DNA from: a virus
Length of the DNA stretch: 64,000 nucleotides
Direction: 5' to 3' (one strand)
Virus record (IMG/VR): IMGVR_UViG_3300031841_003468
Location: 1 to 64,000 of that record
The notes below the pieces were generated by a model. The model worked only from the letters and a program-made list of their open reading frames with translations. It was not told the DNA's origin and made no database searches. Below, one piece after another: positions 1 to 64,000 of this stretch. The position numbers were made by a program, and so were the translations under genes. Within the stretch, counting starts at the first letter, position 1. Each line of letters opens with the position of its first letter.

Positions 1-327
1 TTCGGGACTTTTAGCTGCCCAATGATCCTGTGCGATCTGTCTACGGCGTTCACGCTCAGACTCTGACATATCTTGCCATGCTTTTACATTGCTTTGCGAG
101 ATCTTGCTTCTTGTTTCATAGGAGCGTTTAGTACCTTTAGTAGGATGTTTGATACGTCCTGTTTCCAATGCTTTCTTTTGAGCACTAGATTTGTCACGTA
201 ACTCGACACCTTCTGATACTAAGATTCTCCTGATTTTATTCGGGTAGGTATTGAAATGCTTCGATATAGACAGGGTTGATTCACCTGCTTCGTACATTTC
301 CAGTACCGTAGAAATATTGATATCCAT
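1..327 (-). CDS. Partial (runs off window) HTH + NUMOD3-like DNA-binding protein, probable homing endonuclease
   Basis: Manually translated open frame MDINISTVLEMYEAGESTLSISKHFNTYPNKIRRIL...HPTKGTKRSYETRSKISQSN...; GxKRSxETRxKIS is a NUMOD3-type motif; AAGGA RBS upstream. Confidence 0.55.
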   Translation of the reverse strand, partial: MDINISTVLEMYEAGESTLSISKHFNTYPNKIRRILVSEGVELRDKSSAQKKALETGRIKHPTKGTKRSYETRSKISQSNVKAWQDMSESERERRRQIAQDHWAAKSPE

Positions 328-338
328 GTTCCTGTCCT

Positions 339-806
339 TTAACAAATAGATTCTTGTAATAGGGGTAATAGTTGATCCAGATTCCAGTCTTCTACAATAC
401 CAGCAACTGGCTTATTACAGTAATTCTCTATAATTGCCTGATGGCTCTTACTTCTTGCTATAAGACTCAGATGAGGATCTCTCATGATTCCCATAGCGTA
501 ATCGAAACTAACGATAGTTTTCAACCATTCAATATCAAATATATAGTAGAATGGTACAACTGCAGAGTTGTTCTTTAGTAACGTGTCTGCCAGTTCCAAT
601 GTAGTGGCGATACCGATACCTTTGAATGTATTTAACTCAGACAGATTCATAGTTGCAAAGCAAGGCTCACTCGCTGGATTGGCTAGTCTCTGCCAGTAAG
701 CGGTAACCTGATGCTCGTTGCCTGCGGCTAACTCGTTAAAGGACTTAACCATGCCATAAGCACATTGATTAAGACCTAACTCAGTTACTAACCCACCAAT
801 TTGCAT
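339..806 (-). CDS. Hypothetical protein (possibly degenerate glycosyltransferase-associated)
   Basis: 155-aa ORF co-oriented with neighbours, AAGGA RBS and TATAAT box upstream. Confidence 0.5.
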   Translation of the reverse strand: MQIGGLVTELGLNQCAYGMVKSFNELAAGNEHQVTAYWQRLANPASEPCFATMNLSELNTFKGIGIATTLELADTLLKNNSAVVPFYYIFDIEWLKTIVSFDYAMGIMRDPHLSLIARSKSHQAIIENYCNKPVAGIVEDWNLDQLLPLLQESIC

Positions 807-895
807 AAACTCAGTTCCTTCGATAAATAGTAATAGAAAACTCTTCTAGGTCATTATATACTTGGGTTGGACAGATTGCACACGTCCAGATGTAT

Positions 896-1357
896 TTAGT
901 TAGACATTTTATTGGATTTTTTTTGGTTATCCGCAGCCCAGAGTGGTTGAAGATTAGCAAGAGAATTGTCCCCACCTTTAGATACAGGGATAATGTGGTC
1001 GATATGCCACTCGCCGTAGTTATCCCACGACATGCCTTTAGTGAATTGTTTTTCTAGGTGATCCATTAATTCTGTTATCTCGACTGTGAACTTACCCTCA
1101 AGTCCTAGCTTGACCAGTCGCCAGTTGTGCCTACGCATTGCATCGTACATTTTATTGGCAGGATTCTTACGCCATTCTTTTTTCCCGGCCTTATGGGTCT
1201 CTCTAAATTTTTCAGTCTTTCTGTATTTTGCCAAATGTTTTGCATTTTCTACATTCTTACAAGGCTTGCAGCAATAATTATAACCATCCTTAGTAGTTCT
1301 GTTCTTATAGAACTCAGAGAAGGGTAATTCTTGCTTACATTTACAACAGGTCTTCAT
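896..1357 (-). CDS. HNH homing endonuclease with N-terminal Zn finger
   Basis: CxxC...CxxC N-terminus; WHIDHIIPVSKGG-x4-NLQPLWxxDNxxK HNH motif. Confidence 0.85.
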   Translation of the reverse strand: MKTCCKCKQELPFSEFYKNRTTKDGYNYCCKPCKNVENAKHLAKYRKTEKFRETHKAGKKEWRKNPANKMYDAMRRHNWRLVKLGLEGKFTVEITELMDHLEKQFTKGMSWDNYGEWHIDHIIPVSKGGDNSLANLQPLWAADNQKKSNKMSN

Positions 1358-1451
1358 TGTCTTACATAATTTTTAGAAATGGGGGTGTGGATACACGTCT
1401 CTTTATATCAACGTATGTTACCGTGTACCACAGACCCCTTAGAATTGAAAT

Positions 1452-2108
1452 TTACAGTGTCTTGTAAGTACGTGGATTACAAGCATATGGTACAAAAGTT
1501 GGTGTAGTGAACCCACATTTGTCAAACCAGTAGGAATATTCGTATTCGATGTCCATAACAAACGGTGTTAGCTTGGCCATCAGCAATCTAGCTGCTGCTC
1601 TAGTGATTATATATGCATCTACGTTATTTAGCACAAGACTGTTGCAGTATGGTTCTTGTAGATCTTCTCTGAAGTAAAAGTCCTTACCAGTATAATTAGC
1701 ATACAGTAAGTCCTCTGGGCCAGATAGAAATACAACATCAGCATATTCAGGCCAGTGCTTTAGTACATATTCTACCTCAGAGTCAAAATGCTTCTCTAAG
1801 ACTACATTATCTTGTAGGATAAGTGCCATATCTTCTCCAGAGTCATAGAAACTTTCTAGAGCTTGCATATGCTTTAGGTTACGAGATACCTGACAGTTAT
1901 CCAGTCTGCGATAGTTATTAATAATACCTAGATGAGTAGCCCGGTCAGCCCAATCAAATTCACATTGGGAATAGTATTTTCTATAAATATCCCTTGGAAT
2001 ATCATCGACATCGTAATCAGTTACCCAGTTAGCATCTGGTAAGAGACCGCTCAAATACTTAAACCTATCTGTAAAAGCATTAACATGAATCACATATGTT
2101 GAAATCAT
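1452..2108 (-). CDS. Glycosyltransferase family 25-like protein
   Basis: TYVIH...DR start, LKHMQAL, ALILQDN (degenerate ILEDD), AYIITRAAARLL. Confidence 0.65.
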   Translation of the reverse strand: MISTYVIHVNAFTDRFKYLSGLLPDANWVTDYDVDDIPRDIYRKYYSQCEFDWADRATHLGIINNYRRLDNCQVSRNLKHMQALESFYDSGEDMALILQDNVVLEKHFDSEVEYVLKHWPEYADVVFLSGPEDLLYANYTGKDFYFREDLQEPYCNSLVLNNVDAYIITRAAARLLMAKLTPFVMDIEYEYSYWFDKCGFTTPTFVPYACNPRTYKTL

Positions 2109-2186
2109 TTTATCTCCTTTGGAACATTTGCTGCGAAGCAGCTTTATTTAGGGACTATTTAATGTACTTTGAAAGGCACTAATAAA

Positions 2187-2717
2187 CTATCTTTGGTCTA
2201 TTATACCGAAACCGTTAGCAATGTCAAGATATTGGACATCAAGAAAACCTAACAAAGTTCCTTTAATGTCGAAATCATCTACTAAAAACACAGCTTTTTC
2301 GTTTCGGACTTTTAAATACTGCTGTAGAGTTTCCTGTGGATCATTACTACCATCTAAGTAATAAATGTTATATCCACTTGCTATAAACTCGAAAGCATCG
2401 CCGTAACAAACTTCGAGATCATATCCAAGCTTGCTGGCAGCGTAAGCAGAATGGGCGAGACTATCCATGCGGATATCACATACGGAGATAGATCCACCGT
2501 GTTCTGCAATGTATTGACCGAAGATAATGTCGCTCCAACCACTACCGGAACGCCATGCGTCTTCAAAAGTTTCGATTGCACCGACCTGAAACACTTTAAT
2601 CGGAGCCCCTTCAAAGGACTTCAGAACGTCGATAAATACTTGGTCTCGAACGCCAACTAGCTTATTAGGCTGTCCGTTATGTAAAATAGCATGAGCATAG
2701 TTATATTTTAGTTCCAT
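2187..2717 (-). CDS. Class I SAM-dependent methyltransferase-like protein
   Basis: VFQVGA motif I-like, GDA, YYLDG, LVDD-x4-KG. Confidence 0.6.
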   Translation of the reverse strand: MELKYNYAHAILHNGQPNKLVGVRDQVFIDVLKSFEGAPIKVFQVGAIETFEDAWRSGSGWSDIIFGQYIAEHGGSISVCDIRMDSLAHSAYAASKLGYDLEVCYGDAFEFIASGYNIYYLDGSNDPQETLQQYLKVRNEKAVFLVDDFDIKGTLLGFLDVQYLDIANGFGIIDQR

Positions 2718-3658
2718 CTGTCAAGTTCTCCGCTATTCTTAAACCATTCTATAGTATTTTTCAAACCTTGTGCAAAAGGAGTGAGTGCAACAAACCCTAA
2801 TTGTTCCTTAGCCTTAGTAGTATCGAGACAACGACGAGGCTGTCCGTCTGGCTTGGAAGAATCAAAATGTATTTCGCCTTTAAATCCCATGAAGTCACAT
2901 ATGAGTGCTACTAACTCTCTAATACTAATTTCAACGCCAGTACCAACATTGATAGGCGTGGAGTCAGTGTCAGTCTCTAAAGCTAGTCTTATTGCGTCAG
3001 CGGCATCTTCTACATAGAGAAATTCTCTAGATGCGGAGCCTGTGCCCCACACTGTAAGATCAGTGCCGTCTCGCATGGCTTTAGCTACCTTCAGGATTAA
3101 GGCTGGTATAACGTGCGAACTTTCTGGATTGAAGTTATCATGAGGCCCGTACAAATTGACGGGAATCAGATTAGTAGAGTTTAGACCGTATTGTGCCTTA
3201 TAAGACATGAGTAGCTGAACGAGTGCTCGCTTAGCAATCCCATAAGGTGCATTGGTCTCTTCTGGATACCCATTCCAGATGTCGCTTTCGTTAAATGGAA
3301 CTTCTGTAAACTTAGGATAAGCACAGACTGTTCCAACCATTACAAATTTCTTTACAGTACGAATTTTATAGGAAGCATGAATAAGATTAGTTCCCATTGA
3401 TAGATTGTCGTACATGTATCGACCGGGATTCGCAGCATTAGCCCCAATACCGCCAACTCTAGCGGCTAAATGGAGAACTGCATCCGGTCTATGCATAAGC
3501 ATCAGGGTGTTGACCATAGATTGACGAGTTAAATCCATCTCTTTATGTCCACCCAGTGGAATAAGATTAGTATAACCGTTGGCATATAGGTTCTCACAGA
3601 CAGTTTGTCCTAAGAAACCCTTGGCTCCAGTTACCAGAATTTTAGAATCTTTGTTCAT
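2708..3658 (-). CDS. fcl: GDP-L-fucose synthase
   Basis: ILVTGAKGFLG, HLAARVGGIGAN, GTVCAYPK, YGIAK, PVNLYGPHDNF, SSHVIPALI, WGTGSASREFLYVED, KPDGQPRR. Confidence 0.95.
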   Translation of the reverse strand: MNKDSKILVTGAKGFLGQTVCENLYANGYTNLIPLGGHKEMDLTRQSMVNTLMLMHRPDAVLHLAARVGGIGANAANPGRYMYDNLSMGTNLIHASYKIRTVKKFVMVGTVCAYPKFTEVPFNESDIWNGYPEETNAPYGIAKRALVQLLMSYKAQYGLNSTNLIPVNLYGPHDNFNPESSHVIPALILKVAKAMRDGTDLTVWGTGSASREFLYVEDAADAIRLALETDTDSTPINVGTGVEISIRELVALICDFMGFKGEIHFDSSKPDGQPRRCLDTTKAKEQLGFVALTPFAQGLKNTIEWFKNSGELDRWN

Positions 3659-4694
3659 AAATCTTATCCAATACGCTTATTGCATGTTCCGCTTCGGCTT
3701 CCATACCTAGATAATTAAATATATCTGCGATTCTATGGAAGTTTGTATGGTTATGCATAACAAATTGCTGCCCAACACGGGCGATTTCATTACGCTCATC
3801 ATTATTATTGATATAATAGTCAACTTTTGCACGGAAATCTTCTGGATCTTCTGCAAAAACTACCCCATTATTTTCAAAGATGTTTCTGATACTAGCAACG
3901 TTGTCTGAGATACAAAAGCCGCCCGAAAGCAAGACTTTGAAGCAACGCTCATTTATATCGTAACCATACTCCTGAGCATGTGGCTCAGAGAGATTCGGAC
4001 AGATTTTAGACGAGGCAAATAGAGTCTGCACATACTGATCGTCTATGTGGCCATGATATTGTGGAATAGGCCAGTTCTGATTGCCGAAAATCTTTACGGA
4101 GTACTCTCCCACGTTTTCTAGTAGTGGAAGTAAGTATGCATCTATGACTTGTCCCTTGTATGGCCAGTAGCCACCAACGAAACCAATGTCACAGGCGTAT
4201 CGGAAGTCATATTGTGGATTACCATAAACATGGATATCCGAGCACATGATAAGAGGCTTTGCATCAATACCAATAGTAGAGTATCGGTCGTGGCAAGCAT
4301 CAATGCCTTCCTGATTGTAATGTAGATGGACAAAGTTAGGTAAACCTGTTTGTTCTTTCAGTTCCGCTAACATGTCCTTTTCTTCTTGAGTAGCAAAGAG
4401 AATGTTATACTTATCTCTATCTACTACATCATCCATGCTACCCCAATCTCCAGATCGGAGACCAACTTTAATCCAAGGTCGTTCCTTGATACACTTAAGG
4501 GTAGCTCTATCTAAGTTGTATGATTGTCCCAGAAAGATGTCTGGGTTAACTCTGTCGAATACGTCGAATGCGGGTTCTTTCTTGCAGTCCCAGAAATAGA
4601 CCTCGTGTCCGCATGTCTTAAATGCGTTATGCCATGCTAATCTCTGAAAGTAGTGGGCGTGATACCCGTCGTTAGATATTAAAATTTTGCTCAT
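3642..4694 (-). CDS. CgeB/YkvP-like glycosyltransferase (GT-B)
   Basis: DIGFVG, SSKICPN, NERCFKVLLSGGFCISD, ERNEIARVG...HTNFHR. Confidence 0.8.
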   Translation of the reverse strand: MSKILISNDGYHAHYFQRLAWHNAFKTCGHEVYFWDCKKEPAFDVFDRVNPDIFLGQSYNLDRATLKCIKERPWIKVGLRSGDWGSMDDVVDRDKYNILFATQEEKDMLAELKEQTGLPNFVHLHYNQEGIDACHDRYSTIGIDAKPLIMCSDIHVYGNPQYDFRYACDIGFVGGYWPYKGQVIDAYLLPLLENVGEYSVKIFGNQNWPIPQYHGHIDDQYVQTLFASSKICPNLSEPHAQEYGYDINERCFKVLLSGGFCISDNVASIRNIFENNGVVFAEDPEDFRAKVDYYINNNDERNEIARVGQQFVMHNHTNFHRIADIFNYLGMEAEAEHAISVLDKIYEQRF

Positions 4695-5400
4695 TAGTAT
4701 TCCTCACCAAATCCCTCATGGTATCTATTTCAAAAGCAACCATGTCGTCGTTCTCTTCGACTGCAAACTGACCGCCTCTTCCTATTATGTCATTAATGAC
4801 TTCAAAAGTCAAGTGAGACTTGCGAGCATCCTGATTTTTTGCACAAATATACTTAAGTATTTCTAGTTCCTTGCCAGTGAAGTAGGCGATCTGTGCCCAC
4901 TTAACAGGTAAGCCGTAAGATAATATAGTAACTTTGTCACGAACAACCGTCAGTCCTACTTCTTGGTCAGCGAATCGACCTTTAGTATCTTGAATCAGAA
5001 AAGAACGAGAGTAGTCTAGCCTCTTAAATGTTTCGTTGTTGAAGCATATGTCACCATGAGTTACTAGAATATTATCACGATTACTTGCATTAACCCCTAA
5101 TCGGAGACTTTCAAAGCTACCTGTCGAGTCATATAATTGATTTTCTATATAACGATTCTTTGGGCCAAGCTTCTTCATTACTTTGTGGCGATCATATCCC
5201 ACTACGACAATATGCTCATGATCCCTAAAGATTGGTCTAGTATTACGGATCTGAGTCTCTATTAATGTCTCTGCATTATTGACTTTAAGCAAAGCTCTTG
5301 GCTCATAAGACTTAATGCGACTACCGAAGCCTGCGGCTAAGATAATAATAGAAGCTTCTTTGTTTCTAGTTGTCTTTGTTTTAGTTGTTATTCTACCCAC
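4672..5400 (-). CDS. Nucleotidyltransferase (LicC/sugar-phosphate NTP-transferase family)
   Basis: IIILAAGFGSR, VVVGY, ENxxYxxTG, HGD, EIDTxxDL; GTG start at 5400 inferred (track start 5427). Confidence 0.8.
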   Translation of the reverse strand: MGRITTKTKTTRNKEASIIILAAGFGSRIKSYEPRALLKVNNAETLIETQIRNTRPIFRDHEHIVVVGYDRHKVMKKLGPKNRYIENQLYDSTGSFESLRLGVNASNRDNILVTHGDICFNNETFKRLDYSRSFLIQDTKGRFADQEVGLTVVRDKVTILSYGLPVKWAQIAYFTGKELEILKYICAKNQDARKSHLTFEVINDIIGRGGQFAVEENDDMVAFEIDTMRDLVRNTNEQNFNI

Positions 5401-6202
5401 GTAATTTAGCCCCCATGTAAGCAGCATGTTGCTGGAATATCTCGTTGGTCATCTTCAAGGAAGCATTATCGCCATGCTCAGCTACAATAGATAGCGGCTC
5501 TGCGATGTGGTACATCATACAAACAGAAGACAGTCTTAACCACAGATCATAATCCTCTGTGCATCCTGTAAATGTTTGACTTCCCGGAGCATGTAAGTTA
5601 CTGTCGTAGATCTCACCATTTTCGGGATTGACGATTTTAAATAAATATTCTTTCTTGATAAAACCGGCAGAGTGAACGATACACATCTGTCGGAGTAGCT
5701 TTGCGTCATACGCATACTTGTATTCATATTTGGTGTAGTCTTGGCCATCCTCAATAGTACGATGGATAGTATAGTCAGTCCAGACAACGCCGATTGCAGG
5801 ATCTTCTTCTAGCTTAGCAACACAGCGAGAAACTTTGGTAGGTAGATACTGGTCATCTCCGTCGATGATACCAAATATATCAGCCCACTCAGCCATAAAG
5901 TAAATGCCTAGATTCCTTGCTACTGACGGGCCAGAGTTATTACAGAGAAGAAGGATTAGATTATCTTTCTTACGAATTTCTACTGGGCCTTTATACCAAG
6001 GCTCATCAAGCTCGATAGTTTCTGTCTCAGTTAGATCGAAGTGGTTAACTATAATAGAATAAGACATATCGCTAGAACCATCATCAACCATACACATGGT
6101 CAGATGTTCCTTTGGATAATCTTGGTTAAGCACACTCTCTATACAATCACACACAAACTCTTGGTAATTATAGTTGGTGCCAATGATGGCTACGTTTTTC
6201 AT
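5393..6202 (-). CDS. Glycosyltransferase family 2
   Basis: NYNY, IESVLNQDY, VDDGSSD, NSGPSVARNLG, IDGDD, EDYDLWLRL; start moved to ATG 6202. Confidence 0.9.
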   Translation of the reverse strand: MKNVAIIGTNYNYQEFVCDCIESVLNQDYPKEHLTMCMVDDGSSDMSYSIIVNHFDLTETETIELDEPWYKGPVEIRKKDNLILLLCNNSGPSVARNLGIYFMAEWADIFGIIDGDDQYLPTKVSRCVAKLEEDPAIGVVWTDYTIHRTIEDGQDYTKYEYKYAYDAKLLRQMCIVHSAGFIKKEYLFKIVNPENGEIYDSNLHAPGSQTFTGCTEDYDLWLRLSSVCMMYHIAEPLSIVAEHGDNASLKMTNEIFQQHAAYMGAKLRG

Positions 6203-7026
6203 TACAGTTCCTCTCGTATCGCTTCCTTGTTTTCGAGTGGCCAATCAGCAACACGCTCTAGGAACATACGTCGATCTGCTTCCAGCGTATCTGGGTCTAC
6301 TGTTGGCATACTGCCTTTTAGATATTTGTAGAGTGCAGCTTGGAAAACTAGGCCGTTCATTCCATCGTTAGGCTTAGATACCAGTAGTGGCACACATTCT
6401 ACATTAGTGATTTCATGTACACGGCTAATTACATTGGTTGGTGGTACATGCTTGTTAGCAACAACATAAGCCCAGCCATTGATATTGTGCTGTACAGCTT
6501 GGTCAATTAGCCATTCTTGACGAACATCGTGTTGATATAGAACTGTATGGTGTGAAACAAACTTGCTGTCACCAAAACGTTTGTCAAGTTCTTCAATAAT
6601 ATAATCGTTGTATTCAAATTTCTGGTTGACTACAATAATACGGCGAGTGAAGTATAGATCTTGATTCTCAATAGCATCTAGCTGTTGCTCAAAGATCCGT
6701 TGGTCTTCTTCAGTATCTGCATCAAATAGCACAATAAACATAAGGTTCGGGTAAACCTCAGTCATTACCGTATATTCTAAGTCTAGCTTTTCAGCATAGT
6801 TTAGTTCGTCAACCCAGTCTTGTGGTCGGTATGTATTGCAGAAGCGGTAAAACACACTGTGTTTGTCACCGTCTTTCTCAGCCCAGTCGCCTTCCCACCC
6901 AAGTGGCTCACGACGATTAAGTTTACAACCAGTTTGCTCGTGGTCTTTATACTCAGCAAAGACACATCCTCTGCAGCATGTGACTACTTCTAGTTTACTT
7001 AGATTAGGCTGTTGTTCTTCTGACAT
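6202..7026 (-). CDS. Hypothetical protein, N-terminal Cys cluster, possibly degenerate GT-A fold
   Basis: 274-aa ORF with start/stop overlaps to both neighbours; CCRGC...C...C. Confidence 0.5.
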   Translation of the reverse strand: MSEEQQPNLSKLEVVTCCRGCVFAEYKDHEQTGCKLNRREPLGWEGDWAEKDGDKHSVFYRFCNTYRPQDWVDELNYAEKLDLEYTVMTEVYPNLMFIVLFDADTEEDQRIFEQQLDAIENQDLYFTRRIIVVNQKFEYNDYIIEELDKRFGDSKFVSHHTVLYQHDVRQEWLIDQAVQHNINGWAYVVANKHVPPTNVISRVHEITNVECVPLLVSKPNDGMNGLVFQAALYKYLKGSMPTVDPDTLEADRRMFLERVADWPLENKEAIREEL

Positions 7027-7436
7027 TACTTTCTTACTCCCGTGATTGTTGCGACTGCTTCAGTCGAGTATGACTTAGCATCAATAGTAAGTCCATTCAT
7101 AAGCATGAAGGACTCGATATCCGTCATTGTAACAATGTTTGCTGTAGGTGTCAAGAATTTATTTACTCTTTCTACATCAATTATGTTACGTGCATACAGG
7201 AGGCAAACAGAGTCAAAGTCAACAAGGCTAACGATGAGCTTGCCGCCCAGACGAATCTTCTTGCATAGTTCAGCGATCAATAAGCCAGTATCCTTATGTG
7301 GAACTAGACTTAAGAAACCGTCTATTACGATTTCAGTGCATTCGGCATCATCAACCATTAACTTTAGAGTATCCAAACTCTCTGGTTGTAGATACGCTTC
7401 ATATGCCTCATTTGGTGGGCCAAGATATACTTTCAT
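7026..7436 (-). CDS. Degenerate methyltransferase-like protein
   Basis: KVYLG, EIVIDGFLSLVP, IRLGGKLIV resemble short class I MTase motifs. Confidence 0.45.
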   Translation of the reverse strand: MKVYLGPPNEAYEAYLQPESLDTLKLMVDDAECTEIVIDGFLSLVPHKDTGLLIAELCKKIRLGGKLIVSLVDFDSVCLLYARNIIDVERVNKFLTPTANIVTMTDIESFMLMNGLTIDAKSYSTEAVATITGVRK

Positions 7437-7463
7437 TATTTATTCCTCCACGATATTATGTAA

Positions 7464-8435
7464 CTAATCACGTAAAGTTACACACCGACGAAAAGTATTT
7501 TTCCAATTATTTACGAACTCGTCTACATTGTAACGAGTCTTGATTGTTTCCGCTGCAGCTTTGCCCAACTCACGAGCACGCTCTGGGTCATCTAGTAACG
7601 ATTGTATGGCATTTACCATGTCGATAGGCGAATCTGCAAACAATCCATTTTCACCATCAGTAATAATTTCTGGAATCATACATGTTTTGGTACTAACAAT
7701 AGCACAGCCACAAGCCATAGCCTCCATGAGAACCGTAGGTACTGGAGAGTGAGTACTAGTATTAAAGAAGATCTGAGACTGCTGGTACGCTTGAACTAGT
7801 TCTTTGCCCGATAGTGCTTCTGACATTCCGGGATTCTTACCAATGAGTCTTACTGGCACTTTAGCTGCAACCTGTTTCCAGTTTTCCCATCCGCAACACC
7901 AGTCTCTATCGGCAAACAAATTAACTGCCGAAAGTGCGTGTGGCGAACGCTCCGCATCACTATAGGTAAACTCAGGAGAGATTCCGTGATTAACTACACT
8001 GGCACTCCAGTTACCTTCAAAGCCCCAAGCATTCTTATTAAAGTCTGAGATGAACACAAAGTGATCTGCAGGTATACTTGTTGCTATTTCTTTTTGTCTG
8101 TTTACATCCTGACGAATATCTGGCAGGACATGGCAAAGCTGAACAATAGGAGCATTATATCTTTGGCTCAACTGCATAGCTTGATTAACTTTATCATCCA
8201 TAGTCTGACATAGAATCAGATCAACGTCTACGTATGGAGGTATTTCATTTGTGACCCTGTAGTTGTTTGGCTTATGCCCATACTCAGTGTCCCATTCTTT
8301 AGCATGACGAAGAGACCAGAAAGTGTGGCCAGTCTTAGCTAGATTTTGTTCATATCTTTCATGTGTACACCAAGTGACAATATTAAGAGGTTCACTGTCA
8401 GTTCTTAGTGCTTTTCTTAGAATACTACCTATCAT
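7464..8435 (-). CDS. Glycosyltransferase family 4 (GT-B)
   Basis: VNHGI, PTVLMEAMACGCAIVST, PEIITDGENGL; start at ATG 8435 overlapping upstream stop (ATGA). Confidence 0.9.
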   Translation of the reverse strand: MIGSILRKALRTDSEPLNIVTWCTHERYEQNLAKTGHTFWSLRHAKEWDTEYGHKPNNYRVTNEIPPYVDVDLILCQTMDDKVNQAMQLSQRYNAPIVQLCHVLPDIRQDVNRQKEIATSIPADHFVFISDFNKNAWGFEGNWSASVVNHGISPEFTYSDAERSPHALSAVNLFADRDWCCGWENWKQVAAKVPVRLIGKNPGMSEALSGKELVQAYQQSQIFFNTSTHSPVPTVLMEAMACGCAIVSTKTCMIPEIITDGENGLFADSPIDMVNAIQSLLDDPERARELGKAAAETIKTRYNVDEFVNNWKNTFRRCVTLRD

Positions 8436-9538
8436 ACTAACAGTCCTTTCATTAATTCGCCAATTTTGGCATGATCGAAGTCTTGAGCCCTTTCTATGGC
8501 TTCTTCGCACTTGAAATCCCATAGCTCAGAACACTGCCTGTGGAGCTCGTAGGCTTCACGTAACGCCCTTCGCAGGTCTCTGACATTGATTACACGCCAC
8601 TGTTCTTCACACGTATGTAAGCCATCTAATGACTGTTGCATTCCGAAGCAATCGTCCCACTCAGCTTTGACTGGATACCCAACAGCAAAATCCTCAGTTC
8701 CTATGCCGTCAGTATATATAACAGGAAGTCCCATAGCCATTCCCTCAAGTGCTGGAATACTCCAAGCCTCACCGTAAGATGGCATGACAAAACAGTCACA
8801 AGCTTTAATTAATCCTAATAGTTCACGTTCTTCGATAATACCTGCAACAACCTTATCTTTACGATAAGCTTTTCTGTAGCCTAATCCCTTTTTGATTTCA
8901 CGACATGTGTTATGAACAATGTCAAGAGTCTTATCTGCAGATTCACCGGGAATACTTGTTTTAATAATTAGCTCTACATTCTCGCTTGGATGGAACTCGG
9001 CATGGAAGGCTCTGATTAAGGCCGAGTAATTCTTACGTCGATTCCATTCGCCAACAAACAAGAAATTAAATGTGTCTGGATCTTCACCTAGCTGAGCCAT
9101 TGGTGCGTCCTCGTACTTCTGCATGTCTAAGCAGTGAGGAACAACATGAACAGGAATTTCGGGATATATAAAACTATCTCTACATGCTTTTACCATCTGA
9201 TGATTAGGAACCCAAACCTCATCCATAAGGTTAATGTATTTAGCCCAACCACTTGGTAGAAAGTTATCAGTTTCAGTTTCAAACATACAGATGTTCTTCA
9301 TGCCGCCACGATACTCATAGAGATGTGGTAGCGTATGCTGAATAACATGAGTGCAACCAGAAAGATCTTTGCGTTCTAGTTCATCAAGAATAGCGGGTTT
9401 TACCAGATAAGCTCCTGTAAAATCTAGGTGACGAGTGACAACATCTACACCAGCCTTGTGTAGGGCTAGTATATTATTTAGTCCGGCGTTTGACCACCCT
9501 GTGCCTTCTCGGTAATTATTTAGATATAAGACTTTCAA
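8432..9538 (-). CDS. Glycosyltransferase family 4 (GT-B)
   Basis: FLFVGEWNRRKN, CDCFVMPSYGEAWSIPALEGMAMGLPVI; TTG start after GGGAGG RBS. Confidence 0.9.
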   Translation of the reverse strand: MKVLYLNNYREGTGWSNAGLNNILALHKAGVDVVTRHLDFTGAYLVKPAILDELERKDLSGCTHVIQHTLPHLYEYRGGMKNICMFETETDNFLPSGWAKYINLMDEVWVPNHQMVKACRDSFIYPEIPVHVVPHCLDMQKYEDAPMAQLGEDPDTFNFLFVGEWNRRKNYSALIRAFHAEFHPSENVELIIKTSIPGESADKTLDIVHNTCREIKKGLGYRKAYRKDKVVAGIIEERELLGLIKACDCFVMPSYGEAWSIPALEGMAMGLPVIYTDGIGTEDFAVGYPVKAEWDDCFGMQQSLDGLHTCEEQWRVINVRDLRRALREAYELHRQCSELWDFKCEEAIERAQDFDHAKIGELMKGLLV

Positions 9539-11171
9539 TTCTATATCCCTCCCATTCGTTAATTTGTTTTCGCATCTTAACCATGTATTCAAAAGCTACA
9601 TCGTAGTTGAATATTTTCTTAGCTCGGTTTGTGTCTGGGTCACTGTCTTCAGAGAAGTAGATACCCTGACCATGAGACTCAACATGATTACCATAGTTTA
9701 AGTCACGGCACATACGCTTCCATAAGTATGTACGATCAAGCTCTGGTTGGCCTAGCACTTCGTTAATAAAATAACTAACTGTTTCAGCGATAGGCTGTCC
9801 CTTAGGATAAGTTTCTGGAATTGGTCTACGCTTGTCAATAGGGCAATCCCAAGTTTTAGATCTGTCTAAGATCTCAGTTTCCGTAAAGTACTTTTCCCAC
9901 ATCGCAGCAGTCTTGTCCCAACTGTATCGCTTCAGGGACTTAGATCTCTGTGTAGCTGCGATCAATGCACGTTCGTGCTGTGGCTTAGCTAAGAAGGACT
10001 TGAGTTCTTCCTTGAAGTTCTCATTATCAGGAATAGCTCGATAGCATCCAGTCTCAACTTCTTTATATAGTGTTAGTGGGTTTAGTGGAATAGCTCCCAG
10101 ATTATCTACCACACTTTCCATAGCAGAGTAGTAAGTGGCCATTAGGGGAACTCCACACTGAACAGCCTCAACCTGCGGCATACCAAATCCTTCACTGTTG
10201 GCATACTGTACATAGACATCAAACAGGTTGTATATCTCTGCTAATTCATGGTCTTCAATCTTGTTGTCCATACCAACTAGCTGTGCTTTTGGTTTGCCAC
10301 AAGAACGACAGAAGCGGTGGTTATCCTGATAGAAGCTGGGGAAGATCGCCCCGCAGTCCTTACACTTATAGGTCATCAGTACTTTAGATGACAGACCGTG
10401 CTCATGAATTAACTCAGGAATATCCCACCCAATATCCGGGAAATATGTATGTAAGTAAAGGAAGGTTTTTGTGTCACCAGTTTCATCTAGGTAACGACGG
10501 AAGCCATCCATTAGGTCTGGAAACATCTTACGCTTTTGGTTACGCATCACAGTACCGACGATATTAATATCTGTCTCTAGACCGTACTTGTCCCGTATCT
10601 TTGCTTTGTCCATAGGCTTGTAGCAATCTGCCGCACAGGGAGAAGCTACGTCTTGGAAATTAATGCTATCACCAGCCTGTTCGATCAGTACATCACGGCC
10701 AAACTCTGAGTAGGCGAAGTGAGCATCTGCATTAGCGAAGCAGTCAATCCAAGCAGGATTCTGTGGCTTAGCATCTACAGTAGGCATAATAACCCACTTG
10801 TAGTTGTTTCTAAAAGGAGATCGTTGTTCAAACTCAAGCATCCAAAAGTCACGAATGTCCATTACGAAGTCTGGCTTGAAGTCCAATAGAACACTGTTGA
10901 AAGTATACTCTCCAAACATTAGTGATGGTGAACTATGGTACTTCTCACGTCCAGCAGCATCATCTAAGTTAGGCGTATTTGGGAAAACCCGCCAAGGAGT
11001 AGCATTCATCTTATCAGTGTCTGAAGGCTTAGCATAACAAGCAAGCTCACCAATCTCGAACTTACCAGTAGCGTGAAGCCGACTGAGCACCTGCTTAGTA
11101 TAAACAGAGTATCCAGTTGGCAACCAGTTAGCTTCAGTAACGAATAATATTCGCTTCTTATTTGTTTGCAT
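9516..11171 (-). CDS. Glycosyltransferase family 4 with inserted Zn ribbon
   Basis: TGYS, VGTVMRNQKRK, YNLFDVYV...SEGFGMPQVEAVQCGVP; internal CKDC-x14-CRSC. Confidence 0.88.
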   Translation of the reverse strand: MQTNKKRILFVTEANWLPTGYSVYTKQVLSRLHATGKFEIGELACYAKPSDTDKMNATPWRVFPNTPNLDDAAGREKYHSSPSLMFGEYTFNSVLLDFKPDFVMDIRDFWMLEFEQRSPFRNNYKWVIMPTVDAKPQNPAWIDCFANADAHFAYSEFGRDVLIEQAGDSINFQDVASPCAADCYKPMDKAKIRDKYGLETDINIVGTVMRNQKRKMFPDLMDGFRRYLDETGDTKTFLYLHTYFPDIGWDIPELIHEHGLSSKVLMTYKCKDCGAIFPSFYQDNHRFCRSCGKPKAQLVGMDNKIEDHELAEIYNLFDVYVQYANSEGFGMPQVEAVQCGVPLMATYYSAMESVVDNLGAIPLNPLTLYKEVETGCYRAIPDNENFKEELKSFLAKPQHERALIAATQRSKSLKRYSWDKTAAMWEKYFTETEILDRSKTWDCPIDKRRPIPETYPKGQPIAETVSYFINEVLGQPELDRTYLWKRMCRDLNYGNHVESHGQGIYFSEDSDPDTNRAKKIFNYDVAFEYMVKMRKQINEWEGYRIESLISK

Positions 11172-11649
11172 TTCTTATCTTCCTGATGATTTCTAAAAAG
11201 TGAGTCTTAAACTCATTCTTTGTAAGACCAAGAGTACTACAGATCTCTGATCTCGTGTAACCTTCAGCACGCATTGTTATTAGCACGGTTTCCGTATTGG
11301 TGAGGCTAGGCATAGCTTCTGCAATTTTATCTACTGCCTGAGCATCTTTGTCCTCTAGGGAATTAGCCAAATAAAAATCATCGACTGAATAGGTTTTCTT
11401 ATGTTTGTTCTCTTTACCAAGCTGGCGAAGGATTTCATTTCTGATACAGTAGAATGCAAAGACTGAAAATTTAGCCTTGCGATCTTCACTGTAGTTTCTA
11501 ATTGCTTTTAGAAGACCTATACTTCCAATTTGTATGTAGTCTTCTAGCTCCATGCACTGATCGTACTTGTAGTACTTCTGTGCTTGCGATACAACTAAGC
11601 CAAAATGCTTCTGTACCTGAGCTTCTTCATCTATATTGCGGTTAATCAT
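11158..11649 (-). CDS. RNA polymerase sigma-70 family factor (regions 2 and 4)
   Basis: LEDYIQIGSIGLLKAIRNY...KFSVFAFYCIRNEI; HTH GYTRSEICSTLG. Confidence 0.88.
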   Translation of the reverse strand: MINRNIDEEAQVQKHFGLVVSQAQKYYKYDQCMELEDYIQIGSIGLLKAIRNYSEDRKAKFSVFAFYCIRNEILRQLGKENKHKKTYSVDDFYLANSLEDKDAQAVDKIAEAMPSLTNTETVLITMRAEGYTRSEICSTLGLTKNEFKTHFLEIIRKIRNANK

Positions 11650-11983
11650 TGGTGTTCTCAGACTTCCCTGTGAAATTACGAAACTTGCTTACTCTAAAAT
11701 TAATCTTGGATCTGTTCTGACCATCGGATGTCCATCGTTGTTGCCGTGCAATGCTTTCCACCAAGAGTAAGTCTCCTTTGGAGCAGTATCGTTTAATTGC
11801 GTCTGCACCAGAATCCCAAGCCTCAAAGTCTAAAAACTCTACACGCTTACGGTTATGACCTTGATTATCACGACGATGCTCTTCCACAGCAAGGGTGAAT
11901 GTAACAAGGCTAGTGCCGTTAACGTTTTTCAATGTAGGGTCATCAACAAGACGACCGCAAAATGTACAATGATTCATATTCAA
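11642..11983 (-). CDS. ssb: Single-stranded DNA-binding protein (no acidic tail)
   Basis: N-x4-GRLVDDP, FTLAV, FLDFEAW, KGDLLLVES. Confidence 0.9.
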   Translation of the reverse strand: MNMNHCTFCGRLVDDPTLKNVNGTSLVTFTLAVEEHRRDNQGHNRKRVEFLDFEAWDSGADAIKRYCSKGDLLLVESIARQQRWTSDGQNRSKINFRVSKFRNFTGKSENTND

Positions 11984-12014
11984 ATATCCTTTCTAAACAT
12001 TATGTATCGCAGTG

Positions 12015-13574
12015 TTAGATTTGACACACTTTGTTGACAATTACTCCACCATCTTTCTTACTAGAGGTTTGACCCATTAGCATGACAGTGTTACCTTGAT
12101 GGAGTAGCTCCTGATACTTCTCATATGTTTCAGTAAAGGCAATAACAGAGTCTAGTAGACCAGTATTGTCTTCGATACATAAGAAGCACATGACGTTCCC
12201 TGCATTCTTTCCGCTTTTGATAGTCCATTCTCTGGCAGAATTAATTTGAACACATAGGTTTACTTTACCTTCTTTACCCAACAGAATATCTCTACATGTG
12301 GTGTCAGTGGCAACATGTCCACCAGATGCATCTACACGAGAATATGTTAATCCTGCTCCCATGTATTTCTCTTCAACTTCAGCAATCCACACAGGACTGT
12401 CATCAAGGGAATACATTGGCTCTTCTAAGGTTTGAAGAATATCACTTACTGAGGATAGTCGTCGTGAGGTAATCTTGTGATTATTAATCATGTACCGCAC
12501 AGCTTCGCTCAGCTCTTCAGTTGGTTTGTAGTTCTCTGCTATGAACTGTTGTTCACGCTTAGTTAAAGATTTCCAGCAATCAAACTCATAAAGCATCTTC
12601 TGTCGGGAAACCTTGCAGTTTGGCCCATTAAATGCTCCGCATGATATTAGTGCTACAGATGCCTGCTTGTTAATCTGCCCTGCCAGATGGACTAACACAT
12701 CCATCCAACTCCAGCTTGCAAACTCAGTATTATTTGCATCACAGCCTTCTTCAATCTTTGCTTCAATCTTCAAACACTCACTGTCACCGACCTGCTTGAT
12801 ATCATTATATCCAAAGTAGATTTTACGTCCTACCTCTTGGAAGTTGCGATAGAAGTTATTTAATCGTGGTGGCAGAACTTCGATGTCATAAAGCTTAGCA
12901 TCAGAGATAAGCTCTTTGATTTCTGCTTGTGAGTCCTGCTTACGAGATGAGTGATTTAGGTAGCTTCTAAAGAATTCTACTGTTCGGTGAGCCTTACAGT
13001 ATGCACTCCAGAAACTGTTAAATGCGTAAGAAACTGCATGGGACTTATTGAATGCGTAGCGACTAGACTTTTCAATCCAACTAAAGATTTCTTCGGCCAC
13101 GTCTGCTGGCACAATACCAACCTTCTTGGCACCCTTAATAAAGTCTTCCTTCACCTGATTCATAAGTGCGGCATTTTTCTTACCAATAGCTTTACGCAAC
13201 ACATCAGCTTCGGACAAGCTAAAGCCAGCAAGTGTCTGTGCGATTTTCATGGATTGTTCCTGATATACAAGAATTCCATAGGTAGAGCCGAGGATAGGCT
13301 CCAGAGATTCATGCAGATAAACCACTTCATCAATGCCAGCTTTACGGTCAACATAATGTTGTGTCATAGACTTACCTTCAGACATAGCCTTAAGAGTTCC
13401 GGGACGGATAACACTAATAAGTGCCGCCAGTTCCTCAATGTTCTCAGGCTTTACTCGTTTGGCCCATGACCTACCGAGATTACTCTCTAGCTGAAAAACG
13501 CCTTTAGTTAGACCCTCTTGAATAAGAGCCCACGTTTTCTTGTCCTTGAAGTTGTTTAGGTTTAATCTGCTCAT
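12015..13574 (-). CDS. dnaE: DNA polymerase III alpha, C-terminal half (fingers, HhH, OB fold)
   Basis: GVFQLES, IRPG, TYGILVYQEQ, ADVLRKAIGKK, YAFNKSHAVSY, OB-fold M-x-FLxIEDxTG. Confidence 0.93.
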   Translation of the reverse strand: MSRLNLNNFKDKKTWALIQEGLTKGVFQLESNLGRSWAKRVKPENIEELAALISVIRPGTLKAMSEGKSMTQHYVDRKAGIDEVVYLHESLEPILGSTYGILVYQEQSMKIAQTLAGFSLSEADVLRKAIGKKNAALMNQVKEDFIKGAKKVGIVPADVAEEIFSWIEKSSRYAFNKSHAVSYAFNSFWSAYCKAHRTVEFFRSYLNHSSRKQDSQAEIKELISDAKLYDIEVLPPRLNNFYRNFQEVGRKIYFGYNDIKQVGDSECLKIEAKIEEGCDANNTEFASWSWMDVLVHLAGQINKQASVALISCGAFNGPNCKVSRQKMLYEFDCWKSLTKREQQFIAENYKPTEELSEAVRYMINNHKITSRRLSSVSDILQTLEEPMYSLDDSPVWIAEVEEKYMGAGLTYSRVDASGGHVATDTTCRDILLGKEGKVNLCVQINSAREWTIKSGKNAGNVMCFLCIEDNTGLLDSVIAFTETYEKYQELLHQGNTVMLMGQTSSKKDGGVIVNKVCQI

Positions 13575-13576
13575 TA

Positions 13577-13804
13577 TTAGTCCTCAAAGTTAACGGGTTC
13601 TGAAACACCAGCACCACGATTTTTATAGCGATTAGGATCTGCCAGACCATTGTCTAGAACACTCTTGCTTGTAGTGTAGTCGCCGTAAGCATCACGACAA
13701 GTGACTGAACCATCACAGTTTTCTTCTACAACCATGCTCTCGTGACTGCCATACAAAGATGGGGTTTTTAGCAATACCTTTACTACTCTGTTTCTGCGTA
13801 CCAT
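13577..13804 (-). CDS. Hypothetical protein
   Basis: 75 aa, strong AAGGAG RBS. Confidence 0.55.
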   Translation of the reverse strand: MVRRNRVVKVLLKTPSLYGSHESMVVEENCDGSVTCRDAYGDYTTSKSVLDNGLADPNRYKNRGAGVSEPVNFED

Positions 13805-13822
13805 TTCTTGTTCTCCTTATAA

Positions 13823-14530
13823 TTAGTTAGCGACACTGTATGGAATATATAGGTCTTGAGCTCCAAAAGCTTTCTCGAACTTAGTTCGACCTGCAATACT
13901 CCGTTGAAATTTCATAAACTTGATTAAAATGTTGGCTGTGTCAATCACATCGTACAATGCGTCATGAGCATTAGCCTTGCTCGTTTCTGGCAATCCGAGA
14001 TAATCTCGCATGTAATCCATATTGAGGCGACTTACGTCTTTATTGTTTTCTGTCCACAAGAATAGCATGTCCATAAGGTCAATCTTGTAGATCATGTTAA
14101 AGACGGTCTGTTTACCTTCTTTGTTTACATTGCCATGTTCCTCTGCTAGTCGCTGGATGATTGGTAAATCAAAGTTGTTGATATTATAACCAGCAGCGAT
14201 TGGTGCATAGTAACTTGTTTTCTTGAAGTTGAACTGGTCAACCCACTTGGTGAACTTGCCCCAGACAGACTTTAGTGAAGGTGCTTTACGTAAGTCTTCA
14301 CGATTCTTTCCGGTGATGTCAAGAGCTTCCTGTTGCAGTGGGTCAAGACCTGCTGCGATAGCTTCTTCGTCTTCCAGTGGTCGAATCTCACTATTGAACA
14401 CACCATTAGGTTGTAGTGTTAGCTTACGACCATGAAGTGCTACAGCGGCAATCTGAGTTGGCTGAGTTGTCTTAGGGTATCGTGAACCAGTTTCAAAGTC
14501 GAATACAATAATGTCTCTATAATTAGCCAT
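13823..14530 (-). CDS. DEDDh 3'-5' exonuclease (DnaQ/epsilon-like)
   Basis: ExoI DFETG, ExoII YNINNFD, ExoIII HDALYD; start moved to ATG 14530. Confidence 0.9.
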   Translation of the reverse strand: MANYRDIIVFDFETGSRYPKTTQPTQIAAVALHGRKLTLQPNGVFNSEIRPLEDEEAIAAGLDPLQQEALDITGKNREDLRKAPSLKSVWGKFTKWVDQFNFKKTSYYAPIAAGYNINNFDLPIIQRLAEEHGNVNKEGKQTVFNMIYKIDLMDMLFLWTENNKDVSRLNMDYMRDYLGLPETSKANAHDALYDVIDTANILIKFMKFQRSIAGRTKFEKAFGAQDLYIPYSVAN

Positions 14531-14798
14531 TGTTATCCACCTTCTTTGTATAAATTTTTCGTCGTACAATCTTGCGAAGTTCAGAAAAGCGATTAACTGC
14601 TTCACCTAGATTGCGGTAAGTTTCTGATACGTGTGGCAGACCGTGATCTCCACCTGATAGATAAACCTGATACAGTGGCTTACTAAACTCTTTACGTAGA
14701 GGTTGGTAGTCAGCTAAATCGCAGATAGAGAGGTTTTTGTAACTCACTCCACCACCATGAAGCACGGTATCAATAATTCGTTCTCTTGTCATTTCCAT
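14523..14798 (-). CDS. Hypothetical protein
   Basis: 91 aa, overlaps stop of dnaE-N. Confidence 0.55.
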   Translation of the reverse strand: MEMTRERIIDTVLHGGGVSYKNLSICDLADYQPLRKEFSKPLYQVYLSGGDHGLPHVSETYRNLGEAVNRFSELRKIVRRKIYTKKVDNNG

Positions 14799-16678
14799 TA
14801 AAAAGTCTCCTTAACTTCCATAATTTTGCTGAGTAAGTCAATACCCAAGACATCAAATTTAACGTGACCCATTGACTCTAGGTCGTTCATTTCAAGACCA
14901 GCAACACGCTTGCCTTCCTTATCTCTTACCATCGGGCAAACCTCATCGAGATTCTTAGATGATATAATAACTCCAGCGGCATGTTTACCCTGAGTCTTGT
15001 ATGTGCCTTCGATAGCGATAGCTTGCTCAAACACATGGGCTAATGAACCACTCAGTAATCCTAGATCGTCAATTTTGCAGTACTTACTTAACTTTGGTTC
15101 GTTATAAAGTGCAAATTTTAAGATAGATTTTTCACCCATTGCTTCCAACTGGTCAGATACATCTGCTTCGTGTGGAATGAGCTTAGAGAGTTCATTCATT
15201 TCGGTGAAGGAGTAACTTCCTTCTGTACGCATAACTTCCTTTAGTGCAGCTCGACCAGCAAGACGACCAAATGTTAACATCTGTGAAACACGCTCTTCTC
15301 CGTAAGTTCGTTTGATATAATCAATAACTTCGTCACGGTGTTCTGCGGGTACGTCGATATCAATATCGGGAAGTGCTACATGGTCTTCTGTATTACGTCC
15401 AGCATTGTAGAATCGCTCAAAAATTAAGTCATACTCAATAGGATCTACCTGAGTAATCCCTACGAGGTAAGACACTAAGCAACCTGCCGCTGAACCTCTT
15501 CCCGGCCCTGCCATCCATCCCTGAGATTCGACAAACTCGATAATCCCACGAACAATCAAGAAGTAGCCAGCAAGATCTGCACCAGAAATAACGTCTAGTT
15601 CTGCCACGATACGGTCACGATAGATGTCAGAGACTTTCGGATCGTCAACCTTACCAGTGGATTGTAGTAGTTGAGCCCAACCTTTACGGCAAAGCTCACG
15701 CAGCCAAGAGTCTTCGTCATATCCTTCAGGAGTATTATAAGTTGGGAGCATAGGCTTACCCAAGATCTCATACTCTTCGCACATGTCTGCAATCTTAGCT
15801 GCATTTGCAATCTCTTCTTCTGTGTGAATGGCTAGCATTTCTTCCTCAGTAGGAATATGGAAGCTATCACTCAAGAAAAATCCTGCAAGAGGTACGGATT
15901 CGCCACGTTCCAGTGACTCATTTATTTTCTTCATGTTAGTACGGAGACCGGCACACAGTAGAATCCGTTGGTATTCTGCATCTGAACGACGAACATAGTG
16001 AGAGTCTGCAGTGGCAACCTTCTGGTGGTCAAAGCTACGTAGGCATTCTCCAATCACTTTGGCTGATGGCATACGATCTTGGTCAATCAGTTGGATCTCA
16101 AGATACAAGTTGCCCCTAAACATGTTGTCGTAGTCACGAATAAGCTGATAGGCACGCTGCTTCCATTGTGGGTGCAGTAGAGCTTTAGCTTCTTTGTATG
16201 TCTTTGCGTTATAGGCTTCTTTTGGGTCTGTAAACAGGCATCCTGCAAGTTCAGTTCCGGGATGTCCTGTGATACATATAATATTATCTCCACCCAGTAA
16301 TTGAGCCATCATAGATTTGTCTAGTCTTGGCTTGTAGTAGAAAGCTTCTTCACTGTTTGAGTAAGAAACTGCATTAACCAGTTGATCCCATCCATCTTTA
16401 TTTTTAGCAAGAAGAACGATGTGGTCTAAGTGACGGTTGTCTTTATCTTTTTCTGCTACAGGTTTCTGCGAGACATAGAATTCACAGCCTAGAATTGGCT
16501 TGATATCTTGGGCTTTACAGGCTTTGTAGAATGTAACTGCACCTGAGATAGTACCGTGATCAGTCAAAGCACAACTATTGTAACCTTGTTCCTTACAGTA
16601 GGCTGCGATGTCATCCGGCTTGGAATAACCATCAAGCAATGAATAGTGTGAATGTAAATGAAGCGGCACCCAAGTCAT
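14798..16678 (-). CDS. dnaE: DNA polymerase III alpha, N-terminal half (PHP + palm)
   Basis: LHLHSHYSLLDG, ALTDHG, KPILGCE, TADSHY, GPGRGSAAG, PDIDID, HAAGVII, KFDVLG; ATG 16678 after AGGAG. Confidence 0.95.
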   Translation of the reverse strand: MTWVPLHLHSHYSLLDGYSKPDDIAAYCKEQGYNSCALTDHGTISGAVTFYKACKAQDIKPILGCEFYVSQKPVAEKDKDNRHLDHIVLLAKNKDGWDQLVNAVSYSNSEEAFYYKPRLDKSMMAQLLGGDNIICITGHPGTELAGCLFTDPKEAYNAKTYKEAKALLHPQWKQRAYQLIRDYDNMFRGNLYLEIQLIDQDRMPSAKVIGECLRSFDHQKVATADSHYVRRSDAEYQRILLCAGLRTNMKKINESLERGESVPLAGFFLSDSFHIPTEEEMLAIHTEEEIANAAKIADMCEEYEILGKPMLPTYNTPEGYDEDSWLRELCRKGWAQLLQSTGKVDDPKVSDIYRDRIVAELDVISGADLAGYFLIVRGIIEFVESQGWMAGPGRGSAAGCLVSYLVGITQVDPIEYDLIFERFYNAGRNTEDHVALPDIDIDVPAEHRDEVIDYIKRTYGEERVSQMLTFGRLAGRAALKEVMRTEGSYSFTEMNELSKLIPHEADVSDQLEAMGEKSILKFALYNEPKLSKYCKIDDLGLLSGSLAHVFEQAIAIEGTYKTQGKHAAGVIISSKNLDEVCPMVRDKEGKRVAGLEMNDLESMGHVKFDVLGIDLLSKIMEVKETF

Positions 16679-16753
16679 ATCTGTCTCCTGACGCACCGGA
16701 TCACCGATGCAAAAAAAATTAAATTGTCGTCGGTGTTTTAACCTTACAGAATC

Positions 16754-16782
16754 ATTATAGCGATTCGTGCAAGTTTTGTCAA
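16754..16782 (-). promoter_or_regulatory. Consensus sigma-70 promoter upstream of dnaE-N
   Basis: TTGACA-17nt-TATAAT on minus strand. Confidence 0.85.
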
Positions 16783-17315
16783 CTCAAAAAATCATTAATC
16801 GAATATAAATCTTCGATTTTCATATTCCAGCAATCTGAACGAACACGATAACCGTTATCTCCGTCCCTTGTTCCCTCTTTAAGGAAACGTGCCTTCTCGA
16901 AGTATTCATCCTTAGGATACCATCCCAGAATGTATGCGTTGCCCCATTTCTTCTTGGGGGCATTCTTGTGGTACTCAATACGAGCAAACACATATCCATC
17001 ACACTTCTGTCGGGTATTCCAGTTAGAAATACTTACTTCATAATGCATTTGTGGTTCGGAGATACACTTCTTGGTTTTTACGTCAAGAAGTATACCGTCC
17101 TTAATTATATCATATTCGTAGGTGTTGTCAATCTCAGCACCAATAAAATTGGCAACTACTTCTTCACCTAAGAATCCAACCATTCGGCCTTTGCCCTTCA
17201 TGAATGAGCCATTAATTAGACCCATCTCTTTGGACTTTTCCCAAGCGGAGTCCCTCTGTTCCCAAGAGGGTACTCCTACATTATATATTACAGGTTGACT
17301 TTTTGAGGTCATCAT
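16779..17315 (-). CDS. PD-(D/E)XK restriction-endonuclease-like protein
   Basis: GFLGEEVV...YDI...DVKTK. Confidence 0.6.
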   Translation of the reverse strand: MMTSKSQPVIYNVGVPSWEQRDSAWEKSKEMGLINGSFMKGKGRMVGFLGEEVVANFIGAEIDNTYEYDIIKDGILLDVKTKKCISEPQMHYEVSISNWNTRQKCDGYVFARIEYHKNAPKKKWGNAYILGWYPKDEYFEKARFLKEGTRDGDNGYRVRSDCWNMKIEDLYSINDFLS

Positions 17316-18364
17316 TATTCCGTAGATCCCGGAGCTTGATAATAGTTTAGGTCGAAGCCTTCATTAGTCAAGTCCTTAACAGTTTTGTCGTGACCATGTT
17401 CTTTCATGTAGTCCTCTACATGGTTACACATTGGCTTGTCAGTTCCCGGCCAGTTTTTCTTATAGAAATCACATAGGCGAGTACACTTGAAGCTTTTGCG
17501 TTCAGGTGAGCATGGCATTGGACGTAAATTGTTCTTAACTTCTTCAAAACGTGCTCGTAGCATATCCAAGAACTTACGTTCATCAGACTCATCGTAGCAC
17601 ATACTGAATGGGCCACCGTCACGGATATAGAAGATTGAAAGGATTGACTGCTTGTATTGCGGGAATAGCTTACGCATCGCATAGTTATACAACAGTAGCT
17701 GTGGATCTTTCTGTAGGTACTCGTAAGTTTTTTCCTCACCAGTAGCCCAGTTTACTCGTCGGCCAGTTTTCCAGTCAATGATCTCGATGGTTTCATCGTC
17801 ATCACATAGAGTAACTAAGTCAATAGTTCCCTTGATTGCTAACTGTCCTTCTAGCTTACGACCGTCAGGTAGCTCATACTCATACTTTGCCCAAGGCTCA
17901 TCAATAGCAATGTCAAAGTGAGGTTCTGGTGCTACTACATTTCTACGGCGAACATCGAACTGTCCGTCATTCCAAGCAACACAATCATCAACCTGCTTCT
18001 TACAGAACTTGTAGTCTGCTGGCTTGTACTCATGGTCGTCATGGCTAGTATAATATTCAAAGCTAATGTCTAATAGCTTGTATAAGAAATCCATTGACTT
18101 CGGATGATCTGGGTCGAGATTAGTTCTAGTGAACTTTACCTCTGCAACTTCAGGATCAACAAAAGTCATTCGCTTCCTGTCAGGATTATCTTGTAACATC
18201 TTCTTCATCCCAGCGGCAATCTCGAACACTTTATGAACGATAGTACCTAGCTGAGCTTTCTTACCGGAGACTGAACGATAGCCCAGAACATAGGTAAGGA
18301 AGTACTGCATCTGGCAGTAGTCGAAGTTGTTGTAGCTTGAGCTACGGAAATATGTAACGAACAT
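17315..18364 (-). CDS. PD-(D/E)XK exonuclease, AddB/Cas4-like with Fe-S cysteines
   Basis: SS...C at N-term, GTIVH, KGTIDLV, IIDWKTG, QLLLY, C-terminal C-x3-C...C. Confidence 0.85.
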   Translation of the reverse strand: MFVTYFRSSSYNNFDYCQMQYFLTYVLGYRSVSGKKAQLGTIVHKVFEIAAGMKKMLQDNPDRKRMTFVDPEVAEVKFTRTNLDPDHPKSMDFLYKLLDISFEYYTSHDDHEYKPADYKFCKKQVDDCVAWNDGQFDVRRRNVVAPEPHFDIAIDEPWAKYEYELPDGRKLEGQLAIKGTIDLVTLCDDDETIEIIDWKTGRRVNWATGEEKTYEYLQKDPQLLLYNYAMRKLFPQYKQSILSIFYIRDGGPFSMCYDESDERKFLDMLRARFEEVKNNLRPMPCSPERKSFKCTRLCDFYKKNWPGTDKPMCNHVEDYMKEHGHDKTVKDLTNEGFDLNYYQAPGSTE

Positions 18365-19137
18365 TAACTGTCCTTTTCTTCTGCAGACTCTGGAGCATCC
18401 ATCCAGCCAAAGCCCTTGATTAAATCGAGTAGCTTCATGCTCTGTTCTTCGATGTTCATTGAAGTATTATCAATAACACCATCATATACAGAGTCATCAA
18501 GGTGGTCAAGTGCAGTTTCACTTTGGTGTGAATCTTCAAATGGCTTGCGGGTTAGTCGGATGACTTTACCGCCAGCAGCCTGCACTGCCTCGATCTCATT
18601 AGGAAATCTAACATCGGAAATCAATGATAGATGTGTATTCGATTGGGTAACCTGATTGATACAAGCATCAACCCAAATGTTAGGATAAATCTTGCGACAC
18701 AAGTCGCTACCGAAGTGCTGTAAGAATTCTCTGGAGGTCATTGCTCCACTCTTACCTTCAACTCCCGGCATGTCTTCCCAGTTGTATTGCGTAGGTGTAT
18801 TCTTCTCATCATTTGTGCCAAATACCTGTTCTGGCTTAATACCGAATAAGCTAACAGCCATATTCTTCAGAGTATCAGCAAAGGCAAAGTGTCGAACATA
18901 CGGCCACATGTTTTCCATTGCCCATTGAGCAAATTCCATGTCTGTTCTTGCACATTCAATTACAAATTTGTCGTCCGAACCTTCTTCGTCTGAAGGAACT
19001 ACAAGTTGACCACCATTCCCAATATCAAAGTTTGGGATCTTTCCAAATGCAGTTAACTGAACACCGTGTAAAAAATTAACACATGTACTCTTGCCTGATT
19101 GCTTGCGTCCTGCAAACGCTAAAATATGTCCTGTCAT
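18364..19137 (-). CDS. Deoxynucleoside monophosphate kinase
   Basis: AFAGRKQSGKST, FADTLK, REFLQHFG, ISDVRFPNE, HQSET. Confidence 0.88.
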   Translation of the reverse strand: MTGHILAFAGRKQSGKSTCVNFLHGVQLTAFGKIPNFDIGNGGQLVVPSDEEGSDDKFVIECARTDMEFAQWAMENMWPYVRHFAFADTLKNMAVSLFGIKPEQVFGTNDEKNTPTQYNWEDMPGVEGKSGAMTSREFLQHFGSDLCRKIYPNIWVDACINQVTQSNTHLSLISDVRFPNEIEAVQAAGGKVIRLTRKPFEDSHQSETALDHLDDSVYDGVIDNTSMNIEEQSMKLLDLIKGFGWMDAPESAEEKDS

Positions 19138-20210
19138 TATAGTATTCCTTTCAAGGGTTCGATTACCTCTAATTGTATCATCTCGATGGACATTTCGCCC
19201 ACATCTTTTTGAGAAATTTCAGGTCTATAGTAATTAAATCTTCGACCACACTTCTCTTTGATCTGTTTTGCGGCCTTTTCACCAGCCTCATCTGTATCAG
19301 TTAGGACAACAACATTAAGTGCTCCTGACTGCTCCAGTAGAATCATTTGCTCATCACTAAGGTTAGCACCAAAGATTCCAACTGTGTTTTTGATTCCTGC
19401 TTCATACAATCGCCAAACGTCACCCTGACCTTCAACTAATACTATTGTACCACTACTGAGGATATGTTCCTTAGCAGACTGCATACCATAGAGATAGGAA
19501 GCTTTTCTGAACCCTTTACTGTGTAACCACTTGGGTTTTCTGTTAGGGTCTAGAGAACGCCCCACGCAGCCCACATAGCGATGTTCTTCATCATAGATTG
19601 GAACTACGACTCTACCACTCATCGGCTTTCCTGAGGCCGTACAGAGCCCTACATCGAAGTGATTTAGGGTCTCTTCACTATATCCTCGTCCCATGTAGTA
19701 CTCACAGGGGTAAGATAGGGTTTCTCTGATCTGTTCTTTTGTTATCTTGCTAACATTATCACGGTTTGGCTTCTTTTCAAACGCAGCAATTAGCTTGTTA
19801 GCTTCTTCTAGTGGATCTGGCTCTCGCTCTTGAATATCTTCAATGTCACAGTTAAGGAATTTTACAGCCCATGCCATTGTTGAGCCAAAGTAGTATTCCC
19901 GTCCAGATGTTTGGGATAGGACACCTTTAAGCCATCCCAGAATATTTTGTCCCTGTTCTTCATGACAGGAGTTAGTCCAGCACCGCCAGTTACCTTTACT
20001 ATTATTACCATCGGTAAAGATTGTGCAACCCTCAGGTGAATCACCACCATGAATCGGGCAAGGCATAGCGTACCTATTAGGATACTCAATGTACTCAATG
20101 TCAAAGTGATCTAGTAGCTCAGGCAACTTATCAAGAAGCTGTCGGCATACTTCGATTACCTGTTCATTATTCCATTTCTTGTAAGTCGAATTCTTCTTCG
20201 TCGATTCCAT
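19137..20210 (-). CDS. dnaG: DNA primase
   Basis: Zn finger CPIH...WRCW..SC; GRVVVPI; TOPRIM LVEGQGD and DTDEAG. Confidence 0.9.
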   Translation of the reverse strand: MESTKKNSTYKKWNNEQVIEVCRQLLDKLPELLDHFDIEYIEYPNRYAMPCPIHGGDSPEGCTIFTDGNNSKGNWRCWTNSCHEEQGQNILGWLKGVLSQTSGREYYFGSTMAWAVKFLNCDIEDIQEREPDPLEEANKLIAAFEKKPNRDNVSKITKEQIRETLSYPCEYYMGRGYSEETLNHFDVGLCTASGKPMSGRVVVPIYDEEHRYVGCVGRSLDPNRKPKWLHSKGFRKASYLYGMQSAKEHILSSGTIVLVEGQGDVWRLYEAGIKNTVGIFGANLSDEQMILLEQSGALNVVVLTDTDEAGEKAAKQIKEKCGRRFNYYRPEISQKDVGEMSIEMIQLEVIEPLKGIL

Positions 20211-21627
20211 TGAATGCAAATCCCTTATCACTAACGTTGTTTGAATACTTTAGTTCATTACGAGTCTTATTCTCAACAAGTCTACCCTTCTCTCCAATCA
20301 TAGACAAGTTAATATAATTACCATCGTCTAGGCCACCGCCATGTCGGGCAACAACTGGAACTAACTTCCTGTTGCCTTCATCATGGCCATCGTCTGCCAT
20401 CTCTTCATCACTCTTCAACTTGAAGATAGTGAAGCTTGTACATAGCCAGATGAGCCTGTCAGAACCACTGACTACATCAGTAGATTCTTTGGTAATACCA
20501 TCTCTATTTAACTGTACAAAACTGAGGCACGCACAGTCGTGCTTAACCATGAAGTTATGTAACTGAGTAATTTGGAAACCAAGAACTTGGAATTCCTGCA
20601 TACTATTGTTAATGCTAGATGAGTTCATAAGCTTTAAGTAATCGTATACGACCAAGCAGTCATTAGTTCGACCGTCTTCGTCAAAGCCAACTTCTTGATG
20701 AATCCACTTACGCATGATGCCCAAGATGTTTTCAAATGGTTGGCCAGCAATACTGATATAGTGGTATGGGATGTCCTGAAGTTCTTCAGCGGCCTGAGTG
20801 ACTCGCTCATGAATTGAATCGTTGTCTGCAAACTTACCTGTCGAGATATCATTCATATCTACGTCAGATAGGTTAGCAAGAATACGATTGTAGTGATCTT
20901 CTTTGGACATTTCGGTATCCAGTACGAGAACTGGAATATTTAGATTCTTAGCAACATGAAGAGCTACTGCGTCACCAAACATGGACTTACCAACCTTAGG
21001 TCGGGCAGCAACTAGATCAACACACTTTCTTCGCAGTCCACCACCGATAGCTTTATCGTATCGTGGGAAGCCTGTGCTGATACCAATCATTTCTACTTTG
21101 TTTTCAGCTAGGTGCTCGACGTAATCTAATACTTCGTCACCAAGAGTTTCTGGCTTAGTTCCACCAGACTCATATACAGATGATGTTGCTTCAAGAACTG
21201 GAGTTTCTACCAGTGAGATAATATCTTGAATATCTTCATCGCCTGTGATTGATTTGATTTGTGATTGACAAACATTGAGTGTTTGCATCATGTCCCGGCC
21301 AAGCTTTAACTTTGCTAGTTTAGCTGCGTGAACAACAAGGTTGTCTTTATGGATTGGGAAGTTGAATAATGAACGAAGGAACTCTACCTCATCCTTATTC
21401 TCTACAAGAGAGCCGAAACCAAGATTGTTGGCGGCAGAAAGTAACCCAGATAAATCGACAACATTAGACTCAGATAGGTTTTTCTTGACACACTTAAAGA
21501 TCGCCTGATTCACTTCATGGGTGAAGTGGTCTGGTTCGATGAAGTCAAGATCGAGTGCCGCATCGAGTCCAAGCTGGCAAAAGCCAGCGAGTACGGCACG
21601 CTCTGCTGCAAAATCCTTCAGTTCCAT
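20167..21627 (-). CDS. dnaB: Replicative DNA helicase
   Basis: AERAVL, GISTGF, AARPKVGKS, EMS, YDYLKL, QLNR. Confidence 0.93.
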   Translation of the reverse strand: MELKDFAAERAVLAGFCQLGLDAALDLDFIEPDHFTHEVNQAIFKCVKKNLSESNVVDLSGLLSAANNLGFGSLVENKDEVEFLRSLFNFPIHKDNLVVHAAKLAKLKLGRDMMQTLNVCQSQIKSITGDEDIQDIISLVETPVLEATSSVYESGGTKPETLGDEVLDYVEHLAENKVEMIGISTGFPRYDKAIGGGLRRKCVDLVAARPKVGKSMFGDAVALHVAKNLNIPVLVLDTEMSKEDHYNRILANLSDVDMNDISTGKFADNDSIHERVTQAAEELQDIPYHYISIAGQPFENILGIMRKWIHQEVGFDEDGRTNDCLVVYDYLKLMNSSSINNSMQEFQVLGFQITQLHNFMVKHDCACLSFVQLNRDGITKESTDVVSGSDRLIWLCTSFTIFKLKSDEEMADDGHDEGNRKLVPVVARHGGGLDDGNYINLSMIGEKGRLVENKTRNELKYSNNVSDKGFAFNGIDEEEFDLQEME

Positions 21628-21628
21628 A

Positions 21629-21790
21629 TTACTTTTCTCCTCTTAGCATCTGCCAAATAAAACCAATGTTGGCTATTGCATAACACAAAAATACTACCAT
21701 TAATGGCCAGTTCCTGTCTCGTGCATAGTCAAATGCAACTATGCCGTATAATACAACACTAGCCCACAATGCAAAATTTCCTAAACTCAT
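21629..21790 (-). CDS. Small membrane protein (53 aa, not in ORF track)
   Basis: MSLGNFALWASVVLYGIVAFDYARDRNWPLMVVFLCYAIANIGFIWQMLRGEK; AAGGGG RBS; directly after promoter. Confidence 0.65.
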   Translation of the reverse strand: MSLGNFALWASVVLYGIVAFDYARDRNWPLMVVFLCYAIANIGFIWQMLRGEK

Positions 21791-21813
21791 GTGTATCCCC
21801 TTTCAATACTCCC

Positions 21814-21841
21814 ATTATAACCATATATCGGATATGGTCAA
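21814..21841 (-). promoter_or_regulatory. Sigma-70-like promoter with CGATA spacer motif
   Basis: TTGACC-ATATC-CGATA-TATGGT-TATAAT. Confidence 0.75.
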
Positions 21842-21854
21842 CCCCAAACTTGAA

Positions 21855-22346
21855 TTATTTTCTAACTTTATTTCTGATGCAACGATCACAGACGTAGGTG
21901 TCACGAGCAAAAGTAGGATGAACCTCAAATGTTTTTGAACATGAATCACAGACTTGTTTAATATACTCAATAGGTTTGCGTCGCTGTGAACGTGATACCT
22001 CAGGAGTTTTTATATCAGAAAACTCTGAGCCGTCATCTACAAAAGTGTTGTGAAAACCACCACCTGCAACAGGAGCATTTCCTGCAGGTAAAGCAGCATT
22101 AGTCTTAGTCGAGAAGTCTTCTTCAGACACAATCTCTCGGATAGGACGATCAGCCGCTACTACTTCGGGCTCTGGTGATGGCGTGGGAGATGGCTGAGGT
22201 TCGACGGCCTGAACAGACGGACGGACTTCAATGCTAGCTTTAGGGGTAGCTTGACCAAGCAACTCGTTGGCCATTTCAATAATTTCTGGATCATTTAACT
22301 GTATACCTTTTCTAAGCAAATCTTTTGCTGTCTCGATTAAACTCAT
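21855..22346 (-). CDS. Hypothetical protein with C-terminal Zn ribbon
   Basis: CDSC...CDRC, Pro-rich linker. Confidence 0.55.
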   Translation of the reverse strand: MSLIETAKDLLRKGIQLNDPEIIEMANELLGQATPKASIEVRPSVQAVEPQPSPTPSPEPEVVAADRPIREIVSEEDFSTKTNAALPAGNAPVAGGGFHNTFVDDGSEFSDIKTPEVSRSQRRKPIEYIKQVCDSCSKTFEVHPTFARDTYVCDRCIRNKVRK

Positions 22347-22348
22347 TA

Positions 22349-22834
22349 TTAGTACCTCTTACTTTGCTGTAGTAGGATGTCTCCCAACCTACTTATATTA
22401 TTAGCTGTATTTTGTAACAGGTTCACTCGTGCCTTGGCGTGAGTTAGAACCTTCTGAATCTCTGAAGCCAAAGGGTTTTCCCTCACTGCTCCATAGTATT
22501 TCTCTTGCCACTTGGAATATTGGGAACCGTAGTTACCAATGTCCTTAGATATTATATACCAAATGGAATCTTCTGCCCACTCTTTTATGGTATTTTGTTT
22601 ATTTAATAGGTGATTTATATGTTCGGCGTATGAGTATAGCAGAAAAGCAAACCTTGAACATTCATCATTGCTAAGTGATTTTAGATCATCATACTGCATA
22701 TTCATGATCTCTTTGACCTGAGGATTAGCCTCCACTAGGTCTACACCAGCGTCCTTAATAAAGTCATCGACCCTATCTAAGAACTGTTGCACCCGTTCTT
22801 CATTCGTTAAGTAATTGTCGCCATTCATCTTCAT
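22349..22834 (-). CDS. Helical/coiled-coil protein, possible UvsY-like recombination mediator
   Basis: All-helical ~160 aa two genes downstream of recA; function inferred from context only. Confidence 0.4.
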   Translation of the reverse strand: MKMNGDNYLTNEERVQQFLDRVDDFIKDAGVDLVEANPQVKEIMNMQYDDLKSLSNDECSRFAFLLYSYAEHINHLLNKQNTIKEWAEDSIWYIISKDIGNYGSQYSKWQEKYYGAVRENPLASEIQKVLTHAKARVNLLQNTANNISRLGDILLQQSKRY

Positions 22835-23216
22835 TATCCTTATAGCTCAACTCTACCATTGTGATGCCATTCTGCTCACACCAGTTTCTTTTGTCATTGT
22901 CCCTAGCCTTAGCACGATAGAAGGACTTCTTGTCTTTGAAGAAGAAACTATTGTACTTATAGTGTTGCTCTCCATGAGCCTCAACTATCATGCTTCGATT
23001 AGGAATAAAGAAATCTGCGTAAAGGGTACTCTTGCGGATACTAGTTCTAGTTCCGGGAAGTGTAACCTCTTCCAATATTCTATCATAAGGGAACTCAGAT
23101 TTCAAGAAGTTTCTGACAGAAATGTGTAACTTTGACTTATTTTTATCTGAGAATGTTCCAGACTTATGGCTTGGATTCCAAGAATGCTCTCTTCCATCTA
23201 AACCAAGTATCTTCAT
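22800..23216 (-). CDS. Vsr/DUF559-like endonuclease
   Basis: ADFFIP, IVEAHGEQHY, RDNDKRNWC..NGI. Confidence 0.75.
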   Translation of the reverse strand: MKILGLDGREHSWNPSHKSGTFSDKNKSKLHISVRNFLKSEFPYDRILEEVTLPGTRTSIRKSTLYADFFIPNRSMIVEAHGEQHYKYNSFFFKDKKSFYRAKARDNDKRNWCEQNGITMVELSYKDNEDEWRQLLNE

Positions 23217-24286
23217 TACAGCATCTCTTTCATGTCGGCTTCTAGTTTAGTAACAACTTCTGGGTTCTGCTTTAGGAACTCAAGCACTCGTGCCTGACCT
23301 TGGAACTTACAAGCTTTGACTACTGCTTCTTCATCTTCCAGATTAAGCTCTGGGAAAATCTTAGGTAGAAGGTCTGCAGACTCAACTAAGAAGTCTAGAG
23401 TAATCCATGCACCAGCCTTAGAGATAAGACCGATTTCCATGCCGATAACTAGAGACTCTTGGATCTTGTCAATACCTTCACCGTAGCGTAACCAGCTTTG
23501 AGCTTCTTGGCCGGGAGATCCGATAGAAGAACATAGGATCTTCCAGTTTACAGACTGACCAATTTGCTTGTCGCCTTCAACCCAAGGAGAAATGCTCTTG
23601 ACTTCCATGCGTGTGTCAGCTTGATACTGAATCTTACGTCCACAGTCAGGCATACGTGTTGGGCCATAACCACTAGTGTTAGCGATGTAGTGAGTAATAA
23701 TAATAACTGTTGCACGTTGGTTAGGTACAATCTGTGCCATCTTCTTACAGAATGAAGATAGGATCTTAGGTAGACCAGCACGACCAACACCACCAACAAC
23801 TTCGTCTAATTCTTTCTGTGGGACTAGGCAAGAAGTTGAGTCAATGATACATACACAGCGATGGTTTTCTTTGGCACTAACTAGCTTAACACAAATGTCA
23901 AGAAAAGCTTCTGCACTCAAAGGCTCATCGTCAGACTGTACGATCTGTACTTTATCTAGGTCTAGTCCATTAACACCAGTCAGGTTCATGTCCTTAAGAC
24001 GACCTTCAGCGTCAATGTAAACAACTGGTCGGCCTTCTGCCTGACAGTTAGATGCAATCTGTAATGCTGTGGTAGTCTTGCCACACTTAGGGTCACCAGT
24101 CAGGATAACCCAAGAACCTTCACGGATACCGCCACCTAGAGACATATCAATAGCAGGGGAAACAGGGATGACTTCATAATCCTTACGCTTGTCCATTACC
24201 TCAATACCAGTTGAGATAACCTTCCCATACTTCTTAACGATGTCCTTCATGAAGGCAGGTTGTTCAATCTTCTTTGCTTTTGCCAT
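23216..24286 (-). CDS. recA: RecA-family recombinase
   Basis: LGGGI, GDPKCGKTT, YIDAE, IIDS, GLISKAGAW. Confidence 0.92.
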   Translation of the reverse strand: MAKAKKIEQPAFMKDIVKKYGKVISTGIEVMDKRKDYEVIPVSPAIDMSLGGGIREGSWVILTGDPKCGKTTTALQIASNCQAEGRPVVYIDAEGRLKDMNLTGVNGLDLDKVQIVQSDDEPLSAEAFLDICVKLVSAKENHRCVCIIDSTSCLVPQKELDEVVGGVGRAGLPKILSSFCKKMAQIVPNQRATVIIITHYIANTSGYGPTRMPDCGRKIQYQADTRMEVKSISPWVEGDKQIGQSVNWKILCSSIGSPGQEAQSWLRYGEGIDKIQESLVIGMEIGLISKAGAWITLDFLVESADLLPKIFPELNLEDEEAVVKACKFQGQARVLEFLKQNPEVVTKLEADMKEML

Positions 24287-24731
24287 TATCTATGTTCCTT
24301 AATGTATTGAATAGATTCTTTTTCTTATATTGCTTACGTGGTTTAGCTTCAGTGTCTATCTTGTCAAAGTCTTCTTCGACCTTCTTAGGTTTAGGTCGCT
24401 TGTCAAACTTAACCTTGAATGACTTTATCTCATCTGCTAACCATTTGTGTGGATGATAGAAACCCGTAGAGAATACTCTAGTATTTTCTTTCATCAGATA
24501 CTCAATTACGCAATCTTCTCCAAACTGTTTGATGAGCCTATTGACAGACACAATCTGAGCTTGATAAGATTTCTTTTGAGATTTGTTCCAGAATTTGAAG
24601 GCAAGATTACCTTCGTTGTTTCGCTCTGCTCGTCGCAGACACATTAGCTCAGCTAGATACTGAGCCGTTGAGCACATTTGCCCGGTCGAAACACTCTTGA
24701 ACTTTTTCTGACTGTCTTTTGGTTGATCCAT
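24264..24731 (-). CDS. Hypothetical basic protein
   Basis: ORF in operon upstream of recA. Confidence 0.55.
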   Translation of the reverse strand: MDQPKDSQKKFKSVSTGQMCSTAQYLAELMCLRRAERNNEGNLAFKFWNKSQKKSYQAQIVSVNRLIKQFGEDCVIEYLMKENTRVFSTGFYHPHKWLADEIKSFKVKFDKRPKPKKVEEDFDKIDTEAKPRKQYKKKNLFNTLRNIDNGKSKED

Positions 24732-25197
24732 TAGTCCACACCATATATACAACGTTTTCGTGAGTTAGTTCTCGTTCTTGAACGAAGGGTTCAAAATCAC
24801 ACTGAGGGAAGCTGTACTTTCTAACGTCGATGTTTTCACAATCATCCCTTAGAAGGCCAGCAGTAATGTGCTGAAAATTGTTAGCCTTTCCACCGCCCAT
24901 GCTTACATCTTTAGATGCACCACGTAGCAGGAAGAAGCCATCAAGACCAGTCTCATTCTCAAACAAGAGAACAGGTCTGTGACCCATAGGTAATATCTCA
25001 GCCTTTACTATATATTCTTCTGGGTTAGCTTCGAGATAAGCCATCATACGCTTATATGGGTTTGGCTCTTCAAACTCGTCGTTTTCCCAATCAGACCAAA
25101 CTTCTGTGCCTGTGTTCAATGTGCACTTCCACAGAATCTCAGTTGATTCATATATTAAGTCACGAATATACTTATTATAACCAGTACAAATATCCAT
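24649..25197 (-). CDS. Hypothetical protein
   Basis: 182 aa, GGGGAG RBS. Confidence 0.55.
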   Translation of the reverse strand: MDICTGYNKYIRDLIYESTEILWKCTLNTGTEVWSDWENDEFEEPNPYKRMMAYLEANPEEYIVKAEILPMGHRPVLLFENETGLDGFFLLRGASKDVSMGGGKANNFQHITAGLLRDDCENIDVRKYSFPQCDFEPFVQERELTHENVVYMVWTNGSTKRQSEKVQECFDRANVLNGSVSS

Positions 25198-25215
25198 AAC
25201 ACTCCCCTGTTATAC

Positions 25216-25539
25216 TTAGTCTTGCTTCCTAATAGGTGCGACTGCATTATTGTATTTAGAAGAAGATAGTGGGTTTGCATTCTTACGATTTTCGTCAGCT
25301 ACTTGAGAAGCTGTCTTAGTCATAATAGTTGCACCACGATCTTCATTGCGTGCAAAGAAATCACCAGCCTTAATGTTGGTGGCAGTGCTTTCGTTTTGTG
25401 TACGCTCTGGGATGTGCTTAGTAACGAATGGAAGTGACCGATTTAAGTCAGAAGCGATTTCTTCTGCAGTCTTTTCCATATAATTAGCTTCAATGTATTC
25501 ACGTTCCACTTTAGATAGTGGGCCTTTTTTAGTAGTCAT
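25216..25539 (-). CDS. Putative HTH DNA-binding protein
   Basis: LSKVEREYI...TAEEIASDLNRS. Confidence 0.55.
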   Translation of the reverse strand: MTTKKGPLSKVEREYIEANYMEKTAEEIASDLNRSLPFVTKHIPERTQNESTATNIKAGDFFARNEDRGATIMTKTASQVADENRKNANPLSSSKYNNAVAPIRKQD

Positions 25540-25540
25540 A

Positions 25541-25855
25541 TTATAACTCCTGCATAAAAGTTCGTCGAGCCCTAGTCAACAAAAGTTCCTGATTAGACTG
25601 TAAGTGTCCGAGATAATAATCAAAGACTTTCTTACTAACCTTCTTTAGGGCAAACATAGAAGATTTAGCCTTGTACTTAAACTGGCCATTGGGATCAAAC
25701 AGATCACCACGACCAAACAACACCCAATACTGTCCACTGCCATCAGACTTAACTGAGGATTTTGCAAGAGCATCTCGCTGAGAAGTTTCTGCACCGCCCT
25801 TACCATAGTAAGTAGTAGTGACATCACTAGGTGGTAAAAATTGTTCTACTGACAT
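25541..25855 (-). CDS. Hypothetical protein
   Basis: 104 aa, coupled to neighbours. Confidence 0.5.
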   Translation of the reverse strand: MSVEQFLPPSDVTTTYYGKGGAETSQRDALAKSSVKSDGSGQYWVLFGRGDLFDPNGQFKYKAKSSMFALKKVSKKVFDYYLGHLQSNQELLLTRARRTFMQEL

Positions 25856-26097
25856 TAGTCATTATCCTTTCCATCATTCAGGGAAAGCAGAAGGTTCTTT
25901 GCCTTCTTTAAGCAGTCAGCTCTGTCAAAGCCTTCAACCTTGATCTTTGCTAGGTTAGTCATTCCATACTTCTTGTATTCACTTTCGTGTACAGGAATAG
26001 GGTCTACACTACCATCACTAAGCATCTGACGACAATCAATCTTGAATGTAATGATTGCCATATGTGGTGCTTGACTTCGCTTGCCTTGCTTTTCCAT
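25855..26097 (-). CDS. Hypothetical protein
   Basis: 80 aa, coupled to neighbours. Confidence 0.5.
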   Translation of the reverse strand: MEKQGKRSQAPHMAIITFKIDCRQMLSDGSVDPIPVHESEYKKYGMTNLAKIKVEGFDRADCLKKAKNLLLSLNDGKDND

Positions 26098-26098
26098 G

Positions 26099-26437
26099 TT
26101 AACCTTCCTCGATGTATTTCTTCTTTTGAGCCGCAGTCATACTGTTAATTTTCTTGTATGTCTGACGGTCTTCCTTTTGTTTAAGTTGGCCAGCAATGTC
26201 ATCTGCCTGCTCACGAGCTTGCAGTTCATAGCGACCCATCTTAGCTGTGTTTCTATCCGATAGCTGACCAATAGTGGTTGGCTCACCCTTCACACTAATG
26301 CGTGGGGCTGTCAAGATAACACGTCGATATTGTTCTTCACCACACTTAGGACAAGTAGTTAATGGCTTGTCGCTAAACGATTGGTATACTTCTTCACCGT
26401 GACTACAAGTCCGGCATTCATAATCATAAGTTGGCAT
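26099..26437 (-). CDS. FmdB-family zinc ribbon protein
   Basis: MPTYDYECxxC...PLTTCPKCG. Confidence 0.85.
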   Translation of the reverse strand: MPTYDYECRTCSHGEEVYQSFSDKPLTTCPKCGEEQYRRVILTAPRISVKGEPTTIGQLSDRNTAKMGRYELQAREQADDIAGQLKQKEDRQTYKKINSMTAAQKKKYIEEG

Positions 26438-26484
26438 ATTAATTCCTCCTACAGAATATTATAGAGGGACACAGCTAATATTGC

Positions 26485-27153
26485 TCACAATAATTTGAGA
26501 ATTCTAGAAATAATTCCGTTGCGAACAATGTCGTCCTCTGTAAGATATACATTTGTAACGCCTCTGCAACCGTCGAGTCTATCCATACAATAGTCCATTC
26601 CTCCACTAGCAGAAGAAGGAAGGTCAGTTTGGTCTAAGTCTCCATTAATAAGAGCTTTAGATCCTTGCCCTATTCTGGTGATAAACATCTTTATTTGTGA
26701 CAGTGTAGCGTTCTGTCCTTCGTCTAGTATCATAAAGCAGTTGTGAAAGTTTCTACCTCGCATATATTCTAACGGACATAGCTCTATTATATTATTTACT
26801 CTCATGTCGTTAAGTGATTGCTTGGCAAAGTACTTCTTCATCTCTTCTAATATAGGTACTAAATAAGGATGAATCTTTTCAGTTAAAGTTCCCGGCAGAA
26901 AGCCTAACCCTGAACCTGCTTCTACCACAGGTCGGGTTATAACTATTTTTTCTATTTCGCCGGACAGTAAATATTGACAGGCCAATCCTACAGCTACTGC
27001 TGTTTTACCGCAGCCTGCAGGCCCACTACAAAAAGTCACGGTACTTTTCTGCAATGCTTCAAAGTAGAACTCTTGATTCTTTGTTTTGGGCTTTATGGGT
27101 TTTGATTTGAATTGGGCTGCTTTTTTAAGTTGAGTTGGAGTGGATTTTTTCAT
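26485..27153 (-). CDS. phoH: PhoH-family ATPase
   Basis: PKTKNQ, GPAGCGKT, TRPVVE, LGFLPG, YMRGR, ILDEGQN, GDLDQTDL. Confidence 0.95.
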   Translation of the reverse strand: MKKSTPTQLKKAAQFKSKPIKPKTKNQEFYFEALQKSTVTFCSGPAGCGKTAVAVGLACQYLLSGEIEKIVITRPVVEAGSGLGFLPGTLTEKIHPYLVPILEEMKKYFAKQSLNDMRVNNIIELCPLEYMRGRNFHNCFMILDEGQNATLSQIKMFITRIGQGSKALINGDLDQTDLPSSASGGMDYCMDRLDGCRGVTNVYLTEDDIVRNGIISRILKLL

Positions 27154-27156
27154 ATA

Positions 27157-27606
27157 CTATTTTCCTGAAGAACCGAAACCATTATCTCCCCTATCCGCTT
27201 CATCTAGTTCTACGGACTCGACAAGTGTAAAGTTCGGCACTTCTTGGATTAATAGCTGAGCTATCCTATCCCCCTTTTTTATTTTATATAGATTGCCAGT
27301 TGAGTTATATAAGCAAACCTTGATTTCCCCACGATAACCAGAGTCAATAACTCCGGCGTAACGATGTATACCATGTTTAGAAGACAAGCCTGACCTATCC
27401 CATATAAGCCCTGCATAACCAGTTGGTATAGCCATCGCAATTCCAGTACATACTAAAGCTCTTTCAGATGGCCATAGTTCTGTATCTGTGCAGGCATATA
27501 GATCAAAGCCTGCGTCTGTTGGATTAGATTTTGTTGGTATTGTTGAATCAGTACAAAGTCGCTGAACTTTGATTTCCTTACTGTCATCAAAAAATGCTGC
27601 TGTCAT
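27157..27606 (-). CDS. dut: dUTPase (trimeric)
   Basis: AGFDL, RSGLS, GVIDSGYRGE, GDRIAQL, RGDNGFGSSG. Confidence 0.95.
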   Translation of the reverse strand: MTAAFFDDSKEIKVQRLCTDSTIPTKSNPTDAGFDLYACTDTELWPSERALVCTGIAMAIPTGYAGLIWDRSGLSSKHGIHRYAGVIDSGYRGEIKVCLYNSTGNLYKIKKGDRIAQLLIQEVPNFTLVESVELDEADRGDNGFGSSGK

Positions 27607-27625
27607 CGTTTCTCCTTGTTGTTGA

Positions 27626-28777
27626 TTAAATTTCTGCTCCATAAGTTGGAGTTGTTACGGCTCCTGTATACTGTAAGAAGTCGCCCATTTTGTTTTCAAA
27701 AGTTATTTCATATTCTAAGTTGCTACCACCACCAGCATCTGAACCAGTCAGATTAATGCCAGTTATGTAATTTCTTGCACCTAGATCTACATTAAGTATG
27801 TTAGTTCCTGTGGCATTCCAGTAAGAAAGTCTAATGTGGTCATCAGGCTTAAATAGTGCTCCAAAGTCTGGGTTATCATACTGAGCCTGTGTTCTATCCA
27901 TCTTGAATGCTCCTTCTTTTCTTGCTATAGCAGTGAATGAAGAGGAGACTGTAACTGGTACATTAACATATCTATATTGATGTGGGTTTCCAGTATTTGC
28001 AATTCCCGGACGACCATTATCTTGTAATGTTCCAAAGTCTATGTCAAAACCATAAGTCCATCCAGTAAGGCCATATACACCAATGTCGGCATTGCCTTCT
28101 GTGATATCAAGCATTTTACTAGCACTATAAGTAGAGGCTTGTTCCGTGTTTTCAGTAATTAAATCAGGGAATACACAGTCAGCTAAATTAACATGTTGTC
28201 TTCTAATTAGATCTGAGGCAGTGTGTGCTGGATCACTCACAGTACCTTTACCATAACTACCACCGAAGCTTTCTTCGTAGTCAAGTTCTGGAGATACCCA
28301 AGTAGAAGATTCTGTTAGTGACCCACTTGAATCTAGTGAGTACGACAAGGCTGTCATGATTGCATCTCTTAGTCTGATGCCAGCAATAGCACCGGCCATA
28401 TGGTCTTCTTTGTCTGTACCATAATTAATACAAACATCTTTCTTTCTGAGAGCTATCCAACCTGCTGAACCGAGATTAGCATCGGCCAACAGGTGGTTAG
28501 TCTCATAGCTAGTTTGACCATCAGATAAGTAATTAATTCCAGAGTATAGAGCAATAGAGCCACCGTCAATCACACGATCAATAGTTATTTGATGTAGACT
28601 GTCGGGATTAGTGAAGAAGTGACTATCTCTCATTCGACCTTGATCTCTAAGACTATTATATTCATAGCCTCTGTCTAGACCTACAGCCTGAGCACCATAC
28701 ACAGGAGTACCATCAATGGTAACATTGTGCATGTATCCTGAGATACGCCAGTTATTTCCGTAATCATTATAACCCAT
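27626..28777 (-). CDS. Putative virion structural protein (tail-tube-like)
   Basis: 383 aa, Gly/Asn/Thr/aromatic beta-rich composition, no enzyme motifs. Confidence 0.4.
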   Translation of the reverse strand: MGYNDYGNNWRISGYMHNVTIDGTPVYGAQAVGLDRGYEYNSLRDQGRMRDSHFFTNPDSLHQITIDRVIDGGSIALYSGINYLSDGQTSYETNHLLADANLGSAGWIALRKKDVCINYGTDKEDHMAGAIAGIRLRDAIMTALSYSLDSSGSLTESSTWVSPELDYEESFGGSYGKGTVSDPAHTASDLIRRQHVNLADCVFPDLITENTEQASTYSASKMLDITEGNADIGVYGLTGWTYGFDIDFGTLQDNGRPGIANTGNPHQYRYVNVPVTVSSSFTAIARKEGAFKMDRTQAQYDNPDFGALFKPDDHIRLSYWNATGTNILNVDLGARNYITGINLTGSDAGGGSNLEYEITFENKMGDFLQYTGAVTTPTYGAEI

Positions 28778-28796
28778 TACTCTATACCTTTTTCAA

Positions 28797-29501
28797 TTAC
28801 CACATCTTACAAGACCAGTAACGTGCCTTCCACTTAGGGCCGGGAGTGTCACATCTGTGACGAGCACGAAAACTCTTACGTCTTGCAGGATTATCTTTTT
28901 TAATTTCCATGTTGGGGTCGCCAAAGTTAACTTTAACTACGTTACCCTTTTCATTCTTTACATACACAGAAAACTTCTTTGGGCCATCTGGAGTTCTAAA
29001 AGGTTTATTTAATTTAACCTTTCGTCCCTGATATTCAGCAGCCTTACTTGATCCAATCTTTCTGCAACTTCCCGGTTCACCTTCTTTGGTGTTAGGTACT
29101 CTTTCGTACCCTTCCCAGCAAGCTCCAGTCTTTGGGTCTGCTACAGTTGGATCTCCGGCTTTACCTTTATATGTTAAAGTAACTCCGTCTTTCTTATGTA
29201 TACCCTTTCGGTTGAAATAATATACTTCACCAGTCTTTGGGTTTTCATATTTGTATGTAGTTGCAGACTTATTTTTATACCACCGTTTCCAGTAGTCATC
29301 ATCTTTCTTTTTGCTGTATTGAGACCTAGAGATCTCTAATTCAATCTCTTCAATCTCTTCGCCTTCTACATCAACGTATTCTGCCTCAGCAGGGATGTAA
29401 AAGCTTTCTTCTGTGATATCTTCGGTGAACCCGATTTCAGCGGCGTGCTGATTAAGGGAATCTAGATAGCACTCATCGAACAATGGTTTATCGTCGCTCA
29501 T
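28797..29501 (-). CDS. Modular phage protein: acidic N-term, CWEGY motif, basic C-terminal domain
   Basis: CWEGYE...GSC and AEYQGRKVKLNKPFR...RRKSFRARHRC...YWSC motifs recurrent in large-phage proteins. Confidence 0.55.
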   Translation of the reverse strand: MSDDKPLFDECYLDSLNQHAAEIGFTEDITEESFYIPAEAEYVDVEGEEIEEIELEISRSQYSKKKDDDYWKRWYKNKSATTYKYENPKTGEVYYFNRKGIHKKDGVTLTYKGKAGDPTVADPKTGACWEGYERVPNTKEGEPGSCRKIGSSKAAEYQGRKVKLNKPFRTPDGPKKFSVYVKNEKGNVVKVNFGDPNMEIKKDNPARRKSFRARHRCDTPGPKWKARYWSCKMW

Positions 29502-29511
29502 AATAAATTCC

Positions 29512-31719
29512 TTAAAAACTTGTGATCTCGCAGGCACCACCAGCACACGCTACGGCACCTTGAAGATCGGTATTGTCATCATCCTCAAACACTTCAGTGA
29601 AGTCAACAGGTTGGTATTCTCTGTTAAGCTCAGTCCATAGCTTGAAGTTATAAATATCTTTCATGCAGTAAGTTAACTGTTTAAGGTCTCCCTCAAAGTA
29701 GTTATCTGCAAACTTTTGACATCGTACAGCAAACTCTTTCTTAGCTGAACCCTTGATTGGAGCTCCAAGAGAAAGTAGGCTGTCACATGCTGCCCATAGG
29801 TTATCCTCAAACAGGTCTAATGCTTGCTCAATAATTCCAGAGCAGAACACAAAACCTTCTCCATAGTAGTTCAACATTTCTGTTGGCAAGTAGATAGCTG
29901 AGAACGGAGCCTGAGCATAGTCTTTATCGCCAGTAACAGGTAGTAATGAAATACCACAGAAGTACTTACGGTTTTTATATATAAACTTTTCTACCTCTTC
30001 CCATTCTTCCGGCTTAACATTGATAGTATTAGACACGTTGTGAGTCAACCAGTCTTGAGTACATAAGTCAATATTGGTTCCCGGAAGTACCCAGTTTTGC
30101 TGAGTAGATTTTACATATGTAAGTAACTCAATGGCACTTACTTTGTTTTTGATTTTAGAGCCTGCTGGAACTTCAACACAGAACGAGATAACATCGTCTG
30201 TTCCATTAGCAGACCAAACAGATTCTTCACATGCTCTTGGGTTGATAGTCTGGAAGTGCTGATAGATGTCTTCCATCTTGTTTGCCTGAACACGTCTAAT
30301 ATATCTTTTAGCGTGGTGAGGGTGAATACCAGATGATGTACCTAAGATACAACTGGCTGTCCCTTCTGGCTTAACACAAGTAACACGAGCCGCCTGATTA
30401 ATACCAAGCTTAGCGGCCATCTCTTTGTTTGTTTTCTTTGCTACCTTAGCTGCTTTTCTCTGGACTGCGGGATCAAGACAAATGTCAACGTTTTCCATCC
30501 ATCCAGTAGCTGATACGCCTAGAAGTGCTTCACGAGCATAGATTCGCTCTGTGTGCTCACCAAGATAATCAAACTTAGTGAAGCCTGCCTGTAGGCTACC
30601 AATAACAGCCGCAGCCCTGACTGCTTCGTAGAAGTCTTCTTCTGTCTTAACCTTTGCACAGTTAACAGTACTTAGGTTACAGCCTTGCCATCCAGATTCG
30701 CCAGTGGTCTCATCAACAGGCCACATACCGATCTCAACACATGGGTTAACGACAAGCTCAGTAGAATCAGAGAACACAAATCCCGGTTCTCCAAACTCAC
30801 GAACAGATTGCATTAGTTCGGCAAACTGCTCAGGCGTAGTCTCGTCACGTAGCAACAAAGCAGAGTTATTAGAACGTCCACGCTGTGGGTTCTCGATGAA
30901 CCAGTTACCAGTCTTGGCCTTTGCCATTTCTTCGTCGTGAGGACTGAAGACACAGATGGTTGCACTTCTACGAACACCGCCAGAGATAACCGCATCAGAA
31001 CTGTGCATAACAATATCGTATGCCTGAATTGGTTTTAGCTTTCTAGCATCGCCATTAGCGAACTCTAGTTCTTTCAAAGCCTTGTCTAAGATCTTTCTAA
31101 TGTTTGCTAGAGCATTCTTAAGAGGTTCTGGGCCGGGAGCTTTACCTGAACCAGATCCAATAGGAGCACCGGCAGGACGAATCTGAGAGTAATCAAACTG
31201 GACATTCTTGCCACTATACTCTGGGAACAATTCGTCTTGGTCAAAATAGCTACTTACTAAGATACCAATAGCATCTGACCATCCCTCGATTGTATCAGGG
31301 ATAACGTATTTCTTTGTGCCACTCTTAGACTTAATCAGATTGGGAAGTTTTTCTACGTGATGTGTTTGGACAGAGAATCCGGTTCCGCAACCGCACAACA
31401 AGAGGTACATGCACTCTTGGAAAAATCTAAGGCGATCAATGAAGCTAACCGTACAGTTGTACATTCTAGCATTGTGTTTCATAATTGGCGAGCCGCCAAA
31501 TTGTAGAGCACGCTGCGAACCTAAGCAACGCTTTTTGAGCATCATGTCATATGCCCATTCTATGTCTTCGTGTACCTCAGGAATGTCTGCATACTGTTCT
31601 AACATCATCCCCTTAACACGAGCGACACTTTCTGGCCAAGTTTCTCTTCTTTTCTTTTCAGGTAAGTATCTTGCGTATTTCGCTACGAACGTATAATCTT
31701 GAAGTGCTTTTATAGACAA
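29512..31719 (-). CDS. nrdJ: Class II adenosylcobalamin-dependent ribonucleotide reductase (monomeric RTPR type), TTG start
   Basis: YNC, GCGTGFSV, SGGVRRSA, NPCVEI, CNLS, TCVKPEGT, C-terminal CAGGAC. Confidence 0.9.
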   Translation of the reverse strand: MSIKALQDYTFVAKYARYLPEKKRRETWPESVARVKGMMLEQYADIPEVHEDIEWAYDMMLKKRCLGSQRALQFGGSPIMKHNARMYNCTVSFIDRLRFFQECMYLLLCGCGTGFSVQTHHVEKLPNLIKSKSGTKKYVIPDTIEGWSDAIGILVSSYFDQDELFPEYSGKNVQFDYSQIRPAGAPIGSGSGKAPGPEPLKNALANIRKILDKALKELEFANGDARKLKPIQAYDIVMHSSDAVISGGVRRSATICVFSPHDEEMAKAKTGNWFIENPQRGRSNNSALLLRDETTPEQFAELMQSVREFGEPGFVFSDSTELVVNPCVEIGMWPVDETTGESGWQGCNLSTVNCAKVKTEEDFYEAVRAAAVIGSLQAGFTKFDYLGEHTERIYAREALLGVSATGWMENVDICLDPAVQRKAAKVAKKTNKEMAAKLGINQAARVTCVKPEGTASCILGTSSGIHPHHAKRYIRRVQANKMEDIYQHFQTINPRACEESVWSANGTDDVISFCVEVPAGSKIKNKVSAIELLTYVKSTQQNWVLPGTNIDLCTQDWLTHNVSNTINVKPEEWEEVEKFIYKNRKYFCGISLLPVTGDKDYAQAPFSAIYLPTEMLNYYGEGFVFCSGIIEQALDLFEDNLWAACDSLLSLGAPIKGSAKKEFAVRCQKFADNYFEGDLKQLTYCMKDIYNFKLWTELNREYQPVDFTEVFEDDDNTDLQGAVACAGGACEITSF

Positions 31720-31743
31720 CTTATAATTCCTTCCTTCAATACA

Positions 31744-31862
31744 GCACGGTTTGTGCCGGTAGCGTGTTTAAACTAGCCGTATATCATAGTACGCTACCGG
31801 CGGCAAAAGCCCCACAGAGGTTGTGCCGTTTTTAGCTGCCAAACCCTAATATTGGCCGAGCT
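31744..31862 (-). promoter_or_regulatory. Structured 5' leader of nrdJ (candidate cis-regulatory RNA)
   Basis: Consecutive hairpins, including perfect 11-bp GCCGGTAGCGT/ACGCTACCGGC, in a GC-rich intergenic island. Confidence 0.5.
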
Positions 31863-31867
31863 ATTCT

Positions 31868-32347
31868 TTAAGTCTCTGTGTCTATTTTACTATACACATC
31901 TTTTAAGAACTTTGGCTCTGTTTTTATAGAGTTTACAACTAAACCATTATTTATTAAAAAATCAAATACTTCTTGGTCGCTAGTATTCCAAGAATTTACA
32001 TATGCTTCTTCCTCAATATACCACTCCCTTACGTGGGCTTGCCATAATAGTTTAGCACAGGTCGCACAAGGCATAGCAGTAACATAAGCTTTTTTAGGTT
32101 CATTAGTTTGTACTAGCATGTTACTTAGGGCATTTTGCTCTGAGTGTACTATATAGGGGTATTTCTTTGGTCTGACGGTCGGAAGATGTGAGTCGTCAGT
32201 ACCAGCAGGGAAGCCATTATAACCAATACCAACAACATTATTGTCCATATTGGCTATAACGCACCCGACTTTAGTCTGGGAGTCATGGCTACGAATAGCT
32301 ACATAATGTGCCATTCCCATGAAATATTGATCCCAGCTTGGCCTCAT
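31868..32347 (-). CDS. dCMP deaminase
   Basis: RPSWDQYFM, RSxDxxTKVGCVI, GYNG, HSEQNAL, PCxxC. Confidence 0.9.
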   Translation of the reverse strand: MRPSWDQYFMGMAHYVAIRSHDSQTKVGCVIANMDNNVVGIGYNGFPAGTDDSHLPTVRPKKYPYIVHSEQNALSNMLVQTNEPKKAYVTAMPCATCAKLLWQAHVREWYIEEEAYVNSWNTSDQEVFDFLINNGLVVNSIKTEPKFLKDVYSKIDTET

Positions 32348-32529
32348 TACGACTTACGCTCCCATAGAAGCTCGCCGTCTTGAGTCTTAAGAGCAACCAA
32401 TCGCTCAAAAGTGAAATCCTCAGTTTCCACAGGTGTGGTGATGGCAATACGACCATCTTCGAGGGTATGTTCCCGTAGTTCGGGAGAATTGTTATCTGAC
32501 ATATATTCTGTCTCCTTAAAAAATGCCAC
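32347..32529 (-). CDS. Hypothetical protein
   Basis: Small acidic ORF coupled to the deaminase; likely start MSDNN after AAGGAG. Confidence 0.5.
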   Translation of the reverse strand: MAFFKETEYMSDNNSPELREHTLEDGRIAITTPVETEDFTFERLVALKTQDGELLWERKS

Positions 32530-32551
32530 TTGTTACACATACATTATAAGA

Positions 32552-32579
32552 GAAGGGGGCTGCTTTTGCAACCCCCTTC
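32552..32579 (-). terminator. Intrinsic terminator hairpin
   Basis: GAAGGGGGTTGC-AAAA-GCAGCCCCCTTC followed by TCTT. Confidence 0.65.
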
Positions 32580-32597
32580 GGTGAAAATACGAGGAAT

Positions 32598-32924
32598 TTA
32601 TCGAATTATTCGATTCAGAATCTCTGCAATGATATGGTTGTCACGACCGATTACTTTTAACGCCTCATTGATTTTCTCTAGCTCTTCGCTAGTGCTTTCC
32701 TTTTCATCTATCCATTTTCTTAGCTCATAGCTAAGAGGTACTCCATCCTTCTCTGCTTCCGTGATGAAACCATAGATTTCATCTAGCTTTAGCTGTTCTT
32801 CACTGGTTAGGTTAGATTTAGAAGGTTTAATCTTCTCAATCAGTGCCTCAACAGTTTTCAGGAACAATCCCGTCACAGCCACAACAGCGGCTAATGCAGG
32901 GTAGTCACTAAGCAAATCAGACAT
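32598..32924 (-). CDS. Single-TM protein, holin-like
   Basis: N-terminal hydrophobic helix then charged coiled coil. Confidence 0.45.
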   Translation of the reverse strand: MSDLLSDYPALAAVVAVTGLFLKTVEALIEKIKPSKSNLTSEEQLKLDEIYGFITEAEKDGVPLSYELRKWIDEKESTSEELEKINEALKVIGRDNHIIAEILNRIIR

Positions 32925-32954
32925 AGTATCCTCCTTTCAGGACAAAAGAAGTGG

Positions 32955-32988
32955 AAAAAAGAAGGGAGACGATTGCTCGCCTCCCTTC
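32955..32988 (-). terminator. Intrinsic terminator
   Basis: GAAGGGAGGCGA-GCAA-TCGTCTCCCTTC-TTTTTT. Confidence 0.85.
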
Positions 32989-33015
32989 CCGTATAGTTGA
33001 TTACACGACTATAAC

Positions 33016-33660
33016 TTAGGCACCCATGACACCTTCGATGTCTAGGTTATTAGCGGTGAAGCTTACAAAGTTCGTTAGAACAGTGTATTCACCCGGCTTA
33101 ACTCTAGTACCTACAGCATCGTCTAGTTGGATGTCACTGTTGTTTCCATCAGCGATATCGTATAGGAAGCTGTTAAGTGCAGTCGGATCGCTAACTGCAG
33201 TATTAGCTGCGTTGACGAACAGAGTTCTGCTGCCAATGCTGCTACCGTCTGCGAAGCGACCAGTGTAGTTAAACAGACCAAGACGTACTTTAGATGCAGT
33301 GTTAGCACCGATAGTCTTTCTGTACTTCATGACGTTCAGGCGGTTACCGTGATCGGCAGCACCGTTCTGAAGTTTGGTATTAGCTACACCTGATAATGAA
33401 ACAGTGCGTTGCATGTGAACACCTGCTTGGTTATCGTAGCCAAAAGTACCTGAAGACAAGGCTTTAGCAGCACTATAAGTATGAGCAGAACCGCTTAGAG
33501 CTCCGATCATAGTACTGATGTCTGCGTTGTCGTCACGAGAGTCTAGAATAGTGAAATCACTATGGCCTAGTACTTTCCCACCGTTGATTACTTCGTCAGT
33601 TTTGACGTATGCACCGCCGGTAGCTTTCTTAAGATGTGAATTGCTTGATGGTACTGGCAT
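33016..33660 (-). CDS. Putative highly expressed virion protein
   Basis: Ala/Gly/Ser/Asn-rich 214 aa, perfect AAGGAGG RBS, own terminator. Confidence 0.45.
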   Translation of the reverse strand: MPVPSSNSHLKKATGGAYVKTDEVINGGKVLGHSDFTILDSRDDNADISTMIGALSGSAHTYSAAKALSSGTFGYDNQAGVHMQRTVSLSGVANTKLQNGAADHGNRLNVMKYRKTIGANTASKVRLGLFNYTGRFADGSSIGSRTLFVNAANTAVSDPTALNSFLYDIADGNNSDIQLDDAVGTRVKPGEYTVLTNFVSFTANNLDIEGVMGA

Positions 33661-33742
33661 AATATGCCTCCTTTTGAAAAAAGAACCAATTAATTAAAAC
33701 AACATCCTAACATTTTACTAGTCCTACTTATAATATACACAC

Positions 33743-34384
33743 CTAAACAAGATTAGGGAGCATATTACTTAATAATTTGTAGGATTTTAACCTTAAACCG
33801 TCTATTCCTGAGTCCTTATAAAGGTCAAGGTGGCGTTGGTTGAGCACTGGTGAGCAGGCAGTGACCTCAACCGAGAGATTTTTCTTTAGTTCCATAGCAA
33901 GAATTAAGTTATCAATAGGATCATCAACTACAGTACCTGTCCCCAATACGACTTGATTAATATATTTATTACTTATAAGTACTTCGCAGGTTCTATGCAC
34001 ATCTGTTGAATGATGCAAACGATGTTCAATGATGGGTCGCAATTCTAACCCGTTTTCACGGCACGCATTAACACATGCCTTCAAATCTTTTCCTATGCTA
34101 CTATAATCACAAAATTCTACATGATGATTGTTAATTACCAAGTCAACCTTTCTAACCTTCTGCCTTGCAGCTAGCACTATCTCATGTATCCTCAGTCTTG
34201 TGTCACTAAGTCCTAATGGAAAGTCCACTATAGCTGTAAGGTTGCAGTTGTCCTTCACTTCTTGGGGGATGGAGTTTAGTATTCCAGTTGGAACACAAAC
34301 ATCACATCGCTTTTCAGCACCCTCGAATATAGCCTCTAGAAGCTCTTGGTGATTATGGTCATTATGTAAAAGCTCAATTTTCAT
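33743..34384 (-). CDS. Catalytically dead DeoC-like TIM barrel
   Basis: VCVP, IVDFPLG, VDLVIN and IIE align to DeoC, but the Schiff-base lysines are absent (VVLGTG, VTACS). Confidence 0.75.
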   Translation of the reverse strand: MKIELLHNDHNHQELLEAIFEGAEKRCDVCVPTGILNSIPQEVKDNCNLTAIVDFPLGLSDTRLRIHEIVLAARQKVRKVDLVINNHHVEFCDYSSIGKDLKACVNACRENGLELRPIIEHRLHHSTDVHRTCEVLISNKYINQVVLGTGTVVDDPIDNLILAMELKKNLSVEVTACSPVLNQRHLDLYKDSGIDGLRLKSYKLLSNMLPNLV

Positions 34385-34386
34385 GA

Positions 34387-34896
34387 TTAAATCTCAATGC
34401 CGTTAATTTCCCTGATTAGTTCAATAGCCTTTGCCACATTTCTGCGTGCTGTCTCACGACTATATCCCTTCTTCTGTCCTATTTCTTCGATAGTCATCTT
34501 ATCTTGAAACTTCATACGAAGGATCGACTTCGATTCTTCGGGCAAAGCATCAATAATAACTTCAAAGTCTTCTGTCTTCTCATTGTAACGCTCGAAAGGT
34601 ATATTAGTGAATTCTTGGTACTTTCGCCGTTTCATAGAGTTGCTAATGTTTAGTCTTAGCGAGTTGTAGAGAAAGGAAGTAAATTTACATCCCTTCGTTG
34701 GATCAAACTTATTTAGACACTCCCAAAGAGTTGTAAGCTTGATAGATTGTATTACATCAGGATCTACTCGTTTACGAAACTTGTAGCAGACGCTATCCAT
34801 GATCTTGCGGTAATCTTTATTTTTCAAAGCTTGGTCAAAGTCCCGTGTCTCTAGATCCTCAATTACCTTGGTTTCCGTCTTCGCTGATTCTGTCAT
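34387..34896 (-). CDS. RNA polymerase sigma-70 family factor
   Basis: LWECLNKFDPTKGCKFTSFLY; HTH TIEEIGQKKGYSRETAR. Confidence 0.85.
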   Translation of the reverse strand: MTESAKTETKVIEDLETRDFDQALKNKDYRKIMDSVCYKFRKRVDPDVIQSIKLTTLWECLNKFDPTKGCKFTSFLYNSLRLNISNSMKRRKYQEFTNIPFERYNEKTEDFEVIIDALPEESKSILRMKFQDKMTIEEIGQKKGYSRETARRNVAKAIELIREINGIEI

Positions 34897-35560
34897 TATG
34901 ATCTCCTCCAGATTCTAAAAATTCGCCACCACCTATAGAATGGTATTCTTTTAGTAGCGACACTCCATATGTATAGTCTTCATCCTGTTCATTGGAAACA
35001 ATATAGTCAACAGATCCTTCTGGTGACAGGTATGCTGCCCAATGTTTGTACTGACTTAGTTCCTCAATAACTTCACCCAAGTCAACGTCGATAACACCAT
35101 TATACACTATTGGGTCACTTGTTGTCAAGGGGTCAGACAAAGTTTTTTCGCCAGTTAGCATACTTTCTATATCGGAACGTACCTCTCGGAACTTAAACAT
35201 TTTTCCAATACCTACGAAAAAAGTATACCTACCAAGAACTTTGATGGCTTCTACTCCTGCTACTGTCTCAATTTTAGCAAGAACAGAAGGTGTGATATCA
35301 AAGTTAGTGTAACCCATCCAACAATCCCATCGTTGGCTAGGTCGTAGGTGACTCTCTTGATAGAACATGCCAAACGGAGTTGAGATAATGCTCTTCTCTG
35401 CTGGGTACATATTATCTAAGTATGCCATCATAGAGGGATCTACTTCAGAAGCAGAACCTTCTTCGTCATAATAAGTTTGAGATGACGAATTTGGCTCAGG
35501 AGATGATGGGGTTTCTGCAATCATTTCATTCCAGCTTTCCCAAGCAATCTTATTCCTCAT
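34859..35560 (-). CDS. Hypothetical protein, central Nfu_N-like segment
   Basis: LAKIETVAGVEAIKVLGRYTFFVGIGKMF resembles the Nfu_N pattern; start at ATG 35560 after GGAGG. Confidence 0.45.
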   Translation of the reverse strand: MRNKIAWESWNEMIAETPSSPEPNSSSQTYYDEEGSASEVDPSMMAYLDNMYPAEKSIISTPFGMFYQESHLRPSQRWDCWMGYTNFDITPSVLAKIETVAGVEAIKVLGRYTFFVGIGKMFKFREVRSDIESMLTGEKTLSDPLTTSDPIVYNGVIDVDLGEVIEELSQYKHWAAYLSPEGSVDYIVSNEQDEDYTYGVSLLKEYHSIGGGEFLESGGDHNDRISEDGNQGN

Positions 35561-35636
35561 GTGTCCTCCTCTACGGATAAAAGTATAACATATTATACCC
35601 CTTTGGTCAACAAAAGGGTCGATAAAAATTTCAATT

Positions 35637-35984
35637 TTACTTAAAAAGTTGCTCGATTTCACTCGGCCTAATTAAGGGTTCGTCGTACTCAGGTTCTTTT
35701 GTAGCATTTTGCAACGTAGTATAAGCTGTGACAAGCATACCTGTATCAGTTTGCATCGTTTTTGTGTCTGCTTGTGCCTGAGTTTGTATAAGAATTTCTT
35801 CTATTAGATCTGTTGTCTTGAGGTCGTGAAACATTTTAGCAAGTCTGACAATTCCATCAACATCACCTTGATCCCACTGTACGTGGAATAGGAAGTCACC
35901 TTCTTTGCTAACACCAATATTGACGAAGGTATTAGTTGAAAGTGTAAGATCCTGTTCTTCCGATAATCTCTCCATGATAGTCAC
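35637..35984 (-). CDS. Hypothetical protein
   Basis: 115 aa ORF in operon. Confidence 0.5.
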   Translation of the reverse strand: MTIMERLSEEQDLTLSTNTFVNIGVSKEGDFLFHVQWDQGDVDGIVRLAKMFHDLKTTDLIEEILIQTQAQADTKTMQTDTGMLVTAYTTLQNATKEPEYDEPLIRPSEIEQLFK

Positions 35985-36327
35985 TTATTAAACCTTCCTC
36001 TTGTAATTGTTCTACTGTTTTCCACGAAGCTTTCTTGGCAGTGTCTGCCATATAGGGAACTGTAGCTATATAAGTAACTTCAACTTCCCGGCTTCCCTCA
36101 ATCTTTCTAAAGCCAGCCAAACGTTTCTTTACCCACTCCCAATGGTAGTGAGTTATTTCTTGGTGTATATCTTGCAGCACTTTATCTTCTGTTTTTCTTA
36201 GCATGTAGGCAGAGGGTATGTTGTCCTCTAGGTCAACTAAGATCTTAAAGTGTTTACCATCAGTCATGTGGTAGCGTTGATCTACACCAACGAATATGTA
36301 AGAAACCTTTACTTTATGCTGACTCAT
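35932..36327 (-). CDS. Degenerate Nudix-fold (NrtR-like) protein
   Basis: VSYIFV...FKILV...IPS...QEIT...REVEVTYIATVP follows the NrtR-type layout with no intact Nudix box. Confidence 0.4.
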   Translation of the reverse strand: MSQHKVKVSYIFVGVDQRYHMTDGKHFKILVDLEDNIPSAYMLRKTEDKVLQDIHQEITHYHWEWVKKRLAGFRKIEGSREVEVTYIATVPYMADTAKKASWKTVEQLQEEGLISDYHGEIIGRTGSYTFN

Positions 36328-36550
36328 TAGCCTGTACCATTTGTTCCTTTAGTTTCTGAACAACATCAAAGCCAGAACTTGCAGCTTCGTATGCCTCAAT
36401 AGCTTCGATGAATTCATCCACGATTTGTGGGTGCTCACCAACGCCAACAGGATTGTTCAGATATACGTTAATGGTTGCAGCGGCTTTGGCTGTCTTAGCC
36501 TGAAAATGTGTTTCTGCCGCAGCAATCAATGTTTGTTGTAAACTGTTCAT
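36314..36550 (-). CDS. Conserved small phage protein
   Basis: YLNNPVGVGEHP motif; GGAG RBS before ATG 36550. Confidence 0.6.
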   Translation of the reverse strand: MNSLQQTLIAAAETHFQAKTAKAAATINVYLNNPVGVGEHPQIVDEFIEAIEAYEAASSGFDVVQKLKEQMVQANESA

Positions 36551-36565
36551 ATATATGTCTCCAAT

Positions 36566-36616
36566 AAAAAACGGGTCATCTAGTAATATTATACCAAATG
36601 ACCCGCTAAAAAACAA
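36566..36616 (-). terminator. Intrinsic terminator whose stem-loop contains a -10 box (overlapping promoter)
   Basis: CGGGTCATTTGGTA...TACTAGATGACCCG-TTTTTT; TTGTTT-17-TATAAT overlaps it. Confidence 0.6.
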
Positions 36617-36640
36617 CATCGTTGTTGAATTTTCTTTAGA

Positions 36641-36829
36641 TTATTCAGTAGCTCTTAGTGAGTCACCGACAATCCAAGACGCAGCTAGCAATACAACTGA
36701 ATTAACAGTTTCTGCCTCGAAGCCTAGACCTAAGTGTTCTGAGACTGCGACTGCAACACCAGCGATGGCGATCCAGAATCTGCGTGAAGTGGTTAGGGAT
36801 TTAATCTTGTCAATCATAACATTCTCCAA
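36641..36829 (-). CDS. Putative holin (2 TM)
   Basis: SRRFWIAIAGV...VLLAASWIVGDS pattern typical of small phage holins. Confidence 0.55.
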   Translation of the reverse strand: MENVMIDKIKSLTTSRRFWIAIAGVAVAVSEHLGLGFEAETVNSVVLLAASWIVGDSLRATE

Positions 36830-36868
36830 AAAAAGGGTTAGTTAAGTTTTAAGAAGTGTGTTTTCCTA

Positions 36869-37135
36869 TTAACCGTTGTTTTCTTCTTCCTTAACAGGTT
36901 GAAGCTTTTCAGCCAACTTGCCAAAGATGCCAGATAGAATGCCTTTGAAAGCGTCCCACCCTTTTCCAAGGATAGGTTTTAGCTTTGCTAGTAACTCAGC
37001 TAACTTGGCCTTCATGCCATCTACACGGCTATCTACTTCATCGCCTTTTCCAAGTTTCTTCATGATCATACGACCACCAAGAGCAGCGATTACAGTAGCA
37101 ACGATTAGAGTATCTACGTTTGCGAAATTTTCCAT
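36869..37135 (-). CDS. Membrane-anchored hypothetical protein
   Basis: N-terminal TM then amphipathic helices. Confidence 0.5.
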   Translation of the reverse strand: MENFANVDTLIVATVIAALGGRMIMKKLGKGDEVDSRVDGMKAKLAELLAKLKPILGKGWDAFKGILSGIFGKLAEKLQPVKEEENNG

Positions 37136-37139
37136 AGTT

Positions 37140-38210
37140 TTATACTCCCTGTATAAGTTGAGAAACACTATTACCCCAAGTAAAAGCTTGACCAGTGGAT
37201 ATGCCTTGAGTGTTCTGGTTTAGATCGCCACTCTGTTTGAGTGAATGAAGCTCTCTCATATGTGCTATGATCTGCTCCATTTGATCATCACCGAGACTTG
37301 CCCAGTTGCCTTGACCATGAAACCATATACCATCCACAGCCGGTTCGACTGCGTTTACGGTGACTAGACGAGCATTGTCAGAATTGCAAAACTCTGTATG
37401 TGCCGAGTAGTCAGTCGTAATGACATGCTTTCCTATGGTCAACATCTCTAGTAACTCAAGATTCCATCCCTCTGCTCTAGCAGGGAACAAACCGACATCG
37501 GCTTGCTTCATAATATTATACACATCTTCATGGGTATTTTGTCTTGGAATTATCCTAATTTTGTCGCCTAATGGTGAGTTTTTATAAGCATTAATCCATT
37601 CATTATTCTTTTCTCCGATAAATGGGTTATCGCACATCATCCATAATTCTACGTTATCCGTAGGGGAAAACGCATTATTAAAGGCATTTAAGATAACATC
37701 ATGACCCTTCCTGATTTCCCACTTTCCACAATTATAGAAAACAGTTTGAGGTCTCCGGGAAGGCTCTACTGGCTTAAAGATGTTAGTGTCTACTCCGAGG
37801 GGAACTACATGTACCTTCTCGCTGACATCCTTGTCGTAACTTCTTAAATTATTTACTACAACATCCTTTGCCCACTGTGAACAGACAAATATCTTATCGC
37901 AGTGACGCAGGCTTGTGATCTCTAGTGGGTTAAATTTATCTAACTCAAAGATTGGAAAACCGATATGAGATCCTTTGCCTACAAACTGTTGTAGCTCATG
38001 TTGATGCCAAATTCTGATGCAAGGTGCATCAAGCCAGAGATTGGTTTGGTTGTCGATGCATCGGTCAACAAAACCTCCGTCTACCATTTTCTCTGGTGTA
38101 CCAATGGGATAAAATGCAACATCGTGCATCTTATTAAGTTCACGTAATATATTATATACTGTATAGCCATAGCCCAAAGTATTAATTGGGCCGATCAGGT
38201 TAAGCTTCAT
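37140..38210 (-). CDS. Glycosyltransferase family 4
   Basis: GYG, VVPLGVD, GKWEIRKG, FPARAEGWNLELLEM. Confidence 0.88.
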   Translation of the reverse strand: MKLNLIGPINTLGYGYTVYNILRELNKMHDVAFYPIGTPEKMVDGGFVDRCIDNQTNLWLDAPCIRIWHQHELQQFVGKGSHIGFPIFELDKFNPLEITSLRHCDKIFVCSQWAKDVVVNNLRSYDKDVSEKVHVVPLGVDTNIFKPVEPSRRPQTVFYNCGKWEIRKGHDVILNAFNNAFSPTDNVELWMMCDNPFIGEKNNEWINAYKNSPLGDKIRIIPRQNTHEDVYNIMKQADVGLFPARAEGWNLELLEMLTIGKHVITTDYSAHTEFCNSDNARLVTVNAVEPAVDGIWFHGQGNWASLGDDQMEQIIAHMRELHSLKQSGDLNQNTQGISTGQAFTWGNSVSQLIQGV

Positions 38211-39528
38211 TTAATGTGTCCTTATGTACATAATAGTGTTCAAACGTCACTGTTGTATACGGGTTCTCAACTTTAATATAATTGTTTTCTACTAGCAGGT
38301 CATGAAGTTTCTGTGGTGCATACTCGATACTGATTGCTCCAAAGGTGTACTTGTCAAACGGGAAGTTTCTAAGTGCCTCATACTCTGCTCCTTCAATATC
38401 CATAGATAGGTACTCTATGAACTCAGGTGCATCTGCGTCCTTTAATATACTTTCTAATGTTCTAACTTCAAGCAGCTCTGTACTTACTGGATTAACATTA
38501 TGTCTTTCTAGCTTTTCTTCTAATACTTTAGTTCCAAACTTGTGCATCTCTGGAAACACACTAAAAGCTTTCTTATCACAATTAAGAAAATCCATCTGTT
38601 TGTTTTCGGCACCAACGCCAACATTATACCCCTTGCATCTTGGGGTAGTCAATGGAATGTTTCTTGCATCAACTCTTATGCCACTCCATTTGTAGTAGCT
38701 TTCTAATACCCATACACTACTCTTGGCCTTGATGTCGAACGCACCTAGATCAACAAAGTAGCCGTCTGTTTTGTGATTATATATATCTTCTACTACCCAC
38801 TTATCATTCCAAGTCTCGAAGTTCTGATATCTTTCATTTCCTATTTCATCGTACTGATATATGTTGGGTATGAGAAATCTCTTAGGTTTTTTATTAAACT
38901 TATTGGCTGGAGAAAGCCTCCATATCCAGTCATCATTATATAAACGAATGTTGAATTTAGCACATATATTTTTGAAGTTCTCTACTGGATTCTCAAAGAA
39001 ATCTTCATAGCAAAGGACATAAGTGTTCGTTTCTTCTGCTAGCTTAAGATATTTATCTAAGTAGTTTCTTAATTCATTATACCGATCCTTGATGAAGTCG
39101 GGTGGAATTTCATCTCTTACCATGTCGAAAAAGTCGTCTGGTTTTTCTTGTTGATCAGGAGCCCAATAGTCAATACCAGTTCTATCAAAGTAATTAGCTG
39201 AGATCCAGTTTGACCATGCCACATCTAATGTGTTACGCCTATAAATAAATATATTATCTGAGTTTCTAAACAAGTATTCATTGTGCTCTTCTGATAGCTG
39301 ATATCTTAATGTTTTCAGGCCATCATACCCCTCCTTGTTCAACAGCATATTAACTATTGAAACATCCTGCTCTTTGCACCTGCCCTTCCATTTACCCTCA
39401 GATATCTTTGCAAATGAAGCATCTGGATTGTAGGGTTCATATGCAAGCTTAAGTCCACCAGACTCTTTGAGTGCCATTATTATAGAAGTTGATCCGCACC
39501 TTGGCTGTAGGCCAAATATGTTTAGCAT
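38200..39528 (-). CDS. Sulfotransferase (Stf0-like) - FkbM methyltransferase fusion
   Basis: N-term PRCGST, EP, RRNxLDxAxS, YEDF; C-term FVDLGAxD, YLSMDIEGAEYEAL. Confidence 0.75.
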   Translation of the reverse strand: MLNIFGLQPRCGSTSIIMALKESGGLKLAYEPYNPDASFAKISEGKWKGRCKEQDVSIVNMLLNKEGYDGLKTLRYQLSEEHNEYLFRNSDNIFIYRRNTLDVAWSNWISANYFDRTGIDYWAPDQQEKPDDFFDMVRDEIPPDFIKDRYNELRNYLDKYLKLAEETNTYVLCYEDFFENPVENFKNICAKFNIRLYNDDWIWRLSPANKFNKKPKRFLIPNIYQYDEIGNERYQNFETWNDKWVVEDIYNHKTDGYFVDLGAFDIKAKSSVWVLESYYKWSGIRVDARNIPLTTPRCKGYNVGVGAENKQMDFLNCDKKAFSVFPEMHKFGTKVLEEKLERHNVNPVSTELLEVRTLESILKDADAPEFIEYLSMDIEGAEYEALRNFPFDKYTFGAISIEYAPQKLHDLLVENNYIKVENPYTTVTFEHYYVHKDTLNEA

Positions 39529-40511
39529 AAGATAGGCTCCAGCAGTCTAACTAACTCGTTACGCCATCCAGCTTGAGTCAACCAAGACTTATCCTGATCT
39601 TTCAGGTACTTATGAGCATCAATAATAAGTTGCTCTTGTGTAAGTATCCAACCAGCATGTTCCTGTGACTCCATGTACAGAGGGTAATCTTCACCCAAGT
39701 ATTCTACAACAGCGGGTATTTTATTTACAATCAATGGAGTGTTTCTTGCTATACATTCTACGACAGCATTGTTAGCTGAGCTATCATATAAATCAAGGTA
39801 GCAGACACAAGAGGACAACAGTTCATCGTATGTATCATTGTCTAGATGTCTGCCAACAACATGAGTATGAGCCCAGTTGTGCATCTTGCTGTAGTGGTCT
39901 GTCAGTCCACGCTCTTCAATGTTTCTTAAATGGTTAAAGTTTTCTATACCACCCGGAAGTATAAGTTTAGCCCAGTTCTGACACGGCACACGAGAGATAG
40001 AATATAACTTCCTTAGCCAGTATCCTACCTGAACCAGAGATCTTTTATTAATAAACATCTGGCCGTGAATATTTGTGTTTAAGAATTTATAGGGACACCA
40101 CTGAACGTCAGGTATTTCTGTGGGGTGCTTGAGTGATACGACTGGTACGTCAAGTCTTTCTTCTACCCAGCTCTTTAGGTAGTTAGATAATACGATAAGT
40201 CCTTTGCAGTGCTTCATAGACTCTTGAAATATTGGTCTAGCGAACATTGCCTGTGGTGAGTTATAAAAGTCAAACCAGTAAGGGTAGTCAGGTGGATTAT
40301 GCAGGAAGCCAACCCAAGGCTCACGATAAGGAACCTCTGGATGTTCACCCTGAAATACTCTGGTTACATCCCAGCAGAATGTTCTTTCTAAGAAGTCATC
40401 TACTAGAATGCCCGTAGGACTATGTAGTGGTCTCAAAGCATCCATGCAATACTTCCAACCACTTCTATGAGCACCAAACTCAATAGTTCTTCTGAGGTTG
40501 AGAGATAGCAT
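39522..40511 (-). CDS. Glycosyltransferase-like (GT-B) protein
   Basis: HRSGW, WVGFLHNP, YDELLS, DSSANNAVVECIARNTPL. Confidence 0.6.
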   Translation of the reverse strand: MLSLNLRRTIEFGAHRSGWKYCMDALRPLHSPTGILVDDFLERTFCWDVTRVFQGEHPEVPYREPWVGFLHNPPDYPYWFDFYNSPQAMFARPIFQESMKHCKGLIVLSNYLKSWVEERLDVPVVSLKHPTEIPDVQWCPYKFLNTNIHGQMFINKRSLVQVGYWLRKLYSISRVPCQNWAKLILPGGIENFNHLRNIEERGLTDHYSKMHNWAHTHVVGRHLDNDTYDELLSSCVCYLDLYDSSANNAVVECIARNTPLIVNKIPAVVEYLGEDYPLYMESQEHAGWILTQEQLIIDAHKYLKDQDKSWLTQAGWRNELVRLLEPILC

Positions 40512-40512
40512 A

Positions 40513-41403
40513 TTAGATAACCTTTCGGTTAATAGATGCCTCAATAAAGCCAATGTTATAAAGGGTCTTGAGGGTTACAAAGTTATAGTTGTAAAGCTTC
40601 TTCTTAGCTTCAGGGACGTCTGTCTGATAAGGAATCCACTTTGGTACTTTGTACTCCAGAGATTCAGGTGACTCGACAAACTTCTTCCAGAATAAGTCAT
40701 GCTTAGTCACATCGTCTTCATGGACTGAGTAAAGACCATCTGAGAAGCCCTGCATATAAAATTGCTCTTCCAATGACTCCATTGTTAGTGCTGATTCGGG
40801 TAGTGAGTATTGTATCCCTAGTGAATCGCTATAGATACATGTACCCTGTCGTTCGATAGCTCTGATGAATGTTGTGTTATCTAAGATAAGTTTATCTCTT
40901 AGGTTTGACACTGTGCTGTATCGTCCAGCACTTCGGTATGCTTCACCAGTGAACGCAATGTTGTGAATAGAGGGATAGACGTACTCCATACTGCTGATGT
41001 CTACAGTGAGTACGTTATCCATCGAAGGTAGCTTGAAGGGTTTATATACAGATGGAATATCTCCAACAATCCAGTCGGGTCTGTTACCTGAGATAACATA
41101 ATCAACTGGCCCACAAACAGCAGTAGCTTCAGAGAAAGCAAACAATGCTTTTACCTTGCTAATGTGATCGACATCAACCAGACTGTTAGCAGAGAGAAAG
41201 ACCAAGATATCTGCATCAGAGTTAATATTATTAATAGACTCTTCAGTTAATATAGTAGTCTTATCTGCTCCATCTAACGCAGACGGATCGACAAAGCCGT
41301 GTGTTAGTTGGGCACCTGTTTCCAAGGAAGTGTTTGAGTTAACAAACTGATTGCCTTTGGCATCCCGTACAGGGAAAATAAATAGTTCTACCTTCATGTC
41401 CAT
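40513..41403 (-). CDS. Degenerate GT2-like protein
   Basis: ADILVFL, AVCGPV, RPDW, NIAF...G; DxD motif not intact. Confidence 0.45.
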   Translation of the reverse strand: MDMKVELFIFPVRDAKGNQFVNSNTSLETGAQLTHGFVDPSALDGADKTTILTEESINNINSDADILVFLSANSLVDVDHISKVKALFAFSEATAVCGPVDYVISGNRPDWIVGDIPSVYKPFKLPSMDNVLTVDISSMEYVYPSIHNIAFTGEAYRSAGRYSTVSNLRDKLILDNTTFIRAIERQGTCIYSDSLGIQYSLPESALTMESLEEQFYMQGFSDGLYSVHEDDVTKHDLFWKKFVESPESLEYKVPKWIPYQTDVPEAKKKLYNYNFVTLKTLYNIGFIEASINRKVI

Positions 41404-41492
41404 TCCTTACATATTCTTAATGATAGTTAGGTACGCTACGATAGCTACGAAAGCTACAGCAATAAAGCGTTTGTTTCGTTCCTCTACTTGCA

Positions 41493-42047
41493 TTATAGTT
41501 CCTTTCCAAAGATCTTGTTACTGTCAAAGAAACGCCAGCGATTAAAATCCTCAACATCAGGACTGCTATGTACGTGCTCAAGATATCCGAGAAGCTCATC
41601 CCAGCTTCCAAATACCATCTCATGTGGCATCACACCAAACATCCAGTTGGGTAGAGTAGCTTTGCCACCTTCATTCATTACCAACAAAGGCTTCTTCTGT
41701 GCAATCGCAACAAAAGCTTCGTGGTATGAGCCGCACAGGTGAACATCAACATCCATATACATAATGATAAAGTGTGCGATGTCAACCATACGTAGGTCGA
41801 TGTTGGCAATGGGTTTCATGATACGAGTCACTTCATCCCAGTTGCCTTCTTCTTTCAACTTGTGAATTCGATTACGTGTGTCAAAGTCTTCTGGTGCATA
41901 GTCAGAAGGTTTGTCACATGGGTCTAAGACACCAACTCCCAAGTTATGTAACTTAGGGGTAATCATCTGCCGCCATGCAACTCCACCATCTTTAACACGA
42001 TCCATCGGGCCGCACAAATAAGTAATAGTATTCTCAAGTCTTTTCAT
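41493..42047 (-). CDS. Nucleoside 2-deoxyribosyltransferase/NMP hydrolase-like protein
   Basis: YLCGPM, WR, VLDP, DLRMVD, GSYHE, KP. Confidence 0.75.
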   Translation of the reverse strand: MKRLENTITYLCGPMDRVKDGGVAWRQMITPKLHNLGVGVLDPCDKPSDYAPEDFDTRNRIHKLKEEGNWDEVTRIMKPIANIDLRMVDIAHFIIMYMDVDVHLCGSYHEAFVAIAQKKPLLVMNEGGKATLPNWMFGVMPHEMVFGSWDELLGYLEHVHSSPDVEDFNRWRFFDSNKIFGKEL

Positions 42048-42070
42048 TTCATCAACTCCTTAAAATTTTC

Positions 42071-42400
42071 CTACAGTGATCGAATAGCGTCAGCTAAGAA
42101 CTCCTCGAATGAGTAGTACATCTTTTCCGATGCTAATTTGTCCACTATTGATTTAGCCTCTTTAGCTGAACAGCCTACGCTCCTCAGTGCAAGAATGGCA
42201 TCCTCTATATACATATTATCAGCAACTCCTGCATTTCGCACATTCTCAGTAAAGATTTCTTCCTGCTCTGGAGTATACTCAGGTTCCAGCCTTGTTGTGT
42301 TGGCTTGTACGCTTGCATAAATCTTTGCAGTACCGTTATCTATTACAGCCGTTATAACGACGATAATTGCGAGAAATACAGTTAGTCCTAATGTTCCCAT
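42071..42400 (-). CDS. Membrane-anchored protein with RuvA C-terminal-like domain
   Basis: N-terminal TM; EDAILALRSVGCSAKEAKSIV...EEFLADAIR. Confidence 0.5.
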   Translation of the reverse strand: MGTLGLTVFLAIIVVITAVIDNGTAKIYASVQANTTRLEPEYTPEQEEIFTENVRNAGVADNMYIEDAILALRSVGCSAKEAKSIVDKLASEKMYYSFEEFLADAIRSL

Positions 42401-42517
42401 TTTCCTATGTCCTTTGTTTCCACAAGTATTCCTCCCCCGAAGGAGAGGTCAACTTGTTTACCAAAACCACCGACACTTGTTTTATTTAGCAAGCTACAAC
42501 CAGTGGTTGATAGTAGT

Positions 42518-42545
42518 ATTATACATACTATGCTTAGGATTGCAA
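42518..42545 (-). promoter_or_regulatory. Sigma-70-like promoter
   Basis: TTGCAA-16nt-TATAAT. Confidence 0.6.
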
Positions 42546-42567
42546 TACCTTTTTTCATATTTTTCTC

Positions 42568-43431
42568 CTAAACTTTGGCAAGGGCTGGAACACGGACAGA
42601 TAGCTTGGAGACCAACTCTTTCATGCGGTCACCAACTGCTCGTCGCCATACATCGTCGTAGTTTTTCTTGGATGCAGGCTGGTCTACCATGTAGACACTA
42701 CCTTCAATCTTATCGTTGAAGAGTGCAACAACCTCATACTTGCAGGTACGCATCTTCTGGAACTTAGCGTCACTAGGAACACTAACAACATCCATAGGAT
42801 TGACCTTGCAGATGACGATCTGGTTTCCACCACCAGATGTTGGGTCACTGCCATTGAAGCCGCCGTAGCTATCTACATAATCAAAGGCACCAACATGTAG
42901 CCCATGACTACAGTGAACATCTCGGTTGTCGTCAACACTCTCTCGTGGGAGTTCACAGACGGAACCAACTGAGTTATTGATAGAGCCACTATAAATATCC
43001 TTGAAGTCCTCACGCACAGCCTTGTACGCCAAGAAGCAACCATCACTGGTGATTGGAAGATTCTTGTGCTGTAGGAAGTCAAACATCTCAACCAAAGCAC
43101 GATCCGAAGGATTGTTGTTCAGGTTGTCTAGGAAGTTTAACATTGAATCGAAGGAATGTCCATCCTTCTTCATGTCCAGAATGCGGTCGCCAAATAGCTC
43201 AGGCATTTCTACGCCTTCCCATTCGAGCACACCCTTAGCACAGGAAATGTGACCATCACTGAACTGCTCAATCTTATCAGCAATGTTATACTCTGCTTCA
43301 AAGTACTCTACATTGCCACGCTCTAAGTAACCGACAAGTTTGTCGTAGGACGGGTGGTCAGTTCCAAAGTTATAAGTGGCTCCACTTACTACTGCTGTAA
43401 CTCGTCCTGAATCTGTTTGTATGTAACGCAT
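42568..43431 (-). CDS. rIIB: rIIB-like protein
   Basis: FLDNLNNNPS, LPITSDGCFLAYKAV, CSHGLHVG, KVNPMDVVSVP, KMRTCKYEV. Confidence 0.9.
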   Translation of the reverse strand: MRYIQTDSGRVTAVVSGATYNFGTDHPSYDKLVGYLERGNVEYFEAEYNIADKIEQFSDGHISCAKGVLEWEGVEMPELFGDRILDMKKDGHSFDSMLNFLDNLNNNPSDRALVEMFDFLQHKNLPITSDGCFLAYKAVREDFKDIYSGSINNSVGSVCELPRESVDDNRDVHCSHGLHVGAFDYVDSYGGFNGSDPTSGGGNQIVICKVNPMDVVSVPSDAKFQKMRTCKYEVVALFNDKIEGSVYMVDQPASKKNYDDVWRRAVGDRMKELVSKLSVRVPALAKV

Positions 43432-43450
43432 AATCGTAATCTCCTTAAAA

Positions 43451-45511
43451 TTAACCCTTGATCATATTGATGTAGTTGATAATGTCATCTCTCTGGTCTG
43501 AATTCATTCCCCAGCTACAAGCGTGCTTGAGCATTGGGTATGTCTTATTCATTATATCTATATTGTTCGACCAGTCAATAGATAATTCTTTAACTTCTTC
43601 TGAAAAATCTGCCATAATTCCCAGAGATTCTGCTCTAGTAGTCAAGAGCTTCCATGTATGGCCGATCTCAATCTCTGTTCCTGCAACGATATCCTTGTGG
43701 ATACTAGTGAACACAGGGCATCCGGTTTCGTCTGCGAGATATTTGATGTCCTCATGACTTAGACCATTAATGTAGTTCTCAGGCTTGGAAGAAACTCTAG
43801 CAATATTATGTATATTGTCAGCAACTTTTGCACGAATTAAATCTTCTAATTTATACGTTAGGTTGTGCCAGTTATCCTTGCTACCAATCTTCTTGCTCTT
43901 AGCAACAGAAGGAGTTAACTTGTGGAAGTTTGAGACATCTAGGTCTGGATCAATCCCTACTAATGCTCTAATAGTTTCCTCTACTCGGAATAAAGTCCAT
44001 CCATTCTTTCGGTTGATTAGATTGTCACGGGACACTTCGATGTAGTAGTGTACACCATCATTCATATCAATTTTAGTATCTACCCATGAGTTGTAACGCT
44101 CACCTGTTGCTGTTGGAATAGTAGCTACTCCACGCTTCCCACGAGCACCTGTGAATGTTCGAGTTGAATCAGGCTTAGCTAAGCTAGATGCCAGAACAAT
44201 GTCCTCATCAGTAGTACCAAGTATACTATGTACAGTAGACAGTGGCCAATCCTTAGAGATTAAGAAAGCAGAATCCCGGCCATGAATAGAACATCGTTCT
44301 TCTTCGATCATTAGTTTGACACGACTCACTGCGGCAGGAGCATCATTATATACCAAGGTGTGTTCTGCACGGACACTTGTAGGATTAAAGTTTGCAACCT
44401 TCTCTTTGTATGAATCCCACTTGTAACCCTTCATGAACCCTTCTGGAGTCCTAAGTGTTTTGTATGCATCCTCAAAGATAGGTACACCCTTCCACTCATT
44501 GACTTCATCGAAGATGTGTGATAGTGAGCTAACCAGTCGGAACTGCCTAGACGCAACAGTCAATGCCTTGCGAGCTTTCCAGAGAGAACCACATTCATCA
44601 ATCTCAACAGCAAGGTTCAATGCGATGTCTTCTACAAGTCGGTTGACAGCAGTATTGATAGCCTCGATTGTTTTAGGATTATATGATAAGCTCTCACGAG
44701 ATGGGGTAATGTCCATGTCTCCGATGTTGGCCAAGATAGCAATGGCAAAGCCAGAGTCAAGAATCTCACGAGTAACCCCACTGAAGTGCTCACGGTCAAT
44801 AGGGTATGAGATCTGACCCATGATAACACGATTTCCACCGTACTCGCTGATAGCCCATCCATCACCAGAGAATGTGTACTCGTAGTCATGGTAGTGTGCA
44901 TCAGCACCAACCATAGTTGGTCGAACAGTGAAGTGCTCAAAGATAACTTCAGCTTCAGTCCTAAAGTCCCAGCGATCTTCCTGTTTGGTATTAATAGTAA
45001 CCTTGAGACCACTTGGCTCATCACTAGGCTCAGAAGATAGCAAAGAAAAGACAGGCTCATTGTGCTCATTCTTGTAGGCAGTGTAAACACTATGAGTGCC
45101 AGCATGGAAAGATTCTACAATGAAGTTGTCAGTATAAGCAAATGGTGACTTACTACCCAGACCAAGACAGCCAACTGCATCATTGCTACTAGTCTTCGTA
45201 CTGCGGAAGTAGGTGGTATATAATGTTGTAGCATCTTCGTGGCTAAGACCATTACCGAAGTCACGGACATGGAACTCATGGTTGAGCTGAGTAGGCAAGC
45301 ATACCTCAAATGGTACGTCTGCATTGCCAGCTTCGACGTGTGCATCGTAAGCATTAGTAGATAGCTCACGCACAACAGCCTTGATTTTGTTAGAGTACAA
45401 TCCATCAGAAAGGATAGAAAAAGCCTTCGCAGTTGCCTCAATATTGAAGTTTGAGGTCTCGAAATCGCCAGATCGTACAACTTTATTCTGATTAATGTTT
45501 CCAAGTTTCAT
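43451..45511 (-). CDS. rIIA: rIIA-like protein (GHKL ATPase N-terminus)
   Basis: LYSNKIKAVVRELSTNAYDAH, VRDFGNGL, GCLGLGSKSPFAY, PSRESLSY; adjacent to rIIB. Confidence 0.9.
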   Translation of the reverse strand: MKLGNINQNKVVRSGDFETSNFNIEATAKAFSILSDGLYSNKIKAVVRELSTNAYDAHVEAGNADVPFEVCLPTQLNHEFHVRDFGNGLSHEDATTLYTTYFRSTKTSSNDAVGCLGLGSKSPFAYTDNFIVESFHAGTHSVYTAYKNEHNEPVFSLLSSEPSDEPSGLKVTINTKQEDRWDFRTEAEVIFEHFTVRPTMVGADAHYHDYEYTFSGDGWAISEYGGNRVIMGQISYPIDREHFSGVTREILDSGFAIAILANIGDMDITPSRESLSYNPKTIEAINTAVNRLVEDIALNLAVEIDECGSLWKARKALTVASRQFRLVSSLSHIFDEVNEWKGVPIFEDAYKTLRTPEGFMKGYKWDSYKEKVANFNPTSVRAEHTLVYNDAPAAVSRVKLMIEEERCSIHGRDSAFLISKDWPLSTVHSILGTTDEDIVLASSLAKPDSTRTFTGARGKRGVATIPTATGERYNSWVDTKIDMNDGVHYYIEVSRDNLINRKNGWTLFRVEETIRALVGIDPDLDVSNFHKLTPSVAKSKKIGSKDNWHNLTYKLEDLIRAKVADNIHNIARVSSKPENYINGLSHEDIKYLADETGCPVFTSIHKDIVAGTEIEIGHTWKLLTTRAESLGIMADFSEEVKELSIDWSNNIDIMNKTYPMLKHACSWGMNSDQRDDIINYINMIKG

Positions 45512-45557
45512 GTTAAAATCTCCGGTAAAAATAGTGTTTTTCGACTTGTATGCCCTA

Positions 45558-45585
45558 ATTATACATAGTTATCGGCATAAGTCAA
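45558..45585 (-). promoter_or_regulatory. rIIA promoter with CGATA spacer motif
   Basis: TTGACT-TATGC-CGATA-ACTATG-TATAAT. Confidence 0.8.
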
Positions 45586-45649
45586 ACAGAAATTTAGAAA
45601 AATTCAGAAAATTTATGTGCAATTTCCTGCATTCGTTTACATTATATGG

Positions 45650-45835
45650 GTGAAGACGAGGTGACAGCGACACGATGATCGAAAGATCACATACCTCATT
45701 CTTCACATTTCTCAACTCCCTTAATGTGTGTCCGATGAGGTACGGCATATTTACTTTTTATTACCTCATGAGAGTTTCGGCTCTCACGAACTCCCCCTTG
45801 GAGGCAGTAGATACCCCTCTGCTGCCTCCTTTTTT
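45650..45835 (+). ncRNA. Candidate structured RNA (two degenerate repeat units, GAAA and UUCG tetraloops, possible pseudoknot) ending in an intrinsic terminator
   Basis: Hairpins with GNRA/UUCG loops readable on + strand; ATGAGGTA/TACCTCAT complementarity. Confidence 0.6.
45800..45835 (+). terminator. Intrinsic terminator
   Basis: GGAGGCAGTAGA-TACCCC-TCTGCTGCCTCC-TTTTTT. Confidence 0.85.
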
Positions 45836-45852
45836 ATTTGTGAGGAAAACAA

Positions 45853-45987
45853 ATGAGGATGCGAAAGATCCATAAACGTGAGGTTTACAAAAAGTATGCC
45901 CAGTCAAATGTGACACAGCCAAAGAAGACAAGTCTTCCAAATGTAATTAGAACTCGGATTCAGAAAGTTAAAGATATGCTACTCTAG
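45853..45987 (+). CDS. Small basic protein (44 aa, not in ORF track)
   Basis: MRMRKIHKREVYKKYAQSNVTQPKKTSLPNVIRTRIQKVKDMLL; GAGGA RBS; stop overlaps the convergent minus-strand stop. Confidence 0.5.
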   Translation: MRMRKIHKREVYKKYAQSNVTQPKKTSLPNVIRTRIQKVKDMLL

Positions 45988-46325
45988 ATAGTATTCTTCT
46001 TTATGTCTCGTTCCTGAAGTTCCATTAACATATCAAATAAAGCTTTACCATTCTGGTTATTGATTATAATCTTTTCTTTATGGTCTTTAAGTGCTTCATC
46101 TATTAGCCGATCATTCTCGATTAGCTCTTCGACTGCATTCAACATATCATTATTATTATTGTTAGCAAAGTACATATTGCCAACACATAGACCTAGATTA
46201 GTTACAGTAGCAAGAAAGAGTAGCTTAATACCAAGAGGGTATCTTACTCTGTGTTTGATTTTTGCTCTGCCCTTTGATTCAGGTTCAGATGGTGCGGTTG
46301 GACTAAATCCTTGAATAGTTGCCAT
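45984..46325 (-). CDS. Single-TM coiled-coil protein
   Basis: Hydrophobic helix followed by coiled coil; GAGGAG RBS. Confidence 0.55.
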   Translation of the reverse strand: MATIQGFSPTAPSEPESKGRAKIKHRVRYPLGIKLLFLATVTNLGLCVGNMYFANNNNNDMLNAVEELIENDRLIDEALKDHKEKIIINNQNGKALFDMLMELQERDIKKNTI

Positions 46326-46328
46326 AAG

Positions 46329-46844
46329 TTAGCTCCTCAATGTTGTGATAGTTAGTTGCCCATAACCATCGCCTGTTCCTTTTAACCCTGCTAATGACTT
46401 GATCGCAATAACATGGTTATCTTCATCAAATTGTATTACTGCGTTTTGCACAGAATAAAGATGTGAAGTTTGCTCTCCATCTACAATTCTAACTAAGTCT
46501 CTATTGTTAGTAACATAGTTTGGTTGAGCTCCTTTATAGTCAGCTACATAAAAAATCTTATCTCCGGTAGCAACTACAAAGCTTTGTTCTGGATAATATA
46601 AGCTTCTTACTGAGGCACAGATGTCCTCACAGAAGGCATAGGATACGTCCAGAATCGTTTCCATGAATGCATCTGCACTCATAGTCATGTATCTAGACTG
46701 CCAAGCAATCTTGTTTGCAAAGCGAGTCTTGTTAGTAGGTGAATCATCATAGCGGTACATTTTCTTGAAGTTACTCTTAGCTTTAATACTAACAGTACCG
46801 TCATTACTATAATAAGTTGGTGATCCAATAAAAAGTAAGCTCAT
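46329..46844 (-). CDS. Hypothetical protein
   Basis: 171 aa, AAAGGAG RBS. Confidence 0.6.
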   Translation of the reverse strand: MSLLFIGSPTYYSNDGTVSIKAKSNFKKMYRYDDSPTNKTRFANKIAWQSRYMTMSADAFMETILDVSYAFCEDICASVRSLYYPEQSFVVATGDKIFYVADYKGAQPNYVTNNRDLVRIVDGEQTSHLYSVQNAVIQFDEDNHVIAIKSLAGLKGTGDGYGQLTITTLRS

Positions 46845-46932
46845 AATAATTCTCCTTTCTTGTCTTGTTGGGGGGTATAAGCGATTGACACTGGAACTTA
46901 ATCTGGTCTCTGGCCTATTCCCCCCATGTAAG

Positions 46933-47004
46933 TAGGGGATAGAGGAATCGAACCTCTATCGTCGGTTTAGAAGACCGATGTTCTATCCGTTGAACTAATC
47001 CCCC
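46933..47004 (-). tRNA. tRNA-Arg(UCU)
   Basis: Full cloverleaf; anticodon arm TCGGT-CTTCTAA-ACCGA; T-loop TTCGATT; no encoded CCA. Confidence 0.93.
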
Positions 47005-47016
47005 TCATGCCCTTAT

Positions 47017-47045
47017 ATTATATCGACATGCACAGGGATTGTCAA
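47017..47045 (-). promoter_or_regulatory. Consensus sigma-70 promoter for tRNA-Arg
   Basis: TTGACA-17nt-TATAAT. Confidence 0.85.
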
Positions 47046-47196
47046 CACTATTTATCGGTATTTTCAGAATTATTTTTGGCAGCAATTCTAGCTTGAGTTT
47101 CTGCTCGCTGTTTTTCTAGCATTTCACGACGAGCCTTCCAGTCAGTATCTGACGTGTTGCGACCATCATATGAAACGATGAATTTGTTATCAGCCA

Positions 47197-47388
47197 TTAT
47201 TCTTCTCCTTCTTTACTCTTCTTTAATGCTTTTGCTTTTAATGCTTCTAGTTCCTGCTCTAATAAGAACATTTCCTTTTCAGCGGTTCTTTTTCTACGAG
47301 ACAACACCTTGCGTTGTTCACGTCTTTTTTGGTGTTCTCTTTGTCTTTTGATTTGTTTCTTCTGTTTCTTTTTCGCTTTGTTATTCAT
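47197..47388 (-). CDS. Small Lys/Arg-rich protein
   Basis: 63 aa highly basic ORF, AAGGA RBS. Confidence 0.5.
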   Translation of the reverse strand: MNNKAKKKQKKQIKRQREHQKRREQRKVLSRRKRTAEKEMFLLEQELEALKAKALKKSKEGEE

Positions 47389-47418
47389 AATTATATATCC
47401 TTGTGGAAGTTTATCTAC

Positions 47419-47832
47419 TTAACCAATTTTAATTTCTTTAGGTTTTTTGTCTTCCGGGACGAAGTACTTCAGTACAATCTTTAGCAGCCCATCAATCATG
47501 TGAGCTCCTTCGACTTCCCAGTATTTAGGTATCATAAACTTCTTAACGAACTGCCTGTCAGCAATACCTTTATGTAGGTATTCAAATGCTGTAGACTGTT
47601 CATCAGCCTTGGTGTAGCTAATTGTTAAGCAGTTATTCTCAACAACTATCTTCAAGTCCTTCTTCTTTAATCCTGCAAGTGCCATCTCTACTGCAATAGT
47701 ATCGTCAGCTAACTTAATAATGTTGTGTGGTGGGTAACTCTGATTAGAGATCTTCTTTAGATCTTCAAACCAATCATCGAACCCTACTGTAAATGGCGAT
47801 AGCCAAGTTCTTAAAGTTTCTTTTTTATTCAT
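47419..47832 (-). CDS. Hsp20/IbpA small heat-shock protein
   Basis: GFD, YPPHNI, EMALAG, YLHKGIADRQF, DGLLKI, PEDKKPKEI. Confidence 0.92.
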   Translation of the reverse strand: MNKKETLRTWLSPFTVGFDDWFEDLKKISNQSYPPHNIIKLADDTIAVEMALAGLKKKDLKIVVENNCLTISYTKADEQSTAFEYLHKGIADRQFVKKFMIPKYWEVEGAHMIDGLLKIVLKYFVPEDKKPKEIKIG

Positions 47833-47905
47833 AATGCTCTCCTTTAATAAGCAAGTTGTAGAATACGCCCATTTAGGCACGCCTCCCACAAAGATATATA
47901 AATAA

Positions 47906-48208
47906 TTATTTACTTAGTAGTGCGATAGTAAATATACTATCGAAGTATTTAGTGACCCTGTTTTTGAAGCGGATCGCAACTTCTGGAAGTGTTAGTTCTA
48001 CAAAAGCGTATTTCTCTTTTACAGTAACTCTTCCTGTTATCATTATAGTGCCAAAGCGAGATTGAAACACAATAATATTGTTTTGTTTTGTTATTAACAG
48101 GTCTTTGCCCTTGAACTTAGTATTTATTTTATCTAAGCTTTTGGTCACCTGATTCATTGCTTCATGCTGTGACCATCCATGATCGTAACATTGGTTTATA
48201 GTTAACAT
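47906..48208 (-). CDS. Polyhydroxyalkanoic-acid-system (PHA granule region)-like protein
   Basis: I-x4-H-x-W-x3-EA start, ITGRVTV...VELTLP; size 100 aa. Confidence 0.45.
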   Translation of the reverse strand: MLTINQCYDHGWSQHEAMNQVTKSLDKINTKFKGKDLLITKQNNIIVFQSRFGTIMITGRVTVKEKYAFVELTLPEVAIRFKNRVTKYFDSIFTIALLSK

Positions 48209-48220
48209 TTCTCTTCTCCA

Positions 48221-49438
48221 TTATTTCCAGCCTCTTAGTAGTTGTCGGTAACCGTTTTCCCCCAAAAAACCCTTTACCTGTCTCTCAGAGTAACGTTGAC
48301 CCAGTAGGTATCTCGTTAGTCTATTTAACTGCGAAGCGTCTTGTATCTCATCTGGTGGGTCTGTGAAGCCATCTAGGTCTGAGCCTAAGGCAGGAACCTC
48401 TTCGCCACCATGTTTAATAATATGATTAATTGTTCGTTCTATATACTTAAGTCCAAGTGGAGTATCAATAGGGCTAATCCAGTAATTCATTAGGATTACA
48501 CCAAGAGTACATCCATGATCTCTAAACCATCCTAGTTCAGAGTTAGTCAAGTTGTATGGGTCAGGGTTGATATCAAAACATCCACCATGACTATTGATAA
48601 CACAGCTATCTTTCTTCTTGCTATCTACTATTTCATATACCTGCTGTCGTGCAAGTGGAGTACAGTGAGCAATATCGACAATCATGCCGAGATCAAGCAT
48701 CTCTTCAACGATGACTCTACCATACTCAGTAAGTCCTCTTGTGTGATCCCAATAATCAAACAAGACTTGTTTATCTGAATGCTTGAAAGCATATTCAGGA
48801 TAAGGGAATACTGGTTGCCCAGTAATGTTCGGGTAGAAGTGTTGAAGTGTAAGATAGGCAACTCCACGATCCTTGAAGTGTCTCAAGTTTGCAATCGCTT
48901 CGTCTAGCATCTCTTGGTTGGTTTGCTCATGGAAGAACTCTTCTTCTTTACCGCACACAGTATGCTGTAAAGCGTGAGCTCCCTCGATAGCATGAACAAA
49001 AGCCATCCTCTGTTTATTGTCTGTACTACGAAGCTCTTCAGGTGTCTTACAAACTACAGCGTCAAAGGATTCATCTGACACAGCCAGTTTGTCTTCCAAC
49101 CAATCAAGTTGCATGTTATAAGCTTCAAAGTAAGTAGGATCGGCAATCCGTTGTCTGGTTTTTTTGGATAGCTTAACTAAGAAGCCAGCTAAACCAATAT
49201 GTTCGTACCATCCTGCTTCGGGTATAAATGCAGTATTAAGAACAACATTATAACCACCTTCTTTGAGTTTAGGTAAAGTGTTTCTGGCACTCAACGGCTG
49301 GAAGCCCTCAAGAAACCATTTTGAAAACATCTTTAACTTGCTACCATCAAGCTCTCTGCCATACATGTATGACTTAAGAGCAATGTGGTTATGCCAGTCA
49401 AGAACCAGTGAGTTATTATGAAATTCTTTATAGTCCAT
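48221..49438 (-). CDS. Membrane/renal dipeptidase (peptidase M19, amidohydrolase)
   Basis: DWHNH, IEGAH, YLTLQH, GLTEYG, VDIAH, NSH, LGSDLDG. Confidence 0.85.
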   Translation of the reverse strand: MDYKEFHNNSLVLDWHNHIALKSYMYGRELDGSKLKMFSKWFLEGFQPLSARNTLPKLKEGGYNVVLNTAFIPEAGWYEHIGLAGFLVKLSKKTRQRIADPTYFEAYNMQLDWLEDKLAVSDESFDAVVCKTPEELRSTDNKQRMAFVHAIEGAHALQHTVCGKEEEFFHEQTNQEMLDEAIANLRHFKDRGVAYLTLQHFYPNITGQPVFPYPEYAFKHSDKQVLFDYWDHTRGLTEYGRVIVEEMLDLGMIVDIAHCTPLARQQVYEIVDSKKKDSCVINSHGGCFDINPDPYNLTNSELGWFRDHGCTLGVILMNYWISPIDTPLGLKYIERTINHIIKHGGEEVPALGSDLDGFTDPPDEIQDASQLNRLTRYLLGQRYSERQVKGFLGENGYRQLLRGWK

Positions 49439-49439
49439 T

Positions 49440-49751
49440 TTAGCTACCTGTAAATCCCTTGATCTTTTCTAGAATACCACCCAGTCCACCTAGATTAGAT
49501 AGTCCACCGCTTGAAACGATGAAATAAATAGCGATACCTAAGCCTAACAAGAACACGAGCCATTTTCTTTTTTGAGCTACTGCCTTAGCCTTCTCTGTTA
49601 GTTCAGCGATCTTAGCTAGACGGTATTCTCTCTTCTCATTTTTCTTGTTTGAGCGATCTTCTTTTCTTTGTTCTTTTGCGTCTTCCTTAGTAGAAACTTC
49701 ACCTTCTACTACTTCTACATCTTTGTTTTTTCGTTTTCCAAATAATGGCAT
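49440..49751 (-). CDS. Membrane protein with charged N-terminus
   Basis: MPLFGKRK start; C-terminal TM. Confidence 0.55.
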   Translation of the reverse strand: MPLFGKRKNKDVEVVEGEVSTKEDAKEQRKEDRSNKKNEKREYRLAKIAELTEKAKAVAQKRKWLVFLLGLGIAIYFIVSSGGLSNLGGLGGILEKIKGFTGS

Positions 49752-49876
49752 TATGCACATCCTTCTATTAAAATTGATATCCCGGCCAATATAATAATCA
49801 ACCCAACCAGAGCGTAAGCTCCTAAACATTGATTCCCAGCACTTGGATCGCCGCCGTTACAAAAACAGCGGTGCAT
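49751..49876 (-). CDS. Small membrane peptide (41 aa, not in ORF track)
   Basis: MHRCFCNGGDPSAGNQCLGAYALVGLIIILAGISILIEGCA; GGGAG RBS; TAATG coupling. Confidence 0.5.
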   Translation of the reverse strand: MHRCFCNGGDPSAGNQCLGAYALVGLIIILAGISILIEGCA

Positions 49877-49965
49877 CTTAAACACTCCCATGAGAAACAG
49901 TGGTTGCCTAATATATTATACACTGGAAATGGGAAAAAGTCACGGGTTTTTTGTAAAAAAATACC

Positions 49966-49998
49966 AAAAAAAATAGGGGGCAGATTGCTCTACCCCCT
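49966..49998 (-). terminator. Intrinsic terminator
   Basis: AGGGGGTAGA-GCAA-TCTGCCCCCT-ATTTTTTTT. Confidence 0.85.
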
Positions 49999-50140
49999 TA
50001 GATTGTTTACTTCGTTCTGTCCTTTATGGCTGATGTTATCATCCCTGTGCAAGATATAATAGTTATACAAACCCAGATTACAATATTAACAGTCACATTA
50101 CAAGTCATATAGACCCTCCTAAACTAAGTAATAAACAATA

Positions 50141-50569
50141 CTATTGTACGTCTGCAAGTAGTTCACTGGAAGATTGTGTCTTACCTCCTCCTACGTTGTA
50201 AGCAGTCTCGACATCGTTCTTTGCACAGTATACTTCCTCTGGAGTGTTACCGGCAACTCTATCTCCACCATTAGCAAAGATAACAGTTTCAACTTCGTCT
50301 CCTGCATGTTCAACAATCATAGCCAGACTTTCTACAACTGTCCCATCTTTATCAATAGAGACAACTGCTGCGTCTACTGCCGAAAGTGACTCAACAATTC
50401 TTGTCCTGTCCTCAGCATTCATAAATGGAACACTTCCTTTGATCTTAACCTGATCGTCATTGTTAACAATAACTATTAAGTAGTCCCCAAGTTCTTTGGC
50501 TGCTTCGATATAATCTAAATGTCCACAGTGTAGGGGATTGAAGTATCCTGAAATAACTACTAGCTTCAT
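50141..50569 (-). CDS. Cytidylyltransferase-family protein (TagD/RfaE-II-like)
   Basis: SGYFNPLHCGH (HxGH), LIVIVNND, FANGGDR, GGKTQSSS. Confidence 0.9.
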   Translation of the reverse strand: MKLVVISGYFNPLHCGHLDYIEAAKELGDYLIVIVNNDDQVKIKGSVPFMNAEDRTRIVESLSAVDAAVVSIDKDGTVVESLAMIVEHAGDEVETVIFANGGDRVAGNTPEEVYCAKNDVETAYNVGGGKTQSSSELLADVQ

Positions 50570-50696
50570 TGTGATTTTCCTTGAGTATGCTTATGAATAT
50601 CCTCGACTAATACTACCAACATTATACCCCACAGAAGTTCCTGTGGTACGATAAAAGGTAGGCCTAATGCTAAAGTATAGCCAATGATTCTAAACA

Positions 50697-50930
50697 TTAT
50701 TTAATAGTCCAAAATTTGAATTTATTTAATCGCTTCGGTTTATCGTCACCCATTAACTTATCTTCAAAGTCTTTATATTGATGCCATCCAGTATTCTTGA
50801 AATCAGGCACTGGTGGCTCACAATCCAATTCCTCATGAACGTGAAACATCTGCTCAGCCGGGATCTTAAAGTCCGACTTAGCAAATGGATTAAAGGGTAG
50901 TAATAAACCTAGCAGTAATAAAGTCTTCAT
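50697..50930 (-). CDS. Hypothetical protein with signal-peptide-like N-terminus
   Basis: MKTLLLLGLLLPF; AGGAG RBS. Confidence 0.5.
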   Translation of the reverse strand: MKTLLLLGLLLPFNPFAKSDFKIPAEQMFHVHEELDCEPPVPDFKNTGWHQYKDFEDKLMGDDKPKRLNKFKFWTIK

Positions 50931-50966
50931 AGCTGTCTCCTATAAAAGTTTATTATAACTAGTAAG

Positions 50967-51315
50967 TGGACGTGGAGGGAGTTGCACCCTCGTCTCTCAT
51001 GTCTCCTTGTTAACATTCTACGTACATAGTCTCGTGTTATCGCACACAAGCCCAAGCTAAGATAGTTTGACTATCAACAGCCTCAATACATGTAGGAGGC
51101 ATCAACCTGTTTGTCCTCAGGTGGAGCAAGCCAAATACGTCTTGGCAACGTCACTCATTGGGTAACAAGGCCGAGTGAAGCCCCTGCCGCCTAAGCAGCT
51201 AGTGAGAAGTTCTTTTCTGCACTTAAAAGTTTTGGTCAAGTTTTATAGTGGCCTCTTGACCAACCACTATACGCAGTTAACAGTTACAACACAGATCGAA
51301 TCTAGTGTCACGCCC
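50967..51315 (-). ncRNA. ssrA: tmRNA, tag (A)AEKNFSLAA*
   Basis: Acceptor GGGCGTG/CACGTCC-A with G3:U70; 5' GATTCGA; pk1; resume context TTAAGT-GCA; tag ORF 51191-51220; T-arm GAGGG-TGCAACT-CCCTC. Confidence 0.95.
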
Positions 51316-51320
51316 GTAAG

Positions 51321-51393
51321 AGCTTCGAGTGGGAGTCGAACCCACAACCTCATCATTACTAATGATGTGCTCTGCCGATTGAGCTATCGAAGC
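51321..51393 (-). tRNA. tRNA-Thr(AGU)
   Basis: Full cloverleaf; anticodon arm CATCA-TTAGTAA-TGATG. Confidence 0.92.
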
Positions 51394-51406
51394 AACAGCT
51401 TTGTTC

Positions 51407-51661
51407 TTACTCTATACACATTTCGCATCTACATCCCTCAGTGCATCCTTGTAGCTCGCAACAACTACAACACGCTTGGTTAGTGCTTTTGTGCGTATGT
51501 CTAATGGGTGTGGTAATTGCCCCTGCCCCATCTTGGCTCGCATACATGTTAAATAATAAATCCATCGAGACCATAATAAACATACTAGTAAAACAAAACA
51601 AAATAATAATGGTAAGCTGTTCAGTCGCTGTCAATTTTCCCGATTCACTTGCCATTATCAT
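51407..51661 (-). CDS. TM protein with Cys-rich (metallothionein-like) tail
   Basis: TM helix; CCSCCELQGCTEGCRCEMC. Confidence 0.5.
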   Translation of the reverse strand: MIMASESGKLTATEQLTIIILFCFTSMFIMVSMDLLFNMYASQDGAGAITTPIRHTHKSTNQACCSCCELQGCTEGCRCEMCIE

Positions 51662-51920
51662 GTTTCCAATCTAAGTTATTCCATATTTCCCTGAACCTTG
51701 CCCAAGTCTTAAGAGATTCTTCTTTTGCTACCTTCCTTAAGTAGTCTTCTTCAACCTCTTCTCTGATCTTTACAGTAGTATATATTGTATCTGCTTCAGA
51801 CCTGACTTGATCCAGTTCTTTCCTTAACTCTGTATTATTATACAACATAGTGCATAAATTTGCAACACTAAAAAGCAACAATACACAAATTAATATGGTA
51901 TTTCTTGATGTTTTATTCAT
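51645..51920 (-). CDS. Single-TM coiled-coil protein
   Basis: N-terminal TM then heptads. Confidence 0.5.
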   Translation of the reverse strand: MNKTSRNTILICVLLLFSVANLCTMLYNNTELRKELDQVRSEADTIYTTVKIREEVEEDYLRKVAKEESLKTWARFREIWNNLDWKHDNGK

Positions 51921-51949
51921 ACTTCCTTCTCCCTTTCTGAATAATATAG

Positions 51950-52022
51950 TACCCCGTAGGAGAATCGAACTCCTGTTTTCGGCGTGAAAAGCCGATGTCC
52001 TAGTCCACTAGACGAACGGGGC
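51950..52022 (-). tRNA. tRNA-Glu(UUC)
   Basis: Anticodon arm TCGGC-TTTTCAC-GCCGA; full cloverleaf. Confidence 0.93.
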
Positions 52023-52098
52023 ATTTGTTGACCTGAGTCACACAGGTCTGAGGTTGTCGTTTATTTATGAGATTCTATACCTCTAATGTACATCTCAG

Positions 52099-52170
52099 AG
52101 CGACAGGAGGGGATCGAACCCTCGACATTCACGTTGGCAACGTGATGCTCTACCGCTGAGCTACTATCGC
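52099..52170 (-). tRNA. tRNA-Gly(GCC)
   Basis: Anticodon arm TCACG-TTGCCAA-CGTGA; U73. Confidence 0.93.
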
Positions 52171-52199
52171 TTAGGGAAAGTGAGATGGTGGCGAACCCA

Positions 52200-52352
52200 T
52201 CAATCACGACCGTCGTCGTTACTCTCACGCCTATTTGAGTCACCTTCGTTTGTATCATGTCGAGGCCAGTTTACAATCTGTTCGATTGTTCGTCTGCATC
52301 CAGTGCACACACCATTTACTAAGGCACATTTGCCAGTACAAGGTGAATCCAT
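52200..52352 (-). CDS. DUF1289-like small Cys protein (50 aa, not in ORF track)
   Basis: MDSPCTGKCALVNGVCTGCRRTIEQIVNW matches SPCxxxC...CxGCxRTxxxIxxW; AGGA RBS. Confidence 0.75.
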   Translation of the reverse strand: MDSPCTGKCALVNGVCTGCRRTIEQIVNWPRHDTNEGDSNRRESNDDGRD

Positions 52353-52464
52353 TACTATCCTGAACCTCAACATTTGTATAAAGAGTTTGCCGCCAGAGGG
52401 GAGTAAACTTGCTACACACGGTCATAACAAGGTATTTGGCGAAGGTGACGACAAACTCGTTGTA

Positions 52465-52941
52465 TTATAGTTTCTTACGGTGGCTGTGAGTTGGAGTCTG
52501 GCTGTGACAATTAGGACATAAGTACCTTAAGTTCTCAGGTCGGTTGTCAACCGGGCTTCCATTGATGTGGTCTATCTCAAGTGTTATGGCTTTGCCAAGC
52601 CACACACCATCTATTCCACACCACTCACATTCGTAGTCTCGGCCAATTTCATCAAGTGCTCTAACTAATCTAGCTCTTGAGTCCTTGCGTCCATTAAGCC
52701 TGTTGTTAACAAGGACTGCTTCGGCTGGTAGTCTGTTGTTTGCTACCTTACCTTTGTTGTGTCCTTGTCCAGTAAAATGGCTAGTATCTATACCAAACTC
52801 TTTGGCCTTCTTCTTGAGGTGATGAACTGATCCACCACCAAGTTTCAAACCTAAGTGACCAAGTACTTGAGCCCATGAGGTTGATTTATTTATTACCTCT
52901 TGAAGTTCTTCCTTAGTTCGTCTGTTATAGTTTCTTGTCAT
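52465..52941 (-). CDS. HNH endonuclease in tRNA cluster
   Basis: CEWCG...LEIDHING...DNRPENLRYLCPNCHSQT. Confidence 0.9.
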   Translation of the reverse strand: MTRNYNRRTKEELQEVINKSTSWAQVLGHLGLKLGGGSVHHLKKKAKEFGIDTSHFTGQGHNKGKVANNRLPAEAVLVNNRLNGRKDSRARLVRALDEIGRDYECEWCGIDGVWLGKAITLEIDHINGSPVDNRPENLRYLCPNCHSQTPTHSHRKKL

Positions 52942-52955
52942 AGTACTTTCCTTAG

Positions 52956-53038
52956 TACCCGCAGAAGGACTCGAACCTTCACGCCTCTCGGCATATGATC
53001 CTAAATCATACGTGTCTACCTGATTCCACCATGCGGGC
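52956..53038 (-). tRNA. tRNA-Leu(UAG)
   Basis: Anticodon arm TATGA-TTTAGGA-TCATA; long variable arm GCC-GAGA-GGC; A73. Confidence 0.93.
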
Positions 53039-53089
53039 TTACAAGAGACCTTTTTTGGACTTGTCTAGGTCACGCTATATTATCTGGTT

Positions 53090-53377
53090 TTATGTTGGGT
53101 CAGGACGACCAGCTTTTTCGTCCTGTCGGCCATTGTCATAACCATCATCAAACCCGGCTCCATATCCATCCCAATACATTTGGTTGTCTATTTTAACGAG
53201 CACGCCATGTAGGTTATAGACTTCTTTTCTCAGTTCATGGTTTGCATCTTCCAAACCTCTGTTCTCAAACATTATAGTAATGAGTGAGAGAAAAAGCACA
53301 ACGTTTGCTAAGAAACTAAAGTTCTTTTTCAGGAATTGTCCGGCAAATCCCACTGACAAAAGGGGCGACGGTTTCAT
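53090..53377 (-). CDS. Single-TM protein
   Basis: TM helix; GYxxGFxxGYxxG repeat. Confidence 0.5.
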   Translation of the reverse strand: MKPSPLLSVGFAGQFLKKNFSFLANVVLFLSLITIMFENRGLEDANHELRKEVYNLHGVLVKIDNQMYWDGYGAGFDDGYDNGRQDEKAGRPDPT

Positions 53378-53715
53378 TAAAACGCCGCTGCTGCTTCGAC
53401 CTTAACAGCCTTAGCAACCCGATTAGGAACCAACACGAAACGACTACGCTTCTTACCAGTTTCCTTATCTTCCCAAGTCTTCTCTTGAAGACGACCAGTC
53501 AAAACAACACGGTCACCTTTGCTTAGGTTTACACCTTCGCAATAGTCTGCTTGATAACCCCAAGCATTGACATCAAAGAAAGCAGTTTCTTGCTTGTCTT
53601 GACCCATGTAGTGGTTAACGGCGATGCGGAACTCAGCTACTTTGCTGTCTTTTGCTCCAACTGTCTTGATTTCTGGTTCGGCAACTACGTTACCTTCAAA
53701 GTGTACGAAATTCAT
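53377..53715 (-). CDS. ssb: Single-stranded DNA-binding protein (second copy)
   Basis: GNVVAEPE, FRIAVN, FFDVNAWG, KGDRVVLTGRL, WEDKETGKKRS. Confidence 0.92.
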   Translation of the reverse strand: MNFVHFEGNVVAEPEIKTVGAKDSKVAEFRIAVNHYMGQDKQETAFFDVNAWGYQADYCEGVNLSKGDRVVLTGRLQEKTWEDKETGKKRSRFVLVPNRVAKAVKVEAAAAF

Positions 53716-53813
53716 ATTGAATCTCCTTCTAAAAAAAATGTTGTATGTACTTTGATGTTTACTTAGCGATTGTTGTCAACCTAACTTTAGCGTACATACT
53801 AAGCTAAAATGTT

Positions 53814-54122
53814 TTATACTGCGAGTACCTGTCGTACTCGTCCACGAAGCACCTGTGCATTTCCACGATTGGTTCGTGTCAAGAATGCATCTAGCAGGTT
53901 AGCCTGCAGGGTACTGCTCATGCCTAGCTTCTTAGCTGCGTCACGGGTTCGGACGTTACCTTGAACAAGGCCATTGTATCTTGCTACTGCCACGATTGGG
54001 TTGTAGACATGTCCACGATTCCGGCCATTGCGAGCGACACCAACAATCTTACCGTTGCGTACTTCCCAGCTATAAGCCTTCTTTGTTTCGTTCAGTGCCA
54101 TTAAAAATTGTAGTTGATTCAT
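53814..54122 (-). CDS. Hypothetical basic protein
   Basis: 102 aa, AAAGGAG RBS. Confidence 0.6.
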   Translation of the reverse strand: MNQLQFLMALNETKKAYSWEVRNGKIVGVARNGRNRGHVYNPIVAVARYNGLVQGNVRTRDAAKKLGMSSTLQANLLDAFLTRTNRGNAQVLRGRVRQVLAV

Positions 54123-54293
54123 GATTGTCTCCTTTAGTTTAGTTCCTGAATCGCTTCTCGTAATTGTTTGAGCTCACGCTCGTTCATTTTCCTAAGACCC
54201 TTTTCGAGCATATCATTATCCAGACTCTTGAGTAATACGAGGGTTTGAATAATAGAATGTTCTTTAGTTAGAGGTCTCCCAAGTTTTGTTTCA

Positions 54294-54749
54294 TTAGACA
54301 TGTTCCTCAACCTTAGCTTTCTTTACCATTAGTAGTTTATGAGGATTCTTAACCATGACTCCAGTGATGCTGTAGCCGTTTGGTTTTCCCATATATAGTA
54401 ACTCAATCGGGCCACTGCTACCAAGTCTTTTCTTCCACTTACGGACTTTTACGCCACAGTTATCTGCACCGTCATCCCATTTGCCTACAACTTCAAAGAG
54501 ACCATAGTTACCTAAGTACATCTTCTCTTCAGCCTCATCAACTTTATTTAAGTAATATGGGCCATTGCTAGCAACTGACTTGATGATGTCGCCTCTACGT
54601 AGATCACGAAAGTCTTCGACTAAGCTATTCTTCTTTTTGAAGAACACGTATCCACATTCTTTGCACTCACTGGCTCTTGCATGAACCTGACTGCCACAAT
54701 CTGGACATCCCTTAGTTGGTGCTCCACGTTTTCTTTTCTTCTTCGCCAT
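54294..54749 (-). CDS. Zn-ribbon protein
   Basis: KGCPDCG...CKECGYVF; first gene after CGATA promoter. Confidence 0.6.
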   Translation of the reverse strand: MAKKKRKRGAPTKGCPDCGSQVHARASECKECGYVFFKKKNSLVEDFRDLRRGDIIKSVASNGPYYLNKVDEAEEKMYLGNYGLFEVVGKWDDGADNCGVKVRKWKKRLGSSGPIELLYMGKPNGYSITGVMVKNPHKLLMVKKAKVEEHV

Positions 54750-54792
54750 GTTAACAACTCCTTGTTATGGTTTAACTTTGTCTTACACACTC

Positions 54793-54820
54793 ATTATATA
54801 CTTATATCGAAAAAAGTCCA
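54793..54820 (-). promoter_or_regulatory. Promoter with CGATA spacer motif
   Basis: TGGACT-TTTTT-CGATA-TAAGTA-TATAAT. Confidence 0.7.
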
Positions 54821-54846
54821 CAGCTAATTTAGTATTTTTAGGAAAT

Positions 54847-55320
54847 TTAACCAACTAATTCCCAAATACCTTTACTGTTCTTACGATAATGCTTACACTT
54901 CTTCACCTTAATCTCATAGAAAGGCTCATTGTAAGTCTTCTCGCCGGTGTAACGATTATAAGTATCTTTGAATATTAGGTTTTTATCTTGGATGACCCAT
55001 ACCTTCTTAGCAAGGAATACATTATCCAGATCTTTGTTGAATGATGCAAAGGCATAGGATTCTGAATCAGGCTTATAGGCGAAGTGTAGTGAGTCGTACT
55101 TGAAGTTACCATCAGTCCATCCAACTCTTTTTACTTCGACCTCTATGAGCCTCTCAATGCCCTTAGGATCGTCCATAATTAAGTCACCCTTCTTATACAG
55201 TTCCTTCTCATAGGGAACATGGGTGTATCCAAACAGGTTGCTAAATATATCAATAGCTGCGTCTTTACCTGTCTGATCATTCTGTTCGTAGGATGCCCTA
55301 CTGAATGCTTTTCTTCTCAT
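54847..55320 (-). CDS. PD-(D/E)XK nuclease-like protein
   Basis: GDLI...IEVEVK. Confidence 0.55.
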   Translation of the reverse strand: MRRKAFSRASYEQNDQTGKDAAIDIFSNLFGYTHVPYEKELYKKGDLIMDDPKGIERLIEVEVKRVGWTDGNFKYDSLHFAYKPDSESYAFASFNKDLDNVFLAKKVWVIQDKNLIFKDTYNRYTGEKTYNEPFYEIKVKKCKHYRKNSKGIWELVG

Positions 55321-55525
55321 CTTCTTTCTCCGTTCCAAAGTATAAGTCCCAGTGTAAGTCAAACAATTCATGGTCTGACCAATAAGCCTGCTGCATAGCA
55401 TTTTGTACTGCGGGTATTAAGTTGGTATCTTCAGTTTTAGAGGCAACTAACTCTGCCAGTTTATTGACGTTAGCGTTAACTCTCTTCACCGGAATCGGTT
55501 TCTTCATCGACATCAAAGCCACCAT
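55298..55525 (-). CDS. Hypothetical protein
   Basis: ORF in operon. Confidence 0.45.
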   Translation of the reverse strand: MVALMSMKKPIPVKRVNANVNKLAELVASKTEDTNLIPAVQNAMQQAYWSDHELFDLHWDLYFGTEKEDEKKSIQ

Positions 55526-55817
55526 TTCTTTCTACTGCACCGAACGTTGGCCCATTCTCTGGATCAATGTCGATGATCATTAGGTTACCCGACAATACTC
55601 TCTTAAGAAGTAGATGGGATATCCGGGCATTCTCGCACCACCTGATAACTTCCATAAGAGTTTCCATATCCTCACCAACCAAGTCTGCGTAGTGAGCATC
55701 AATAATAATCTTCTCTAGTTCTTCCTCAGACAGAGGTACAAACTTCTTGTCTTCGGGACACCAATGTAAATCGTCCATTGGTAACAGTTTTGTAAGTTCA
55801 CTATAACTATAGCTCAT
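55476..55817 (-). CDS. Hypothetical acidic protein
   Basis: 113 aa, coupled to deoC. Confidence 0.5.
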   Translation of the reverse strand: MSYSYSELTKLLPMDDLHWCPEDKKFVPLSEEELEKIIIDAHYADLVGEDMETLMEVIRWCENARISHLLLKRVLSGNLMIIDIDPENGPTFGAVERNGGFDVDEETDSGEES

Positions 55818-56487
55818 TTTTAGCCTCCTCTAGGATTGACCATGTACTGGATGAACCAATACGTGTTACTCCAACCTTACGCCACTCTAGCGTCTGATCT
55901 AGTGTTTTGACACCGCCTGACACCTTAACTTTACATTCGTAGTCGTCGTAGTGTGAGTTGGCCAACATTGCGAATGTCTTATCCCAGTCTGCACCTTCTG
56001 TGCCAAATCCTGTAGATGTCTTCACAAAGTCAACCTTGTGTCGTGCAGCCAGATGGCAGATGTTTACAATCTGGTCATGGCTCAGGTAACATGTTTCAAG
56101 AATGATCTTGGTTAACAATCCCTGACTCTTGGCCGCCTCATTTATTATACGGATTTCGTCACCGACTGCAAGCCAATTTCCTGAAAGAACTTCAGAAATG
56201 TTGACAACAAAATCAACTTCAGTAGCTCCTTCCATTCGTGCGATTTGTGTCTCGTACTTTTTGGTTGCGGTAGTATTATATCCAAGAGGGAATCCTATGA
56301 CGGTACAAACGTCAACAGGAGTGTTTGCTAGAATAGCATGGCAGAACGGCACTAGATTAGGCTGCACACAAACTGTGGCGATATTATACTCAATAGCCTT
56401 TACGCACTCTGCTTCAATGTGGTCTCGTGTAAATGTAGGATCAAGCAATGCGTGATCAAACATCTTAGAAATGTCCTCATACTTCAT
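55807..56487 (-). CDS. deoC: Deoxyribose-phosphate aldolase (intact)
   Basis: DHALL, CTVIGFPLG, EVDFV, KIILET, FVKTSTGF, VKVSGG, RIGSS. Confidence 0.93.
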   Translation of the reverse strand: MKYEDISKMFDHALLDPTFTRDHIEAECVKAIEYNIATVCVQPNLVPFCHAILANTPVDVCTVIGFPLGYNTTATKKYETQIARMEGATEVDFVVNISEVLSGNWLAVGDEIRIINEAAKSQGLLTKIILETCYLSHDQIVNICHLAARHKVDFVKTSTGFGTEGADWDKTFAMLANSHYDDYECKVKVSGGVKTLDQTLEWRKVGVTRIGSSSTWSILEEAKNEL

Positions 56488-56678
56488 CTGATGTCTCCAA
56501 TCTTTCAAAGTCGTCTTCTAATTCCTGTGCATATAACCGAGCATTCTCTCTTGCTAATAACATATCCGATATTAGGAAGTACTCGAATGAATGTGCAATC
56601 CTGTAAGATCTATTATATAAGGTAAAGAAGATCTCAAATCGTTTCTTATCCTTATTATGATAGACCTCAGTAAAATAA

Positions 56679-57536
56679 TTACTCATCTACCACTGCTCTC
56701 CCTTTTAGTTGCTCCCAGTCTTTATCTGGTCTCACTTCAAGGTTGGTCTTCCATGCACCTTTAAGAGTGTTCATCTCAATACCTAAATTATCGGCAATAT
56801 CAATGATGGAGTTTATATCTTTTGGGAAACAACTTCCAGAAAAGCCAAACTTTCCATCCAAGCCGGGAACTGTTAGGTGGGACGTACCTATTCTCTTGTC
56901 GGTAAGTAGTAATTGTCTTACGTGATCGTACTCTAATCCCAATGCTTGGGCGAGTAGGTAGAATTCGTTAGCTATAGATACCTTAGCAGCTAAGAAGCAG
57001 TTCACAAAGTACTTACATAGCTCACCAGCCGCAGCATCTGCGTATCGGTAGATCGCAGCATTAGGGAATACTCTCTTGTAGTATGGCACTACTCTGGCTG
57101 TTGCTTCTCTGTCGCCTGTAAGGATTATTCTGTCTGTATTTCTTAGTGACTCTTCAGCATTCACTTCTGTTAGAAACTCAGGACTAAAGATTACTCTGAT
57201 ACCGCTGCCTTCATCAGCAAACTTATTGAAGGTATCAGTAGTTCCCATAGGTACAGTGGACTTAACGATAACTATATTATTACGTCCAGCTTTTTTAATT
57301 TGATCAATGACACTCTCGACAATGCGTGTGCTACACGAACCATCTTTCTTCATTGGGGTTGGAACACAAACAAATATAATACGTGAGTCTCTAGCCAGAG
57401 ATTCAATGTCTTTATGTGTACTTGGCTTCAATGGGTCTTTGTCATAGCGATTTACAGTGAAGTGCTCACTGAAAACGTTAGCGATAGCTGAGCCGACAAA
57501 ACCCTGTCCAACGACACCTATAGGTTGTTTACTCAT
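56679..57536 (-). CDS. ugd: UDP-glucose/GDP-mannose dehydrogenase family (no C-terminal domain)
   Basis: GQGFVG, VCVPTP, KSTVPMG, PEFL, KYFVN, GFSGSCFPKD. Confidence 0.88.
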   Translation of the reverse strand: MSKQPIGVVGQGFVGSAIANVFSEHFTVNRYDKDPLKPSTHKDIESLARDSRIIFVCVPTPMKKDGSCSTRIVESVIDQIKKAGRNNIVIVKSTVPMGTTDTFNKFADEGSGIRVIFSPEFLTEVNAEESLRNTDRIILTGDREATARVVPYYKRVFPNAAIYRYADAAAGELCKYFVNCFLAAKVSIANEFYLLAQALGLEYDHVRQLLLTDKRIGTSHLTVPGLDGKFGFSGSCFPKDINSIIDIADNLGIEMNTLKGAWKTNLEVRPDKDWEQLKGRAVVDE

Positions 57537-57577
57537 AATATTTACTCCTTCCTTTATATTATATCCTTAACCAGTCA

Positions 57578-57769
57578 TTATTGCTCACGATAATCGCAAA
57601 TTGCTAAATCAACTGGTGTGACCTGAAACATATCTCTTTGATCTCTGCGATAGTTGTCCATATAGCATCGCTCACAAAGGTAGCGTGGTTCAGATTTTCG
57701 TTTGCCTCTTAATTTATAATAATTGCTTGTTGGTTTGTTACAAGCCTCACATGTCTTCTTCTCTGTCAT
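57578..57769 (-). CDS. Small Zn-finger protein
   Basis: CEAC...LCERC. Confidence 0.5.
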   Translation of the reverse strand: MTEKKTCEACNKPTSNYYKLRGKRKSEPRYLCERCYMDNYRRDQRDMFQVTPVDLAICDYREQ

Positions 57770-57831
57770 TGTATCAGTCTTCTCCTTAGTTGCGAATAGA
57801 AAAAGTTTGCCCCTGATATCTATATTATACC

Positions 57832-58398
57832 CTACCTCAATGGTCTGGTCAACCCTTGTCTCCCCTCATAAATTCTAGTATCCTGAAATCTAAAGTCACT
57901 CCACTCGGCATTTTCTTTGTCGTAGTCCGTATGTGAGACCTTAATTTTTGGAGCACTAACCAGTCTCTGGCAGTACTTCTGATAATAGTATGGTCTAGGG
58001 TCTACAAACTCACAATACCATACACTTTTACCATCGACTATTTTATGCTGTGGCATTAGGGAACTTTCCTTAGTTAGTCCATTTCCCCAAGTTTCTTCTG
58101 CCATAGCCCGGTAGTCAAGAACCATCCATTCATCCACAAACTTTCCTAGCTTGTAGTCGAATCTATTGTCCTTATACTTTTTCCAAAATATTACCTTAGC
58201 ACCTTTAAGTAAAAGTTCACCAGTGTTTGGATCTGCTTTATATATATAGTTAACTTCAATGAGGTCACATTTATCTTTGATAACCTCCTCAAACCCATAT
58301 GTATATCGACTATTGTCGCTAGCAGATATATTATCTACGCTTCCTGTCAAGATTACGCATAGTAATGATATAATGGTCAAGATATTTTCTCGCTTCAT
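57832..58398 (-). CDS. Secreted/membrane-anchored hypothetical protein
   Basis: MKRENILTIISLLCVILTG signal-like N-terminus; GGAGG RBS. Confidence 0.55.
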   Translation of the reverse strand: MKRENILTIISLLCVILTGSVDNISASDNSRYTYGFEEVIKDKCDLIEVNYIYKADPNTGELLLKGAKVIFWKKYKDNRFDYKLGKFVDEWMVLDYRAMAEETWGNGLTKESSLMPQHKIVDGKSVWYCEFVDPRPYYYQKYCQRLVSAPKIKVSHTDYDKENAEWSDFRFQDTRIYEGRQGLTRPLR

Positions 58399-58594
58399 TT
58401 CTGGCCTCCGATTTCGTCTTACCGTAACCGACAGCCTCAATTTCATTACATGCTAGCAGGTGACAGTGATAAACCCCATCGCCGTAGCGACTAAAGGTTT
58501 CGTAGACTTTGTTTGGTGATAATCTTAGTGGAAAGAGCCCTACATTACTTCTAGTTCTCTTTTTACGTTTGCCTATCGGCAACCTAGTTTCCAT
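58331..58594 (-). CDS. Hypothetical protein (dsRBD-like C-terminus)
   Basis: GYGKTKSEARNEA motif. Confidence 0.4.
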   Translation of the reverse strand: METRLPIGKRKKRTRSNVGLFPLRLSPNKVYETFSRYGDGVYHCHLLACNEIEAVGYGKTKSEARNEARKYLDHYIITMRNLDRKRR

Positions 58595-58664
58595 TTTACT
58601 TCTATATTATCTCATCAAAACAAATAATCAACGCCCCTGAAGATTAATTATTTTAGTTACCCTT

Positions 58665-58692
58665 ATTATACAGCAAGAGTTACTGAAGTCAA
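58665..58692 (-). promoter_or_regulatory. Sigma-70-like promoter
   Basis: TTGACT-16nt-TATAAT. Confidence 0.7.
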
Positions 58693-58886
58693 TAGAATTT
58701 TAGTCCTTTTTATAAGAAACCGTGATACTCCCTGACTCGTTATCTTCAATCGAGAAATCTTCCATGATGAGACGCTTGACAACGGCCATAGCCATGTCCT
58801 TATCTGACATCAAGGTTGTCACCATTGTATTGGCGAGTTCAGTGCGACTTTCAAAAACTCCAACTGTGTTATTACCAGTTATCATA

Positions 58887-59237
58887 TTATACATCTCCTT
58901 CAGACTTTTTGTCCAATAAATCTTTAATTTTGTCAGAACTTTCCTTTATTATTTTGACGGCATCATCCTCATTCATTACGGCACTCAGCTCAGGCCAATA
59001 TGCTTGGTAATCTGTAACCCATTTCGCAGCATCATCGTACTCAGCAAATGTGCGACATAGATATAACGGTAGAGGTTGGCTTTTGTAAAAGTATCTTGGC
59101 GTATCGTCATGTTCTGGTATGGTAAAGTTTGAAATTACCCACCATCTTCTTGGCGATTCATCCGCATAGGGATTCTTGATACCTCTAGTGTCCATGATTG
59201 ATACCATTCTATGCATCTTCTTCACCTTCTTCTTCAT
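58887..59237 (-). CDS. Hypothetical protein
   Basis: 116 aa ORF in operon. Confidence 0.5.
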   Translation of the reverse strand: MKKKVKKMHRMVSIMDTRGIKNPYADESPRRWWVISNFTIPEHDDTPRYFYKSQPLPLYLCRTFAEYDDAAKWVTDYQAYWPELSAVMNEDDAVKIIKESSDKIKDLLDKKSEGDV

Positions 59238-59554
59238 TGAGTAGGTCTGTACGGATATCGTCAGCGTCTACATAGACACCATCTAATACATTCTCAATGT
59301 GATCAATGGCTGCTTCTTTGCTAATACATCTCAGTACAATATCTACATCTAAATCCTTTGTTACTGTCCAGACCTGATAGTGTAGGTCTAGTGGTTCATA
59401 AAATACTAGGTATTCGTCTTTATCGTGCTCAGTCATCTTTCACCCTCCTTGCAATGCACTTTTTCTCTTCTCGCCGTAGCAAGCAAATCATAAGTACTGC
59501 TAAAGTTATTTCAATGCCCCATGCTGTAAGTCCTGCGTATATAGCTTCCATCGG

Positions 59555-60055
59555 TTACTCCTTCATTGATTCTTTAATAATTTCGTAAGCAAATTCTTTT
59601 TCGTGCCAATCTTCGACACAAACTATCTTATTCTCTAGACTCTTGTAAGTCAAGAAGAAATTCTGTAGAACTCTCAAAACCATCTGATCTAAGTCAGCCA
59701 GAGACCTGTAGTCTCTTTGGTGATGGATTGGAGTCCCGATGATCTTCCAGTCTTTGGCTCCACTGTCAGTCATGTCTAATACACCGATAGTGCGACATGT
59801 TACAATGGTTCCTCTACTGATAGGTGCATCGTTATAAATTAATATATCAAGTGCATCTCCATCATCAGTCATTGTCTTGGGTATGAACCCGTATGAACAA
59901 GGGTAGCACATACTACTTGGCAAACATCGGTCTAAGGTGAACTGATCAAATACTGGATCATACTCATACTTAGTACTCTTACCTTTAGGTATTTCAACTA
60001 CACCGTGAACAATCTTGGGTGTATCAACATGGTGTGGTATATTATATAGTTCCAT
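59555..60055 (-). CDS. ppa: Inorganic pyrophosphatase (family I)
   Basis: VEIPKG...KYE, LDR, YGFIP, DDGDALD, DWKII, FFLTYK. Confidence 0.93.
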   Translation of the reverse strand: MELYNIPHHVDTPKIVHGVVEIPKGKSTKYEYDPVFDQFTLDRCLPSSMCYPCSYGFIPKTMTDDGDALDILIYNDAPISRGTIVTCRTIGVLDMTDSGAKDWKIIGTPIHHQRDYRSLADLDQMVLRVLQNFFLTYKSLENKIVCVEDWHEKEFAYEIIKESMKE

Positions 60056-60302
60056 CTTCTGTCCATTCATAAATTGGCGTATACTGCCCAACATACGCAT
60101 ACCAAGTATTAAACTCTAGAAATTCAATAGCCTCATGATAATCAAATCCGTCCTCATCCATGAGAACTTCAATCATCTTTTCTTTGCTATATACAAAACG
60201 TTCGTCTCTACAATCAATGATAGCTTTATCAAAGCCGTCAGCAAAGACTGTGCTATCACAGTAAAAACCATCGTACTTAGTTAAAATTTCTTCTCTCGTC
60301 AT
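60042..60302 (-). CDS. Conserved phage protein
   Basis: ADGFDKAII...YS...EAIEFLEFN...YVGxxTP. Confidence 0.6.
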   Translation of the reverse strand: MTREEILTKYDGFYCDSTVFADGFDKAIIDCRDERFVYSKEKMIEVLMDEDGFDYHEAIEFLEFNTWYAYVGQYTPIYEWTEDGTI

Positions 60303-61254
60303 TGAATAGATTCCTCCAATAAGACTTTGTAATGTAGGACATATCAAATGTCCTGATTCTAATTTGTTCCCAGATTTGATCGAGCACTGACTCAGTTACT
60401 ACTGAAAGGTCTGGTACTCTTACTACTGGTACTTCATTATACTGTCTAGTGGTGGCATTGTCAAGGACAATCGGGATAGAATTTAGATAAAGTGCCTCAT
60501 AAATTCTATATGTATCCAAGCCGTTGCCTGTGGGACATAGCGTGAACCTAGAATTATTAATAAGTCTGAGGTAGTTATCTATTGGTATCACTTCCGTTAT
60601 AACTGGACACCAACTATGGTTGCTGTAATGGAAGAAGTCTTTTAGTTCGGATCTTTCCACTGTGTAATTACACCAGCACACGCTTGTCTTATGTTGTTTG
60701 ACTTCAGGAGCAATGATTAATCTATTTGTTAACTCATCTGCCGTCTCGTCAAGTATCCCGATTGGTATCGGAACAATCTTATTATCGACAATTCGTGGGT
60801 TAGTGCAATACCATTTCTTTACATTTTCTGGAATTTTATCAAAGGTAGAATGGCTGTGCATGTACATTCGCATCACATACTTATCGTTGGGATCACAAAG
60901 GTCACGATTGTATCTAGCCGGTATAACCAAATCTTCACCGTTTAGCGTGGACAACATATTCTTATCGACGAATCGAAGAAACCTAACCATGTTCTCTGTG
61001 TGCATTTCCGGTGTTTGGTAATCAATAGAGTAATCGCCATAGCCAGACACAACTATATATTCTACACCTGTCCCGTCAATGGCTTCAAAGAATCTCTTTA
61101 TGTGTTCAGGCTTAACAAATATAATACCTGCCGGAGGAAGGACATCTCCCTCGACCCATTCGTTGGGTGCAATCTCATCAGCCCAGAAACCTGTGGTGAT
61201 TACTTCGTCTCTAGTTACTTTATATGTTGGTGAATTAAATCTTGCGTCCATCAT
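60277..61254 (-). CDS. Exostosin/GT47-like glycosyltransferase
   Basis: PIPIG, SRFTLCPTGNGLDTYRIYEALYLNSIPIV. Confidence 0.8.
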   Translation of the reverse strand: MMDARFNSPTYKVTRDEVITTGFWADEIAPNEWVEGDVLPPAGIIFVKPEHIKRFFEAIDGTGVEYIVVSGYGDYSIDYQTPEMHTENMVRFLRFVDKNMLSTLNGEDLVIPARYNRDLCDPNDKYVMRMYMHSHSTFDKIPENVKKWYCTNPRIVDNKIVPIPIGILDETADELTNRLIIAPEVKQHKTSVCWCNYTVERSELKDFFHYSNHSWCPVITEVIPIDNYLRLINNSRFTLCPTGNGLDTYRIYEALYLNSIPIVLDNATTRQYNEVPVVRVPDLSVVTESVLDQIWEQIRIRTFDMSYITKSYWRNLFNDERRNFN

Positions 61255-61921
61255 TTTTACACAGAATGAATCTGTTTCCTTTATCTCGATCTTGAATTGA
61301 GTGTCCGTTGTCTAGTAACCACTTCTCCATTGACTTCATAAAGAGCTCAGGCGTGCCGTGACAGCCCCAGTTACTAAAGCACTCAGTATGTACTATGTCA
61401 AAATACCTCGATATTACGTCCCTCATGTAAGCCCAGCTAAGCTCTCGTGGGTGAGGTGCATATGTGAATAGATCACTGCCCATTACCCAGTTGTACATAG
61501 TTCTGTAGCAGTGAGTATTGGGTGTAGAAATAAATAAGTGACCGCCGGGAATCAAAAGTTCCTGACAGTTCTGTAACATACCTTTAATACCTGAGCCAGT
61601 AAACGTATCAAACCCAGACTCACCAACTGGTAAATCTAGGTCTTTCAAATGCTCAATAACTTCCATACATAAAACTAAGTCGTAGTTATTATTGTCAACC
61701 GGTAATCGTATGTCACCAGTGAACTCAGTAAAGTCTATGTCTTTCTTTACAGAACAGAACATGTCTCTCCAGTAATCGCACTGACCAATATTGAGAACTC
61801 TCATTCCGTCTTGGAGAATTCCATTAGCAGCTAGATAGTGGATTGACATTTTGAATCGCTTGTTATGCGTATCAATATATTCTTTATTCATCTTCTTGCT
61901 CTTGCTGGAGAAGTTGTTCAT
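61235..61921 (-). CDS. Class I SAM-dependent methyltransferase
   Basis: VLNIG, YDLVLCMEVIEHL, LIPGGHLFISTPN. Confidence 0.85.
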   Translation of the reverse strand: MNNFSSKSKKMNKEYIDTHNKRFKMSIHYLAANGILQDGMRVLNIGQCDYWRDMFCSVKKDIDFTEFTGDIRLPVDNNNYDLVLCMEVIEHLKDLDLPVGESGFDTFTGSGIKGMLQNCQELLIPGGHLFISTPNTHCYRTMYNWVMGSDLFTYAPHPRELSWAYMRDVISRYFDIVHTECFSNWGCHGTPELFMKSMEKWLLDNGHSIQDRDKGNRFILCKNDGRKI

Positions 61922-62152
61922 GGTAATCTATTTCACCACTGAAGTATTCGTATTTATCCATCTTCTTGTACCTCATATGTTTCTTGGAACCACTGATGTC
62001 CCTTAAATGTTCTCTTCCAAGTCCCTTTGCTCTTATCCCAGAACTGTTGGTACTTGAACTTGATTAGTCTCGTCTTATCATTGATCATAGCCCAGTGAGC
62101 TCTCATCTCTGCTAACTCTTCTGGATTGTCTGCCTCTTTTACAAATCTCTTT

Positions 62153-62884
62153 TTAGGTGGTGACATTTAATAACTCCATTGTTCTTGCTGGACTATCTAC
62201 TGCATAAACCATATCGTTTCTACTTGTCATATGTTTAGCTAAGCAATAGTCATTGCCTTTGTTAGATATACTATCTCCAAAGAAAATTAGTTTTCCTTCA
62301 TTAAAGTAATCGTAGACCTGTCCCTTGTCCTTGCCTTGAGGATATATATCAATGGAAATATGTCCACCGATAGAGTAGTCTAAGTGAGGAAATTGCAGCA
62401 TTAGCTCTTCTGCAATCACAATTCGTTCACTTGGTCGTCCGGCCAGCTTCTCTGCTTCTTCCCATTCGTGATAGCCTCGTCTCTGCCAGTGGGTTGCTGC
62501 TCGACCGATAGTAGATATATTAACCATACCTTTTCGCTGCTCAATGTTTCCAATGGCTGTTCCCCACCAAGGGCTAGCCATCATTAGGCTCGTCGCCAGT
62601 ATCTTAAAGTCTCCACTAACCTTCCAGTCTGATGAATATACTAACTCACCTTTCTGCCATAGCTCATTGCCACAGTTCTGCCACACATTGTCACAATCAT
62701 TCCAGATCTCATGTCCTACCTGTTTGACTGTTTTATCTTTATCTGAACCTGTAATAATATTTACAGTATTGCCTTTCTTCTGCTCACCTTTCATCCAGCA
62801 CATAAACAATCCCCAATGCTCTCTTAGCATAGGGCGACGATGTGGTGTGAGTGTACCATCTACATCAAATAAATAATTTTTCAT
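62153..62884 (-). CDS. HAD-family phosphomannomutase (eukaryote PMM type)
   Basis: FDVDGTLTP, TGSD, IEQRKGMVNIS-IGR, GGHISIDIYPQGKDK, FFGD...GND. Confidence 0.85.
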   Translation of the reverse strand: MKNYLFDVDGTLTPHRRPMLREHWGLFMCWMKGEQKKGNTVNIITGSDKDKTVKQVGHEIWNDCDNVWQNCGNELWQKGELVYSSDWKVSGDFKILATSLMMASPWWGTAIGNIEQRKGMVNISTIGRAATHWQRRGYHEWEEAEKLAGRPSERIVIAEELMLQFPHLDYSIGGHISIDIYPQGKDKGQVYDYFNEGKLIFFGDSISNKGNDYCLAKHMTSRNDMVYAVDSPARTMELLNVTT

Positions 62885-63457
62885 AACCTAAGTAGTCCAT
62901 TTAATACAATAAAAAAACACATGATTAACGACACAAATGCAAAGCACCACATTACTCCACGTACTGTAGCCTTTGCCGCCTCACGCTCTTTCTCGGTTTT
63001 CATCTTTTCGATTAAGAGCTTGAGATTTTCCATAGCCTCTGGATCATTAGAGGCCCTCCATTCTCTGTATGGTGGTTTATAATTGCTCATCCAACATTTT
63101 CATTTCCAGTTCATCTATGCAATAAGCATATAAAGCAGACTCAGCGTCTTCTTTTGTGTCCCAAAAGCCTTGACGTAATCCTGCCTCATCCCAGAAGAAC
63201 CATAGGTGCATGTGCGAGTCATATTCAATCATAAATTTAGCTCTTTCAATAGTTGAACGGCAATCCTATGCCTAGACACAGATACCTTCGTGGTATCAAT
63301 AATAATTTCACCTGTATCGTCCCACTTAGCAATAATGCCATCTGGTATATTATATACGGCAATGCCCGACCTTTTGATCAGTAATTCTTCATAATATTCT
63401 GTAACTGTAATATCATGTCTTCCGCATTTGATACACCAGATAGGCTTATTGTCTACA

Positions 63458-63988
63458 TCAAGCACCCGATGACAGCATGACATCTTCCAACTCATTCTCT
63501 TCTTCCTTCCACCACCACTGTGGCTCTGCACGATGCGTCCATACACATTTGAACGCAGCACGTTTGTTTACATTGTAGAAATGTCGATACGCTGACACTC
63601 CACACTCTTCTTTGAACTCATCCGGCATACACTGTGGTATCTTGGTCATCTCTGCATCTGGGATGTCAGGGATGTTGTCTGCACACCACTCGATAAGAGA
63701 TTGGCTTGCATGTACTTTACCATAGCGTAATGTATATTCTTCACATAGTGCTAACGCATGAATGATCATCCACTCATAGTTAGCTGTCGTTGTACGAACC
63801 CAGATAGTCGAAGGGTGGTTAAGGTGAGCCTGCTTGTAGAACTTTTCTGGTCGCTCTGCATCGCTAGGACACGCATGGTGAGCAGTACATAACATTTGGG
63901 CTGATTCTAGGATCATTTTCACCACATGCTTGTTGCATTGTGCTCGTGCCGCTTCTACTGGATCGTGGTCTAAGTAAAATATATTCAT
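63458..63988 (-). CDS. Pyrimidine-dimer DNA glycosylase (DenV-like) family protein
   Basis: MNIFYLD, KHVVKMILESAQML, NHPSTIW, EEYTLRYGKVH, PQCMP. Confidence 0.8.
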   Translation of the reverse strand: MNIFYLDHDPVEAARAQCNKHVVKMILESAQMLCTAHHACPSDAERPEKFYKQAHLNHPSTIWVRTTTANYEWMIIHALALCEEYTLRYGKVHASQSLIEWCADNIPDIPDAEMTKIPQCMPDEFKEECGVSAYRHFYNVNKRAAFKCVWTHRAEPQWWWKEEENELEDVMLSSGA

Positions 63989-64000
63989 AGTTGTGTCTCC

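What the first reader, a model, noticed from the sequence alone, without database searches (positions are those of the whole stretch)
45650..45987. Lone plus-strand unit: tandem structured RNA, terminator, then a 44-aa basic ORF (candidate new riboswitch/attenuator or sRNA)
Seen: this is the only convincing plus-strand unit in 64 kb, divergent from the rIIA promoter. It holds two degenerate ~70-nt copies sharing GAYGAGGT(G)ACRGC ... TACCTCAT ... TCTCA..ACTCCC..TT. Copy 1 folds as GTGAAGA/TCTTCAC + GAGGT/ACCTC with a TGATC-GAAA-GATCA cap. In copy 2, the stem GTGTG(T)CCG/CGGCATAT displays loop ATGAGGTA (45735-42), perfectly complementary to TACCTCAT both downstream (45762-69, H-type pseudoknot) and in copy 1 (45692-99), so mutually exclusive folds are possible. 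A UUCG hairpin follows, then a C-rich tract able to pair with the GGAGG arm of a 12-bp intrinsic terminator, then an RBS and the ORF. Knowledge: tandem aptamer + terminator + gene is riboswitch architecture, and pseudoknot repeats + terminator + gene is type III toxin-antitoxin architecture. Inference: an undescribed regulatory RNA (ligand/protein sensor, antitoxin-RNA mimic, or anti-Shine-Dalgarno sRNA using its CUCCC/ACCUC tracts). I could not match it by eye to a known riboswitch or ribozyme.
Basis: partly seen in the sequence, partly recalled or inferred. Interest (0 to 1): 0.8.

Follow-up and report, generated by a model that had tools for sequence, protein, structure and literature searches.

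The report
Conserved phage small RNA plus micro-gene
An uncultured marine T4-like phage carries, back to back with its rIIA gene, a strongly conserved ~190-base folded RNA that ends at the strongest terminator in the genome and is followed by a real 44-codon gene. It matches no known RNA family, and I found no sign of a riboswitch mechanism.

Summary
On the plus strand there is a 57-nt three-helix 5' domain, a UUCG hairpin and a 12-bp terminator with a U-tract, the most stable predicted in the 153.7-kb genome. There are also two TACCTCAT copies with one ATGAGGTA (6 of 5000 shuffles show such a triple).

The main new evidence comes from five related metagenome contigs:
- The RNA core (45650-45799) is identical in three lineages.
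- In a fourth it differs by 1 substitution and 2 single-base indels, where neutral sites differ by 16-25%.
- All three helix substitutions keep pairing through G-U on the plus strand only.
- The 44-aa ORF changes at codon positions 11/4/24, so it is a real, fast-evolving gene. It has no room for its own promoter, so it must be read through the terminator.

Not supported:
- The "two ~70-nt copies" are weak (p 0.04-0.15).
- There is no antiterminator; alternatives are 16-18 kcal/mol worse.
- No double-sided covariation is available.
- No homologue was found in Rfam, IMG/VR, JGI metagenomes, GTDB genomes or 81 rIIA-related phage loci.

Best reading: a lineage-restricted phage small RNA that also serves as leader of a micro-gene, with IsrK-like architecture. 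The function is untested. A second such unit lies at ~69.7 kb. This scan noted the stretch once before, on the same DNA.

The parts
45616..45647 (+). Candidate plus-strand promoter: (T)GTGCAA - 17 nt - CATTAT, or TGTGCA - 16 nt - TACATT. The predicted start is at about 45650-45652.
   Evidence: It is only a 7/12 match to the sigma-70 consensus and was not listed by the promoter scan. Both hexamer regions are invariant in all relatives, while part of the spacer (45626-45630) varies. The context ATTATRTGG is shared with the second plus-strand RNA of the genome. The promoter is inferred, not shown.
45650..45706 (+). 5' domain: P1 GUGAAGA/UCUUCAC, P2 GAGGUG/UACCUC, a 12-nt asymmetric internal loop ACAGCGACACGA, and P3 UGAUC-GAAA-GAUCA.
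   Evidence: -18.9 kcal/mol, z -3.2. In the L002 lineage A45693G turns U-A into U-G, which would be A-C on the minus strand. The deletion of T45676 only removes the outermost pair of P3.
45707..45769 (+). Middle region: the C/U-rich tract UUUCUCAACUCCCUUAAU, a small hairpin presenting AUGAGGUA (45735-45742), the A/U-rich tract AUAUUUACUUUUUAUUA, and the second UACCUCAU (45762-45769).
   Evidence: Invariant in five contigs apart from one inserted A. Three-way 8-mer complementarity has p about 0.001. The fold is not better than shuffles, so the pairing scheme is unresolved. The minimum-energy fold pairs 45692-45700 with 45734-45742 and 45658-45664 with 45761-45767. The local model is 5 kcal/mol higher.
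45770..45799 (+). UUCG-capped hairpin GAGAGU-UUCG-GCUCUC, then the single-stranded tract ACGAACUCCCCCUU.
   Evidence: -9.9 kcal/mol, z -2.3. Invariant in all relatives.
45800..45839 (+). Intrinsic terminator: a 12-bp stem, 6-nt loop and U-tract.
   Evidence: In the L002 lineage two stem substitutions give G-C to G-U and U-G to U-A, and one change lies in the loop. No T-run follows on the minus strand.
45853..45987 (+). Gene for a 44-aa strongly basic protein. The RBS GAGGA is at 45842-45846. Its stop codon overlaps the stop of the convergent 113-aa gene (CTAG).
   Evidence: It is open and 44 codons long in all six sequences. Differences from L002 by codon position are 11/4/24, with 13 synonymous and 15 non-synonymous codons. 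Indels occur only upstream of the ATG. No homologue outside its own cluster was found among 1.84 billion representatives. Pfam, PHROGs, PADLOC, PDB and the ESM Atlas gave nothing. AlphaFold gave a low-confidence helical hairpin, pLDDT 64.
45558..45585 (-). Divergent rIIA promoter, TTGACT-16-TATAAT.
   Evidence: An 11/12 match. It lies about 30 bp from the candidate plus-strand -35 region.

Best explanation
This is a plus-strand transcription unit with two outputs. It sits back to back with the rIIA promoter in a narrow lineage of uncultured marine T4-like phages.

Transcription probably starts at about 45650 and mostly stops at the very strong terminator (45800-45839). That gives a stable ~185-190-nt small RNA with four parts:
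- a 5' three-helix domain;
- exposed C/U-rich tracts that resemble the anti-Shine-Dalgarno sequence (CUCAACUCCCUU, ACGAACUCCCCCUU, UACCUCAU x2);
- an A/U-rich stretch;
- a terminator hairpin with a U-tail.

The fraction of transcripts that reads through becomes the mRNA of a 44-aa basic protein. That gene has no room for a promoter of its own, since only 13-21 nt lie between the U-tract and the ATG.

Shown: the element is on the plus strand, is non-coding, and is under very strong purifying selection. The small gene is real.

Inferred: the promoter, the RNA ends, and read-through as the source of the mRNA.

Proposed: the short RNA is itself the main functional product. It would act by base pairing or protein binding through its invariant single-stranded tracts. 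The terminator would keep the micro-protein at a low level. This is the architecture documented for IsrK of prophage Gifsy-1.
For: (1) Conservation. Four-fold degenerate sites in rIIA, rIIB and orf171 differ by 16-25% between the window and L002, and by 5-7% between the window and L004. The 150-nt core 45650-45799 shows 1 substitution plus 2 single-base indels against L002/L003, and none against L004/L005, L131 and L132. About 30 and about 9 differences would be expected if neutral. The flanks are less conserved: about 11% for 45555-45649 and about 29% for the ORF.

(2) Non-coding. The single-base indels and the loss of the only ATG rule out a conserved ORF on either strand.

(3) Strand. All three helix substitutions keep a standard pair through G-U on the plus strand, and two of them would give A-C on the minus strand. 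The U-tract is on the plus strand only.

(4) The terminator is the strongest in the genome, and no competing fold comes within 16-18 kcal/mol. That fits a constitutive sRNA 3' end.

(5) The ORF is a real gene, by its codon-position pattern and constant length. It lies 13-21 nt behind the U-tract.

(6) A second plus-strand unit in the same genome has the same design: a conserved multi-hairpin RNA, a strong terminator, an SD and a gene. It shares the ATTATRTGG start context.

(7) The IsrK precedent: an sRNA, terminator read-through and a 45-aa ORF (PMC4825925).
Against: - No transcript evidence. The only RNA-library signal is one 151-nt contig of depth 2 in an oligo-dT library, covering 45657-45808. 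It could equally be contaminating DNA.
- The promoter is a poor sigma-70 match.
- No target was found. Duplex energies against the phage's own translation start regions are no better than for shuffled RNAs. blastn found only chance-level complementarity. The host is unknown.
- No double-sided covariation exists, because the sequences are almost identical. The secondary structure beyond the 5' domain, the UUCG hairpin and the terminator therefore remains a prediction.
- Near-total invariance could also reflect a constraint I have not identified, such as a protein-binding array or use of both strands.
- The short leader-ORF complementarities (8-11 nt) are not kept in L002. An IsrK-type pairing between the short RNA and its long isoform is therefore not supported.
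Confidence: 0.45

Rival explanations
1. It is a purely cis-acting leader. The structured RNA is a platform for protein- or RNA-mediated processive antitermination or attenuation, and this decides when the 44-aa gene is expressed. Possible models are HK022 put-like or lambda nut-like sites, or P4 CI/seqA-seqB-seqC-like RNA-RNA pairing using the central AUGAGGUA and its two flanking UACCUCAU partners. The terminated RNA would be a by-product.
For: The gene can only be expressed through the terminator. Four segments can pair in two exclusive ways: GAGGUG at 45658, UACCUCAU at 45692, AUGAGGUA at 45735, and UACCUCAU at 45762. The 8-mer triple is non-random. A second terminator-gated gene in the same genome suggests a shared control logic.
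Against: The leader (2% divergence) is far more constrained than the gene it would serve (29% nucleotide, 34% amino-acid divergence), which is unusual for a mere control region. Neither alternative pairing touches the terminator. No antiterminator protein was identified next to it. Rfam, which includes the C4 antisense RNA family by my recollection, gave no hit. The two leaders share no sequence similarity.
Confidence: 0.28
2. It is a metabolite-sensing, possibly tandem, transcriptional riboswitch of a new class controlling the 44-aa gene.
For: The order is structured RNA, then terminator, then gene. The 5' domain has a large invariant internal loop that could form a pocket. There is no Rfam match, so it would be a new class.
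Against: There is no expression platform: with either terminator arm blocked, the best fold is 16-18 kcal/mol less stable. The aptamer domain lies 95 nt upstream of the terminator with no complementary bridge. The element is restricted to one phage lineage, whereas riboswitch classes are widespread. The regulated product is an orphan basic micro-protein, not an enzyme or transporter. The tandem-copy similarity is weak.
Confidence: 0.06
3. It is a cis-antisense or insulator element. The plus-strand RNA exists to pair with, or collide with, minus-strand read-through transcripts running from the upstream genes (orf171, orf113) into rIIA. That would uncouple rIIA from upstream transcription or create an RNase III processing site.
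For: No minus-strand terminator lies between orf113 (which ends at 45984) and rIIA, so read-through antisense to this unit is likely. The unit sits exactly between the two. The convergent stop codons overlap.
Against: Perfect antisense pairing needs no sequence conservation or internal structure, yet the core is nearly invariant and its helix substitutions preserve intramolecular plus-strand pairs. This model does not explain the 44-aa gene.
Confidence: 0.1
4. It is a DNA-level element, such as protein-binding sites (three 8-bp TACCTCAT sites in alternating orientation), a replication origin or another cis site, and not a functional RNA.
For: Three copies of an 8-bp word lie within 78 bp. Invariance extends to predicted single-stranded parts. 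ACCTCAT arrays occur as iteron-like repeats in unrelated metagenome contigs.
Against: A canonical strong intrinsic terminator lies at the end, with plus-strand-specific G-U-preserving changes. The stable 5' domain is unrelated to the 8-mers. One 8-mer copy changes in L002 (TGCCTCAT) in a way that keeps RNA pairing. The downstream gene needs a plus-strand transcript through this region.
Confidence: 0.06
5. It is a type III toxin-antitoxin locus or a phage-borne antitoxin-RNA mimic: pseudoknot repeats, a terminator and a toxin.
For: The order of repeat-like RNA, terminator and gene matches toxIN architecture.
Against: The repeats are not significantly similar and are about 70 nt long, not near-identical 34-45-nt units. 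The product is 44 aa with no ToxN/AbiE-like or any PADLOC or Pfam match. This is a lytic T4-like phage context.
Confidence: 0.02

Closest known systems
IsrK sRNA / isrK-orf45-anrP locus of Salmonella prophage Gifsy-1 (PMC4825925)
   Same: A phage-borne small RNA ends at a rho-independent terminator. A subset of transcripts reads through and becomes the mRNA of a directly following micro-ORF (45 aa there, 44 aa here). Alternative RNA conformations are possible in the leader.
   Different: There is no sequence similarity. IsrK is shorter and is followed by anrP, with antQ upstream. In IsrK the middle of the sRNA pairs with about 30 nt of orf45; here the only leader-ORF complementarities are 8-11 nt and are not conserved. 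IsrK lies in a temperate prophage, this unit in a lytic T4-like phage. The function here is untested.
C-rich ('UCCC motif') anti-Shine-Dalgarno sRNAs such as RsaE/RoxS of Firmicutes, and Hfq-type sRNAs in general (from memory)
   Same: Repeated unpaired C-rich tracts are complementary to GGAG/GGGAG ribosome-binding sites. There is an A/U-rich stretch, and a strong terminator hairpin with a U-tail forms the 3' end.
   Different: No homology to these families (no Rfam hit). No target was identified. The host, and whether it has Hfq, is unknown. This RNA is longer, at about 190 nt.
P4 CI RNA (seqB pairing with seqA and seqC) and P1/P7 c4 antisense RNA (from memory; no paper describing the seqA-seqB-seqC arrangement was found)
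   Same: One central element is complementary to two flanking direct repeats within the same transcript. Those phages use such an arrangement to control downstream expression or termination.
   Different: No Rfam hit of any kind. The complementary elements here are only 8 nt long. There is no immunity context, and no evidence of processing.
Transcriptional riboswitches and tandem aptamers (e.g. glycine)
   Same: The order is structured RNA, intrinsic terminator, then gene.
   Different: There is no antiterminator, no wide distribution, no metabolic gene, and only a weak internal repeat.
ToxIN-type type III toxin-antitoxin loci
   Same: A promoter, an RNA with repeat-like units, a terminator, then a gene.
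   Different: No true tandem repeats and no ToxN-like toxin.

Membership tests
Any Rfam 15 family (riboswitches, ribozymes, sRNAs, C4 antisense RNA, crcB, hammerhead and others) | A covariance-model match at or near the gathering score. | tested here: not met
   No match at the gathering threshold in the window except tmRNA and five tRNAs. With E up to 10 on 45450-46050, only noise was found, and nothing covers 45650-45733.
Transcriptional riboswitch | An expression platform: a terminator that competes with an antiterminator formed with part of the aptamer. | tested here: not met
   Blocking the 5' or the 3' terminator arm gives best folds of -43.9 and -46.5 kcal/mol, against -62.4. The adjacent C-tract makes only 4 bp with GGAG.
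Transcriptional riboswitch | An aptamer conserved across many taxa, with covarying stems. | tested here: not met
   It is found only in the window's lineage and four close relatives. It is absent from 81 rIIA-related loci, IMG/VR, JGI metagenomes and GTDB genomes. There are zero double-sided changes.
Transcriptional riboswitch | Ligand binding. | not testable with these tools
   This needs in-line probing, SHAPE or ITC.
Type III toxin-antitoxin (ToxIN, CptIN, TenpIN) | Tandem near-identical repeats of 34-45 nt. | tested here: not met
   The two halves align no better than shuffles locally (p 0.15) and only marginally globally (p 0.04).
Type III toxin-antitoxin (ToxIN, CptIN, TenpIN) | A downstream endoribonuclease toxin of about 170 aa. 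| tested here: not met
   The product is 44 aa and has no Pfam, PHROG or PADLOC match.
Trans-acting sRNA with an intrinsic terminator (Hfq type) | A rho-independent terminator with a U-tail as the 3' end. | tested here: met
   A 12-bp stem followed by 6-8 U, conserved with pair-preserving changes.
Trans-acting sRNA with an intrinsic terminator (Hfq type) | Its own promoter and a discrete transcript. | tested here: inconclusive
   There is only a weak sigma-70 match (7/12) in a conserved block. One 151-nt contig in an RNA library shows nothing about ends or strand.
Trans-acting sRNA with an intrinsic terminator (Hfq type) | A conserved seed complementary to target mRNAs. | tested here: inconclusive
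   The single-stranded C-rich tracts are invariant. No phage target stands out above shuffles. Host targets cannot be tested because the host is unknown.
IsrK-like dual sRNA/mRNA locus | An sRNA terminator followed directly by a micro-ORF that lacks its own promoter. | tested here: met
   Only 13-21 nt lie between the U-tract and the ATG in all lineages, and the ORF is under coding selection.
IsrK-like dual sRNA/mRNA locus | Conserved pairing between the sRNA body and the ORF region. | tested here: not met
   The 8-11-nt complementarities (I5, I7, I9) are disrupted in L002.

The most novel reading that the evidence does not exclude
The two plus-strand RNAs of this phage (45650-45839 and ~69660-69835) may form a small RNA-RNA control circuit. 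RNA-1 would switch between two pairings of its GAGGUG / UACCUCAU / AUGAGGUA / UACCUCAU segments. Through its exposed internal loop (CGAGGUGACAGCGA, 13 of 14 complementary to the segment abutting the terminator of RNA-2), it would control read-through or translation of the Tat-exported M10 peptidase gene as well as of its own 44-aa gene. That would be an RNA-only timing device for terminator-gated accessory genes in a lytic phage.
Probability: 0.1. Interest if true: 0.7.

Novelty: new member of a known kind. Interest (0 to 1): 0.4.

Why it matters
Few regulatory RNAs are known from lytic T4-like phages, and almost none from uncultured marine ones. This RNA's sequence is held almost constant while the neighbouring genes drift by 15-30%, so the RNA itself matters to the phage. 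The same design (conserved structured RNA, strong terminator, accessory gene) occurs twice in the genome. That points to a reusable way of gating genes that run against the flow of the early region.

The element is confined to one rare lineage with no cultured host, and neither a target nor a ligand can be named. For now the value is a well-defined candidate for metatranscriptome mining, not a new mechanism.

Tried and rejected
RNA HOMOLOGUE SEARCHES (all negative)
- Exact and gapped motif scans of IMG/VR.
- A rIIA-guided harvest of 81 related viral loci, then nhmmer, a scan for divergent terminators and covariance model R1.
- A three-part motif scan of JGI metagenomes gave 44 hits. All were unrelated, including a 76-nt family in human-gut (among other) metagenome contigs and ACCTCAT arrays, and none matched by nhmmer.
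- A motif scan of GTDB genomes found nothing.

44-AA PROTEIN
- No relatives in 1.84 billion representatives apart from its own cluster.
- Nothing in Pfam, PHROGs, PADLOC, PDB or the ESM Atlas.
- The AlphaFold model (pLDDT 64) is too weak for a fold search.

EXPRESSION
- One RNA run (X1, oligo-dT) holds a 151-nt contig over 45657-45808 and a 241-nt contig over 45310-45550, both of the L002 type and at depth about 2.
- Two metatranscriptomes from another study held nothing.
- Contigs show neither strand, ends nor level, and DNA carry-over cannot be excluded.

TARGET PREDICTION
- RNAduplex against all predicted translation starts was no better than shuffled RNA.
- blastn-short against the genome gave only chance-level hits.
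- Unrestricted duplexfold of RNA-1 against RNA-2 gave z -3.6, but the long-loop duplex is physically meaningless. A strict local alignment leaves only the 13/14 match (p about 0.01, with higher scores elsewhere in the genome).

OTHER IDEAS REJECTED
- A leader peptide, or hidden ORFs on either strand: rejected because of the indels and the lost ATG.
- Hammerhead, fluoride-riboswitch-like, boxA/boxB, 16S 3'-end mimic, tetraloop-receptor and group II D5 resemblances, seen by eye or at E 0.24. None was supported by Rfam or by conservation.
- A minus-strand promoter using the TATAAT at 45646..45641: it has no -35.
Full report
CONTEXT

The window is the first 64 kb of a 153.7-kb IMG/VR virus record, 99% complete by CheckV and 40% G+C. 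Genes from 0 to about 85 kb run on the minus strand, and the late genes on the plus strand. The ORF at 43451-45511(-) is an rIIA homologue, with tblastn E down to 6e-59 against annotated rIIA genes and identity of 27-31% over the longer matches. The next gene is rIIB (PF26926 in the relatives). No cultured phage is close. By rIIA, the nearest public sequences are marine metagenome contigs at 94% and 85% amino-acid identity, and then nothing until 39%.

WHAT IS THERE

The 472-bp gap between rIIA and the next minus-strand gene (orf113, 45984-46325) holds the following.
- On the minus strand: a near-consensus rIIA promoter (45585..45558).
- On the plus strand: a 12-bp hairpin plus U-tract (45800-45839). 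It is the only strong terminator-like site in the region and the most stable one I could find in the whole genome (-21.6 kcal/mol).
- Upstream of the terminator, the plus strand folds into three elements:
  - a well-defined 57-nt 5' domain (45650-45706; -18.9 kcal/mol, z -3.2);
  - a poorly defined middle part;
  - a UUCG-capped hairpin (z -2.3).
- The whole pre-terminator RNA is only moderately more stable than shuffles (z -2.1). The impressive z of -4.8 for the full unit is mostly the terminator.

The claimed duplication into two ~70-nt copies is not statistically convincing. Rfam gives nothing at the gathering score or at E up to 10.

COMPARATIVE EVIDENCE

Five contigs from four related lineages cover the locus:
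- L004/L005 (Tara);
- L131;
- L132;
- L002/L003.

Neutral divergence at four-fold degenerate sites of rIIA, rIIB and orf171 is 16-25% against L002 and 5-7% against L004. Against that background:
- The RNA core 45650-45799 is identical in L004, L005, L131 and L132.
- It differs from L002/L003 by one substitution and two single-base indels.
- The stretch between the two promoters differs by about 11%, the terminator by 3 of 30 positions, and the 44-codon ORF by 29%.

The indels, and the loss of the only internal ATG, exclude a conserved reading frame through the RNA region.

All three substitutions that fall in predicted helices keep a standard pair on the plus strand:
- U-A to U-G in P2;
- G-C to G-U in the terminator;
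- U-G to U-A in the terminator.

Two of these would become A-C mismatches on the minus strand. This is weak but consistent evidence for a plus-strand RNA. There is not a single double-sided change, so the structure cannot be tested by covariation.

THE SMALL ORF

It is open and exactly 44 codons long in all six sequences. Differences from L002 fall 11/4/24 on codon positions 1/2/3, with 13 synonymous and 15 non-synonymous codons. Length variation stops at its ATG. It is therefore a real, fast-evolving gene for a very basic protein, predicted with low confidence to be a helical hairpin. It has no detectable relatives or family.

Only 13-21 nt separate the U-tract from the ATG, and the RBS lies in that gap. 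The mRNA must therefore start upstream of the terminator. The structured RNA is thus at least its leader, and expression requires read-through.

WHAT IT IS NOT

- Not a classical riboswitch or attenuator.
  - No upstream segment can compete with the terminator; alternatives are 16-18 kcal/mol less stable.
  - The two alternative pairings of the GAGGUG / UACCUCAU / AUGAGGUA / UACCUCAU segments do not involve the terminator.
  - No leader peptide is conserved.
  - The element does not occur outside this lineage.
- Not a type III toxin-antitoxin locus. It has no real repeats and no toxin-like product.

MOST LIKELY MECHANISM

A weak or phage-specific promoter lies in a conserved block: (T)GTGCAA-17-CATTAT, a 7/12 match. 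It would start transcription at about 45650.
- Most transcripts end at the terminator, giving a ~190-nt RNA.
- A minority continue into the 44-aa gene.

The RNA is far more constrained than the protein, including its predicted single-stranded C/U-rich and A/U-rich tracts. I therefore think the short RNA is the main functional product and acts through sequence-specific contacts, either base pairing with Shine-Dalgarno-like targets or binding a protein. The terminator would dose the micro-protein.

The documented precedent for this architecture is IsrK of prophage Gifsy-1. There the terminated sRNA and its read-through isoform carrying a 45-aa ORF are both functional (PMC4825925). Unlike IsrK, I found no conserved pairing between the RNA body and the ORF.

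I put about 0.45 on this reading and 0.28 on a purely cis-acting antitermination or attenuation leader. The other rivals each get 0.1 or less. That the element is a real, selected plus-strand RNA with a real gene behind it I hold at about 0.85.

RELATED OBSERVATION

The genome has a second plus-strand unit of the same design inside the minus-strand half, at ~69,660-70,610.
- It starts with a conserved ~170-nt multi-hairpin RNA (z -4.4, no Rfam hit).
- A strong terminator follows, then an SD and a gene for an M10 peptidase whose N-terminus looks like a Tat signal.
- A second terminator closes the unit.
- It is conserved in relatives, with one both-sides change that keeps a pair, G-C to U-G.
- It shares the ATTATRTGG context at the predicted start.
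- Its segment next to the terminator is 13 of 14 complementary to 45657-45670 of RNA-1. That stretch covers the P2 5' strand and the internal loop.

The match has p about 0.01 for this pair of RNAs but is not exceptional genome-wide. Another first-stage note had seen the same match. I treat it as a lead only.

EXPRESSION DATA

One oligo-dT RNA library holds a 151-nt contig over 45657-45808 at depth 2. This shows neither strand nor ends, and it may be DNA carry-over.

VERDICT

This is a real and strongly conserved, lineage-restricted phage RNA with an attached micro-gene. It is a new member of the known kind 'sRNA / read-through leader'. The riboswitch and toxin-antitoxin readings are not supported, and the function is untested. 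This scan had noted the same stretch once before, on the same genome.

Noticed in passing
G000 69,660-70,610 (L133:1160-2110), beyond the window: A second plus-strand unit: a conserved ~170-nt multi-hairpin RNA (z -4.4, no Rfam hit), a strong terminator, and a gene for an M10 matrixin-type peptidase (PF00413, 4.8e-29) whose N-terminus looks like a Tat signal, closed by another terminator. Relatives (L134-L140) keep it and show one G-C to U-G change on both sides of a pair.
   Followed up: partly
window 45657-45670 versus G000 69782-69795: There is 13 of 14 complementarity between the two plus-strand RNAs. Both segments are invariant in relatives. The match has p about 0.01 for the pair but is not exceptional genome-wide.
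   Followed up: partly
window 45984-46325 (-): orf113 is a fast-evolving gene, only 55-67% nucleotide identity to L002 where the neighbours are 85-95%. By eye its sequence has a hydrophobic stretch (residues ~33-50) that could span a membrane (not tested). Its stop codon overlaps the stop of the 44-aa gene in a CTAG palindrome.
   Followed up: no
window 45586-45618: Between the two divergent promoters lie A-rich direct repeats (CAGAAATTTAGAAAAAT / GAAAAATTCAGAAAATT) and a 10-nt imperfect inverted repeat. The right arm is changed in L002, so it is probably not a conserved operator.
   Followed up: partly
L087-L127 (metagenome contigs, several labelled human gut): A family of near-identical ~200-nt sequences has CCTCAT...ATGAGGTAC...TACCTCAT at the same 76-nt spacing as the query motif. 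It is otherwise unrelated to this RNA and was hit by chance.
   Followed up: no
window 50964-51393 and 46932-53038: The phage encodes a tmRNA (84.9 bits) directly next to tRNA-Thr(AGT), plus four more tRNAs. Other first-stage notes already cover this.
   Followed up: no
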